A stretch of 64,000 nucleotides of DNA, taken from contig OZ024745.1 in NCBI GenBank assembly GCA_964016885.1, positions 91,016,001 through 91,080,000 of the forward strand, given 5' to 3'. Position 1 is the stretch's first letter, and each line of letters opens with the position of its first letter. Source of the stretch: Eledone cirrhosa. Taxonomy: Eukaryota. This document shows positions 1 to 64,000 of this stretch, piece by piece. The notes under the pieces are model-generated. The model was given only the letters and a program-made list of their open reading frames with translations. It made no database searches and was not told the origin of the DNA. Both the position numbers and the translations under genes were made by a program.

Positions 1-3000
1 AAGTGTGTTAAACAACATTGCAAGCCCACTAAAAGTGTTTTAAACAACATTGCAAGCCCACTAAAAGTGTTTTAAACAACATTGCAAGCCAACTAAAAGT
101 GTATCAAACAAGATTGCAAGCCCACTGAAAGTGTTTTAAACAACATTGCAAGCCCACTGAAAGTGTTTTAAACAACATTGCAAGCCCACAAAAAGTGTGT
201 TAAAGAACATTGCAAGCCCACTAAAAGTGTTTTAAACAACATTGCAAGCCCACTAAAAGTTTTTTAAACAACATTGCATGCCCACAAAAAGTGTTTTAAA
301 GAACATTGCAAGCCCACTAAAAGTGTTTTAAACAACATTGGAAGCCCACTGAAAGTGTTTTAAACAACATTGCATGTCCGCAAAAAGTGTATTAAAGAAC
401 ATTGCAAGCCCACTAAAAGTGTTTTAAACAACATTGCAAGCCCACTAAAAGTGTTTTAAACAACATTGCATGCCCACAAAAAGTGTTTTAAAGAACATTG
501 CAAGCCCACTAAAAGTGTTTTAAACAACATTGCAAACCCACTGAAAGTGTTTTAAACAACATTGCAAGCCCACTGAATGAGTTCTAAACAACATGGCAAG
601 CCCACTGAAAGAGTTTTAAACAACAATGCAAGCCCACTGAAAGTGTTTTAAACAACATTGCAAGCCCACTAAAAGTGTATCAAACAATATTGCAAGCCCA
701 CTGAAAGTGTTTTAAACAACATGGCAATCCCACTGAAAGTGTTTTAAACAACATTGCAAGACCACAAAAAGTGTGTTAAAGAACATTGCAAGCCCACTAA
801 AAGTGTTTTAAACAACATTGCAAGCCCACTAAAAGTGTTGTAAACAACATTGCATGCCCACAAAGAGTGTTTTAAAGAACATTGCAAGCCCACTAAAAGT
901 GTTTTAAACAACATTGCAAGCCCACTGAAAGTGTTTTAAACAACATTGCATGCCCGCAAAAAGTGTATTAAAGAACATTGCAAGCCCACTAAAAGTGTTT
1001 TAAACAACATTGCAAGCCCACTAAAAGTGTTTTAAACAACATTGCATGCCCACAAAAAGTGTTTTAAAGAACATTGCAAGCCCACTAAAAGTGTTTTGAA
1101 CAACATTGCAAACCCACTGAAAGAGTTTTAAACAACATTGCAAGCTCACTGAATGAGTTCTAAACAACATGGCAAGCCCACTGAAAGAGTTTTAAACAAC
1201 AATGCAAGCCCACTGAAAGTGTTTTTAACAACATTGCAAGCCCACTGAAAGAGTTTTAAACAACATTGCAAGCCCACTGAATGAGTTCTAAACAACATGG
1301 CAAGCCCACTGAAAGAGTTTTAAACAACAATGCAAGCCCACTGAAAGTGTTTTTAACAACATTGCAAGCCCACTAAAAGAGTTTTAAACAACATTGCAAG
1401 CCCACTGAAAGAGTTTTAAACAACAATGCAAGCCCAGTGAAAGTGTATTAAACAACATTGCAAGCCCACTGAAAGTGTTTTAAACAACATTGCAAGCCCA
1501 CTGAAAGAGTTTTAAACAACATTGCAAGCCCACTGAAAGTGTTTTAAACAACATTGCAAGCCCACTAAAAGTGTTTTAAACAACATTGCAAGCCCACTAA
1601 AAGTGTTTTAAACAACATTGCATGCCCACAAAAAGTGTTTTAAAGAACATTGCAAGCCCACTAAAAGTGTTTTAAACAACATTTCATGCCCACTAAAAGT
1701 GTTTTAAACAACATTACATGCCCACAAAAAGTGTTTTAAAGAACATTGCAAGCCCACTAAAAGTGTTTTAAACAACATTGCAAGCCCACTAAAAGTGTTT
1801 TAAACAACATTGCAAGCCCACTAAAAGTGTTTTAAACAACATTCCAAGCCCACTAAAAGTGTTTTAAACAACATTGCAAGCCCACTGAAAGAGTTTTAAA
1901 CAACATTGGAAGCCCACTAAAAGTGTTTTAAACAACAATGCAAGCCCACTGAAAGTGTTTTTAACAACATAGCAAGCCCACTGAAAGAGTTTTAAACAAC
2001 ATTGCAAGCCCACTGAATGAGTTCTAAACAACATGGCAAGCCCACTGAAAGAGTTATAAACAACAATGCAAGCCCACTGAAAGTGTTTTTAACAACATTG
2101 CAAGCCCACTGAAAGAGTTTTAAACAACATTGCAAGCCCACTGAAAGAGTTTTAAACAACATTGCAAACCCACTAAAGAGTTTTAAACAACATTGTAAGC
2201 CCACTGAAAGAGTTTTAAACAACAATGCAAGCCCAGTGAAAGTGTTTTAAACAACATTGCAAGCCCACTGAAAGTGTTTTAAACAACATTGCAAGCCCAC
2301 TGAAAGAGTTTTAAACAACATTGCAAGACCACTGAAAGAGTTTTAAACAACATTGCAAGCCCACTAAAAGTGTTTTAAACAACATTGCAAGCCCACTGAA
2401 AGTGTTTTAAACAACATTGCAAGCCCACTAAAAGTGTTTTAAACAACATTGCAAGCCCACTAAAAGTGTTTTAAACAACATTGAAAGCCCACTAAAAGTG
2501 TATCAAATAATATTGCAAGCCCACTGAAAGTGTTTTAAACAACATTGCAAGCCCACTGAAAGTGTTTTAAACAACATTGCATGCCCACTAAAAGTGTTTT
2601 AAACAACATTGCAAGCCCACTGAGAGAGTTTTAAACAACATTGCAAGCCCACTGTAGGAGTTTTAAAGAACATTGCAAGCCCACTAAAAGTGTCTTAAAT
2701 AACATTGGAAGCCCACTGAAAGTTTTTTAAACAACATTGCAAGCCCACTGAAAGAGTTTTAAACAACAATGCAAGCCCAGTGAAAGTGTATTAAACAACA
2801 TTGCAAGCCCACTGAAAGTGTTTTAAACAACATTGCAAGCCCACTGAAAGAGTTTTAAACAACATTGCAAGCCCACTGAAAGTGTTTTAAACAACATTGC
2901 AAGCCCACTAAAAGTGTTTTAAACAACATTGCAAGCCCACTAAAAGTGTTTTAAACAACATTGCATGCCCACAAAAAGTGTTTTAAAGAACATTGCAAGC

Positions 3001-6000
3001 CCACTAAAAGTGTTTTAAACAACATTTCATGCCCACTAAAAGTGTTTTAAACAACATTACATGCCCACAAAAAGTGTTTTAAAGAACATTGCAAGCCCAC
3101 TAAAAGTGTTTTAAACAACATTGCAAGCCCACTAAAAGTGTTTTAAACAACATTGCAAGCCCACTAAAAGTGTTTTAAACAACATTGCAAGCCCACTAAA
3201 AGTGTTTTAAACAACATTGCAAGCCCACTGAAAGAGTTTTAAACAACATTGGAAGCCCACTAAAAGTGTTTTAAACAACAATGCAAGCCCACTGAAAGTG
3301 TTTTTAACAACATAGCAAGCCCACTGAAAGAGTTTTAAACAACATTGCAAGCCCACTGAATGAGTTCTAAACAACATGGCAAGCCCACTGAAAGAGTTAT
3401 AAACAACAATGCAAGCCCACTGAAAGTGTTTTTAACAACATTGCAAGCCCACTGAAAGAGTTTTAAACAACATTGCAAGCCCACTGAAAGAGTTTTAAAC
3501 AACATTGCAAACCCACTAAAGAGTTTTAAACAACATTGTAAGCCCACTGAAAGAGTTTTAAACAACAATGCAAGCCCAGTGAAAGTGTTTTAAACAACAT
3601 TGCAAGCCCACTGAAAGTGTTTTAAACAACATTGCAAGCCCACTGAAAGAGTTTTAAACAACATTGCAAGACCACTGAAAGAGTTTTAAACAACATTGCA
3701 AGCCCACTAAAAGTGTTTTAAACAACATTGCAAGCCCACTGAAAGTGTTTTAAACAACATTGCAAGCCCACTAAAAGTGTTTTAAACAACATTGCAAGCC
3801 CACTAAAAGTGTTTTAAACAACATTGAAAGCCCACTAAAAGTGTATCAAATAATATTGCAAGCCCACTGAAAGTGTTTTAAACAACATTGCAAGCCCACT
3901 GAAAGTGTTTTAAACAACATTGCATGCCCACTAAAAGTGTTTTAAACAACATTGCAAGCCCACTGAGAGAGTTTTAAACAACATTGCAAGCCCACTGTAG
4001 GAGTTTTAAAGAACATTGCAAGCCCACTAAAAGTGTCTTAAATAACATTGGAAGCCCACTGAAAGTTTTTTAAACAAGATTGCAAGCCCACTGAAAGAGT
4101 TTTAAACAACAATGCAAGCCCACTGAAAGTGTTTTTAACAACATTGCAAGCCCACTGAAAGAGTTTTAAACAACATTGCAAGCCCACTGAAAGAGTTTTA
4201 AACAACATTGAAAACCCACTGAAAGAGTTTTAAACAACATTGCAAGCCCACTGAATGAGTTCTAAACAATATGGCAAGCCCACTGAAAGACTTTTAAACA
4301 ACAATGCAAGCCCACTGAAAGTGTTTTTAACAACATTGCAAGCCCACTGAAAGAGTTTTAAACAACATTGCAAGCCCGCTGAAAGAGTTTTAAACAACAT
4401 TGCAAACCCACTAAAGAGTTTTAAACAACATTGTAAGCCCACTGAAAGAGTTTTAAACAACAATGCACGCCCAGTGAAAGTGTTTTAAACAACATTGCAA
4501 GCCCACTGAAAGTGTTTTAAACAACATTGCAAGCCCACTGAAAGAGTTTTAAACAACATTGCAAGCCCACTGAAAGTGTTTTAAACAACATTGCAAGCCC
4601 ACTAAAAGTGTTTTAAACAACATTGCAAGCCCACTGAAAGTGTTTTAAACAACATTGAAAGCCCACTAAAAGTGTATCAAACAATAATGCAAGCCCACTG
4701 AAAGTGTTTTAAAGAACATTGCAAGCCCACTGAAAGTGTTTTAAACAACATTGCAAGCCCACAAAAAGTGTGTTAAATAACATTGCAAGCCCACTAAAAG
4801 TGTTTTAAACAACATTGCAAGCCCACTAAAAGTGTTTTAAACAACATTGCATGCCAACAAAAAAGCGTTTTAAAGAACATTGCAAGCCCACTAAAAGTGT
4901 TTTAAACAACATTGCATGCCCACTAAAAGTGTTTTAAACAACATTGCAAGCCCACTAAAAGTGTTTTAAACAACATTGCAAGCCCACTAAAAGTGTTTTA
5001 AACAACATTGCATGCCCACAAAAAGTGTTTTAAAGAACATTGCAAGCCCACTGAAAGAGTTTTAAACAACATTGCAAGCCCACTGTAGAAGTTTTAAAGA
5101 ACATTGCAAGCCCACTAAAAGTGTTTTAAATAACGTTGGAAGCCCACTGAAAGTTTTTTAAACAACATTGCAAGCCCACTAAAAGTGTTTTAAACAACAT
5201 TGCAAGCCCACTAAAAGTGTTTTAAACAACATTGCAAACCCACTGAAAGAGTTTTAAACAACATTGCAAGCCCACTGAATGAGTTCTAAACAACATGGCA
5301 AGCCCACTGAAAAAGTTCTAAACAACAATGCAAGCCCACTGAAAGTGTTTTTAACAACATAGCAAGCCCACTGAATGAGTTTTAAACAACATTGCAAGCC
5401 CACTGAATGAGTTCTAAACAACATGGCAAGCCCACTGAAAGTGTTTTTAACAACATTGCAAGCCCACTGAAAGTGTTTTTAACAACATTGCAAGCCCACT
5501 GAAAGAGTTTTAAACAACATTGCAAGCCCACTGAAAGAGTTTTAAACAACATTGCAAACCCACTAAAGAGTTTTAAACAACATTGTAAGCCCACTGAAAG
5601 AGTTTTAAACAACAATGCAAGCCCAGTGAAAGTGTTCTAAACAATATTGCAAGCCCACTGAAAGTGTTTTAAACAACATTGCAAGCCCACTGAAAGAGTT
5701 TTAAACAACATTGCAAGACCACTGAAAGAGTTTTAAACAACATTGCAAGCCCACTAAAAGTGTTTTAAACAACATTGCAAGCCCACTGAAAGTGTTTTAA
5801 ACAACATTGCAAGCCCACTAAAAGTGTTTTAAACAACATTGCAAGCCCACTAAAAGTGTTTTAAACAACATTGAAAGCCCACTAAAAGTGTATCAAACAA
5901 TATTGCAAGCCAACTGAAAGTGTTTTAAACAACATTGCAAGCCCACTGAAAGTGTTTTAAACAACATTGCATGCCCACAAAAAGTGTTTTAAAGAACATT

Positions 6001-9000
6001 GCAAGCCCACTAAAAGTGTTTTAAACAACATTGCAAGCCCACTGAAAGAGTTTTAAACAACATTGCAAGCCCACTAAAAGTGTTTTAAACAACATTGCAT
6101 GCCCACTAAAAGTGTTTTAAACAACATTACATGCCCACAAAAAGTGTTTTAAAGAACATTGCAAGCCCACTAAAAGTGTTTTAAACAACATTGCAAGCCC
6201 ACTAAAAGTGTTTTAAACAACATTGCAAGCCCACTAAAAGTGTTTTAAACAACATTTCAAGCCCACTAAAAGTGTTTTAAACAACATTGCAAGCCCACTG
6301 AAAGAGTTTTAAACAACATTGCAAGCCCACTAAAAGTGTTTTAAACAACATTGCATGCCCACTAAAAGTGTTTTAAACAACATTGCAAGCCCACTGAAAG
6401 AGTTTTAAACAACATTGCAAGCCCACTGTAGGAGTTTTAAAGAACATTGCAAGCCCACTAAAAGTGTCTTAAATAACATTGGAAGCCCACTGAAAGTGTT
6501 TTAAACAACATTGCAAGCCCACTGAAAGAGTTTTAAACAACAATGCAAGCCCACTGAAAGTGTTTTTAACAACATTGCAAGCCCACTGAAAGAATTTTAA
6601 ACAACATTGCAAGCCCACTGAAAGAGTTTTAAACAACATTGAAAACCCACTGAAAGAGTTTTAAACAACATTGCAAGCCCACTGAATGAGTTCTAAACAA
6701 CATGGTAAGCCCACTGAAAGAGTTTTAAACAACAATGCAAGCCCACTGAAAGTGTTTTTAACAACATTGCAAGCCCACTGAAAGAGTTTTAAACAACATT
6801 GCAAGCCCGCTGAAAGAGTTTTAAACAACATTGCAAACCCACTAAAGAGTTTTAAACAACATTGTAAGCCCACTGAAAGAGTTTTAAACAACAATGCAAG
6901 CCCAGTGAAAGTGCTTTAAACAACATTGCAAGCCCACTGAAAGTGTTTTAAACAACATTGCAAGCCCACTGAAAGAGTTTTAAACAACATTGCAAGACCA
7001 CTGAAAAAATTTTAAACAACATTGCAAGCCCACTAAAAGTGTTTTAAACAACATTGCAAGCCCACTGAAAGAGTTTTAAACAACATTGCAAACCCACTAA
7101 AGAGTTTTAAACAACATCGTAAGCCCACTGAATGAGTTCTAAACAACATTGCAAGCCCGCTGAAAGAGTTTTAAACAACATTGCAAGACCACTGAAAGAG
7201 TTTTAAACAACATTGCAAGCCCACTAAAAGTGTTTTAAACAACATTGCAAGCCCACTGAAAGTGTTTTAAACAACATTGCAAGCCCACTAAAAGCGTTTT
7301 AAACAACATTGCAAGCCCACTAAAAGTGTTTTAAACAACATTGAAAGCCCACTAAAAGTGTATCAAACAATATTGCAAGCCCACTGAAAGTGTTTTAAAC
7401 AACATTGCAAGCCCACTGAAAGTGTTTTAAACAACATTGCAAGCCCACAAAAAGTGTGTTAAAGAACATTGCAAGCCCACTAAAAGTGTTTTAAACAACA
7501 TTGCAAGCCCACTAAAAGTGTTTTAAACAACATTGCATGCCCACAAAAAAGCGTTTTAAAGAACATTGCAAGCCCACTAAAAGTGTTTTAAACAACATTG
7601 CAAGCCCACTGAAAGTGTTTTAAACAACATTGCATGCCCACAAAAAGTGTTTTAAAGAACATTGCAAGCCCACTAAAAGTGTTTTAAACAACATTGCAAG
7701 CCCACTAAAAGTGTTTTAAACAACATTGCATGCCCACAAAAAGTGTTTTAAAGAACATTGCAAGCCCACTAAAAGTGTTTTAAACAACATTTCATGCCCA
7801 CTAAAAGTGTTTTAAACAACATTACATGCCCACAAAAAGTGTTTTAAAGAACATTGCAAGCCCACTAAAAGTGTTTTAAACAACATTGCAAGCCCACTAA
7901 AAGTGTTTTAAACAACATTGCAAGCCCACAAAAAGTGTTTTAAACAACATTGCAAGCCCACTAAAAGTGTTTTAAACAACATTGCAAACCCACTGAAAGA
8001 GTTTTAAACAACATTGCAAGCCCACTGAATGAGTTCTAAACAACATGGCAAGCCCACTGAAAGAGTTTTAAACAACAATGCAAGCCCACTGAAAGTGTTT
8101 TTAACAACATAGCAAGCCCACTGAAAGAGTTTTAAACAACATTGCAAGCCCACTGAAAGAGTTTTAAACAACATTGCAAACCCACTAAAGAGTTTTAAAC
8201 AACATTGTAAGCCCACTGAAAGAGTTTTAAACAACAATGCAAGCCCAGTGAAAGTGTTTTAAACAACATTGCAAGCCCACTAAAAGTGTTTTAAACAACA
8301 TTGCAAGCCCACTGAAAGAGTTTTAAACAACATTGCAAGCCCACTAGAAGTGTTTTAAACAACATTGCAAGCCGACTGAAAGAGTTTTAAACAACATTGC
8401 AAGACCACTGAAAGAGTTTTAAACAACATTGCAAGCCCACTAAAAGTGTTTTAAATAACATTGCAAGCCCACTGAAAGTGTTTTAAACAACATTGCAAGC
8501 CCACTAAAAGTGTTTTAAACAACATTGCAAGCCCACTAAAAGTGTTTTAAACAACATTGAAAGCCCACTAAAAGTGTATCAAACAATATTGCAAGCCCGC
8601 TGAAAGTGTTCTAAACAACACTGTAAGCCCACTGAAAGTGTTTTAAACAACATTGCAAGCCCACAAAAAGTGTGTTAAAGAACATTGCAAGCCCACTAAA
8701 AGTGTTTTAAACAACATTGCAAGCCCACTAAAAGTGTTTTAAACAACATTACATGCCCACAAAAAGTGTTTTAAAGAACATTGCAAGCCCACTAAAAGTG
8801 TTTTAAACAACATTGCAAGCCCACTGAAAGAGTTTTAAACAACATTGCAAGCCCACTAAAAGTGTTTTAAACAACATTGCATGCCCACTAAAAGTGTTTT
8901 AAACAACATTGCAAGCCCACTGAAAGAGTTTTAAACAACATTGCAAGCCCACTGATAGAGTTTTAAACAACATTGAAAACCCACTGAAAGAGTTTTAAAC

Positions 9001-11594
9001 AACATTGCAAGCCCACTGAATGAGTTCTAAACAACATGGCAAGCCCACTGAAAGAGTTTTAAACAACAATGCAAGCCCACTGAAAGTGTTTTTAACAACA
9101 TTGCAAGCCCACTGAAAGAGTTTTAAACAACATTGCAAGCCCGCTGAAAGAGTTTTAAACAACATTGCAAACCCACTAAAGAGTTTTAAACAACATTGTA
9201 AGCCCACTGAAAGAGTTTTAAACAACAATGGAAGCCCAGTGAAAGTGTTTTAAACAACATTGCAAGCCCACTGAAAGTGTTTTAAACAACATTGCAAGCC
9301 CACTAAAAGTGTTTTAAACAACATTGCAAGCCCACTAAAAGTGTTTTAAACAACATTGCAAGCCCACTAAAAGTGTTTTAAACAACATTGCAAGCCCACT
9401 GAAAGAGTTTTAAACAACATTGCAAGCCCACTAGAAGTGTTTTAAACAACATTGCATGCCCACTAAAAGTGTTTTAAACAACATTGCAAGCCCACTGTAG
9501 GAGTTTTAAAGAACATTGCAAGCCCACTAAAAGTGTCTTAAATAACATTGGAAGCCCACTGAAAGTTTTTTAAACAACATTGCAAGCCCACTAAAAGTAT
9601 TTTAAACAACATTGCAAGCCCACTAAAAGTGTTTTAAACAACATTGCATGCCCACAAAAAGTGTTTTAAAGAACATTGCAAGCCCACTAAAAGTGTTTTA
9701 AACAACATTGCAAACCCACTGAAAGAGTTTTAAACAACATTGCAAGCCCACTGAATGAGTTCTAAACAACATGGCAAGCCCACTGAAAGAGTTTTAAACA
9801 ACAATGCAAGCCCACTGAAAGTGTTTTTAACAACATAGCAAGCCCACTGAAAGAGTTTTAAACAACATTGCAAGCCCACTGAAAGAGTTTTAAACAACAT
9901 TGCAAACCCACTAAAGAGTTTTAAACAACATTGTAAGCCCACTGAAAGAGTTTTAAACAACAATGCAAGCCCAGTGAAAGTGTTTTAAACAACATTGCAA
10001 GCCCACTAAAAGTGTTTTAAACAACATTGCAAGCCCACTGAAAGAGTTTTAAACAACATTGCAAGCCCACTAGAAGTGTTTTAAACAACATTGCAAGCCC
10101 ACTGAAAGAGTTTTAAACAACATTGCAAGACCACTGAAAGTGTTTTAAACAACATTGCAAGCCCACTAAAAGTGTTTTAAACAACATTGCAAGCCCACTA
10201 AAAGTGTTTTAAACAACATTGAAAGCCCACTAAAAGTGTATCAAACAATATTGCAAGCCCACTGAAAGTGTTTTAAACAACACTGTAAGCCCACTGAAAG
10301 TGTTTTAAACAACATTGCAAGCCCACAAAAAGTGTGTTAAAGAACATTGCAAGCCCACTAAAAGTGTTTTAAACAACATTGCAAGCCCACTAAAAGTGTT
10401 TTAAACAACATTGCATGCCCACAAAAAAGCGTTTTAAAGAACATGGCAAGCCCACTAAAAGTGTTTTAAACAACATTGCAAGCCCACTGAAAGTGTTTTA
10501 AACAACATTGCATGCCCACAAAAAGTGTTTTAAAGAACATTGCAAGCCCACTAAAAGTGTTTTAAACAACATTGCAAGCCCACTAAAAGTGTTTTAAACA
10601 ACATTGCATGCCCTCAAAAAGTGTTTTAAAGAACATTGCAAGCCCACTAAAAGTGTTTTAAACAACATTTCATGCCCACTAAAAGTGTTTTAAACAACAT
10701 TACATGCCCACAAAAAGTGTTTTAAAGAACATTGCAAGCCCACTAAAAGTGTTTTAAACAACATTGCAAGCCCACTAAAAGTGTTTTAAACAACATTGCA
10801 AGCCCACTAAAAGTGTTTTAAACAACATTGCAAGCCCACTAAAAGTGTTTTAAACAACATTGCAAGCCCACTGAAAGAGTTTTAAACAACATTGCAAGCC
10901 CACTAAAAGTGTTTTAAACAACATTGCATGCCCACTAAAAGTGTTTTAAACAACATTGCAAGCCCACTGAAAGAGTTTTAAACAACATTGCAAGCCCACT
11001 GTAGGAGTTTTAAAGAACATTGCAAGCCCACTAAAAGTGTCTTAAATAACATTGGAAGCCCACTGAAAGTTTTTTAAACAACATTGCAAGCCCACTGAAA
11101 GAGTTTTAAACAACAATGCACGCCCACTGAAAGTGTTTTTAACAACATTGCAAGCCCACTGAAAGAGTTTTAAACAACATTGCAAGCCCACTGAAAGAGT
11201 TTTAAACAACATTGAAAACCCACTGAAAGAGTTTTAAACAACATTGCAAGCCCACTGAATGAGTTCTAAACAACATGGCAAGCCCACTGAAAGAGTTTTA
11301 AACAACAATGCAAGCCCACTGAAAGTGTTTTTAACAACATTGCAAGCCCACTGAAAGACTTTTAAACAACATTGCAAGCCCGCTGAAAGAGTTTTAAACA
11401 ACTTTGCAAACCCACTAAAGAGTTTTAAACAACATTGTAAGCCCACTGAAAGTGCTTTAAACAACAATGCAAGCCCACTGAAAGTGTTTTAAATAACATT
11501 GCAAGCCCACTAAAATTGTTTTAAATAACAAAACTGTAAGCCCACTGAAAGTGCTTTAAACAACAAAATTGTACGCCCACTGAAAGTGTTTTAA
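1..11594. repeat. 32-bp tandem satellite, about 360 monomers, running off the left edge
   Basis: Unit TTGCAAGCCCACT(G/A)AAAG(T/A)GTTTTAAACAACA repeated head-to-tail with point variants and no unique spacers. Confidence 0.98.
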
Positions 11595-11811
11595 CCCTTT
11601 AGTATTTAAACCGGCCATATCCGGCCAGAATTCTTTCACCTTATTCTGTTCAAAGCAGCCATAACCGTCCACTCATACTGATGTTAAGGTATTCTCAAAA
11701 TAAATAATATCAAAATCTCATAGATTCGATATTATGTGAGATGTTATGTGAGATAAAGCCTTTACCATGAAATTACAATAGTAAATATAGAGTAATGTAA
11801 ATGCTAAAGGG
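11595..11811. mobile_element. piggyBac-like MITE at the satellite edge
   Basis: TTAA|CCCTTTAGTATTTA ... TAAATGCTAAAGGG terminal inverted repeats. Removing it restores GTGTTTTAA|ACAACATTG. Same family at 34598 and 49986 in the opposite orientation. Confidence 0.8.
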
Positions 11812-12250
11812 ACAACATTGCAAGCCTACTAAGTGTTTTAAACAAAATTGGGAGCTCTCTAAAAGGGTTTTAAACAACAACATTGTAAGCTCTCTTAATG
11901 GGTTTTAAACAACAACATTGCAAGCCCTCAAAATTGTTTTAAACAACAACATTGTAAACCCTCTAAAGGGTGTTAAACAATAACATTGCAAGCTTTCTAA
12001 AAGGGTTTTAAATAACAACATTGTAAGCCCTCTAAAAGGATTTTAAACAACATTGTAAGCTCTCTAAAAGGGTGTTAAACTATAACATTGCAAGCTCTCT
12101 AAAAGGGTTTTAAATAACAATATTGTAAGCTCTCTAAAAGGGTTTTAAATAACAACATTGTAGGCCCTCTAAAAGGGTTTTAAACAACATTGTAAGCCCT
12201 CTAAAAGGGTTTTAAACAACAACATTGTAAGCCCTCTAAAAGTGTTTTCA
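11812..12250. repeat. Diverged 31-35 bp satellite monomers (array edge)
   Basis: TTGTAAGC(C/T)CTCTAAAAGGGTTTTAAACAACAACA variants of the main unit. Confidence 0.9.
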
Positions 12251-12599
12251 AGCATAGAGACGTTTTCCTCCCTTTGATTTCAATATACAGCTTTCTTTCT
12301 ATCTTTTTTCTTCTTTCTTACCTTCCTGATATTTTTCTTTACTCTTTTTCCCTCTTTCTATTCCTTCTGCCTGTCTTTTCTCCATTTTCAACAGTTATCA
12401 ATGGAATATACTTTTAGAAAAACTTAACTGATGTGAAAAATGTTTTTTTTATTTTTATTTATTTGTATTTTCAATAATGTTTACATGACAAAGCAAACAC
12501 ATACATATATACATAGAGGATTGTCATATTTATCTATACCTCTCTCTATATGTCTGTCTGTCTCTTTCTCTTTATATATGTGTGTGTATATATATATCT

Positions 12600-15500
12600 C
12601 TAGTCCCGCTCCTTGCTATTAGTGGGGGACTGGAATGGTATCCTAGATGCACGCTGGGACTACGTAGGGGCCTGTCCCGATAGAGAGGGGTGTAATAGCC
12701 TCAAAGGGTTAATCGGTCGATTTGACCTGGCCGATAGATATCGACTAGATTTTCCGACTGCGCCAACCTGGACTTGGGCAAATCGTAGCGGATCATCTAG
12801 GTCGTACCTAGATAGGTTCTTAGTTAGAATTAAGGATAAGGACTTTTTAAGTTGTCCAAAAATGCGCATGGTTGGCTATTCAGACCACAAATTAGTGACC
12901 TGCATGGTCAACCTTGACAGAACTCATAGACAGGGACCCGGTTACTGGAAGCTCAACTTGTCCTTACCGGCAAGTAAGGCTTACAGGAACCGGATTAGCA
13001 CTTTAGTTAAGGAGCGGTTGACGGGCGCCATCGTCATCAGCAGGTGGTGGGGATCTCTCAAAAGAGAGATTAGAGTAGTCTCTATAGAATTTAGTAAGGA
13101 GTTAGCCTCCAATAGAAATAGGAAGGAAAGGGAGTTGGTAGATAGTGTAGAAGAGGCAATTAGAAGCGGCGACGTGGCCAGAGTGCTAGCGTCGAGAACG
13201 GCCCTGGGCCAGTTCTTCGACACGAAACACGAAGGCTGCATCGTCCGAAGCAAAATACGTGCTCTGGGAAACGAGGGGACCAAAGCTGTTAGCTGGGCCC
13301 GCGTGACAGAAGCCAAAAGAGGGAGCAGATCCACTATCCGGTCTTTGCGAGACCAGGATGGACGGGTGATCCTTGAACCTAAGCAGATGTGCGAGGCTTT
13401 TCAAAAGCACTTTGCCGAATTGTTCGGAAGGGGCGGGGGGCCGGTTGGGGACGTGGACTTCGGTCCATACCTCGACGGCCTGCCGCGTCTCTTGGACAGG
13501 GAGGCGAAGTCCTGCGAGGAGCCGATTTCGGCCGCTGAGATAGAGGACGTGCTGAGCCAATGCGGCAAACGCAAATCCCCGGGTCTCGATGGTCTTCCAT
13601 ACGAACTATATCTAGCTATGCCGGACTTGTTCCCCGAACTCCTCGAGGCGGTCTACTGCAACTGGCAACAGAACGGGAGAATTCCCTGTGCTGTGACCAA
13701 GGGCGTAGTCACGCTAGTGAGGAAGGACGAGAACAAGGGGGACGATATAAATAATTTCAGGCCCATAACTCTGCTAAATACAGAGTTACAGATTTTGGCC
13801 AAGGTGCTAGCAAAGAGGTTGGCGCTTGTCGTGGGCAACCTGGTGGGAGATGCGCAGACATGTGCTATCCCGTCCAGGTCCATCCACGATAACCTCCACC
13901 TCATGCGATACATCATAGAGAGGGTTGGGAACGAACCCGGCTTTGGTGGGGCCCTGATCAACTTGGATCAATCTAAGGCATTCGATAGGGTCGACCATGG
14001 TTACCTGGATGCGGTGCTAGCGGTGGCAGGCTTCGGACCCGTTTTCAGGGGCTGGATCAATGCCATGCACAGCAGCCGCATCTGCTCTAGGGTCAAGGTG
14101 AACGGCTACCTTTCGGAGCCGTTCGAAATCGCGTGGTCCATCCGACAGGGGTCCCCTCTCTCCTCCCTTCTGTATGTAGTGACTCTAGAGCCACTGCTGC
14201 GGAAGTTGGAGTTGTTGCAGGGCATCCCGTTGGAACCGGGATTGCGGAAAGCGGTGTCAGCCTACGCCGATGACGTAACAATAATGGTGTCGACGGCCTC
14301 GGAAATCGGGGCGATCGGCACCTTACTGGAGGAGTACGAAAGGTTTACAGGGGCTAAGCTGAACCGGGACAAGTCGATCGGTCTGCAACTCGGCACGTGG
14401 AGGGGCAGATCGATGCCCTCCGATGGCGTCGTCGGGCGCTGGACGGAGGGCCCGGTGAAGTTGCTCGGGGTCTGGTTCGGACCAGACCTCCAGGTGGAGA
14501 AGAACTGGGGTGAGGTGACGAGCAGGGTGTTTGCACTGACCCAGAAGTGGGCCGAGTGCAAACTGTCCCTGAAAGGTCGGGCAGAGGTGGCGAACACTTA
14601 TATAGCGTCCGTCATCTACTACCGCCTGACCGTGGTGCCTTGCCCAAGGGAAACGCTCGCCAAAATGAAGCGCGCACTCTTCCAATTCCTTTGGAAGAAG
14701 CGGGCTCCTATGGTGAGGAGATCCATCTGCTGTCAACACCCTTCGAAAGGAGGGCTGGAGATGCCGTGGCTAATGATACGTAAACACGCATTAAGGCTAC
14801 GGCACCTTCAGGTATTCCTCTCCGGTCAACCGGTGTGGGCCCCGTTTGTGAGGCGAGCCTTTCCCAGACTCGTCTCACTCACCGAGCTGCAATCCTGGGT
14901 CAAGCAAAGACCGAGAAAACTGGGCGCCTGGCACACCGAGTGTGCCCAGGCGCTCACGGCTCTCTGGCAGGCGGACCCGGCTGTCAGTGGAGAATCCACC
15001 TCGTCATTCTATAGAGGGCTGGTGGTTAGCAGGTGCGACGACGCCCTCGGAGAAGCCCTAGGCATGGAGGAAGACGAACTGGCCAACCTGTTCGGTAGGA
15101 CATTCAGCCCGGGACCCATGGATAACTTCCAGAGGTCCCTAGCCTGGCAATGCTACAGAAGGGCTCTGCCCTTTCGAGAAAGGCTCTACAGACACGGGCG
15201 CCCGGGTAGGGACCCTTCGAAAAAGATCTGTCCCAGATGCGTGTGCGACGAGGAAACCGTTGCACACGCATTGGTACACTGCTCGGGCATTGCCGATCTG
15301 TGGGGCTATGTCGAACAACTGCTGTCAAGGGTGGGACCAATCCGGTTGACCACCGAGTCTATTGTAACGATCAAGCCGCCTCCCCTCTTCAAAAACGAAG
15401 GAGAGGCGGTGTTTCTGTGCGTAATAGCCATGGCGAAAGAGGTCGTATGGTGGACGCGTCTGAAAGGACTGAGGTCAGACACCTTTCTCTCTGGCCAACA

Positions 15501-15908
15501 ACTGGTCCGTTTCTTCCGATATCATTTCGGAAGAAGGATCAGGATGGAGAGAGAGGTGCTGCACCCCAGCCGTTTCTATGAAAGATGGGTGAAAGTGGCG
15601 AGAATGGCCCGTGTGAATGGGCCTTCACTCTACATCAGACTATAGGTGAGGAAGATGAAAGACCAAGGGAGCACCCCTTCTCTGTGCTCCTGAGGAGAAG
15701 GGTTGCACAATTTTTTCGGGGGTGTGTGCGACCCCCCAAGGCGCCTCCTCTCTATTGAGGACTTTGTTATAAATTTTATTTTTTGTTATATTTTATTTTA
15801 TTTTTATATATTGTTATTGCCTCCTCCTTATTGAGGACGCCTTGTTTTGTAAACTCCCCCCATTGTACTTGTCCCACTTTTGATGCCCTGGTGGCAAATA
15901 AAAGAAAC
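12600..15908 (+). mobile_element. 5'-truncated L1/Tx1-type LINE inside a (TA)n tract
   Basis: Long ORF2, then a ~260-bp 3' UTR ending GGTGGCAAATAAAAGAAA. TA repeats on both sides. GC content well above the flanks. Confidence 0.93.
12613..15645 (+). CDS. LINE ORF2: C-terminal half of APE endonuclease, reverse transcriptase and CCHC zinc knuckle; N-terminus lost
   Basis: APE motifs GDWN, YLDRFL, SDH. RT motifs KSPGLDGL, FRPITLLN, LDQSKAFDRV, RQGSPLS, AYADD. C-terminal CPRC-x8-H-x4-C. No stop in 1010 codons; the TTG start is an ORF-caller artefact. Confidence 0.93.
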   Translation: MLLVGDWNGILDARWDYVGACPDREGCNSLKGLIGRFDLADRYRLDFPTAPTWTWANRSGSSRSYLDRFLVRIKDKDFLSCPKMRMVGYSDHKLVTCMVNLDRTHRQGPGYWKLNLSLPASKAYRNRISTLVKERLTGAIVISRWWGSLKREIRVVSIEFSKELASNRNRKERELVDSVEEAIRSGDVARVLASRTALGQFFDTKHEGCIVRSKIRALGNEGTKAVSWARVTEAKRGSRSTIRSLRDQDGRVILEPKQMCEAFQKHFAELFGRGGGPVGDVDFGPYLDGLPRLLDREAKSCEEPISAAEIEDVLSQCGKRKSPGLDGLPYELYLAMPDLFPELLEAVYCNWQQNGRIPCAVTKGVVTLVRKDENKGDDINNFRPITLLNTELQILAKVLAKRLALVVGNLVGDAQTCAIPSRSIHDNLHLMRYIIERVGNEPGFGGALINLDQSKAFDRVDHGYLDAVLAVAGFGPVFRGWINAMHSSRICSRVKVNGYLSEPFEIAWSIRQGSPLSSLLYVVTLEPLLRKLELLQGIPLEPGLRKAVSAYADDVTIMVSTASEIGAIGTLLEEYERFTGAKLNRDKSIGLQLGTWRGRSMPSDGVVGRWTEGPVKLLGVWFGPDLQVEKNWGEVTSRVFALTQKWAECKLSLKGRAEVANTYIASVIYYRLTVVPCPRETLAKMKRALFQFLWKKRAPMVRRSICCQHPSKGGLEMPWLMIRKHALRLRHLQVFLSGQPVWAPFVRRAFPRLVSLTELQSWVKQRPRKLGAWHTECAQALTALWQADPAVSGESTSSFYRGLVVSRCDDALGEALGMEEDELANLFGRTFSPGPMDNFQRSLAWQCYRRALPFRERLYRHGRPGRDPSKKICPRCVCDEETVAHALVHCSGIADLWGYVEQLLSRVGPIRLTTESIVTIKPPPLFKNEGEAVFLCVIAMAKEVVWWTRLKGLRSDTFLSGQQLVRFFRYHFGRRIRMEREVLHPSRFYERWVKVARMARVNGPSLYIRL

Positions 15909-15923
15909 ATATATATATATATA

Positions 15924-16635
15924 TTAGCTAAACTACCTGATTGAATGGTTCAAGTAGCTTTTGATGTAGCTAATTAAACTAAACAAAGTAAATTTGAATA
16001 CGCAGAAGAAAAACGTACTTTATGTAAACATGAAAACCTTAGGCACTATTCCAGTGAAATAATTAATGTGAGCTTGGTGTCTTTTTTGACAACAGTAAAA
16101 GCGCATCATGAAATAGAGAAGTGAAGTGAATAATAGACACTATTATGTACAAAGCATAATATTGTAAAAGTTATGACATCACTTAATGTATGAACATCAA
16201 GCTTGAAACGATAAATGTCAAATCTATAACTGTCAAATCTATAACTTAACTTAGTAATCTGTTAGAAATTGCTGGTTGTGAAATATACAAAATGATATTG
16301 TTAGTTTCAAGGAAGCGTACCTTTTGTTTCAAGTACAAAGAGTAAATTAAAATCCGAATGAGCCGAATTACGAAAGATAACTCTTGTCTTACTTAAAGAT
16401 AACTCTTGTCTTACTTAATCACGAAAATTCACACAAATAACCGAAACCTTTTTAATGTCTCCAAAGGCCCCAATATCGATTTTTGAAAGCCTTTGTAGAT
16501 CACGTACAGGTTTTGTGCAAGGAGAAGCTCTGTAAAAAATTTCAAAGAAATCGCATGAATGGTTTAGAATATATGAGCCCTCATTAAAAATTGTCCACAC
16601 ACACACATACAGAAAACTTCGTCTTTATATATATA
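15924..16635 (-). mobile_element. Possible non-autonomous Helitron-like element
   Basis: Minus strand ends in CTAA. The other end is (CA)n-AGAAAACTTCGTCTTTATATATA, the same layout as the clearer Helitrons at 37710 and 59297. No clean 3' hairpin. Confidence 0.4.
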
Positions 16636-16885
16636 CACAGATATATATATAAACAGAATAAATGGAGAAGGTAATACATTTAAAAACAAACTTTACATCT
16701 CACACAGTGTTTCATCTATACAATATCAAAATAACAGTTCACACATATATGTGTGTGTACTCACTCAGATGATGATGATATATATATATATATATATATG
16801 GAAAGTTATATTTAAATTGTTGGGTTACAACTAGTAAATATTTATAACTGATATAAAAGCACTCGACAAATATTTGGAGTATATT

Positions 16886-17247
16886 TATAATATTAAATAA
16901 ATGGAAACTATATTTATAAAACCATATTTATTTCATTATATATATTTCAGGGATATCATATTAACAATATGCTATGCCTTCCTCAGACAAAATACAATAT
17001 AAACAGTTTTATAGATAAATAGATTCGACATACCGTAACAACATCGACTTGTATTTGAAAAGGTTGATCTGCCAAATCAACCTTTTCAAATACAAGTCGA
17101 TGTTGTTACGGTATGTCGAATCTATTTATCTATAAAACTGTTTATATTGTATTTTGTCTGAGGAAGGCATAGCATATTGTTAATATGATATCCCTGAAAT
17201 ATATATAATGAAATAAATATGGTTTTATAAATATAGTTTCCATTTAT

Positions 17248-17258
<11 letters not shown>
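16886..17258. repeat. Long palindrome: 183-bp arms, 7-nt loop; probable Penelope-like inverted pseudo-LTR
   Basis: Arms 16886-17068 and 17076-17258 read as exact reverse complements around CTGCCAA. Lies between (TA)n tracts. Confidence 0.95.
17150..17215 (+). ncRNA. Minimal type I hammerhead ribozyme motif (mirror copy on - strand at 16929-16994)
   Basis: Stem I TATTTTGT, core CTGAGGA, stem II AGGcATAgCATATT-gtt-AATATGaTATcCCT, GAAA, palindromic stem III TATATA, TA site, stem I' ATGAAATA. Confidence 0.7.
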
Positions 17259-17282
<24 letters not shown>

Positions 17283-17285
<3 letters not shown>

Positions 17286-18550
17286 TCATCATCATTTTAC
17301 GTCCGCTCTTCCCTGCTTGCAAGGGTGGGACGGGTCTTATTCAGCACAACATCTCTCCACTTGTCACGGTCCTTCGTCATCTCCATCATGAGCTTCAGCG
17401 ATCTGAGGTCTGTTCTCACCACCTCCGCCCATTTTTTTCGTGGTCTACCTCTACCACGTCTTCCTTCAACTGGCATTTCCTGGCACTTCTTCAACCATCG
17501 GTCATCCTCCATGCACATCACATGTCCATACCACCTCAGTCTCCTCTCCTGTACACTACATTCTATCCCTCTCAGACACAGTTTCTCTCTCAACACATTC
17601 ATGCCTGGTCGTTCACATACATTGACACTGCACATCCAACGGAGCATGCTTGCCTCATTTCTCTCCATCCGTCGCATATCCTCTGCAGTTGCAGCCCATG
17701 TCTCACTACCATGCAGCATCGCGCTCCTCACACAGGCATCATATAACCAGCCTTTTGTACGCAGGGAGAAACCCTTCTTCTCAGCAGAGGAAGCAGCTCC
17801 ATAAACTTCTTCCAACCCGTCCTTATTCTAGATACTATGGCCTTGGAACACCCCCCTCCCATGCTAATCTGATCTCCTAGGTACCAGAAGCTATCCACCA
17901 CTTCTATAGCACCCGCCTGCATTTGAAAAATGTGTCTATCAATGCGACTTCTACTGTCTAATTTCCCTGTACATCTACTGCATACGTATTTCTCCCTACC
18001 TGTTAGTTTGCCTGCTATCCTGCTACATCTCTTGTGTACCCAGGATCTGCATTGTGTGCATTTTATAGAATTTATGCCAGTTCCTTTTCTGCATATCGAA
18101 CATGGCCATTTCCCTGACGGAATCAGAGTTTTGTCCTCTTTTCTACTCATCAACAGTTTTGTCTTAGCTAGGTTCACTCTCAGTCCTCTTGCTTCCAACT
18201 GCTGTTTCCATAGCCAGAATTTATTCTCTAGCTCTACTGATTCTGCTATAAGAACCAGATCGTCATCATAGAGAAGTTCCCATGGACAGCCAGTCTTAAA
18301 CTCCTCTGTTATGGCTTGGAGGACTATAATGAACAAGAGCGGGCTGAGGACCGAACCTTGATGTACTCCTACCTGTATCTGGAATTCCTCACTAAACTCC
18401 ATTCCTACCCTGACTTTACTGACAGTACCTCTGTACAAAGTTTGCACTGTCCTCACAAGCCATTCCTCAACACCTAGTTTCCTTAGGGACCACCAGATGA
18501 CAGATCGGGGTACCCTATCAAAGTCCTTCTCTAGGTCAACAAAGGCTAAG
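17283..18550 (-). mobile_element. 5'-truncated RTE LINE with PHD-like finger (subfamily A), frameshifted
   Basis: AFVDLEKDFDRVP, HQGSVLSP, LLYDDDL, C4HC3 cluster, YLGD, MLHGSETW, RRLRWYGHV, GRGRPRK, and a (GAT)n tail. Confidence 0.92.
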
Positions 18551-18560
18551 TATATATATA

Positions 18561-18601
<41 letters not shown>

Positions 18602-19364
18602 TTATATACACATACAGGGCAAAGTAGGGTGCCAGAAGTCATAGTCTAGGAGAGTAGACACTCCAAATAAAAACTAATATAGAGTGAAGAGGACTCTTGA
18701 GTCCAGTAAGACAATCTCTCTAGTGCTGGTGGCACAAATAATGCACCCAATCAATGTTATAAAGTGATTGGTGATAGGAAGGGCATCCAGCCAGAAAAAC
18801 ACCGCTAAAAATATGACAAGCATAAATATGATACATACATACATATATAGCATCAACATCATCATCATCAGGGAGTCTTATAACCATATTTGATAGGAAT
18901 GATGAAGTGGTTTTCATATAGAACTTCTATGGAAGATTACATAGAAGTAGCTCTGCACTTCTTCTGGTCGAAATCTGTTAGAAATAGAAACCAAATCTCT
19001 CTCAAACTACACTCAATCCTCTTACAACATATTATAAAATGTAGTCTTGGATATATTGTCTGAAAACAAGAAGAGATGGTCATGTCTGTAATGTCATTGA
19101 TCATAGTTCTTGCTTAGCTAGGGCTTGGATATATTGTTTGAAAACAAGAAGGGATAGTCATGGCTGTAATGACTTTGATCATAGGTCTTATTTAGTTAGG
19201 GCTGACTTGGGGATAAGTAACATCAACAACAACAAGTCTCATAAATAATTATTTTTACTTTTCTTCTGGTAGAATTATAAAATTAGTATCTTTTGTATTT
19301 ACACCAGAAACAGTTTTTTAAATGTTATTTTATATTAAATTTTCCTTTCATCCATTGTCTTTGG

Positions 19365-19773
19365 AGTAATGTTACTCAATTGAGTGCGTAGCTAGGCGAT
19401 CGGAGAGTCACTCCAAGTAGAGTGGCTACTTCTATGAATTGAAAGATCACAGCTCCGATACTATGGTCATGTGGTTAGAAAGTCTCAGGAAAGAATTGCT
19501 GGACAGATTTTATAGGCAAAACCAACCAGCAGGAGACCCAGGAGTAGACCCCGAGCAAGATAGTTGGATAACATCTATGAGCTTGGCTGGTCTCACTTAG
19601 GAACCCAGCTGGATCAATTGGAGACGGTTGCTTTTGACATAACCCACTGGAAGGAGTGTTCGAGGGCTCTGCCCCCTTTGACTTTCTTGAGAAGAAGAAG
19701 AAGAAGAAGAAGAACAAGAAGAAGAAGAAGAAGAAGAAGAAGAAGAAGAAGAAGAAGAAGAAGAAGAAGAAGA
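19365..19773 (+). mobile_element. 3' fragment of an RTE-clade LINE with a long (AGA)n tail
   Basis: Reverse-complement similarity to 26940-27260, followed by about 28 AGA triplets at 19690-19773. Confidence 0.7.
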
Positions 19774-20648
19774 ACCTTGCATTTCATCCATTCATGGTCG
19801 ATAAAAAAAATACCAGTCAAGTACTGGGTCAATTCTTCCTTTATATCCCTTTCTCACTTCTCCATCTTTCTCTGGAAGAAATCTGGTGTATTCAAACCAG
19901 GAGAGGAGATGGGCTGTATGTCAATATGGCGCCCCTACGACTCCATAAGGAGTTATGGGACTAGAGAAATATTAAATTGATTTGAATTGAAATTTTGGGT
20001 GGTTCCAAGGGACTTAACTCCTACATTAAAGAACCACAACTTCGTAATATAACTATAAATTTCTTAATATTCATTTAATAAAGTTATTTCTCCCCACCAC
20101 CACCATATGGCCAAAACATATATGGGCTGAGTGTGAAATTGAGTAACATTTAAGTTTTTTTTTTGTTTTGTTCAAAGAGTATTAGCAATATGAGTAAAGT
20201 GGATGTGTTTCAGTAGAGTGACTGTGTTTCTCTCAGTCAAGAATCAAAAGATTCACTTCACAGGATAGCTATTAACAAGCTGAGTCTATATAGGAGCATT
20301 TACATTGTCGCTTGACCTGCTAAAAATAGCAGCCAAATCCCCTCCTACTCACTTAATGTAATCTTAGTTAGATTTTAAAGAATAAAGAGATGGTTATGAC
20401 TGAAACACCTTTGGCCCCTTTGATTAAGGACTGACATGAAGTTGAATAAATATCAACATATGGTTATAGACACAGCTGAGTGTTTAAAAGGTTTGCTTTG
20501 AAGTTGTGAAGTTTTAGGTTCAATTTCATTGTGCGGCATCTTGAGCCTTTATACCTTTTTGAAACCACACCCTGTTTCTATGAATCGAAACTACCCAAAT
20601 GTAATAGGTTCCTATTTAAATTAAAACCTTCCAGCATAATTTTATATA

Positions 20649-20894
20649 CGTTGGGGTGCTGAAAAGTTCCTAGCTTTGGGTAAAAGAAAATACAGGAGGA
20701 TCAGTTTAAAGAAAATACAGGAGGATCTGTTCATTATGATTTTATTCAACATATTCCCATCTCAGATTCACACAGTTATTGCAGTGGCCATTTCAGTTTT
20801 TCTAAACCTTGTTGTCCTACCTCCCCTGTAAAGGTAACAACTCTATCCTTTTGCAATGCCCTTAAAGCCAGGGACTTTTCAGCACCCCACCTTG
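20649..20894. mobile_element. Tc1/mariner-type MITE
   Basis: TIRs TGGGGTGCTGAAAAGTTCCTAGCTTT / AAAGCCAGGGACTTTTCAGCACCCCA with TA flanks. Confidence 0.75.
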
Positions 20895-21209
20895 TAAGAA
20901 TAGTTTATCATGTTATAAATACCATTTTAATGAAATTCTAATTTTAGTAAATCTTTCCCAAATTTTTAACTCAGTTGTTTAAATAACTCAGTGTTCATCC
21001 TGTAAAGTGACTGAGGACCCGTCATTGGCAAGTTTTATAATATTCAATGGTCATCTATATAAAACAGCTATATTGTCATTTAATAACTTTCTATAAGTTG
21101 TTACTTTCACAAAGCCTTTTATGTATATATTACTTTAACTTTATTCAAAGATTTTCTTGGACATCAGAGAGTAACATGAACAATTTATTGATGATGATAA
21201 TGATGATGA

Positions 21210-21530
21210 TAATTATTATTATTATTATTTCGCTTTTGCATCATGGTTTTCACCTGAGAGATGTAAACAAACTGACCATCAAATCTGGTGACCTCAGATA
21301 GGCAGTACCTTTTGCAGGATATGGGCTGAGCAAAGAAGAGCGGATTTTTGCAGGCAGGAAATGTTAGGTTGTTTTCCAAGTTCTTCAATTTCTTTGGTAT
21401 TCTTTGCACCAATAAGAACGGTAATCACCTATGCTGACATATTCCACAACCTAGCTGTTTCTACTCTCAACTCTGAATAGTTTCTTACCTTTTCCCATTC
21501 TTTCTCTTCAATTCTCTGATCCCCAGAGAA
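21210..21530 (-). mobile_element. Dong/R4-like (RLE) retrotransposon 3' remnant in a (TAA)n tract
   Basis: Minus strand encodes LQKSALLCSAHILQKVL, a typical R4/Dong C-terminus. ATT repeats on both sides. Confidence 0.65.
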
Positions 21531-21544
21531 TTATTATTATTATT

Positions 21545-24035
21545 ATGCTTTATGGCATAGAGTTATGCCACTTTACATCCTGAGTTCAAATCCTGCCGAG
21601 GTTAGCTTCGCTTTTCATCCTTATGAGGTCGATATAATCGACTTTCCCCACCCCCTAATTGCTGGCCTTGTGCCTATAGTAGAAATCATTATTATGCTTT
21701 ATGGCATAGAGTTATGCCCCTTTAAGATCTGAGTTCAAATCCTGCCGAGGTTAGCTTTGCCTTTCATCCTTATGAGGTCGTTAAATTTAATCAACTTACT
21801 CCTCCCCCAAAACTTCTGGCCTTGTGCCTCTAGTAGAAATCAACATTGATAGAGATGTTAGTTAATGGAGGTTGCAGTGGTGGTTGTGGCTGTGGTATGG
21901 CAAAAACAAGTTTATTTTTTAAGTTTTTTATTTTAAATTGTTAATTACTTAACACATGCACTTTAGTGCAAGTAGCAGTCAGCCTTTAAACTGAACCTTT
22001 TACAAAGAACTCAGTTTCCAGTTAGTTTAACTTATTCAATGACAATGTATTGCTTGGAACTTCTTTACCCAGCTATCATCCTCAATTTGTATCACATGTC
22101 TGAACCAGCTGAGTATTTTCTCTTCTGCATTACACCTCAATCCTATTATACCCTGTTTTTCTCTATGCTCATTTGTGTTACACAATTTATACATACTACC
22201 ATTACACTTCCTGCAGGTATGTTCAACTGAATGAATTATTTCCTGATTTTGCAGATCCTCTGCATTCTGTGTCCATGTTGCACTATTATGCAACATCATA
22301 CTTTGTACACAGGCATCATGTAATCTACCTTTCACTTGGAGAGAGAAGCTCTTTGCTGTCAGTAAAGTTAATAGCTCCTGAACTTCTACCATTTCATTAT
22401 AACTCAGAGTAGTAGATTGGCAGTAATTGTTAGTGTTGGACAACATTCTTTACGGCATAGAGTTACGGCCCTTTACATTCTGAGGTCAAATCTCGCTGAG
22501 ATTATCTTTGACTTTCATCCTTAAGGGGTCGATAAAATAAAGTACCAGTCATGCACAGAGGTCGATTTAATCGACTTTCCCTTCCCCCATAATTGCTGTG
22601 GATTGGCAGTATCGGTAGAGGGTAGGACGCCATGCTTTGACGCATAGTTACGGCCCTTGCCATTCTGAGTTCAAATCCCACCGAGGTTAACTTTGCCTTT
22701 CATCCTTATGGGATCGATAAAATAAAGTACCAGTAATACACTGGGTAATTGCTGGCCTTGTGCTAAAAGTAGAAACAATTATTACCCAGGCTGCATTCAG
22801 AACCTCCATGTCCACAGTTAATTAGGTCATCTAGGTAACAGAAGCTATCAACTACTATGAGAGCCTTCTGAAAATTTCAAAGAATTTATTTAATGGATGC
22901 TCTTACTGCTAACGGCTCTTATGGACCTGCTACATATGAACTCCTCGCTCTGTGTCAGCTTCTTTCTATTATTACTACATGTGTTTCTAGTATTACTACA
23001 TTTCTTGACTACTCGTAGTTTACATTGGGTATATTACTCTTTTACTCTTCAACTTGTTCCAGCCATCTGGTTGAGGTTATGCTGGGGCACCACCCTTGAT
23101 ATTGTATGGAATTCCTACCATCAACTTCAGTATATCAATCATGACCACTTACCAGATGTAGCAGACATGTCTTCTTTTATGTTAACTAGAACTTCTCAAT
23201 TGTAGGCTTTGCTTCCACATTTGGAATTTCCTCTCTAAATTCTAGACAGACATGAGATACAGTTGTGAGAACTAGGTCATTGGTATACTGGAGTTCCCAT
23301 GGACTGTTAGTCATAAACACTGCTGTTATGGTCAGAAAAACTATAATACACATGAAAATTCAAACAATAATTAACATTCAAATAAAATATTATCTAGTTT
23401 CCAGAGTGAAATGCATAATCTATATTTCTCAGAAGAATAATCTTGTGAATCACTGAGTCATATTTTTTATAGAAAGTTTTACAAATAACAGTAAAGTGAT
23501 GTGAGAGAAATAAGTTTATGGTAACATGGAAATTGAAGGTTGACTTCACTACAATGTTCAGTTATATCTAGTATAAATACTGTGTATTGAACTCCTATTG
23601 AGTGCTATTTATCAAGTGCAGTCTAATTATTTAACAACAGCCAATCATATCACACTCACATGTTTCAAATATGCTCACTTTTTTTGTCTATATATTAATT
23701 ATGCTTCAGCTAAATGGAGGTACATAATTTTATGCAACAGGTTCGAAATAGTCTGGCAGTTTGAGAAGTACACAATTCTTTCTGTTGCCATGGAATTATG
23801 TTCTGTGTTATTATTATCCTATGCTTGCGGTGGATTGGTAGAATCGTTTTGGAGTGTTGGAGAAAATGTTTTGTATTCTGGCTCTTTACATCATGAGTTC
23901 AAGGTCTCCTTTGCCTTTCATCCTTTCAGGGTTGATAAAATAAAGTACTAGTCATGCACTGGGGTCGATGTAATGACCTTTCCCCTACCCACAAATTGTT
24001 GGCTTTGCGCCTAAATCAGAAACCATTATTATTAT
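21545..24035 (+). mobile_element. Cluster of tRNA-derived SINEs (about 21545, 21695, 22447, 22600, 23830)
   Basis: B-box GAGTTCAAATCC, then central GCCTTTCATCCTT..GGGTCGATAAAATAAAGTACC (MetaSINE-like, from memory), then tail GGCCTTGTGCC..AGTAGAAA(ATT)n. Confidence 0.85.
22036..22390 (-). mobile_element. Old RTE remnant
   Basis: SLQVKGRLHDACVQSMMLHNSATW is homologous to the other RTE copies. Confidence 0.75.
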
Positions 24036-24044
24036 ATGCTTGCT

Positions 24045-24170
24045 TCAGTTCAATAGTTTGACTGTTCTACAGTTCATTAGTTCTACAGTTCTACGCTTCA
24101 ACAGTTCTACAGTTCAACAATTCTACAGTTCAACAGTTCTACAGTTCAACAATTCTACAGTTCTACAGTT
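24045..24170. repeat. 8-bp-based tandem repeat
   Basis: CAGTTCTA/CAGTTCAA units. Confidence 0.85.
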
Positions 24171-24654
24171 TATTGTGCTTCATTGTGTCAAAATAGAAAT
24201 TTGTAAATTACTGTTCCTTGTTCAATTACCTACACACATAAGGAAATAATCAAGACAAGACAGGTTTTTATAGAAAGCTTTACAAATAACATTAAAATGA
24301 TGTGAGAGAAATATGTTTATGGTAAAATGGAAATTGAAGGTTGACTTTATTACAACATTCAGTTATATCTAATATAAGATTGGTAGTATGAGTAGTATAA
24401 CAGTTTGAATATTTGAGATTATGACCCAGTTCTAGTTCTTAGACCTTCTACTTCACTGATGCCTTGTATTTGTTACAGATTATCTCTAACTGCTTACTTG
24501 ACCTTCTCACACTTTATGAAGATGAAACCTTCAACAGTATTCTCATAATACAATATGTTGACATGATTAAAATCTAATTATATAGTTGTGTCATTTGAAT
24601 TTGTCAAATATCTAAGAGTTTCTAGGAACCTAATAGAATTTATTTCTTTGGCAA

Positions 24655-25005
24655 AAGGCCAGACATCATGACAATCTTCCTGTTCTGCAGGGATAGGCCT
24701 CTCATATGGGATGCTACATGCTGTGATACCTTCTCTAGTGGAAACATGATGCATTTGACTATCAGCCCAGGCTCTGTTGCCTGCCAGACCGAAGTATTGG
24801 CTGCTTTTGGATAGGTTTGTGTTAGCTGCCTACAGGTGTGAGCCTTGCGAGGCGGAATGGCTGTTCCTGTGCATCTCCCTCGTCATTCTCCGAGGCAATG
24901 GATTCTCCATCCTGTCAGCTGGGACCCAGAGGCAGAGGGTAAGTTAGTTGGAGGTGAAGGATGCTCATTTGGATGTCACACATATAATAATAATAATGAT
25001 AATAA
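24655..25005 (+). mobile_element. Degraded CRE-like RLE fragment
   Basis: RPDIMTIFLFCRDRPLIWDATCCDTFSS matches RPDGMTIFQFRSGKPLVWDATCTDTFSS at about 52880; ends in TAA repeats. Confidence 0.7.
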
Positions 25006-25289
25006 CGAAATTATTGTGTATAGTCCTCAGGTGTGCTACAACTCATCAAAGATGCATACATAATCAATCATTTACACAGTCCAGCAAGTATGACAATTGT
25101 TTTGTCTTTATTGAGATTTATTATGAAGAGAAGAAAATAGACCATTAATATTTCCTTTTGTATTTAAATAGATTTTATAAAATTTTATCTTAAGAATTCT
25201 AATTTATTGGATGCCATATTGTAATAGCAAAGACTACAAAAGTTAACTACAAAGGATGTATCTATAGCAGCTATATGAATTATGAAAAT

Positions 25290-25695
25290 CGGCTGAAAAG
25301 TTCATAGGCTAACTATATAGGTGTGATGCTAGAGCTGTGAAATCTTGCATGCATTAATCTCATCTCTTCTTAATAATAATAACTGCATTGTTTTTTCCAA
25401 GGACTGTGTTGAAAAATAAACCTCATTTTGTCATTCCATGAGAATATCTTGGTCATAGGCTGACTATGAAGGAGTGATGCTTGAGCTGTGAAATCTTGCA
25501 TTCATTAATTTCAACTCTTCTTGTTAATAATAATAACTGAATTGCTTTTTCCAAGGGACTATGTTGAAAAATAAACCCCATTTGGTCATTCCATGAGAGT
25601 CTCTTGGACATAGACTGACTATGCAGGAGTAATGCTCGAGCTGGGAAATATTGCATGCATTAATTTCAACTCTTCTTTTTAATAACTGCATTTTG
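25290..25695. mobile_element. Mariner-like MITE with a ~160-bp partial tandem triplication
   Basis: CTGAAAAGTTCATAGGCT terminus. The CATAGGCTGACTAT...GAGCTGTGAAATCTTGCA block recurs three times. Related copy at about 48845-49012. Confidence 0.55.
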
Positions 25696-26034
25696 GCTGA
25701 GTTAATAACTAAAGGATTAAACACATCTAATATGAAACACAACAGAGGTAATATATTATTTGTCTTGATTTTAACTTGAAGTGATAAACTTGAAACAGAA
25801 ATTTGTTTTGTCTGATTAATTACTTGAAACAAGAATTTAAAACTGATTTCATGGAAACTTGTAATTTGGGAAGAATTAGCTGTTAACAATTTAAAACTTT
25901 CAAATATTTTGGCTGCTGGAGATATAGCGAGGTTTACTATATGAGAGAGAAACTTAATACTAGTTTACATAGACATAATCTCATCTTCTATAATTGCATT
26001 CACATTCAGGATGCATTATAAAGCCCAACCTAGT

Positions 26035-26240
26035 ACTTGACTAATACTTTAGTCAGTTTTCCTATGAGAAAAGTAGAATCAATTTAACCAAACTCAGTAT
26101 ATTATTGGTACTTTAGTCAGTTTTTCTATGAAAAAAGTAGAGTCAATTTAACTAACCCCAGTATATTACTGGTAGTTTAGTCAGTTTTCCTGAGGAAAGT
26201 ATAGTCAATTTAACACAAACTAGTATATTACTGGTGATAA
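26035..26240. repeat. ~62-bp tandem repeat, 3-4 copies
   Basis: TTTAGTCAGTTTTCCTATGAGAAAAGTAGAATCAATTTAA..CAGTATATTA units. Confidence 0.75.
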
Positions 26241-26314
26241 ATAGAATAGTATAGGTGGTAAATTGATAACAGACTCAGTTGATTTCCAATCAGAGCTATT
26301 TCTCTTACTCTAAT

Positions 26315-26445
26315 AATTGTTTCTACTTTTTGACACAAGGCCAGCAATTACCCAGTGCATTACTGGTACTTTATTTTATCGACCCCGTAAGGATGAAAGG
26401 CAAAGTTAACCTCGGCGGGATTCAAACTCAGAATGGCAAGGGCTT
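26315..26445 (-). mobile_element. SINE (young subfamily, 3' part)
   Basis: Reverse complement of the 62243 copy. Confidence 0.85.
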
Positions 26446-26904
26446 ACTCTAATGATTTTTAGAAAGGTATGGACATCATAAATCTGATTTCGTCATCCCT
26501 AAAATCAATAGGGCTATCACCAACTATGGACATAGAAGGTTCAATAACTGAATTGATGTAACATATTAGATCTTGGGGGAAAATATATTTGTCCATATAT
26601 TACTGGTACTTTTTCTTTTTATTGATCTCAGCTAAAACCACCATGCTCCCTATATTTGATGACCTTTTATTGCAGCCACTCACATTTCTTATCACAAAGA
26701 CTAGTTTCCAAACGTAGTCATATGTGAATGAATCTTTATATTCAAAAGCTTTATTGTACTGAATATCGAAGCCCTGATGGTAAGCCACCTTAAATAGTTT
26801 TAATCAGCATGTAAAATACATGCTACCAATATCATTGTAATAATTACATTTATCACCATTTGCAATATTTGTTTCTATATTAATCGTCAAATTACAATAT
26901 TTAC

Positions 26905-28260
26905 CTTCTTCTTTGCTCACTTAATCCTGGGAGGATTGTAGGGTTAGAGTCCTCAAACACTCCTTCCAGCTGGTCCTGTCAGAAGCAACTGTCTCCAACT
27001 GATCCAGCTGGATCCCCAAGTGAGACAAGTTGGGCTCATGGCTGTTATCCAACCATCTTGATTGGGGTCTACTCCTGGGTCTCCTGCCAGTTGGGTTTAC
27101 TTATAAAATCTGTCTAGCAATTCTTTCCAGAGACATTCTAACCACATGCTCATAGTATCGGAGCTGTGATCTCTCAATTCAGAGAAGAGAAGTAGCAGCT
27201 CTATCTGGAGTGGCTCTCTGATCTCTAAGCTACACACTCTATTGAGTAACATTACTACAAAGACCCTTCAGAGGAACCCTATTTTGGCCACTTATATTCG
27301 CAATTGTATTTTTTCAGTCATTATCCAAGATTCATGACCATAAGTAAGGGTTGACACGAATACTGAATTGAAGAAAGCGAGTTTGGCTTTTACACCTACT
27401 GATTACTGAATGCTGAAGCTGGCGCATTACTGCACCAGCTCCTGCAATTCTTGCATTTAATTCAGCCTTCTGCCTTCCATCACTTATGATCATGGTCCCG
27501 AGATACTTGAACTTCTCCACCTGCTTCAGTGGAACTCCATTTACACATAGAGTGCACTGCACAGGCTTCCTTGAGAGGATAAGCATCTCAGTTTTCGAAG
27601 CACTGATTTTCATTCCAGCCATGCAACACTTGACATCAAACCTATCAACTGCAAGTTGGAGACCACCTTTTATTGAGTTAAGTAAGAACTTAACTCAAAT
27701 TCCAGCCGACTGATTTTACACCCGCCAGTCATGATATCACTTCCAACCTGGCTGTGCATGTCAATCCTATTCATGTAAATAATGAGCAGGAGAGATGACA
27801 GTATGCACCCTTGATTGAGTCCGGCTCCTGCATTGAACGGTTTTGATTTAGCATCATTTATCTGAACACAAATACTTGGGCATTCATATAAACATCAGAG
27901 CAACAAGGAGCTGACTATCGATCCCACACTCCTGGAGAACCTTCCACAGCAGGTCCGAAGGAACATGGTTATATACCTTTTCATGGTCGACAAAACAAGA
28001 ATATACTTCTTGGTAATGCTCCCACAATTTCTCGAAGACCTGCTGCAGTGTGAATATTTGGTCGGCTGTGCTGCATCAGCTAGCTTGGATTCGACAATCT
28101 CACTACATCTCTTTGCCAGACACTTAACATAGACTTTACTGGGGATGTTTAAAAAGAAAGATCCCTCTATAATTGGAACAATCTCTCTTTTTGAAAATTG
28201 GGATTATCACTCCCGATTGCCATTGTTTAGGTGCCTTTCCAGAAATCCAGGCCACCCTGC
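26905..28260 (-). mobile_element. Degraded RTE-clade LINE without the Cys finger
   Basis: GMKISASKTE..LKQVEKFKYLG, plus FVDHEKVYNHVP and NQGCILS on the minus strand; many stops and frameshifts. Confidence 0.8.
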
Positions 28261-29214
28261 ACATACACTATTTACTGATATTCAAATAACATTTAAGTAC
28301 CAGAAATTATCAGCAAACTATATTTTCAGTCTGAGGCATCGAAGACGTTTGAGGGAGTTAGGCTGCTGACAATGAAGTTTTTTTCATTGTTGGTAGTTTG
28401 GTTATTCCAGCACCTTAGCCTTGCTATCACCCTCTGCAATGCTGAAAGTGTGTTGGCTTGCCTAATAAATTATTAGAGGGAAACTCCAGCTCTCCTTGTA
28501 GTGGGTGATTAAGTGTGCGTGTCTTCTTACACTTTTCCTCTTTTTAAAAAATATAAATTGTGTTTATTTGCATGCATTCTATTAAAAAAAAATTTCGTAT
28601 CTTCATCTTCATTATAACTTAAAGCTTATGGGACTGATTCTGCATTTTGTTTACTGTCTATTCTCATTTGAATCATATCTTTTGTATTCTGTTCAGTCAG
28701 ATTTTGATGTGATAAGAATAAGCCCCTTTCAGAAATTATCAATATCTTGTTGGAACGAACAGATGGTATTATCACAGATCTTATCTAATTCTTTAAGTTC
28801 CTGGGGGTTGTACAATTACAAAAATCTATATAGCCAACATATTGGTTATTGATAAAACCAAATCTGTTATTTGTTTCTTTTTATTTGATGTCCAAGAATT
28901 CTTTTTGCTTGTTGCAGCAAAGCATCACAGCATCTATCGTATGTGGGTCATTGAATGGAAGATCGTTATTAACCAGCGACACCATTGTCATGTCGTACTG
29001 TAGTTATCCAAATAAAGCTACAGTTGCAGGCGATCCTTTACGTTCAGAAGCTTTATTAAACTAAATAACTAACCTTTGACATTGTACTCAAAGCCATCTT
29101 GAATAGTCCAGATCAGCATTGTTAAATTCATGTTATTGATATTAGTATAACAATGACTATCGTATGTGGGTCATTGAATGGAAGGTCGTTATTAACCAGC
29201 GACACCATTGTAAT

Positions 29215-30200
29215 TAAGAATGTAGGCTTCACATGTAGCAGCTGTGCTGGGACAGCAAGCAGCAAACAGCCACAGGAAACAAGTACCACCAATCTCTGGG
29301 AGAGCTCTGTAGAAACAGTAGACAGCTTCTGCTACCTAGGTGACCGAATTAGCAGCGGAGGTGGGTGTTCAGAAAGTACAATAACTAGGGTCAGAACGGG
29401 ATGGAAGAAGTTCAGGGAACTACTGCCACTGCTAGCTGCAAAAGGCTTCTCCCTCAAAATGAAAGGCAGACTGTATGATGCGTGTATCCGAACAGCAATG
29501 TTAAATGTTACATGGTAGTGAGACCTGGGCGCTGAAGGTGGAAGACTTACGTAGATTAGAAAGGAACGAAGCCCGCATGCTCCGATGGATCTGTAATAGT
29601 AATATACGCGAACGACAAAGCATAAATGAATTGAGCGAGAGACTGAGCATAAGAGAAATCAAATGCTGTGTGCAGGAGAGGCGGTTGTGTTGGTATGGAC
29701 ATATGATGCGTATGAAGGATGACAGCTGCATAAAAAGGTGCAGAGCACTAGAAGTCAATGGAAACCGCGGAGTGGGGAGACCCAAGAAGACCTGGGATGA
29801 GGTGATAAAAACCGACCTTACCCAATTACACCTCTCAAAGGCGATGACACAGTAATACAGAGTACCCGACCTCCCATGGGTACAAGCTGAAGCATATAGA
29901 CAATATAACCCCACACCCTCCCACTGCAAAGTGGTCGTGGAGGTGCCACGGCAAAAAAGCACCCAGCCCACACTGTAAAGTGGACGTGTAGGCGCCACGG
30001 AAAAAAGCACCCAGCACTCACTGTAAATGAGGTTGGTGTTAGGAAGGGCATCCAGCTGTAGAAATCAAGCCAAAATTAGTTCCTGTATGAGCAAGGCATG
30101 GTCAGCCGACCAGACACTGCCCACAACAGGACAACCCGTCTAACCCATGCTAGCATGGAAGAACGGACGTAAAACGGTGATGATGATGATGATGATGATG
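29215..30200 (+). mobile_element. 5'-truncated RTE LINE (subfamily B) with long 3' UTR and (GAT)n tail
   Basis: FTCSSC..VDSFCYLGD..WKKFRELLPLL; MLHGSETW..GRPKKTW. A 7-bp AATGTTA duplication at about 29497-29510 causes a frameshift. Confidence 0.9.
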
Positions 30201-31454
30201 AATGACATTACATTTATATGTCTGGTGCGACTGCTACACACACAAACATCGTTGATTGCATCCTAAAAGAGACTAACCAGCTGCTTAGCACTCATTCATT
30301 AGCGCACAATTTAAATTTAACAAGAACTGTACTATCATCAGCCAGTTATTTCAACCACTTATCTAAGAAAGTTTGAAAAGAATGCGAACCCTGCTCTTCA
30401 GATTTACTAACAAAACACTAATGAAAAAATAAATGACCACACATTTGATAGTCAGCACGATTTCTTTCGTAAATTACATATTTTTGAAAATTGTTAATAT
30501 TTTAATGTTAAATAAAACACCAAAGTTGAACGAACACATATACCCCTGATAGTAAAAATATTACATGATTCATAGCATTACAATGGAGATGATTTTGCCT
30601 TTCGCTCCTTCACAGTTGATAAACTAAGTGGTTTTAATTGATTATACCTCTTCGCATTCAAGTGTGTAGTCTTGTGCAGGGCCAGTTAAAATTCCGCTTG
30701 GGTCAAATTCGCCTTTCGTTCTTCTATGATCAATAAAATAACATCAGTCAAGTATTGAAGTCGATATTACTGAATTTTCCCTCCTCCCAAATCCGTGGCT
30801 TTGTACATATGTAGAACTTATTTTTTAAAGCGATGGAATGACAGAGATAATAGAATGCCGGATGAAATACTTGCTGTATTTAGCTCCGTCTTTTAAAGTT
30901 TTAGTTTAAATTCCTTCGATATTGATTTTACTTTTCATCCTTTTTGGGGAGGAAGGAGGCAATAAATAAAGTGTCAATTAATTTCTGAGGTAAATTATAT
31001 CGAATACACCGTCCCTTCTCTCAATAAGTTAAAGCACCGTGTCTATAGTAGAAATCACCATTATTGTTCACAAGCAAGTATAGTACCTGTTTGTTTAAGG
31101 TGTGGCGATGTGGGTGTTAAAGCAAGGGAGATCACTCCATGTGCCAACAAGACAGTGAGAATTATGAATTACAGCTGGTTGGCGTTTGAAAACAGAAAGC
31201 TGCCTTAAATTATAGTATATACTAATAGTCCTAGAGCAGGTTATGGTTCGTATGGTTTTAGGAGTTATATAAAATATATAAAGTGATATATTACAGTTTC
31301 TGTGATGCTTAATAAATCTGAAGGCGCTACATTCCGTGAATCATAACTAAAGCGTCATGTTGACTCTAGGATACCTCCGTCTGTCTATAGAATCAGTCGA
31401 CAAACACCTGTATTTCTTTGACCATAATGTGGCTTAATATTTCTACATTAAAGT

Positions 31455-31502
31455 ATGGAACTTGAGCGTCTTGAAGAGAAGTTTGAACTTCTGAGAAATG
31501 AG
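31455..31502 (+). CDS. CCDC149: CCDC149 exon 1 (MELERLEEKFELLRNE)
   Basis: ATG, 16 codons, then a strong GAG|GTAAGT donor; phase 0 joins exon 2. Confidence 0.75.
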
Positions 31503-32631
31503 GTAAGTTTAGCCCAGTAAATATCCATACTGAACTATACGATACGCTAACAAGGCTCTTTACTAGTTATATCCCGATATGACGACACATTGTTTACCAA
31601 ATTACCTTGTGACCATTTCTCAAACAAATCACCCACAACCTTTCCTTTACGGGAAATAGTAAAATCCCAACTTCATACGATGTAGACGACATCAATATAT
31701 TTTACCTTTTATCTATAGTTACACTGTCTTATATTTACAGCCTTTTATAGTTTGATCTACCGCCTCGGATTCTCCACGTTTATTTAGAGGAGAATTAAGG
31801 CATTGTTTACTCTCATTATATTTAATAATCCCACACGTGCACAAACATACTCCTTCTTTTATTCTCTCGTATGTATATCTTACCATTACCTTAAATAATT
31901 CCAAACCCTTGTCTTCTAGAAAACATCTTCAGAAAATACCTTTGTGTATATGTGTATTTTTTAATGAACTCTCGTACATATTCATAATTTAGACACGCGA
32001 TTGTAATTTATATGTGTGGGAACATATAAGATTAGTATTTCACTTTGATTTCATGCTATGTCTGTCGGTTCGATGGTTTGGAAACACGAGTTCCGCCAAA
32101 TTTGTTTTGCTTTCGATATTTCGTCAAATTCGAAGAGTTCAATAGTACTCTTACGATTCCATGATTTACGAAACGTCAGTACAAATAGCTATGTAAAACA
32201 TAGAAATATGTACATCTAATTACTAAATTTATAAAATGTTAAATTCCTTCAAACGATCTGTAAATTGTGCTTAAACTGTATATAAAAACAAAAGCTAGTA
32301 TTATAATTAATTAAAATTCTTTTTCTTTCGTTAGCTTCATCATGTTCAACTACAGTGTCTTATTGATTATTATTGATGTGATTAAATGTCTTCATCGTTT
32401 GGGTCGATGTGTAACACATTAATCTTTGGGTCATTACTTAGTATATGGTTTTATGACCCTATCAACCTGGATCGAACATGTAAAGAAACGAAACAATTAT
32501 ATAACATTAACAACAACAAAATTACTCAGTCAAGTGACTATGTGCAGTCCAATACTCCAGACATACTCCACAGGGTGCACGTTTGTGTGGAGTGCACACT
32601 CCAGCAACTTGTGCATTTTTATATTCTCTCT

Positions 32632-32950
32632 CAGGGCCGGATTTAATGGTGGGGGGAAGCTATTGCCCCGAGCTCCCTGCAGAGGGGGGGGGGCGACCGC
32701 CGTAGCAATTTGTTTATGCCCTCAGCTGGACTTTTTAGTTTTAGGATGGTTAGAATTTTTGAATTTAATACCTGTATGTATAACTTTTCAATTCCAATTA
32801 CTTGCACCAAGCTAACTTTGATATGTAAAATGGGGGGGGGGGTACTGTGTATTCTAATTTTTTGTGTATGAGGCCCTCCAAACTTGAAGTGCCTCAGGCC
32901 CCCCAAACCTGAAGTGCCTCAGGCCTCCTCAAGGTCTAAATCCAACCCTG
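32632..32950. mobile_element. hAT-type MITE in intron 1
   Basis: TIRs CAGGGCCGGATTTA / TAAATCCAACCCTG; degenerate 8-bp TSD TTCTCTCT/CTCTCTCC. Confidence 0.7.
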
Positions 32951-33775
32951 CTCTCTCCATTGTTTAGTTTGTTCCCTCTTGTTTGTTGTTTAGTTGTTTA
33001 GCCCCAGATTAACTCTTATCGAGCAAACTCTTGGTCAAAGGTATTTAAGCCATAATCATTCCGTTTTTTTTTCTAGGGTTATCTATGACTACATTGTCAA
33101 TGTGCCCTTCCTTTATTTATATATAATGGTAGGGTGTGATGAAATGAATATTTGGTTCCTATGTTATGCAGGTCGAGTGACCATGTAGAGACTTGCTTGT
33201 AGGTTTTGGTGGTGAATACAATAGATGTGGGTAGGAGTCGGTAAAAGTGAAACAGTTGTTGTTGTTGGTGTGCATTAAAGTAAATGGTGTGCATTCTATC
33301 ACCGTGTTTAGAATTAACGATATGATTGCTGTTGTTATTTTTGTGTTCCTTTACACAGGTCAGGATGATGTTGCTGTAGGTGGGGATGATTAAACATGTA
33401 GTAACAAGAACTAGGGACCTATCAGCAAACTATGCCCCCCCCCCCCCCCTCACACACCTACGTAGCATTTCATGGTGTGAAATGTATTATTTTGTAGTTT
33501 GTTGTAAAGAGAATAAAGCCCTAGACATAACTGGTTTAAACCATAATGGATCTAATATATTTTGTGTACACCAATACTACTTCTTAGTGTGTTTGTGCAT
33601 CATTTTTTTCCAACTGTTACTGTCTTCATTGTGAGCTTTAGCAGTATTATACATAATTTTTATTAATTGTGTCTTCTGTATGATTATATTGTTGTCGCTA
33701 CCTCTATTTTGACCCCTGGTGTCTCTTAATGGTTTCATGGCCTGTAATTGTACTTTAACTAATGTTTAATTTTAG

Positions 33776-33934
33776 CATCAAGCATGCCGGAGAAAACTTG
33801 ACAGTAAATGTGAAGCATTGTTGATTTTAAGTCGAGAGATGGACCAGTGTCGCAGTGAGCGAGATCAATTCAAGCTAATGGCAGAACAATTACAGGAACG
33901 CTACCAGACTCTGAAGCGGCAGTTAGCTGGCAAG
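33776..33934 (+). CDS. CCDC149: CCDC149 exon 2 (HQACRRKLDSKCEALLILSREMDQCRSERDQFKLMAEQLQERYQTLKRQLAGK)
   Basis: TTTTAG acceptor. Matches recalled vertebrate CKRKLESKKEALLILSKELDTCQQERDQYKLMANQL. Donor is AAG|GCGAGT. Confidence 0.9.
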
Positions 33935-34021
33935 GCGAGTTCTAGTTTGTTGTTTCATCATCAATGATAGAAATATAATTTTTCAAATCCCTTTCATACA
34001 ACCCTTAATTACCTATTCACA

Positions 34022-34235
34022 AATAGTTATATAGGTGCAAACACACCCACATATAGTTATATAGGTGCAAACATCTACACACACATAGTTATATAGGTTC
34101 AAACACACCTACATATAGTTATATAGGTTCAAAAACACTAACATATTGTTATATAGGTGCACACATCTACACACATATAGTTATATAGGTGTACACATGC
34201 CTACATATAGTTATATTTGTGCAAACATCTACACA
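34022..34235. repeat. ~30-bp minisatellite, about 7 copies
   Basis: ATAGTTATATAGGTGCAAACACACCTACAT units. Confidence 0.85.
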
Positions 34236-34597
34236 CATCCTTGTGAATATAATATTTTTAGAGTAAGGCACTCTCATATAGGGTGAACAAAATAAATATA
34301 ATTGATGATGGGTTGAAAAGTTAGATCTTTCTGTAATGTAGCAGACACAAGAGAGGAAAGTCAGTTCCAAGGAGCAACAGTCTTGAGAATGAAGGATTAT
34401 AATGATAAAACAAAACATAGAGGAATGGTTGATAGGCAGAGAGATTGTGTCAAGAGCTCAGTTCAAGAGAGAAGTAGATTGAAGATAAGTTCTGATAAGC
34501 AATGACTTTTATTGTATCATTAGAAGAAGCAGAGAGAGAATACAACATATGGAGTCAGAAATTGAAGAGTTTCTGTAAGAATGAACATCTTGTTTAA

Positions 34598-34792
34598 CCG
34601 TTTAGCATTTACCTTACTCTATATATACTATTGTATTTTTGTGGTTTATCTTATATAATTATCTCACATAATATTGAATCTATGAGATTTTGATAATATT
34701 TAACATCAGTATGAGTGGCAAGCTACAGCCAGTTTGAACACAAAGAGGTGAGAGAATTCTGGCCGGATATAGCCGGTTTAAATGCTAAAGGG
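34598..34792. mobile_element. piggyBac-like MITE
   Basis: TTAA TSD on both sides; TIRs CCGTTTAGCATTTA / TAAATGCTAAAGGG. Confidence 0.85.
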
Positions 34793-35625
34793 TTAAGGTA
34801 GATGACTTTCTTCTGAATGAGGTCTAAGATGCCACTGATTGAAAAATGTGAGCTATTTCAAAAACTGGAGACACTATTCTATACTGATTTCAGGTGAGAT
34901 GGCCAAGTGGATATGGTATTGGATGACCAACTCATAAGTTCAGATATACTGTACATGTTTTGTTGTGTCTTTGCTTTAATTTTACATATCTCAGTTTACT
35001 TCACCATAGAAAATCATCATCATTATCACTGTTTAATGTCCATTTCCACGTTAGCATGGGTTAAAGAATACCTACAGGAACTTTGGAGGGCGTTACTTGC
35101 AGTAAAATGTCATTCTATCTAAGATAAAATTTCTTTCTTATCCATTAAGGGGACTGGAGTTTAGAAATGGATCCATGGACACTTGAAGTTTGTGAAAAGA
35201 TTTACTAATTCTATTTGTACCTTGTAGACATTTTATATCTGTTCAATGTTGAAATATTTCTTGTATTTAATGAGAAAGCTAAATATCACTGTGAAGTGGT
35301 TGTAATACTGTGGAGATGGTGAAATATTACATATGAAGAATGAACATGGTATTTTGAGACATTTTTTGATTTTATATTGGTGTGAAATAAACATAAGTTA
35401 CAGTATTCAGGTTAAGTCTGAAGAGCTTGATTGCTGGCATTGCCATACATACATATATGTGTGTGTATGTATACATATATTTTTGCATATGCACATAAAT
35501 ATAGTTGCAAATGTTTCCATACTGTGAATGCACATATAAAAATCACATTTATACTTCTGCAATCTTTTGCATGCATCGTCACCCATTCATGTGAACACAA
35601 AAATGCTTATATATATATGTATATA

Positions 35626-36237
35626 CTAGCCAAATTACCTGCGCCTGGCTGCTTTTCACACATTTTTTTGTAAGAAAATGATGATTGATTTTAAATCAGT
35701 GATATAATTTATGGAGAAAAACTCTGCATTTCAATATTACTCAATGTAAAACGTAATGCATGAAAAATTGGAAAACATTATTTTTTGTAATATATCAAAT
35801 CAAAATTACATTATTAAATCTTATTCTTATTTTGTTTCTTGTAAATAATTTTTTTGAAAATATCAATTCAAAACTTGATCATTTCATTTTTGTGTAAAGC
35901 ATTATTTTATTTGGGCTTCCAAAATGTTCACTATAAGGGGTTTAACCTCCATTAGGGTGTCTTAATATCATTAAAATTTGCTGAAATTTTGTGAATAGGC
36001 ATCATATCTTGTCATTTACCTATGGTTTAAATTTCATATAAATAAAAGGGAAAAATTTTTCAGTGGGGCTTTGTGCCCCCGGGGAACCCTTTGATTAAAA
36101 TGAAGTATACTTATCCAAGTTCCCTGGGCAATGTAGTTTCAGAATATATATCGTTATGGGGATCTATCTCCAAAACCATAGGAGGAGTTTGTGAAAAAAC
36201 AAACAAACGGACAGGAACTACAACTTTATATATATAG
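35626..36237 (-). mobile_element. Probable non-autonomous Helitron (second family)
   Basis: CTAG end after A in a TA-rich site; the other end is AAACAAACGGACAGGAACTACAACTTTATATATATAG. Confidence 0.45.
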
Positions 36238-36523
36238 GTATATTTATTAAAATAACAGATTAAAGTTTAAGCAAAGAATCGCTGCTTTCACCCTTAACGG
36301 GATCAAATATTTGCTCTACGGTTCTTATATATTTGATATATATTTATCCTTATCGAGCCCTCTTTGGATTTTAGTCTTGAAATTTATTATTATTAATATA
36401 TATAGGTATATATATGTGTGTGTGTACAAAATATGATCTCAGTCAATCAGACAGATACATATATATAATGTTGTTCATGGTCCCTGTCTGAAAACTGTTC
36501 TGAGCATCTATCTGTTATTTCAG

Positions 36524-36583
36524 GGTTTTGGTGGCACCCCTTTGTACAGTGGAGACAAGCCTGATTGTAGGGCAGAAGGACAG
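36524..36583 (+). CDS. CCDC149: CCDC149 exon 3 (GFGGTPLYSGDKPDCRAEGQ), poorly conserved linker
   Basis: TTATTTCAG acceptor, CAG|GTTGGT donor, 60 nt, open frame, phase 0/0; fills the gap between conserved blocks. Confidence 0.7.
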
Positions 36584-37324
36584 GTTGGTAAATTCGACAG
36601 TATACTTATGCTACATATTGTTTGACAGAATATTTGATGGGCTGCAGTGAGCATGGCTATGGTGTTGGTTTCTTCTTTGCTGTTTTAATAATATAGCTGC
36701 TGCAAGTCGATTGTAATTGATAAATTGAAAATACACGAATTACTGCAAGCTTTATTGCTAATTTTTTTCTTTTTATTGCTTTTATCTTTGCTCATAGTCT
36801 TCTGTTGTAGTAGTTCAAATGATAATGATGATTGTGGTGATGGCCTGCTTTGTTTTTAGAAGAGTGCATTAGCTTACAGAAAGTGATTTGTTTAATGTAA
36901 ACAGAGGCGGGGTTGCCCAAGGATCACCTGGCGACGAACGTTCCAGAAGGACCTGATGGCAGTCAACATCACCTGGCACAGTCTTGAAAAAGTTGCCGCT
37001 GATCGTGACCGTTGGCGAGTACTTACTGCTCGATGCACTGAACGGCACGGAAGAATCTAAGGCTAAGAAGAGAGATAGTCCTTATACTGAAGTTCTATGT
37101 AATACAAGAACACATAGAAAAGTAGTCTTTATACTGAAGTTCCATGTAATACAAGAACACATAGAGAGGCAGTCCTTATACTCAAGTTCTGTGTAATACA
37201 GTACTTATATTGAAGTTCAATGTTATTTATGGAACAGCTAATGTTTTAGGAAGAGAATAATAAAAATAAAAATCGGTGAAAGTAGGAGTGAAATCAGCAA
37301 GTTCTTTGTAGAAGACTCTAATTA

Positions 37325-38293
37325 GTATATATATATAACTGGCCCTCCATAGATTATGAGTGTCTTTATAGTATATATATATAACTACCACTCCATAGAT
37401 TACAAGTGTCTTTATAGTATATATATATAACTACCACTCCATAGATTACAAGTGTCTTTATAGTATATATATATAACTAACACTTCATAGATTACAAGTG
37501 TCTTTATAGTATATATATATATATATAACTAGCACTCGATAGATTACGAGTGTCTTTATAGGATATATATATATAACTGGTCCTCCATAGATTACGAGAG
37601 TCTTTATAGTATATATATATATAACTAACACTCCATAAATTACGAGTGTCTTTATAGTATATATATAACTAACTAACACTCCATAAATTACAAGTGTCTT
37701 TATAGTATACTAGCAGTGGTACCCGGCGTTGCACGGGATTAGGTATTTTGGAACGCGGGCCGCCAACAGACCTAATTGTGGAAAAACTGCATGCCTGAAA
37801 ATATGTAAAGAAAATGAACCAAATACTCTGATGGCTGGATAATCTTTAAGATTTTCCTCGATGAAGCAGGGAAAATGCAGGTTTTCACCTAATGCGGGCC
37901 CTAGGGGATCAAGAAAATGAAATTTTTTTATGTGCATAATATGCTTTGAAATTTCGGGAAAATCGGCTAGACGTAACGCCTCTAAAAAGCTGAAAAAATG
38001 TTTTTCACCTAATGCGGGCCCTAGGCCATAAAAATGTTGGATTTTCTTTGCTCGCGGTATGAAGAAGAGACTGACTAATTAATACATAGTTACAATTTCA
38101 AGGAAATCGGTCTGACATAACACCTCAAAAAACCCATAAAAAGCTTTAAAAATGCAGATTTTCACCTAATGTGGGCCCTAGGTGATCAAAATGTTGATTT
38201 TTTTTAATGTGCATAACACTCCCTGAAACATAAGTAATACACATGTAAAGTTTGAAAAAAATCGGTTGGGTACTTCTCGAGTTTTAGGGATTC

Positions 38294-38330
<37 letters not shown>

Positions 38331-38675
38331 TACATCATCAGGGAAGTAACATAATGCAGACATACAGACAAAAATTATAAGGGCATGACTTTATATGTAT
38401 GTATCTATCTAAAAAGAGAAAGACTAAGAATTATAGAGAGAGATCGCTAAATCGCATAATGCGGTCCCTAGGGCATTGAAATTTGAAAAAATTTTGCTCA
38501 GAACACTCCCTTAAACATAAGTGTTACATGTGTAAAGTTTGAAAATAATCGGTTGGGTGGTTCTCGAGTTTTAGGGATTCAAACTCACACACACACAGAC
38601 AGACATCCTCAGTTTTATTTATATAGATATGTATAACTAGCACTTCATAGAATATGAGTGTCTTTATAGTATATA
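37325..38675. repeat. Minisatellite (~42-50 bp, variable TA core), interrupted by a Helitron
   Basis: AACTA.CACTCCATAGATTACAAGTGTCTTTATAG(TA)n units at 37325-37709, resuming at 38628-38675. Confidence 0.85.
37710..38627 (-). mobile_element. Non-autonomous Helitron
   Basis: Minus strand: 5' TC, hairpin CCCGTGCAACGCCGGG just upstream of 3' CTAG, insertion between A and T with no TSD. Internal TTTTCACCTAATGCGGGCCCTAGG repeats. Confidence 0.8.
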
Positions 38676-40712
38676 GAGGGACCAGCAGTGCAAGTTGAAG
38701 GTAGTATAATAAGTAAGGCAATCAAAGATATGAAGACGGGCAAGGCGGCTGGGCCTTCGGAGATAGTTGCTGAAATGCTGAAAGCATCTGGAACGGTGGG
38801 ACACATTATGGTCACCCGGATAGTAAACCAAGTCATACAGAATGGGGTCGTACCAAAGGACTGGCGTAGCAGCACCATCATTAACTGCTACAGGGTAAAA
38901 GAGATGCCCTAGATAGAGGAAACTATAGAGGCATTAAATTAATTGACCAGGTCATGAAGGTCACAGAAAAAGTAATAGCGCAACTAATCAGAGAGCGAAT
39001 TGATCTAGATGAAATGCAGTTCGGGTTTGTGTCAGGTAAAAGTACCACAGACGCTCTTTTCCATGTACGACAACTACAGAAGTACCTAGCTAAAAGTAAA
39101 CCCCTATACTTAGCTTTTGTTGACTTGGAAAAAGCCTTTGACAGAATCCCCCACTCCATTATCTGGTGGGCGCTCAGAAAACTAGGTGTTGATGAATGGC
39201 TTGTGAGAGCTATACAAGCCATGTATAAAGAAACAGTCAGCAAGGTTAGAATTAACAGCGAATATAGTGAAGAGTTTAGCGTAAAAGTTGTTCATCAGAG
39301 CTCTGTCCTTAGCGCCCTCCTATTTATTATTGCCCTTCAGGCTATAACAGAGGAGTTCAAGACCATGGGAACTTCTCTACGCAGATGATCTAACGCTCAT
39401 AGCTGAATCAATGGCTGAACTAGAGAAGAAATTCCAAACATGGAAGCATGGCCTAGAATCAAAAGGCCTTAAAATTAACTTGTCTAAGACTAAAGTTATA
39501 GTATGTAGGAAGGAAAATAGGGCACTGGTCCCCTCAGAAAATGGCCATGCTCAGTGTGTAGGAAAGGAGTAGGCAGAAACTCCATTTTATGTCCCAAATG
39601 CAAAGTATGGGTGCATAAAAGATGTAGTAGGATCACAAGTAAGCTAACTAAGAACATAGATTTTATATGTGGCCGGTGCTCAGGTTCAATAAGTAGAAGC
39701 AAGTGCCCACAGGATACTAGCTCATTCCATTGCCCAGATGGTTCTATAGAAATAGTGGACATTTTCTGTTACCTAGGTGACAAAATCAGCAGTGGTGGAG
39801 GGTGCTCTGAAAGTACAGTAGCTAGAGTCAGAACGGGATGGAAAAAGTTCAGAGAGCTTATACCACTATTGGCCGCTAAAGGTTTCTCTCTAAAAATGAA
39901 AGGCAGGCTGTATGATGCCTGCATACGAACAGCAATGTTACATGGCAGTGAGACTTGGGCATTGTGTGCAGAGGATCTATGCAGACTGGAGAGGAACGAA
40001 GCTTGCATGCTCCGCTGGATGTGTAATAGTAATATACGTGAACAGCAAAGCATAAATGAACTAAGTGAGAAATTAGGAATAAGAGGGATCAGATGCTGTT
40101 TACTCGAGAGAAGACTACGTTGGTATGGTCACGTGATGCGCATAAAAGACGACAGCTGTATAAAAAAGTGCAGGGCGATCAAAATAGACGGTAGCCACGG
40201 AGTAGGCAGACCCAGAAAAACCTGGGACGACTTGATAAATTCCGACCTTACACACACCTCTCCAAGACAATGTCACTGGACCGAGATCTTTGGCGCTATG
40301 CAGTAATACAGAAGACCCGCCTTGCCTAAGTACAAAGTGAAACCTACAGTCAGTAGGCATCTCTTAACAAAAATACACCTCGTCCCACTACCCCTACCCC
40401 CATCTACACCACTCCTTTGAATGTAAAGTTATGTTGGTACCACAACATCCAGTCCAAAATAAATGAGGTCGTGTAGGTGTCACGACAAAAAACACACAGA
40501 TTACGCTGAAATGTGGCCGTGTAGGTAACACGGTAAAAACCTCCTAGTCCACACTGTAAACGTGGTTGGTGTTAGGAAGGGCATCCAGCCGTAGAAAACC
40601 TGCCAGACAGTCTTATACGAGCAAGACAACCAATCTTGCCTCAAGTGGGACAATTCCTGTCTAAACCCATGCTAGCGTGGAAGATGGACGTTAAACGATG
40701 ATGATGATGATA
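38676..40712 (+). mobile_element. 5'-truncated RTE LINE (subfamily B) with PHD-like finger, frameshifted
   Basis: KTGKAAGPS, MQFGFVSGKSTTDA, AFVDLEKAFDR, YADDL, CSVC..CPKC..HKRC..CGRC, YLGD, RWYGHV and a (GAT)n tail. Confidence 0.92.
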
Positions 40713-40719
40713 TATATAT

Positions 40720-41235
40720 AACTGTCACTCCATAGATAAAGACGAGTATCTTTATAGTATGTGTAACTGGCACTCCATAGATAAAGACGAGTATCTTTAT
40801 AGTATGTGTAACTGGCACTCCATAGATAAAGACGAGTATCTTTATAGTATGTGTAACTGGCACTCCATAGATAAAGACGAGTATCTTTATAGTATGTGTA
40901 ACTGGCACTCCATAGATAAAGACGAGTATCTTTATAGTATGTGTAACTGGCACTCCATAGATAAAGACGAGTATCTTTATAGTATGTGTAACTGGCACTC
41001 CATAGATAAAGACGAGTATCTTTATAGTATGTGTAACTGGCACTCCATAGATAAAGACGAGTATCTTTATAGTATGTGTAACTGGCACTCCATAGATAAA
41101 GACGAGTATCTTTATAGTATGTGTAACTGGCACTCCATAGATAAAGACGAGTATCTTTATAGTATGTGTAACTGGCACTCCATAGATAAAGACGAGTATC
41201 TTTATAGTATGTGTAACTGGCACTCCATAGATTAC
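40720..41235. repeat. Homogeneous 45-bp minisatellite, about 11 copies
   Basis: ACTGGCACTCCATAGATAAAGACGAGTATCTTTATAGTATGTGTA repeated exactly. Confidence 0.97.
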
Positions 41236-41520
41236 AACGACGAGTGTTCCAGTATATCTCCGATCAACAGAATAGCTGGCTTGTGAAATTAACATGCAAG
41301 TAGTTGAGCATTCCACAAACTTGCTTACCTGCAATCGAGTTCTCAGGGAGATTCAGTGTGACACAGAATATGACAAGGTTGGCCTTTCAAAGTATAGGTA
41401 CTATTCATTTTTGCCAATGTGAAATAAAGTGTCTTGCTCAAGGACACAACACACAGCCAGGAATTGAACTCATAACCTTATGATCATGAGCCGAATACCC
41501 TAACCACAAAGCCACATGTC
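41236..41520 (-). mobile_element. tRNA-derived SINE (second family)
   Basis: Minus strand: TGGCTTTGTGGTTAGG (A box), GAGTTCAATTCC (B box), GTGTCCTTGAGCAAGACACTT, ending in a GTT-type tail. Confidence 0.8.
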
Positions 41521-41585
41521 TTCACAAGTATGTATGTATACATATGTTTTAAATATACATACACATACCCTCATATATATGTATA

Positions 41586-41634
<49 letters not shown>

Positions 41635-41658
41635 GTATATATATACACACACATGTAC

Positions 41659-41735
41659 AGGAAAAAGAAGTTGAAAATGCATTTGGAGTCTTTAAATTTT
41701 AAAGACTCCAAATGCATCTTCAACTTCTTTTTCCT
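41659..41735. repeat. Palindrome with 38-bp arms
   Basis: AGGAAAAAGAAGTTGAAAATGCATTTGGAGTCTTTAAA-T-reverse complement, one mismatch; next to (TA)n. Confidence 0.9.
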
Positions 41736-42383
41736 ATATTTTTACTTGTGTGGGATATAAAAAAAACCTTACTTTCTTATATATCATCATCATCACCGTT
41801 TAACATCCATTTTCCATGCTAGCATGGATTAGATGAACTGTCCCATTGTGAGACAAGCCAGGCTGGATGACCATGTCTGGCTCACACAGAACTGATTTTG
41901 GTTTGGTTTCTATGCCCTTTCTAACACCAACCACATTTACAGTGTGGGCTGGATGCTTTTTGTCGTGACACCTACACGACCACTTTACAGTGTGTACTGG
42001 GCACTTAGAAGAGCTGCACATACCTACTATTTTATTCATTTTGCTATATTTCTTGATTATATTCTATATTATAAAGTATTAAAATGTATATGATACTATC
42101 AAGATAATAAAACACAAATGTATGTGCACCTATACATGTGTATTTTAAATCTTCTAACACATTTTAGTACAAAAATATTTTGTTACGTCAAATTACAATT
42201 ACCATTTCTGATATCAGTTGACCTCTTTTCTTATGCTATCTATCTTTTATGAGTATCCATACAGTTCTAAATAAAATGAGTGTTTGGGAAAAGTAATCAT
42301 TTTGATGAACATTGGGAATGCTTCCTGCTGTTTTGATGACCATTTTGATATCTTAAATTAACATTTTTTTTTTCTACTTCTAG

Positions 42384-42488
42384 AATATTCACAAGTTGCT
42401 CTCTGACTCTCGTGATCATAGCAAATCTTTACAGTTTGAAGTGGATGATATGAAACAGAAACTCTCTGATGCTCAGGGAGATATCAAG
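42384..42488 (+). CDS. CCDC149: CCDC149 exon 4 (NIHKLLSDSRDHSKSLQFEVDDMKQKLSDAQGDIK)
   Basis: Polypyrimidine tract plus TAG, AAG|GTATTT donor; matches NLAQLLRDSQ..VQGDNK. Confidence 0.92.
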
Positions 42489-43513
42489 GTATTTTGCGGG
42501 GGAAGGCTTTTTATTTATTTAGTTGTTTAGTTTCCTGTAAAATTATTAGGATTTTAATTCAGTTGAAACAAAGTACAGTCAATATTTGAGGTTTTATGGT
42601 TGAGAAAAATAACCAACATTAACTTTGGCTTTCAAATTATACTTGGCAAGGATTGATACTGTTAAGTTCTCAAAACAAAATACTCAGTATTTCTCTCTCT
42701 TTATCTCTCTATATATTTATCTATCTACCTATCAATCTATCTATCTATCTTTCTATTTAACATTTGTAAATTGGAAATATTTAGTCATCATCCCCAGGCT
42801 GTATATATTATATTTAGTATTTATGGGTTGTATTCATTCAGGTTTCATCTACAGAAAATGTCCATTTGTTAAAGAAAGTTAACCTACTTGGACTTACAGA
42901 ATATATCTTTCTACTCAAAATATAGACAACTTGATTTATTTTATCAGCAGATTTTGGTAGTGCCTACCAATATCTACAAAATGTTTATTCAGTAAACATC
43001 TACAGACAGTATCTATTCAAACCCTCCTTATAAACTGTGTTTATGGAGCCAACATCTACAGGTTATGTCTATTCAACCAACATTAGCTGACTGTCCAATT
43101 AACTCTTAATATCCAGTACCACATGAAACTTCATTAGTAAAACATTCTTGTAAAGTACAAATCAACACTCTGACTGTATTACATTCAAAATTAAAGTTTT
43201 TGATTTACTGCAAATTTTCACAATAATCTGTTCACTGGTAAAAATACTATAAGCATTTGAATAAACAAACTTGTTTTTAGATATTTTCTGCTAAATTATT
43301 ACAAGACCTTAAGTGTTAACATCTATTTTTTTATCTATCCAGTCCATATATATTAACTATGTTTTTTTTCCTAATTTTTAATCAGTTTGTAGTCTCCTTA
43401 AAAATTACAAAACTAACAAAACTACGTCTTTAGCCTGATTACTTGGTGTGAAGTGGTGGGTAGACAAAAATCATCATTAGTAATATTGTTACTGTATATT
43501 TATCTTCAAATAG

Positions 43514-43645
<132 letters not shown>

Positions 43646-45119
43646 TAAACTTTTGTAGAATTGTTTCCTGGTGATTCTTTATTAATTCATGTTTCCTCAA
43701 TCATCATCATCATCATCATTGTTTAACGTCTACTAATGTGAACAAAAATAGACATCAAACTAATGAGGATGAAAATTATGGTGATAACAATTGCTGTTAT
43801 TGATTCTCTATGTGTAACAGAATTTATAAAAAAATTACTTAAAATTTTGGTAGGGTTCAATCTCTGTCAGGAATTGTAGGTAGCAGAAATTGTAGATTTA
43901 TCATCATCATCGTTTTAACATCTATTTTCCTCACTAACATGTGGGACTAAATGCTTTGCAGTATATAGTTTTTTTTTTTTTTTCGTTTACATTCTGAGCA
44001 CCCCAAATTCATAGCTAAGTGTAGATTGTATTATAAAATTCAGCATTTTCATTTCTGATGTCAATTAAGGACTCCATTGTATTGTAGAAACATCCACAGG
44101 TCTGATGAGTGATGGCCATCACAGGATGATTATGAAGACTAGATGGTCACTTTTGCTCTATGTTAAACAATGTAGAGAAATAATTATTTCTACTTTTAGC
44201 ACAAGGCCAGCAATTATCTCAGTGCATTACTGGTACTTTATTTCATCGACCCCGTAAGGATGAAAGGAAGACAAAGTTAACCTCGGCGGGATTAGAGAAA
44301 TAATGATAAAAATGATAGTGGATGATGGGGTTACAGTGCTGCACTTTTCATCACATTGTTATGAGTTCAAATCATATTATCATAGTCATTGTATTGTGTC
44401 CCCGAGCAAAACAGATAACACTACTTACATTAAATTGAGTGATTACAACCATAAAATTATTCCTGAAAAAAAAGACAGCACAAAAGTATACAAATTTACT
44501 AAAAACACCCCAGTAATGTTAATATGGAAACATTGATTTTAAATGGTTGAAGAAAAAAAGCATAAATTCAGTCAATATATTTGTAGAAAATGTATTTATT
44601 TCTAACAACTGATTGTGTATGACTGTGTGTTTATATGGTAAATCACATAAACTATAACATAAAGAATAAAGTTGCCTGTCTAGAGAAGCAAGTAAGTATC
44701 AGTAAGCAGTGGCAGCACTGGTGGAAGGATGAATGCTTTGTTGGTTTTCAGAGCTGAGTTCAATTCCTTCTGCAGGAAAATCTCCCTAGGATGAATCATC
44801 ATTATATCCTATAGAAGGTTTATCATTAATCTACTTAATGTTATGGAATCAGGTGTTCAGCACAAGCTCCCCAACCCCTAAATCTTTAGGATTTATAAAG
44901 AATTAATTAGCTAAAACTAATTAGTCTTTGATTTATTCCTTTCTAATATAGTGTATCATGACTCATACACTTTCCTGACATTTGTACATTATTCTATGTA
45001 CTATACATACACCTTTGATGAGTTGTAGTACACCTGAGCACTGAACACAATAATTTTCATTATTATTATTATATTCTTCTTCTTTATTTGATTCTTAATA
45101 CCACGGTGTGTTTAAACAG

Positions 45120-45292
45120 TATCTACAGCTGGAACGAGACTTGCAACATGTACTGGATGAAAAAGAAGAACAAGAGACTGAAAGAGATGCTTACAAAACA
45201 AAGTATGAACGCTTAAACCAAGAGTTGAACTTCATATTGAAAGGAGATGAGAGGAGAATTCTTGATATCGATGCTTTAGTCATGGAGAATCG
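45120..45292 (+). CDS. CCDC149: CCDC149 exon 6 (YLQLERDLQH...ERLNQELNFILKGDERRILDIDALVMENR)
   Basis: CAG acceptor, CG|GTACGT donor (phase 2); conserved ERLNQELN and D.DAL.MENRYL. Confidence 0.95.
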
Positions 45293-45389
45293 GTACGTTT
45301 CCTTTAAATATCTGTTTAGTTCGGGGATGACATAGTTATGAATTTGGAGGTTGATTTTGTAGGGTGGGTTTTTTTCTATAAACTTCTAG

Positions 45390-45440
<51 letters not shown>

Positions 45441-45902
45441 GAAAGGTGTAGAAATTGTTTTAGCAAGAAGCTAACAGTATTTCATAACATATATGCAACT
45501 ATGTCGTCAAGATGGGAAAAATAGTTAACGTAAGATGTAGGAAAAATAACTCAAACCTATCTCAAAAGAGAATCAGGATATAAATTCATCCACAGAATTT
45601 AGTGAAATCCAGGGAAAAATCAATAGAGCCTTAACTCATGATAAGATAAAGTCTAAAATACTTATCCTTCAATTTGGAAAAACATCAAATGCTCTGTATA
45701 GTCTTAAAGACTATTTCATGAAAACTTTCAGTGTAGATGGTCACGTTTGGTATTCATCATCAACAGAGCTCAACAGATAACCAGGGCTCTCACAGAATTA
45801 TAAGCCAAAAAGGGAATTCTAAAACTGGCTAGTTCACCATCATGCGTGATTATGAAAAATGCACATGAGGAAAAACCACATTATATATATATATATATAT
45901 AT

Positions 45903-48095
45903 GTGGCTGAGAGTAGGAGGTTTGCCAATGTTCTGAAGATCAGAGATGTGCGGTGTTCCACATTGCAAGGCAATGTGTCAATGCAATACAGGATGTTGTT
46001 GGAGATAAATGTATAATAGAACACTGGGTTGTATGAATATAACAAGGACACTCAGTTGTATGTACAATGTTTATTTAACAAGGTTGAGTTATGTAGAGCA
46101 GAATAGTTGACATGCCAAGAGAAATGAAATGGATGAATTAAAGTTAGTTGTATTACCGTTTTGAAGTCATCTCGCAAGAGACCCAGTGGTCTTTACATTA
46201 CCATGTTCAGGTTGCCAGAGAGTATAGCCTCAGCGAACGCGAGCCTAGCCAAAGGGCCAGGCAGGTTAAAAGAGAGGGAGAGAGCTGAAAGCTCTCTCCT
46301 TTATAGGGGTCCCAGGACGGAAGTGACAAAGAAGGCTCTGCCACCTCAACAGGAAGTAACTCCAGCTACTTCCTGTCTAGAGAGCGCTACTGGTGATAAG
46401 GGAGGCAACTCTTGCTACAAATGTGTCCGGAATGATGCCGGTGTACTTAGTGTCACGAATGATCAGAAAAAGGAGGCCTGGAAATGTCATTATGTGGAGA
46501 AGGAATGGGAGAGAGAGAAATTACTCTCAGCAGATCCGACAGAGGAACGAGCTATTGAGATTGATGAATATAGTGTCCAAGAGGCGATTAAGGAAATGAA
46601 AAATGGTAAGGCCGCTGGACCGTCAGGGATAGTTGCTGAGATGCTGAAGGCATCGGGACGTAGGCATTAAACTGGTTGCATCAATCAGGCTATATATGGC
46701 GATGTCATACCCAAAGACTGGTGCAGCAGTATTCTCATAAATTGCTACAAAGGTAAAGGGGATGCTCTGGAGAGGAGCAATTATAGAAGCATAAAGCTGA
46801 TGGATCAGGTTATGAAAGTGGCAGAAAGGATATTAGTGCAACTAATTAGAGAAAGGGTCAAACTAGATGAGATGCAGTTTGGTTTTGTGCCTGGGAAAAG
46901 TACAACAGATGCCCTCTTCTTGGTGAGACAATTACAAGAGAGGTTCTTAGAGAAGAATAAGCCACTATACTTAGCTTTTGTTGACCTAGAGAAGGCCTTT
47001 GATAGGGTACCCCAATCTGTCATCTGGTGGTCCCTAAGGAAACTAGGTGTTGAGGAATGGCTTGTGAGGACATTGAAAACTTTGTACAGAGGTGCTGTCA
47101 GTAAAGTGAGGGTAGGAATGGAGTTTAGTGAGGAATTCCAAATACAAGTAGGCGTACATCAGGGTTAGGTCCTCAGCCCACTCTTGTTCATTATAGTCCT
47201 CCAAGCCATAACAGACGAGTTTAAGACTGGCTGTCCATGGGAACTTCTCTATGCTGACGGTCTGGTTCTTATAGCAGAATCAGTAGAGGAGCTAGAGAAT
47301 AAATTCTGACTATGGAAACAGCAGTTGGAAGCAAGATGACTGAGAGTGAACCTAGCTAAGACAAAAGTGCTGATTAGAAAAGAGGACAAAACTCTGATTC
47401 CATCAGGGAAATGGCCATGTTCGATATGCAAAAAAGGAACTGGCATAAATTCATTAAAATGCACACAATGCAAATCTTGTGTACACAAGAGATGTAGTGG
47501 GATAGCAAGCAAACTAACAGGTAGGGAGAAATACATATGCAGTAGATGTACAGGGAAATTAGACAATAGAAGTCGCATTGATCAACACATTTTTCAAATG
47601 CAGGTGGGTGCTATAGAAGTGATTGATAGCTTCCGGTACCTAGGAGATCAGATTAGCATGGGAGGGGGTGTTCCGAGGCCATAGTATCTAGAATAAGGAA
47701 GGGTTGGAAGAAGTTTATGGAGCTGCTTCCTCTGCTTGTTGGATATGCGATAGCTGGAGAGAAATGAGGCAAACATGCTCCGTTAGATGTGCAATGTCTA
47801 TGTGCATGAATGACCGAGCATGGATGTGTTGAGAGAGAAACTGTGTCTGAGAGGGATAGATTGTAGTGTGCGAGAGAGGAGACTGCGATGGTATGGACAT
47901 GTGATGCGCATGGAGGATGACCGATGGGTGAAGAAGTGCAGGAAATGCCAGTTGAAGGAAGACGTGGTAGAGGTAGACCACGAAAAACATGGGCGGTGGA
48001 GATGACGGACCATGACAAGTGGAGAGATGCTGTGCTGAATAGGACCCGTCCCAGCCTTGCAAGCAGGGAAAAGCGGACGTAAAATGATGATGATA
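45903..48095 (+). mobile_element. RTE LINE (subfamily A), decayed, interrupted by a solo LTR
   Basis: High similarity to 17283-18550; RT motifs with stops; (GAT)n tail; inserted in (TA)n. Confidence 0.9.
46012..46419 (-). mobile_element. 408-bp solo LTR (Gypsy-like)
   Basis: 4-bp TSD AATG (46008-46011 and 46420-46423); removal restores RTE codons GDKCVRND. Minus strand begins TGTAGC and has CTATAAAG upstream of AATAAA. Confidence 0.75.
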
Positions 48096-49247
48096 TATAT
48101 ATATATAAGATAGTATTGAAGTTTGCTTGAAGCATTGTGGAATAATAAAAAATTTGGTCGTTTTGGAAGCCTCAACAACGCAGATGGGTAAATCTCCGGG
48201 TAACAGAATCCGGTGGTGAAGAGAGAGATGTAAGAGGAAATGTAGAATGAGATGTATAGTGTGTAGAGGAACGTAGGAAAGAGCGTAAAAATAATAACAT
48301 GAGATAGAGTTACCTTGGGAGAGATTTAATTGTCCCTATATTTCGGATTTTGCATCCATCAACTGGGGGGTTTTCTGAGGGGGAAAGTTATCTGTCGGAG
48401 AGGAACGGTACGTGGCCTCTGTTGTCCGCCGTTTGTGTGTAACTGAGATATTCTGTAGAGCGTGCGTGCGCGCGGAATAGGTGCGGTCAAGCAAAGGTCG
48501 AGGCAGTTCCTCTTTATTGTGGGATTGGGATGGTGCTAGCTGTCAATCCATTATACTACCTATATTCAGTCTTTGTTACTGGCAGTGTTGGTAGTCTGCT
48601 TGGTCGCTCGTTGGTCGGTGGATGGTGGGGGCGCTATACACACAAGATATATATAATCAAACTAATTATATATGTATGTCATCATCATCATCATCATTTA
48701 ACAGCCATTTTCCATGCTAACATGGGTTAGATGGGTTGTCATGTTTGAGGCATGTTGGGACAGGTGACTGTGTCTTGCTCATACAGAACTGTTTCTGGCT
48801 TAGTTTCTACAGCTGGATACCCTTCCTAACTCCAACCACATATACAGTTGAAAAGTTCATAGGCTCACAAAGATACTCTCGTGGAATGACCAAATGAGGT
48901 TTATTTTTTAACATAGTCCCTAGAAAGAAACAATGCAGTTATTAGTAAGAAGAGTTGGAATAAATGTATGCTAGATTTTACAGTTCTAGCATCACTCCTT
49001 CATAGTCAACCTTTGGTAGATATGTTGACAATTTTTGTCATGTTTCAATTTTATTAGATTTCCTCAGCAATGTATAGTCTAACACATGCTTATCAACACT
49101 CTTTACTGCATATCTCCATTTAATTTTTCATCAATTTAAACTTCAGAGTTCTCATCCTTGAATTGTCATTAATGCTAATAAATTTTTTTATTTATATTTT
49201 TAACTATATTTTTAATACATAGACTACTAGTATTTTCCTGCACCACA

Positions 49248-49610
49248 TCATCATCATCATCATCATCATCATCGTTTAACGTCCATCTTCCACGCTAGCA
49301 TGGGTTTGGACGGGAATTTTCCCACTTGAGGCAAGATTGGTTGTCTTGCTCGTATAGGACTGTCTGGAGGGTTTTCTACGGCTGGATGCCCTTCCTAACA
49401 CCAACCACGTTTACAGTGTGGACTGGGAGGTTTTTACTGTGTTACCTACACGGCCACATTACAGCGTGGACTGTGTGTTTTTTTGTTGTGACACCTACAC
49501 GCCCTCATTTGTTTCGGACTGGATGCTGTGGTACCAACATAACTTTACATTGGGAGGGGTGGTGTGGATGGGGTGGGGGTAGTGGGGCCGGGGTGTATTT
49601 TTGTTAGAGG
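49248..49610 (-). mobile_element. RTE subfamily B 3' UTR fragment
   Basis: Reverse complement of about 40365-40710, including the (GAT)n tail. Confidence 0.88.
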
Positions 49611-49888
49611 TGCCCCCATGTGTAGATAAACAAATAATTTACATATGAAATATATAGGAAATATTAATAAAAATAAATGTAATGTAAATGTATTTGTCAA
49701 GTGGAAAAGGAAAATTATCAGCCTTTGAGGCATAGAGCAGAAAGAATAGAAAAGAAGAGAATCTGTATTGTTATACAGGGATATTGTTAAGTAGGGATGT
49801 GGTTTTTTTAGCAGATGATGATGATGTTGGGATTGGTTGTTGGGAGTTCTAATGATTTTGAGTTTCATTCATGTGTTATATGTTGTAG

Positions 49889-49961
49889 ATACTTACAAGA
49901 AAGGCTCAAGCAAATGGAAGAGGAAAAAACAATGGCAATGGCCACAGCTTCCAAATATAAG
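49889..49961 (+). CDS. CCDC149: CCDC149 exon 7 (YLQERLKQMEEEKTMAMATASKYK)
   Basis: GTAG acceptor in phase 2, AAG|GTAATG donor; conserved YLQERLKQ..KYK. Confidence 0.95.
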
Positions 49962-49985
49962 GTAATGATTTTACTGTTTAGTTAA

Positions 49986-50482
49986 CCCATTAGCATTTAT
50001 ATTACTCTATATCAGTGAATCCCAACCTTTTGTGCACCATGCCCCACCTCAACATCTCAAAAATTGTTATGTTTCACTTTTAATATGAAAACAGCAATGA
50101 TCAACTGCAAAGTGTAAAGAAATTGGCATATAGGTAGTGCTAGGTGTATAATAACATGTGTGAAGGAGGTGAGATAATAGTTTCTGACAGTAATGTGTAC
50201 CAAAGTTGCCTTGGTATAAAAGTAATAAGGTAAACCTGAAGTTTGTTCTCATTAACATCATTTTCAAATTGCTCCCACTGCTCTCTATATACTATTGTAT
50301 TTTTGTGGTAAAGGCTTTACCTAACATAATTATCTCACATAATATTGAATCTATGAGATTTTGATGTTATTTATTTTGAGAACAATACGTTAACTTCAGT
50401 ATGAGAGGCCGGTTATGGCCAGTTTGAACAGAAAGAGGTGAGAGAATTCTAGCCGGATATGACCTGCTTAAATGCTAAAGGG
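49986..50482. mobile_element. piggyBac-like MITE carrying a nested hAT-type insert (50013-50280)
   Basis: TTAA TSDs. Insert is CAGTG..CACTG with 8-bp TSD CTCTATAT/CTCTCTAT; the 34598 copy shows the empty site. Confidence 0.8.
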
Positions 50483-50507
50483 TTAACTATCTATTTGTTT
50501 ATCTTGC

Positions 50508-51612
50508 GTTCGATAGGGTCGACCATGGTTACCTGGATGCAGTGCTAGCGGCGGCAGGCTTCAGACCCGTTTTCAGGGGCTGGATCAATGCCATGCACAG
50601 CAGCCGCATCTCCTCTAGTGTCAAGGTGAAAGGCTACCTCTCGGAGCCGTTCAAAATTGCGCGGTCCATCCGACAAGAATGGAGAATCCACCTCGTCATT
50701 CTATAGAGGGCTGGTGGTTAGCAGGTGCGACAACGCCCTCGGAGAAGCCCTAGGCATGGAGGAAGACGAACTGGACAACCTGTTCGGTAGGACATTCAGC
50801 CCGGGACCCATGGATAACTTCTAGAGGTCCCTGGCCTGGCAGTGCTACCGAGAAGCTCTGCCCGTTCGAGAAAGGCTCTACAGACATGGGCGCCCGGGTA
50901 GGGACCCCTCGAAAAAGATCTGTCCCAGATGCGTGTGCGACGAGGAAACCATTGCACACACATTGGTACACTGCTCGGGCATTGCCGATCTGTGGGGCTA
51001 TGTCGAACAACTGCTGTCAAGGGTGGGACCGATCCGGTTGACCACCGAGTCTATTGTAACGATCAAGCCGCCTTCCCTGTTCAAAAACGAAGGAGAGGCG
51101 GTGTTTATGTGCGTAATAGCCATGGCAAAAGAGGTTGTATGGTGGACGCGTCTGAAAGGACTGAGGTCAGGCACCTTTCTCTCTGGCCAACAACTGGTCC
51201 GTTTCTTCCGATATCATTACGGAAGAAGGATCAGGATGGAGAGAGAGAGGTGCTCCACCCCAGTCGTTTTTATGAAAGATGGGTGAAAGTGGCGAGAATG
51301 GCCCATGTGAATGGGCCTTCACTCTACGTCAGACTATAGGTGAGGAAGATGAAAGACCAAGGGAGCACCCCCTCTCTGTGCTCCTGAGGAGAAGGGTTGC
51401 ACACTTTTTTTCGGGGGGTGTGTGCGACCCCCCAAGGCTCCTCCTCCCTATTCAGGATATTGTTATAAAATTTATTTTGTTATATTTTATTTTATTTTTA
51501 TACTTTTATATCTTGTTATTGCCTCCTCCATATTGAGGACACCTTTGCATGTAAACTCCCCCCTTTGTACTTGTCCCACTTTTGATGCCCTGGTGGCAAA
51601 TAAAAAGAAAGT
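50508..51612 (+). mobile_element. Second L1/Tx1 copy, 5'-truncated and internally deleted
   Basis: Matches 13980-14147 joined to 14988-15908; 20-bp TSD TATCTATTTGTTTATCTTGC at 50488-50507 and 51613-51632. Confidence 0.95.
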
Positions 51613-52024
51613 TATCTATTTGTTTATCTTGCTTTTACTGGATGCTCTCAATTGATGGCTGTGTATATCCCAAGTTTTAGAATACATTCTCTGTTTCCTT
51701 GTGTTGTAAGAGGCATCAGCAATGGTATTAGACTGTAAAACATTTTCTCAAAACATCACTCCAATTCATTCAACCCATTTCAGCATGGAAAAGTGGTTGT
51801 AATGATGATGACAATGATGGCTCCACTCAGAAGACATATTACTGATTCATTCTAGTAAACCTTTATCTGTTTTTAACTCTGGGGTGAAGATGTCTTTCGT
51901 GAAATGACAAACAACAGTTGTGAGTGGTCATAACTTACTAGTGTAACTATAGAAAAACAGTTAAAATGTTTGGGATGTATTATTTGGTCTCACTATCTTC
52001 CATTTAATATCCTCTCATATATCT

Positions 52025-53340
52025 CTCATGGCTCCGACAACTCCAGACCCTCACGAGCCGACTGGGCTTGATCGACAGCCACCCAGCTCTCTTTCTGTTG
52101 AGGAACTGCTTCGCCATGCCAAATCTCCTCTATACAGCACTCCGTGCTACACCCACGCATCTGTCCTTGCTGACCTCGATACTTGTATCCGAGCAGCAGT
52201 CGAGGAGATATGCAACATCAAGTTTGATGACATTGGATGGCAACAGGCCACTTTACCTGTCAGATATGACGGCCTTGGCCTCCAGTCCCTGATCTTCCTG
52301 GCTTTGCCGGCGTTTTTTTCGTTGGTAACCTCATGCCGCATCCTCATCATCAGGGTTCTCCAAAACACAATGAAACCCTCTGTGATCAGGGAACATGAGG
52401 CCGCCTATGAGACGTGGGACTGGCTGGGACTTAGCCCAGTAGATATCCCTCCTCCTCTTCCTCCCACTGACGTCAAGTACCCCTCAAAGCATTTTGGATG
52501 CCATCCGGTGCAGCCTGGCCTCAGACAGGCTCATGCGACAGCTCTACCAGCACCGCCTTGCCTATTTTTGTGCAGCCTCCAAACCCCACAGTGGTGCCTG
52601 GCTCCATACCTTGCCTTTCTTCTCCACTGGCACGCAGCTGGATAACTATAGCCTGCGCATCAGTGTTTCTATGAGGCTTGGGCTCCGGATCTGCAAGCCA
52701 CATAAATGTTGCTGTGGATCCACTGTGGACTCTTTCCGCCTCCACCCGTTTTCCTATCGCCACAGTGCCAGCCACCGTCCACGCCATGCTACCCTCAACG
52801 AGGTTATAAAGCATGGCATGGACGCTGCAGGCTTCCCTTCCCAGCTCGAGCCGGTGGGGCTGGACCGAGGGGACGGAAAAGGCCAGATGGTATGACCATC
52901 TTCCAGTTCCGCAGTGGCAAACCCCTCGTCTGGGATGCCACTTGCACCGACACTTTCTCCAGCTGCAACCTGGTGCAGTCTGCAACTAACCCAGGTACTG
53001 CTGCACGTCGGGCTGAGGAGACCAAACTCTCTAAGTACCGGTCACTCTCCGACAGGTTTGCGGTCATACCCTTGGCAGTGGAGACATCTGGTGTGCTCGG
53101 CCCTAAGGCCACTTCCCCACTCACCACCATAGGCGCTGAGCTGGCCAGCCGCAGGTTTGAGCCTCGCAAGTTGGAATGACTCTTCCAACGCATCTCCCTT
53201 GCCATCCTCTGGGGAAACGCCTTCTCCATTCTGTCTGCCGGGGCTGTGGGGAGACCATCAATATGATTGACTGACTCGTTATTTTATGCTTTAATTCCTT
53301 TAAATCCTCATCAACACTCCTTCACTCCCACACTCATTAA
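52025..53340 (+). mobile_element. CRE-clade (RLE endonuclease) non-LTR retrotransposon, 5'-truncated and frameshifted
   Basis: WQQATLPVRYDGLG, HSGAWL, MRLG..C..H.C.CG, RHATLN, RPDG, WDATC.DT, E..K..KY, PLAVETSG and FQRISLAIL.GNA. Confidence 0.85.
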
Positions 53341-53431
53341 GTATCACTCACTCTTCTATAACTGTACTGTGCCACTTGAGTAACAAAGGATGGCATTTCA
53401 CCTCTCCTTATTCAATCCCCTCCATTGCTAT

Positions 53432-54665
53432 TTATTACCTTACTCCTACCTCTTCTCCCTCATCACTTTACCTTACTCCTACCTCTACTCCCTCATCACT
53501 TTACCTCTACTCCCTCATCACTTTACCTTACTCCTACCTCTATTCCCTCATCACTTTACCTTACTCCTACCTCTATTCCCTCATCACTTTACCTTACTCC
53601 TACCTCTACTCCCTCATCACTTTACCTTACTCCTACCTCTACTCCCTCATCACTTTACCTTACTCCTACCTCTACTCCCTCATCACTTTACCTTACTCCT
53701 ACCTCTATTCCCTCATCACTTTACCTTACTCCTACCTCTATTCCCTCATCACTTTACCTTACTCCTACCTCTACTCCCTCATCACTTTACCTTACTCCTA
53801 CCTCTACTCCCTCATCACTTTACCTTACTCCTACCTCTACTCCCTCATCACTTTACCTTACTCCTACCTCTACTCCCTCATCACTTTACCTTACTCCTAC
53901 CTCTATTCCCTCATCACTTTACCTTACTCCTACCTCTACTCCCTCATCACTTTACCTTACTCCTACCTCTACTCCCTCATCACTTTACCTTACTCCTACC
54001 TCTACTCCCTCATCACTTTACCTTACTCCTACCTCTACTCCCTCATCACTTTACCTTACTCCTACCTCTACTCCCTCATCACTTTACCTTACTCCTACCT
54101 CTACTCCCTCATCACTTTACCTTACTCCTACCTCTACTCCCTCATCACTTTACCTTACTCCTACCTCTACTCCCTCATCACTTTACTTTACTCCTACCTC
54201 TACTCCCTCATCACTTTACCTTACTCCTACCTTTACTCCCTCATCACTTTACCTTACTCCTACCTCTATTCCCTCATCACTTTACCTTACTCCTACCTCT
54301 ACTCCCTCATCACTTTACCTTACTCCTACCTCTATTCCCTCATCACTTTACCTTACTCCTACCTCTACTCCCTCATCACTTTACTTTACTCCTACCTCTA
54401 CTCCCTCATCACTTTACCTTACTCCTACCTCTACTCCCTCATCACTTTACCTTACTCCTACCATTACTCCCTCATCACTTTACCTTACTCCTACCTCTAC
54501 TCCCTCATCACTTTACTTTACTCCTACCTCTACTCCCTCATCACTTTACCTTACTCCTACCTCTACTCCCTCATCACTTTACTTCACACCTACCTCTACT
54601 CCCTCATCACTTTACTTCACACCTACTGCTACTCTTTATCACTTTACCTCACTCCTACCTCTACT
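53432..54665. repeat. 33-bp G-free minisatellite, about 37 copies
   Basis: Unit TACTCCTACCTCTACTCCCTCATCACTTTACCT; no G on the + strand from 53428 to 54627. Confidence 0.97.
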
Positions 54666-54769
54666 GAGAGTACAAGACTTACCCCTGGACAGGCTGCCAG
54701 TCCATCATAAGGTTAAGTATAACTGATACACAACTAAATTCTGTTTAATCTGTGATTTTATATTTTCAG

Positions 54770-54854
54770 AATATCCTAGAAAGAAAGAAAAGCAAAGGAG
54801 GTTTAAAGTTTGGTCAAAATCGAAATGACAGCTTGGTCATTAGTCAGAAGCAAG
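54770..54854 (+). CDS. CCDC149: CCDC149 exon 8 (NILERKKSKGGLKFGQNRNDSLVISQKQ)
   Basis: TTTTCAG acceptor, G|GTTTGT donor in phase 1; matches NALERRK..VLSAKQV. Confidence 0.92.
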
Positions 54855-55277
54855 GTTTGTATGAAACAAAACCTTTTATTTCATCTGGATTGGCAGTATC
54901 AGTGGACTGTCGGACGCCATGCTTTGTAGCATAGGGTTACGACCCTTTACGGTGTGAGTTCAAATCCCACCAAGGTTAACTTTGCCTTTCATTCTTATGG
55001 GGTCGATAAAATAAAGCACCAGTAATGCACTGGGGTAATTGCTGGCCTTGTGCCACAATTATTATATTCTATTTAAACCTTTACAGTTAATACTTTCTTT
55101 TGCATCTCAAATATTATGTTAATTTTCTCTTATCTTCAAAATAAGGTAAGATTGTTTTTTCCCCCAATCATTTCTTAAATTGTTTTTTGGCATGATGGAA
55201 ATCTTTTTACTCCCTATATATATGTATATTAAATATATATCTGTGTGTGTGTGTGTAAATATATATATATGTATGAT

Positions 55278-55304
<27 letters not shown>

Positions 55305-55308
<4 letters not shown>

Positions 55309-56130
55309 TCATCATCATTTGACGTTCATTTTTCTACACTACCATCGGTTGGACGAGCTGTCCTGCTATGAGAGAAACCAGATCAGATGACTGTGTTTTG
55401 CTCATGCAGAACTGTTTTTGGCTTGGTTTCTATGGCTTGATGCCCTTCCTAATGTCAACTACATTTACAGTGTGGACTGGGTGCCTTTTATCGTGGCACT
55501 ATAAAGACCACTTTACAGTGGGCTGGGTGCTTTTAGTTGTGAAAGCAACACAACCACTTTACAATGTGGACTGGGCACTTTTTGTCATGACACCTACATG
55601 ACCACTATATATATATAATCATCATCATTTAAAGTAAATCTTCCATGCTTGTATGAGTTAGATGAGTTATCATGTTATGAGTCTAGTCAGGTCAGGTGAC
55701 TAGATCTTGTTCATAAAGATCTGTTTGTGTTTTGATTTTCTATGGCCCTTCCTAATATCAACCACATTACAGTGTGTACTGGGAGCTTTTTTTGTGGCAC
55801 CACCACTAACACCATACAGGGTGAACTAGGTGCCATTTTTTTGTTGTGGAACCAGCACAACCACCTTACAGTGTGGACTATGTACTTTCTGTCATGGCAC
55901 CACTATGCCCACCTTACAGGGTGGACTATGTGCTTTCTGTCATGGTGCCAGTATGACCACCTTATAGAGTGAACTGAGTGCTTTTTTGATGTGGCATCAA
56001 CATGACTACCTTTCAGGTTGGACTGGATGCTTTTTTTTCATGGCACCAGTATGACCATCTTACAGGGTGGACTGGGTGCTTTGTTTTCATGGCACTAGTA
56101 TGACCATCTTACAGGGCGGACTGGGTGTAA
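55305..56130 (-). mobile_element. RTE-tail-related short elements with a tandemly amplified ~44-bp internal unit
   Basis: ATGCCCTTCCTAA block shared with RTE 3' UTRs; repeated ACAG.GTGGACTGGGTGCTTT..CATGGCACCA.TATGACCA units. Confidence 0.7.
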
Positions 56131-56203
56131 AATTTCATGTGTTGCATAAGAAATTGTTAATTCCATGTAAAATATCGAGTTAATAATTTATCTTTCTACA
56201 TAG

Positions 56204-56342
56204 TCCAACATTTAATTGAAGATAAGAAATATACAGTTCCAAGTGTCCAGGCAATGGCAGATCTACGAGGTTTAGCTGTTGCTCTCTTGGAGACTATCAA
56301 TGACAAAAATCTGGCTTTATCTCATCAGCGGAAAACAAACAA
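56204..56342 (+). CDS. CCDC149: CCDC149 exon 9 (VQHLIEDK..ADLRGLAVALLETINDKNLALSHQRKTNK)
   Basis: TAG acceptor in phase 1, AA|GTAAAA donor in phase 2; conserved ALLETI..KN...HQR.TNK. Confidence 0.95.
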
Positions 56343-56699
56343 GTAAAATTTATTTTTTCATCTTTTATTCTTTCTTTCCATATACAACATTCTACAGGGT
56401 GGGCCAAAAATTACAAAGGAGTCTGAAATTTTGATTTTAAAAAATTAATTTTTTTTTGTTTTATATTCTTCTTTACAAATTTTTTTTTTTTTTAAATTTG
56501 GAGACTACCTGCATCAGTTGTTAGCTGCCGAGACACTGTATCCTTTAAAACCACCATGCTTCCTGAAATTCTCCAACACTACACCTGATATTCCCTCTCC
56601 ATACACATGTACACGTGTATTTCATGACTCATACACTATTCCCTTTCCTGACATCTGTACATTATTCTATGAACTATACATGCATCTTTGATTATTATT

Positions 56700-56925
56700 A
56701 TTATTATCATTATTTGTAACACTTTTGCTCTGGCAGATGTTATACCAACACTATACCAAAAGAGTGAGCCATAGACAATGGCCAAAGTTCCTTTGGGTCA
56801 GTCTTTCTCCTTCAACTTTCTAACACCCTCTTTAAAACCCTTGCTGTTCTTAGCAAGGCTGTTTTCTGTAACAATCCCGCCCTGATGGTCATTTCTAGCT
56901 TCTCAAGCCATGCATCTAACCTTTT
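56700..56925 (-). mobile_element. Dong/R4-like 3' remnant in a (TAA)n tract
   Basis: Minus strand GLLQKTALLRTARVLKRVLES*, with ATT repeats on both sides. Confidence 0.65.
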
Positions 56926-56939
56926 ATTATTATTATTAA

Positions 56940-57530
56940 TCAGACAAAATGCCTCTGCCATATCTGTTCTGGCTTTTTACGATCTGAGGTCAACTTTGCC
57001 TTTCATCCTTCCAGGGTCAATAAAATAGAGTGTCAGTAACGCACGCACTGGGGTCAATGATTTAATCCACTTTATCCTCCACCAAAATTGTTAGCCTTGT
57101 GCTTAAATCAGAAATCATTATACCTCCCTTTACGATCTGAGTTCAAATCCCGCTGAGGTTGACTTTGCCTTTCATCCTTACGGGGTCGATAAAATAAAGT
57201 ACCAGTAATACACTGGATAATTGCTGGCCTTGTGCCTAAAGTAGAAACAATTATTAATAAGGGTAGTGGATTGACAGAATCGGTAGAGCATCATACAAAA
57301 TTCCTGTGCAGTACCTGTTCTGGGAGGTCAACATTGCCTTCATCCTTCTGGGGTTGATAAAATAAAGCACCAGTCAAGTACTTTTCCCCGCTCCCCAAAT
57401 TATGGGCCTTGTGCCTGAATTACAAACCATTATTAATGAGGGTGATGGATTACTAGAATCGTTAGAATATAGGACAAGATGCCTTATGGTATTTATGTGT
57501 TCCGAGTTCTGCTATGGTCAACTTTATATA
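56940..57530 (+). mobile_element. Tandem cluster of tRNA-derived SINEs
   Basis: Three or more GCCTTTCATCCTT..GGGTC.ATAAAAT blocks arranged head-to-tail. Confidence 0.8.
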
Positions 57531-57598
57531 ACATGGACTGTTACAATTAATTGCATCTTCTGCCAAAACATAATTTCTACAGTTTTAGTTTTTCATAA

Positions 57599-58550
<952 letters not shown>

Positions 58551-59123
58551 AATAAATGTTATTGTTTATTTTGTAATTGGCACTAAACTCTCCTAGGGGT
58601 ACCACTTCTACCATGTCATAGTACTTCTTCGCTGATTCTTATCATCACAGAACAACCTCTAATTTAGCTAGTTGAACACAATGTTCTCACACTAACCCTA
58701 TTTCATTTGACCAAGACGACCAAACAATTTGTTTAGTTGATATTTTTTCAGTAATTTCCTGCAAATTCTTTTTATAATTATTTTTACTATCGTGGGCCAT
58801 TTTGTTTGACATAGCTTACAATTTTATTTACCTTAAACTTAGTTATTGATTTGCTCAGCACTGACACAGACACAACTAATCCAGGTAAGTCTTGGACTCA
58901 AGTCTTGAAATCTTAATGTTCCGTGGTATTTCATATCCAATTTTCTCCCTTCTATCTTATATTTGTTTGGGAAACTTTTTTTTTAAATATATCTGAAAAA
59001 TTTTCCTTTATATATATACACACACACACACACATACACGCACACACACGCACACACACATATACATATATAATATATATACATATATATACATATATAT
59101 ACATATATAATATATATATATAC

Positions 59124-59154
<31 letters not shown>

Positions 59155-59296
59155 ACCAAAGTTTATATGGTTCGTTGATTGTTCAACAAATATAATTTTA
59201 CAATAGATTAGAAACACTCGACAGAAATTTTTCTGGAGTATTTAATATTATTTAAAAATATTAATAAATGAAAAATATTCTCATAACCAAAATGTA

Positions 59297-59812
59297 CTAG
59301 CAGTGGTACCCGGCGTTGCACAGGATAAGATATTTTGGAACGCGGGCCGCCAACAGACCTAATCGTGGAAAAACTGCATGCCTGGACAATATGTAAAGAA
59401 AATAAACCGAATACTCTGATGGCTGGATAATCTTTAAGATTTTCCTTGATGAAGCAGGAAAAATGCAGGTTTTCACCTAATGCGGGCCCTAGGGGATCAA
59501 GAAAATAGTTTTTTTTTATGTGCATAATATGCACCTTGAAATTTCGAGAAAATCGGCTAGATGAAGAAGAAACTGGCTAATACATAGTTACAATTTCAAG
59601 GAAATTGGTCTGACGTAACGCCTCAAAAAACCCCTAAAAAGCTGAAAAACGCAGTTTTTCACCTAATGCAGGCCCTAGGGGATCAAAAAGTTGAATTTCT
59701 TTATGTGCATAACACTCCCTGAAACATAAGTAATACACATGTAAAGGTTGAAAAAAATCGGTTGGGTACTTCTCGAGTTTTAGGGATACACACACACTTT
59801 TATATATATAGA
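59297..59812 (-). mobile_element. Non-autonomous Helitron, shorter copy of the 37710 family
   Basis: Same CTAG and hairpin end, same TC start, A|T insertion site. Confidence 0.8.
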
Positions 59813-59815
59813 TTT

Positions 59816-60760
59816 TACATATTTCAAAGGTACAATGGTGTTTCAGTACGTTTTCATCAGACAAAATATATGATTGGATATGTGACATACCACCAAGGTT
59901 TTGATTATTCAATTCCTGTAGTGGTAATGATTTATTTCACCAACCCTCAACGTTTTTATACCACAAATAATAATATAAACTTAGAGAAGAGGACGTAAAG
60001 TAAGGTAGAAACATAGAAGGGGAGTTGAGAGGGAAAATGTGAAGAAAAAGAAGGGAAAAAAATAAATAAAAGAAGAAAAGGGAAGATGCAGAGAAAAAAG
60101 ATGGGGAATAAAGAATACGAAGAAAAAGAAAGGAAAGGATAAAATAGAGGGGAGAATAAGAAACCCGTTGTATTCAAATGCTAGACAAAATTCAAAATTA
60201 AAACTATGTAATTAACTTTGATTGCTATAGAAAGGAATCTATGCCTAATAATCTGGTTATAATATAAACTTATAATTAACTAAAACGTAATCCAATACAA
60301 GCGATAGTCACTGATAAATATTAGGGAAAATTTTTAATTTTTAATTTTGTCTAGCATTTGAATACAACGGGTTTCTATTTTATCCTTTCCTTTCTTTTTC
60401 TTCGTTTTCTTTATTTCCCTTCTTTTTTCTCTCTGCATCTTCCCTTTTTTTTTTCTTCTGTTTTTTATTCCCCATCTTTTCTCTCTGCATCTTCCCTTTT
60501 CTTCTTTTATTTATTTATTTCCCTTCTTTTTCTTCACATTTTCCCTCTCAACTCCCCTTCTATGTTTCTACCTTACTTTACGTCCTCTTCTCTAAGTTTA
60601 TATTATTATTTGTGGTATAAAAACGTTGAGGGTTGGTGAAATAAATCACTGCCACTACAGGAATTGAATAATCAAAACCTTGGCGGTATGTCACATATCC
60701 AATCATATATTTTGTCTGATGAAAACGTACTGAAACACCATTGTACCTTTGAAATATGTA
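59816..60760. repeat. Long inverted repeat: ~390/430-bp arms, ~130-bp spacer; probable Penelope-like inverted pseudo-LTR
   Basis: 59816-60203 is the near-identical reverse complement of 60332-60760. Homology resumes beyond the Helitron (59272-59296 versus 60771-60795). Confidence 0.92.
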
Positions 60761-60771
60761 TAATAAAATAT
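60707..60771 (+). ncRNA. Minimal type I hammerhead ribozyme motif
   Basis: Stem I ATATTTTGT, core CTGATGA, stem II AAAcGTAC-12nt-GTACcTTT, GAAA, TATGTA, TA site, stem I' ATAAAATAT. Confidence 0.72.
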
Positions 60772-60800
60772 ATATTTTGGTCATGAGAATATTTTGAATA

Positions 60801-60891
<91 letters not shown>

Positions 60892-61094
60892 AATTGCTTT
60901 TGCTTTTCTCTTTAATATGTTTGTGGAAAAACTATAAAGCACATTATGATTCTTTTATTCTTTTGATAAGAAAAATCTGGCTGGTGATGGTTTAATTACA
61001 ATTTTTGTGCATGAAAATGTAAAATTTGACTGTTTTATCAAAGTTATTGAGAATATAATGATTAAACTTTTTTTAGTTTATGAATATAAAATGT

Positions 61095-61430
61095 TCAATC
61101 CAGACAACTTAGAGCACAGCTCCCATGACTTTCAGAAACATTTTTTCATGCTCAGAGTTGCTGAAGCATGGAACAAACTACCTGCATCAGTTGTTAGCTG
61201 TCGGGACACTGCATCCTTTAAAACCTCCATGCTTCCCAAAATTCACCAACACTACACCAGATATTCCCCCTCTATACACATGCATGCATGTATCTGTGTG
61301 TATATCATGACTCACACACTGTTCACTTTCCTGACATTTGTACATTATTCTATGTACTATACATGTACCTTTGATGAGTTGTAGTGCACCTGAGCACTGT
61401 ACACAATAATTTAATTATTATTATTATTAT
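61095..61430 (+). mobile_element. CR1/L2-group LINE 3' end with (ATT)n tail; further copies at about 44950-45070 and 56500-56700
   Basis: KHFFMLRVAEAWNKLPASVV..SFK is the typical CR1-group ORF2 C-terminus; 3' UTR shared among the three copies. Confidence 0.8.
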
Positions 61431-62432
61431 TGGCAGTATCAGTAGAGGGTCGGACGCCATGGTTTCCAGCATAGTTACGTCCCTTTACGATCTGAGTTCA
61501 AATCCCGCCGAAGTTGACTTTGCCTTTCATCCTTACGGGGTCAATAAAATAAAGTACCAGTAATGCACTGGGTAATTGCTGGCCTTGTGCCTAAAGTAGA
61601 AACAATTATTATTATTATAAAAGATAATTCAGTAACCTGATTTTACAGACACTTATTAATGACTGTTATAGATTATGAAGATGATTGTATACCAGACATC
61701 TTACTAAGGACCCAGCAAGTTATAACCTATTACTAGCACTGCATTGTGTTGATGATCAATGCACATAACCCTTTCATTACCATATTTATAATAAAATATA
61801 CACTGATGTTGAATTAATTAATGAGGAATTTAGGAAAGTTATTTATCATTTCATTACTAAGATGGTATTTGTAAATTAATAAAAAAGATCTTATATAATA
61901 TTCTGCTGGAAGATTTTAATTTAAATAGGAACCTTTAAAAATGAGTGGGTTTGTGCCATAGGATTAGAAACAGTTTTAAGCAAGTGGTGCCATGAAAAGA
62001 AAAGCACCCAGTCCATCCTGTAATTGTATATATCCCACTCACTTTAACCCTTTTGTAATCAACCCAGCCAAAACTGGCTCTGGTTCTATGAAATAAAACC
62101 ACCCATTTTAAAGTTTCCAATTTATATTAAAATCTTCGAATATAATTTTATATAGGAACCTTACATCAAGTTACTATCTTAATAATGAAATAATTAATAA
62201 TTTTAGTAAACCCCTGAAAATTCATCATTAATTAATTTAAAGGGCGGTGGATTGGCAGTATCGGTAGAGGGTCGGACGCCATGCTTTGACGCATAGAGTT
62301 ACGTCCTTTGCCATTCTGAGTTCAAATCCCGCCAAGGTTAACTTTGCCTTTCATCCTTACGGGGTCGATAAAATAAAGTACCAGTAATGCACTGGGTAAT
62401 TGCTGGCCTTGTGCCAAAAGTAGAAACAATTA
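61430..62432 (+). mobile_element. Young SINE copies (61430-61618, 62243-62432); also 54886-55065 (+) and 44180-44295 (-)
   Basis: TGGCAGTATCGGTAGAG (A box-like), GAGTTCAAATCCC (B box), near-identical bodies. Confidence 0.88.
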
Positions 62433-63514
62433 ATTAATTTAAATAGAGTATATTTCATTAGAAATTCGGATAGACCAGCATTCTATCCAGAAGGAAATTT
62501 TCCCTCTCCTACTTAGCATTGCACAAAACTAGAACTAAACAATGAAAATAATTAACTTTAATATGTCACATCACAATATTCAATTACTTTTTCTCTACCA
62601 AAATATATTAGACTTCATACCTATATGACCATCAGCTCAGTGTAACTTTTGTATACTATGTTAATATCATAATAAACTACACTCAAAACCAGATATTGTA
62701 CTACTGTGTTGATGAAAAATAAACATTCTACACCAGTCATCATCACCGTTTTACATCCATTCTTCCCTGCTAGCATGGGTTAGATGAGTTGTCCTGTTGT
62801 GCGCAATGCTAGGTCAGGTGACCATGTCTTGCTCATAAAGAACTGATTCTGGCTTGGTTTCTATAGTTGGATGCCCTTCTTATAAATATACAGTTGATAT
62901 AAAGTATTTATTAAGATACAGTGAGAAAATATGTTTGCTTGTGTTTATGCATAATTTTATATATTGAGAATAAATTTCTTCAGCTTCTTGGTCAACTGGC
63001 TTAGGTTATTCTCCACAACTTCATCTCATGTCTTCCCCAGTCTCCCTCTTCCACAGGTTGTATCCACTTTTTCATACAACTCTTGTTCTCCTTATGCATC
63101 ACATGCTCATACCAGTACAGATTCCTCTTATACTAAGCTTTTCTCTCATTTTCAAACTCTATGTCATATGTGTAATAAATCATTTGGTTTGGGGGGGGGG
63201 GGTTTCTCTGCCTGGTTCAATAATTTTGGTGTTTTACTTTTCTTCCGATATCATTGTTTTGTAAATGGTTGTATATTGAAATATATTTAAATGTAAATTA
63301 ATTTGAATTTTAGTTATTTATATATGGAAGATATAGCCAATATTTAAGATCAGTTATTGCAGTCTGCTTGTAAAAAATATATTTACAACATGCAATCAAA
63401 AATGTATGTATACATATACATCCCATTTGGTTATATATATATATATGCAAGCGTGGAATATGGACGTTAAACGACGATGATGATGATATATATATATATA
63501 TATATATAAAATGT

Positions 63515-63672
63515 AAGTCAACAGGTTAAAATTAATTTTGTTTATTCATAGTCGCTGTTATACATATTTCGGTGATAACCATTATGCAACAGCTATGTTG
63601 CATAATGGTTATCACCGAAATATGTATAACAGCAACTATGAATAAACTAAGTTAATTTTAACCTGTTGACTT
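63515..63672. repeat. Palindrome: 77-bp arms, 4-nt loop, with the 3' half of the hammerhead motif
   Basis: Arms 63515-63591 and 63596-63672 with about 3 mismatches; GAAATATGTATA at 63617-63628. Confidence 0.92.
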
Positions 63673-63801
63673 CCACCTCTTATTTATAAATATACTCCAG
63701 AGTAAACAGACCCACCTGTGCACGTCATCAAGTGCATACTGAAGTGTTGGTAGTTAACCAACACATATTCAAATTAATATTATATATATATACATATATA
63801 T

Positions 63802-63910
63802 AGTTTAAGATAGAAATGGCTTCTACGGGACTAGAACTGTTTCATTCAAAAGATGATTTCTTTTGAATGAAACAGTTCTAATCCTGTAGAAGCCATTTCT
63901 ATATTAAACT
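63802..63910. repeat. Palindrome: 52-bp arms, 5-nt loop
   Basis: AGTTTAAGATAGAAATGGCTTCTAC...GTAGAAGCCATTTCTATATTAAACT around TGATT; next to (TA)n. Confidence 0.9.
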
Positions 63911-63945
63911 TGATGTTTACACTCCTCTAATGTATTGAGTACCTT

Positions 63946-64000
<55 letters not shown>

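What the first reader, a model, noticed from the sequence alone, without database searches (positions are those of the whole stretch)
59155..60802. Second, divergent fold-back element with the same hammerhead architecture, sense to the CCDC149 transcript
Seen: the arms are otherwise dissimilar to the 17-kb palindrome, yet share TATTTTGT-CTGANGA ... GAAATATRTATAAT. Stem II has a different sequence but still pairs, including the same 3-bp base followed by a C-C mismatch. The outer flanks are also related (CACTCGACA..TGGAGTAT..ATAAATG at about 16860 and 59214). Structure conserved while sequence changes argues for a real RNA motif. Inference: if this region is intron 10 of CCDC149, the intact + strand copy (60707-60771) lies in the pre-mRNA, where pairing with the ~390-bp opposite arm could mask it or create an ADAR substrate.
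Basis: partly seen in the sequence, partly recalled or inferred. Interest (0 to 1): 0.8.

Follow-up and report, generated by a model that had tools for sequence, protein, structure and literature searches.

The report
Octopod Penelope retroelement fold-back with hammerhead
This is a broken, folded-back fragment of a known kind of jumping gene (a Hydra-clade Penelope-like retroelement) in an intron of an octopod gene; it carries a hammerhead ribozyme motif shared by tens of thousands of similar copies in the genome, and at this site the ribozyme is likely silent.

Summary
It is a 5'-truncated, inverted-pLTR insertion of a Hydra-clade Penelope-like element (PLE) in CCDC149 intron 10 of an octopod. 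Longer genomic copies carry an RT plus GIY-YIG ORF with Hydra hallmarks (RWR, DKT, CxCx5C, CxxC/CxH) and sit in (TA)n; the 17-kb palindrome is a sister family. The + strand hammerhead (60707-60771) is intact, with a self-complementary stem III typical of dimeric PLE hammerheads. Across families its stems covary and the C·C mismatch is kept (67 of 70 stem II variants). The motif matches 65,195 times in the genome (control 18). Within the family the core decays like the flanks (p=0.28), so no host selection is seen. In the pre-mRNA the motif is predicted to be buried in a ~390-bp duplex. Cleavage and editing at this locus are untested. The open lead is genome-wide: such fold-backs may supply much of the double-stranded RNA behind octopod hyper-editing.

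The parts
57661..57740 (+). CCDC149 coding exon 10; intron 10 starts at 57741 and runs to 110 nt past the window end
   Evidence: tblastn with octopod CCDC149 proteins; splice to exon 11 seen as a loose end of an RNA-type contig of a related species
59007..59154 (.). (TA)n/(CA)n microsatellite, left side of the insertion site
   Evidence: sequence; tail-selected copies end at the same point and mostly run into TA repeats
59155..59245 (-). PLE 'tail' (~90 nt), present on one arm only; equals the start of the next unit's 5' leader in partial tandems; folds into hairpins
   Evidence: in L216, L218, L220, L229 the tail runs on into the leader and ORF start; fold z -3.47
59246..59296 (-). 3' end of the pLTR of the minus-strand copy, downstream of its hammerhead
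   Evidence: matches 60771-60801 in reverse and other copies
59297..59812 (-). Helitron-like non-autonomous insertion (5'-TC, 3'-CTAG, subterminal hairpin, between A and T) that interrupts the minus-strand hammerhead
   Evidence: termini; second copy at about 37710-38628 with the same ends; pieces in 3 of 60 random stretches. Terminal signature recalled from general Helitron knowledge, not from a call
59813..60204 (-). left arm: inverted pLTR/3' UTR copy; its hammerhead (core at 59860-59854) is cut off after stem III and about 7 nt shorter than the family at the cleavage site
60205..60333 (+). loop: 3' UTR sequence of the plus-strand copy, about 0.8 kb downstream of the ORF end in long copies
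   Evidence: 60190-60795 aligns in one piece at 81-85% to L059, L061, L063, L064; 290 candidates in the genome
60334..60801 (+). right arm: pLTR copy ending at the family's fixed tail-less end
   Evidence: same end in 11 of 21 inverted partners exactly, none more than 6 nt further
60707..60771 (+). intact type I hammerhead motif; C·C mismatch 60726/60747; self-complementary stem III segment 60754-60761; predicted cut 60762/60763
60802..60890 (.). (TA)n/(CA)n microsatellite, right side of the insertion site
   Evidence: sequence
16800..17264 (.). comparison element: fold-back of a sister Hydra-clade family, both hammerheads intact, tail at about 16800-16879
   Evidence: its arms flank RT/EN ORF remnants in 4 of 4 long copies fetched

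Best explanation
The element is a 5'-truncated, inverted insertion of a Hydra-clade Penelope-like retroelement, later hit by a Helitron-like insertion, and its hammerhead is the family's pLTR ribozyme motif, which likely works only as a dimer and is predicted to be masked at this site. Shown: family membership, ORF motifs in long copies, (TA)n flanks, one arm with and one without the tail, covariation across families, neutral decay among copies, position in intron 10. Inferred: the element's endonuclease cut a (TA)n tract; reverse transcription started at two fixed points in the RNA, one on each side of the tail, and two short cDNAs were joined back to back, giving the fold-back. In the active element two hammerheads of a tandem transcript would pair through their self-complementary 8-nt segments to form stem III and cut the precursor. 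In CCDC149 pre-mRNA the single intact motif has no same-strand partner nearby and would be zipped into a ~390-bp duplex, so it should not cut; the duplex would be a plausible ADAR substrate and is spliced out with the intron.
For: High copy number (2,257 candidates; 678 exact stem II matches vs 0 control). Window 60190-60795 is continuous with copies that carry RT and GIY-YIG frames. RWR, DKT, CxCx5C, CxxC and CxH are present, as PMC8557442 section 11 defines Hydra. Partial tandems pLTR-tail-ORF in L216, L218, L220, L229. Inverted partner in 21 of 29 tail-selected loci, ending at a fixed point. PMC8557442 describes inverted 5'-truncated copies and one-sided tails as typical of PLEs; PMC11167929 maps two RT start sites to the tail ends in a lizard PLE. 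Covariation: 92.4% of cells paired vs 82.6% shuffled, 13 of 19 pairs with double changes. Active monomer probability about 1e-4; 8-mer self-duplex -4.2 kcal/mol; duplex with left arm -87 vs -4.8 kcal/mol for the lone motif; 61 of 65 nt paired to the left arm. Core not better kept than flanks.
Against: No RT phylogeny was built and Pfam named none of the five frames scanned as RT or GIY-YIG, so clade assignment rests on motifs. No intact ORF of this family was seen; motifs come from several broken copies. The tail (~90 nt) is longer than the 30-40 bp reported. Only 11 of 30 stem II-selected loci had an inverted partner over the pLTR end (some loci are two arms of one insertion, and loci reach only 1.5 kb each side). 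Position 10.1-11.1 is A-U here, not the G-C that PMC4209133 calls highly conserved, so catalytic activity is not assured. The 25 aligned sequences were picked by me from 62 and are related, which inflates covariation measures. No cleavage or editing data at this locus.
Confidence: 0.9

Rival explanations
1. Host-co-opted intronic ribozyme or editing element that regulates CCDC149 by conditional self-cleavage when the left arm is not yet paired or is melted by editing.
For: The intact copy is sense to the gene and in intron 10; its core is perfect; the antisense copy is the broken one.
Against: An intact core is common among copies (53 of 73 spanning the core). The left arm is transcribed first, so pairing can start as soon as the right arm emerges. 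The monomer's active fold is very rare. One such motif lies about every 46 kb in this genome, so an intronic sense copy is expected by chance.
Confidence: 0.04
2. Non-autonomous retrozyme (short tandem hammerhead repeat that makes circular RNA) rather than a truncated autonomous PLE.
For: Type I hammerhead with palindromic stem III; retrozymes are proposed PLE derivatives (10.64898/2026.07.22.740005).
Against: No head-to-tail tandem of a 170-400 nt unit here; copies have variable 5' ends that run back into an RT/EN ORF.
Confidence: 0.03
3. MITE or Foldback DNA transposon whose terminal inverted repeats happen to hold a hammerhead-like string.
For: Long terminal inverted arms, no coding capacity at this locus (no ORF hit in the window).
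Against: Arm length and inner junction differ from copy to copy while the outer ends are fixed and asymmetric; arms flank RT ORFs in long copies; stems covary.
Confidence: 0.02

Closest known systems
Hydra clade of Penelope-like elements, including Hydra-1_Obim of Octopus bimaculoides and Penelope-13_HM (Craig et al. 2021, PMC8557442)
   Same: RT followed by C-terminal GIY-YIG, DKT, CxCx5C linker, CxxC/CxH, (TA)n targets, hammerhead near the 3' end; Penelope-13_HM is listed with a 5'-truncated inverted copy attached.
   Different: RWR instead of RWK; ~90-nt tail; long pyrimidine-rich 3' UTR; the hammerhead has a C·C mismatch in stem II and an all A-U/G-U stem III segment, not seen in the Hydra rows of their File S2. 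The paper reports a small number of extra families; here Hydra-like ORF pieces occur in 8 of 60 random 10-kb stretches.
Minimal/dimeric PLE hammerheads (Cervera and de la Peña 2014, PMC4209133)
   Same: Type I motif in pLTRs, short palindromic helix III, long helix II, many dispersed single copies and opposite-strand pairs 100-700 bp apart, low in vitro activity.
   Different: No extra nucleotide between 9 and 10.1 and no fixed G10.1-C11.1; instead a 3-bp base closed by C·C. Count here (65,195 for one pattern) exceeds the 2,000-9,000 they report per genome, though below the 126,247 axolotl retrozyme motifs (PMC7229834).
Poseidon PLE of Anolis carolinensis (Frangieh et al. 2024, PMC11167929)
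   Same: Two fixed 3' ends bounding a tail; hammerhead in the pLTR. They found no RNA-seq ends at the cut site and cleavage was not needed for insertion in vitro.
   Different: Different clade; mechanism here is inferred by analogy, not tested.
Palindromic repeats as ADAR substrates (Porath et al. 2017, PMC5625713)
   Same: Self-folding repeats drive hyper-editing in frog; Penelope is heavily edited in lizard; octopus has the highest dsRNA potential.
   Different: Octopus was left out of their repeat analysis, so no repeat family was named as the source; editing was not measured here.

Membership tests
Penelope-like element (EN+) | Single ORF with RT followed by GIY-YIG endonuclease | tested here: met
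   RT motifs (GSS..AQVTDL, YRDD) and YIG/RxxxH endonuclease in long copies, by alignment; Pfam scan gave no RT or GIY-YIG hit; only broken copies seen
Penelope-like element (EN+) | pLTRs from partial tandems; inverted 5'-truncated copy; one-sided tail | tested here: met
Penelope-like element (EN+) | Hammerhead motif within the pLTR | tested here: met
Hydra clade | RWK motif near the N-terminus | tested here: met
   present as RWR in 7 of 15 5'-end copies; RWK in homologues P0050, P0052, P0055, P0056
Hydra clade | DKT in place of DKG | tested here: met
   DKT in 14 of 15 5'-end copies
Hydra clade | CxCx5C linker; CxxC and CxH around the conserved E and N | tested here: met
   L064 frame; sister family
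Hydra clade | Insertion into (TA)n | tested here: met
   window flanks; tail ends of L096-L124
Hydra clade | RT phylogeny groups with Hydra, apart from Neptune, Nematis, Poseidon | not tested
   no tree built; reference proteins were seen only as cut text in the supplement
Neptune/Nematis PLE | CX2-5CxxC linker and DKG | tested here: not met
   linker is CxCx5C and motif is DKT
Type I hammerhead ribozyme | Core C3 U4 G5 A6 G8 A9 / G12 A13 A14, A15.1-U16.1, H17 not G | tested here: met
   60716-60722, 60751-60754, 60761-60762; numbering recalled
Type I hammerhead ribozyme | Stems I and II supported by covariation | tested here: met
   4 of 8 stem I pairs and 9 of 9 stem II pairs change on both sides; related, hand-picked sequences
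Type I hammerhead ribozyme | Stable stem III as a monomer | tested here: not met
   2 A-U pairs only; active monomer probability about 1e-4; segment is self-complementary, fitting the dimeric type
Type I hammerhead ribozyme | Match to an Rfam hammerhead model | tested here: not met
   no hammerhead among 63 hits at E<=5
Type I hammerhead ribozyme | Self-cleavage | not testable with these tools
   only contigs were available; they cannot show ends
Non-LTR retrozyme | Head-to-tail tandem of 170-400 nt units, no ORF | tested here: not met
   inverted arrangement; copies run into an ORF
Helitron (inner insertion) | 5'-TC, 3'-CTRR, subterminal hairpin, insertion between A and T | tested here: met
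   both window copies; feature list recalled; no Rep/Hel partner was sought

The most novel reading that the evidence does not exclude
Hydra-clade PLEs have flooded octopod genomes with tens of thousands of hammerhead-bearing fold-backs, which form a leading source of the long double-stranded RNA behind octopus hyper-editing; their hammerheads are a distinct variant in which a conserved C·C mismatch three pairs into stem II is a functional (tertiary or protein-binding) element, and editing of the duplex could unmask intronic ribozymes.
Probability: 0.3. Interest if true: 0.65.

Novelty: new member of a known kind. Interest (0 to 1): 0.33.

Why it matters
The locus itself is most likely a dead retroelement fragment. 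Its value is as a marker of something genome-wide: one hammerhead pattern occurs about once per 46 kb, Hydra-like ORF pieces lie in 8 of 60 random 10-kb stretches, and 16 of 80 local inverted repeats in a 600-kb sample (25% of their arm bases) carry the hammerhead or the TA-plus-tail signature. Octopus has exceptional hyper-editing whose repeat source was not assigned in PMC5625713; this names a testable candidate. The many related families also give a natural mutagenesis series for dimeric PLE hammerheads, including the conserved C·C mismatch.

Tried and rejected
Rfam scan: only microRNA-type hairpin hits below gathering score, no hammerhead; these reflect fold-backs and microsatellites. Pfam scans of five family or neighbour frames and four homologues named no RT or GIY-YIG. 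My first guess of Neptune clade was dropped after reading the Hydra definition. My first guess that the inner insertion was a Helentron-type element was dropped for the TC...CTAG reading. RNA laid on 60204-60800: run X22 (same organism, likely RNA) gave 23 contigs, none at 99% or more, so they come from other copies; three span the predicted cut site; one A>G position (60693) is also in the DNA run, so it is not evidence of editing; X1 gave none. Lack of a locus-specific contig is no evidence either way. Whole-genome counts of intact core versus flank were not obtained; the per-column test on fetched copies was used. The search of earlier findings returned nothing three times. Lünse et al. 2017 (dimeric PLE hammerheads) is not held; it may already show C·C variants. 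A Porath-style measure gave 135 of 3,600 windows (3.75%; 77 without pure TA windows) against their 0.44% for another octopus; method and assembly differ, so the two are not comparable.

Full report
Host and position. The window is G000:C5:91016001-91080000 of a 3.0-Gb genome. An exon product is 93% identical to Octopus vulgaris and Argonauta CCDC149, so the host is an octopod. tblastn places ten coding exons in the window, the tenth at about 57661-57740, and the eleventh 110 nt past the window end. A 2,513-nt contig of run X22 (same organism, kind not on record) covers exactly that exon without differences, and a contig of X1 (related species, RNA by guess) carries exon 10 sequence directly before it. 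The element therefore lies in intron 10, and the + strand is the pre-mRNA sense.

Anatomy. From left to right: (TA)n/(CA)n; a ~90-nt stretch with no partner (59155-59245); 51 nt that mirror the end of the right arm; a 516-bp insertion (59297-59812); the left arm (59813-60204); a 129-nt loop; the right arm (60334-60801); (TA)n/(CA)n. The arms show 372 matches, 12 mismatches and two indels. Read on the minus strand the insertion begins TC, ends CTAG after a hairpin and sits between A and T; a second copy at about 37710-38628 has the same ends. I file it as Helitron-like from recalled terminal features. It cuts the left arm's hammerhead after stem III, so only the + strand motif (60707-60771) is whole.

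The element is a repeat. The right-arm query gave 2,257 candidates, of which 40 were scored at 92-95% identity. A 28-nt stem II pattern of this family has 678 exact matches against 0 for the control. The wider pattern shared with the 17-kb element has 33,139 + 32,056 matches against 3 + 15; among the first 100 listed I counted by eye 17 outward-facing pairs within 5 kb. Of 29 loci picked by the tail alone, 21 have an inverted copy abutting their 5' end (two of them only 30-40 nt); 11 of these partners stop at exactly the point where the window's right arm stops and none runs more than 6 nt further. Among 30 loci picked by stem II, 11 had such a partner by the script's stricter rule.

It is a Hydra-clade Penelope-like element. 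Window 60190-60795 aligns in one piece at 81-85% to four long copies. [quoted passage not shown] Fifteen 5'-end copies give RWR in 7 and DKT in 14, and four show the partial tandem pLTR-tail-leader-ORF. The linker is CxCx5C with CxxC and CxH near the C-terminus. Section 11 of PMC8557442 lists RWK, DKT, CxCX5C, CxxC/CxH, (TA)n insertion and readily found hammerheads as the marks of Hydra; its supplement lists Hydra-1_Obim from Octopus bimaculoides and a Hydra family with an attached inverted copy. Pfam did not name the frames and I built no tree, so the clade rests on motifs. The 17-kb palindrome belongs to a sister family: its arms flank the same kind of ORF in 4 of 4 long copies that I chose for their wide spacing.

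The hammerhead. On 25 sequences that I picked from the 62 distinct ones, 92.4% of cells pair (shuffled 82.6%), 13 of 19 pairs change on both sides, and slid controls fall to 37-52%; both Cs of the mismatch are invariant. C·C is kept in 67 of 70 distinct stem II sequences in all loci fetched by then, a set weighted to this family. The sequences are related, so these figures overstate independence. Stem III is two A-U pairs as a monomer (active fold probability about 1e-4), but the 8-nt segment is self-complementary in both its A and G forms (-5.2 and -4.2 kcal/mol), as expected for the dimeric PLE hammerheads of PMC4209133, which cleave weakly in vitro. Against: no Rfam hammerhead match, folding z -0.03, and A-U rather than G-C at 10.1-11.1.

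No sign of selection at insertion sites. In 76 copies chosen without regard to the core (30 of 30, 26 of 28 and 20 of 28 loci aligned well enough; columns with a second allele of 20% or more were skipped), core positions deviate in 32 of 823 cells and flanks in 196 of 4,034 (Fisher p=0.28); 53 of 73 copies spanning the core have it intact. Two of the three sets are top-scoring hits and so favour young copies. Structure is thus conserved between families, where selection acts on active elements, and decays within them.

How it most likely works. Shown: two fixed 3' ends, variable 5' ends, back-to-back joining, TA targets. Inferred by analogy with PMC11167929, where RT starts at two sites that bound the tail: two cDNAs primed at a cut (TA)n site and joined at their truncated ends. 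Predicted: in CCDC149 pre-mRNA 61 of the 65 motif bases pair with the left arm, at -87 against -4.8 kcal/mol for the lone motif, so cleavage should be suppressed and a long duplex offered to ADAR. RNA data could not test this: X22 holds contigs of other copies (90-99% alike, none at 99% or more), three of which span the cut site.

The wider lead. In 60 stretches of 10 kb taken at round coordinates, non-simple local inverted repeats (40 bp or more, 85% or more, within 2 kb) cover 4.4% of bases. Of 80 such repeats (26,071 arm bases), 4 carry this hammerhead pattern (1,390 bases) and 12 a TA-plus-tail signature (5,097 bases; the tail motif occurs in 2% of random 125-nt stretches; one or two calls are doubtful); 32 more touch TA repeats, 29 are other, and 3 are a satellite or a 100%-identical block. 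Hydra-like ORF pieces occur in 8 of the 60 stretches and lie inside four of the repeats. PMC5625713 reports exceptional dsRNA potential and hyper-editing in octopus without assigning a repeat, and heavy editing of Penelope in lizard. That Hydra fold-backs feed octopod editing is a hypothesis only.

Literature seen. PMC4209133: parts 1-2 of 4. PMC8557442: passages, section 11, supplement rows and part 2 of 59. 10.64898/2026.07.22.740005: part 1 of 5. PMC11167929, PMC6765202, PMC7229834, PMC6962438, PMC5625713, PMC13282606, PMC12988792: passages only. Lünse et al. 2017: not held, known only through PMC6765202. Searches for hammerhead + octopus + Penelope + ribozyme, hammerhead + stem II + C-C mismatch (no paper), and cephalopod editing + Penelope found no report of this motif or its abundance; subscription papers, figures and unread supplements may hold one. 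PMC13282606 shows that Penelope-like expansions in Octopus vulgaris are known.

Verdict. Real, well explained, a new member of a known kind. Interest 0.33, carried by the genome-wide abundance, the C·C variant and the editing lead, not by this locus.

Noticed in passing
window 63508-63780: Third PLE-type fold-back in the same intron, truncated inside stem II so that only the 3' half of the hammerhead remains on each arm; one-sided tail with hairpins (z -3.6).
   Followed up: partly
window 63805-63945 and 41659-41760: Two shorter TA-flanked palindromes with a one-sided extension; likely very short insertions of other PLE families. They cause spurious Rfam microRNA hits.
   Followed up: no
window 37710-38628 and 59297-59812; L104, L006, L011: The same Helitron-like family sits at or beside the pLTR end of this PLE family in three other fetched loci, in L104 at almost the same point next to the hammerhead cut site; may be only a taste for AT-rich targets.
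   Followed up: partly
L149:6105 and L163:4738: A further hammerhead family whose stem III segment is a different 8-nt palindrome with G-C pairs; found with a descriptor that required self-complementarity (9 hits against 2 in the reversed control).
   Followed up: partly
tails of several families (L132, L133, L135, L145, L154, L163, L174): Tails of unrelated-looking families share a short GAGYRCT motif on the 3' side of a hairpin; a candidate recognition signal for the element's protein.
   Followed up: partly
L062:7948-9999: Nearly intact 684-codon Hydra-type ORF of another family.
   Followed up: partly
window 1-12000: Uniform composition with strong GC and AT skew over 12 kb, suggesting a tandem array.
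   Followed up: no
L139:1-2428 and L163:7924-10000: A 100%-identical 751-bp inverted/tandem block (very recent or an assembly artefact) and a palindromic satellite in the random sample.
   Followed up: no
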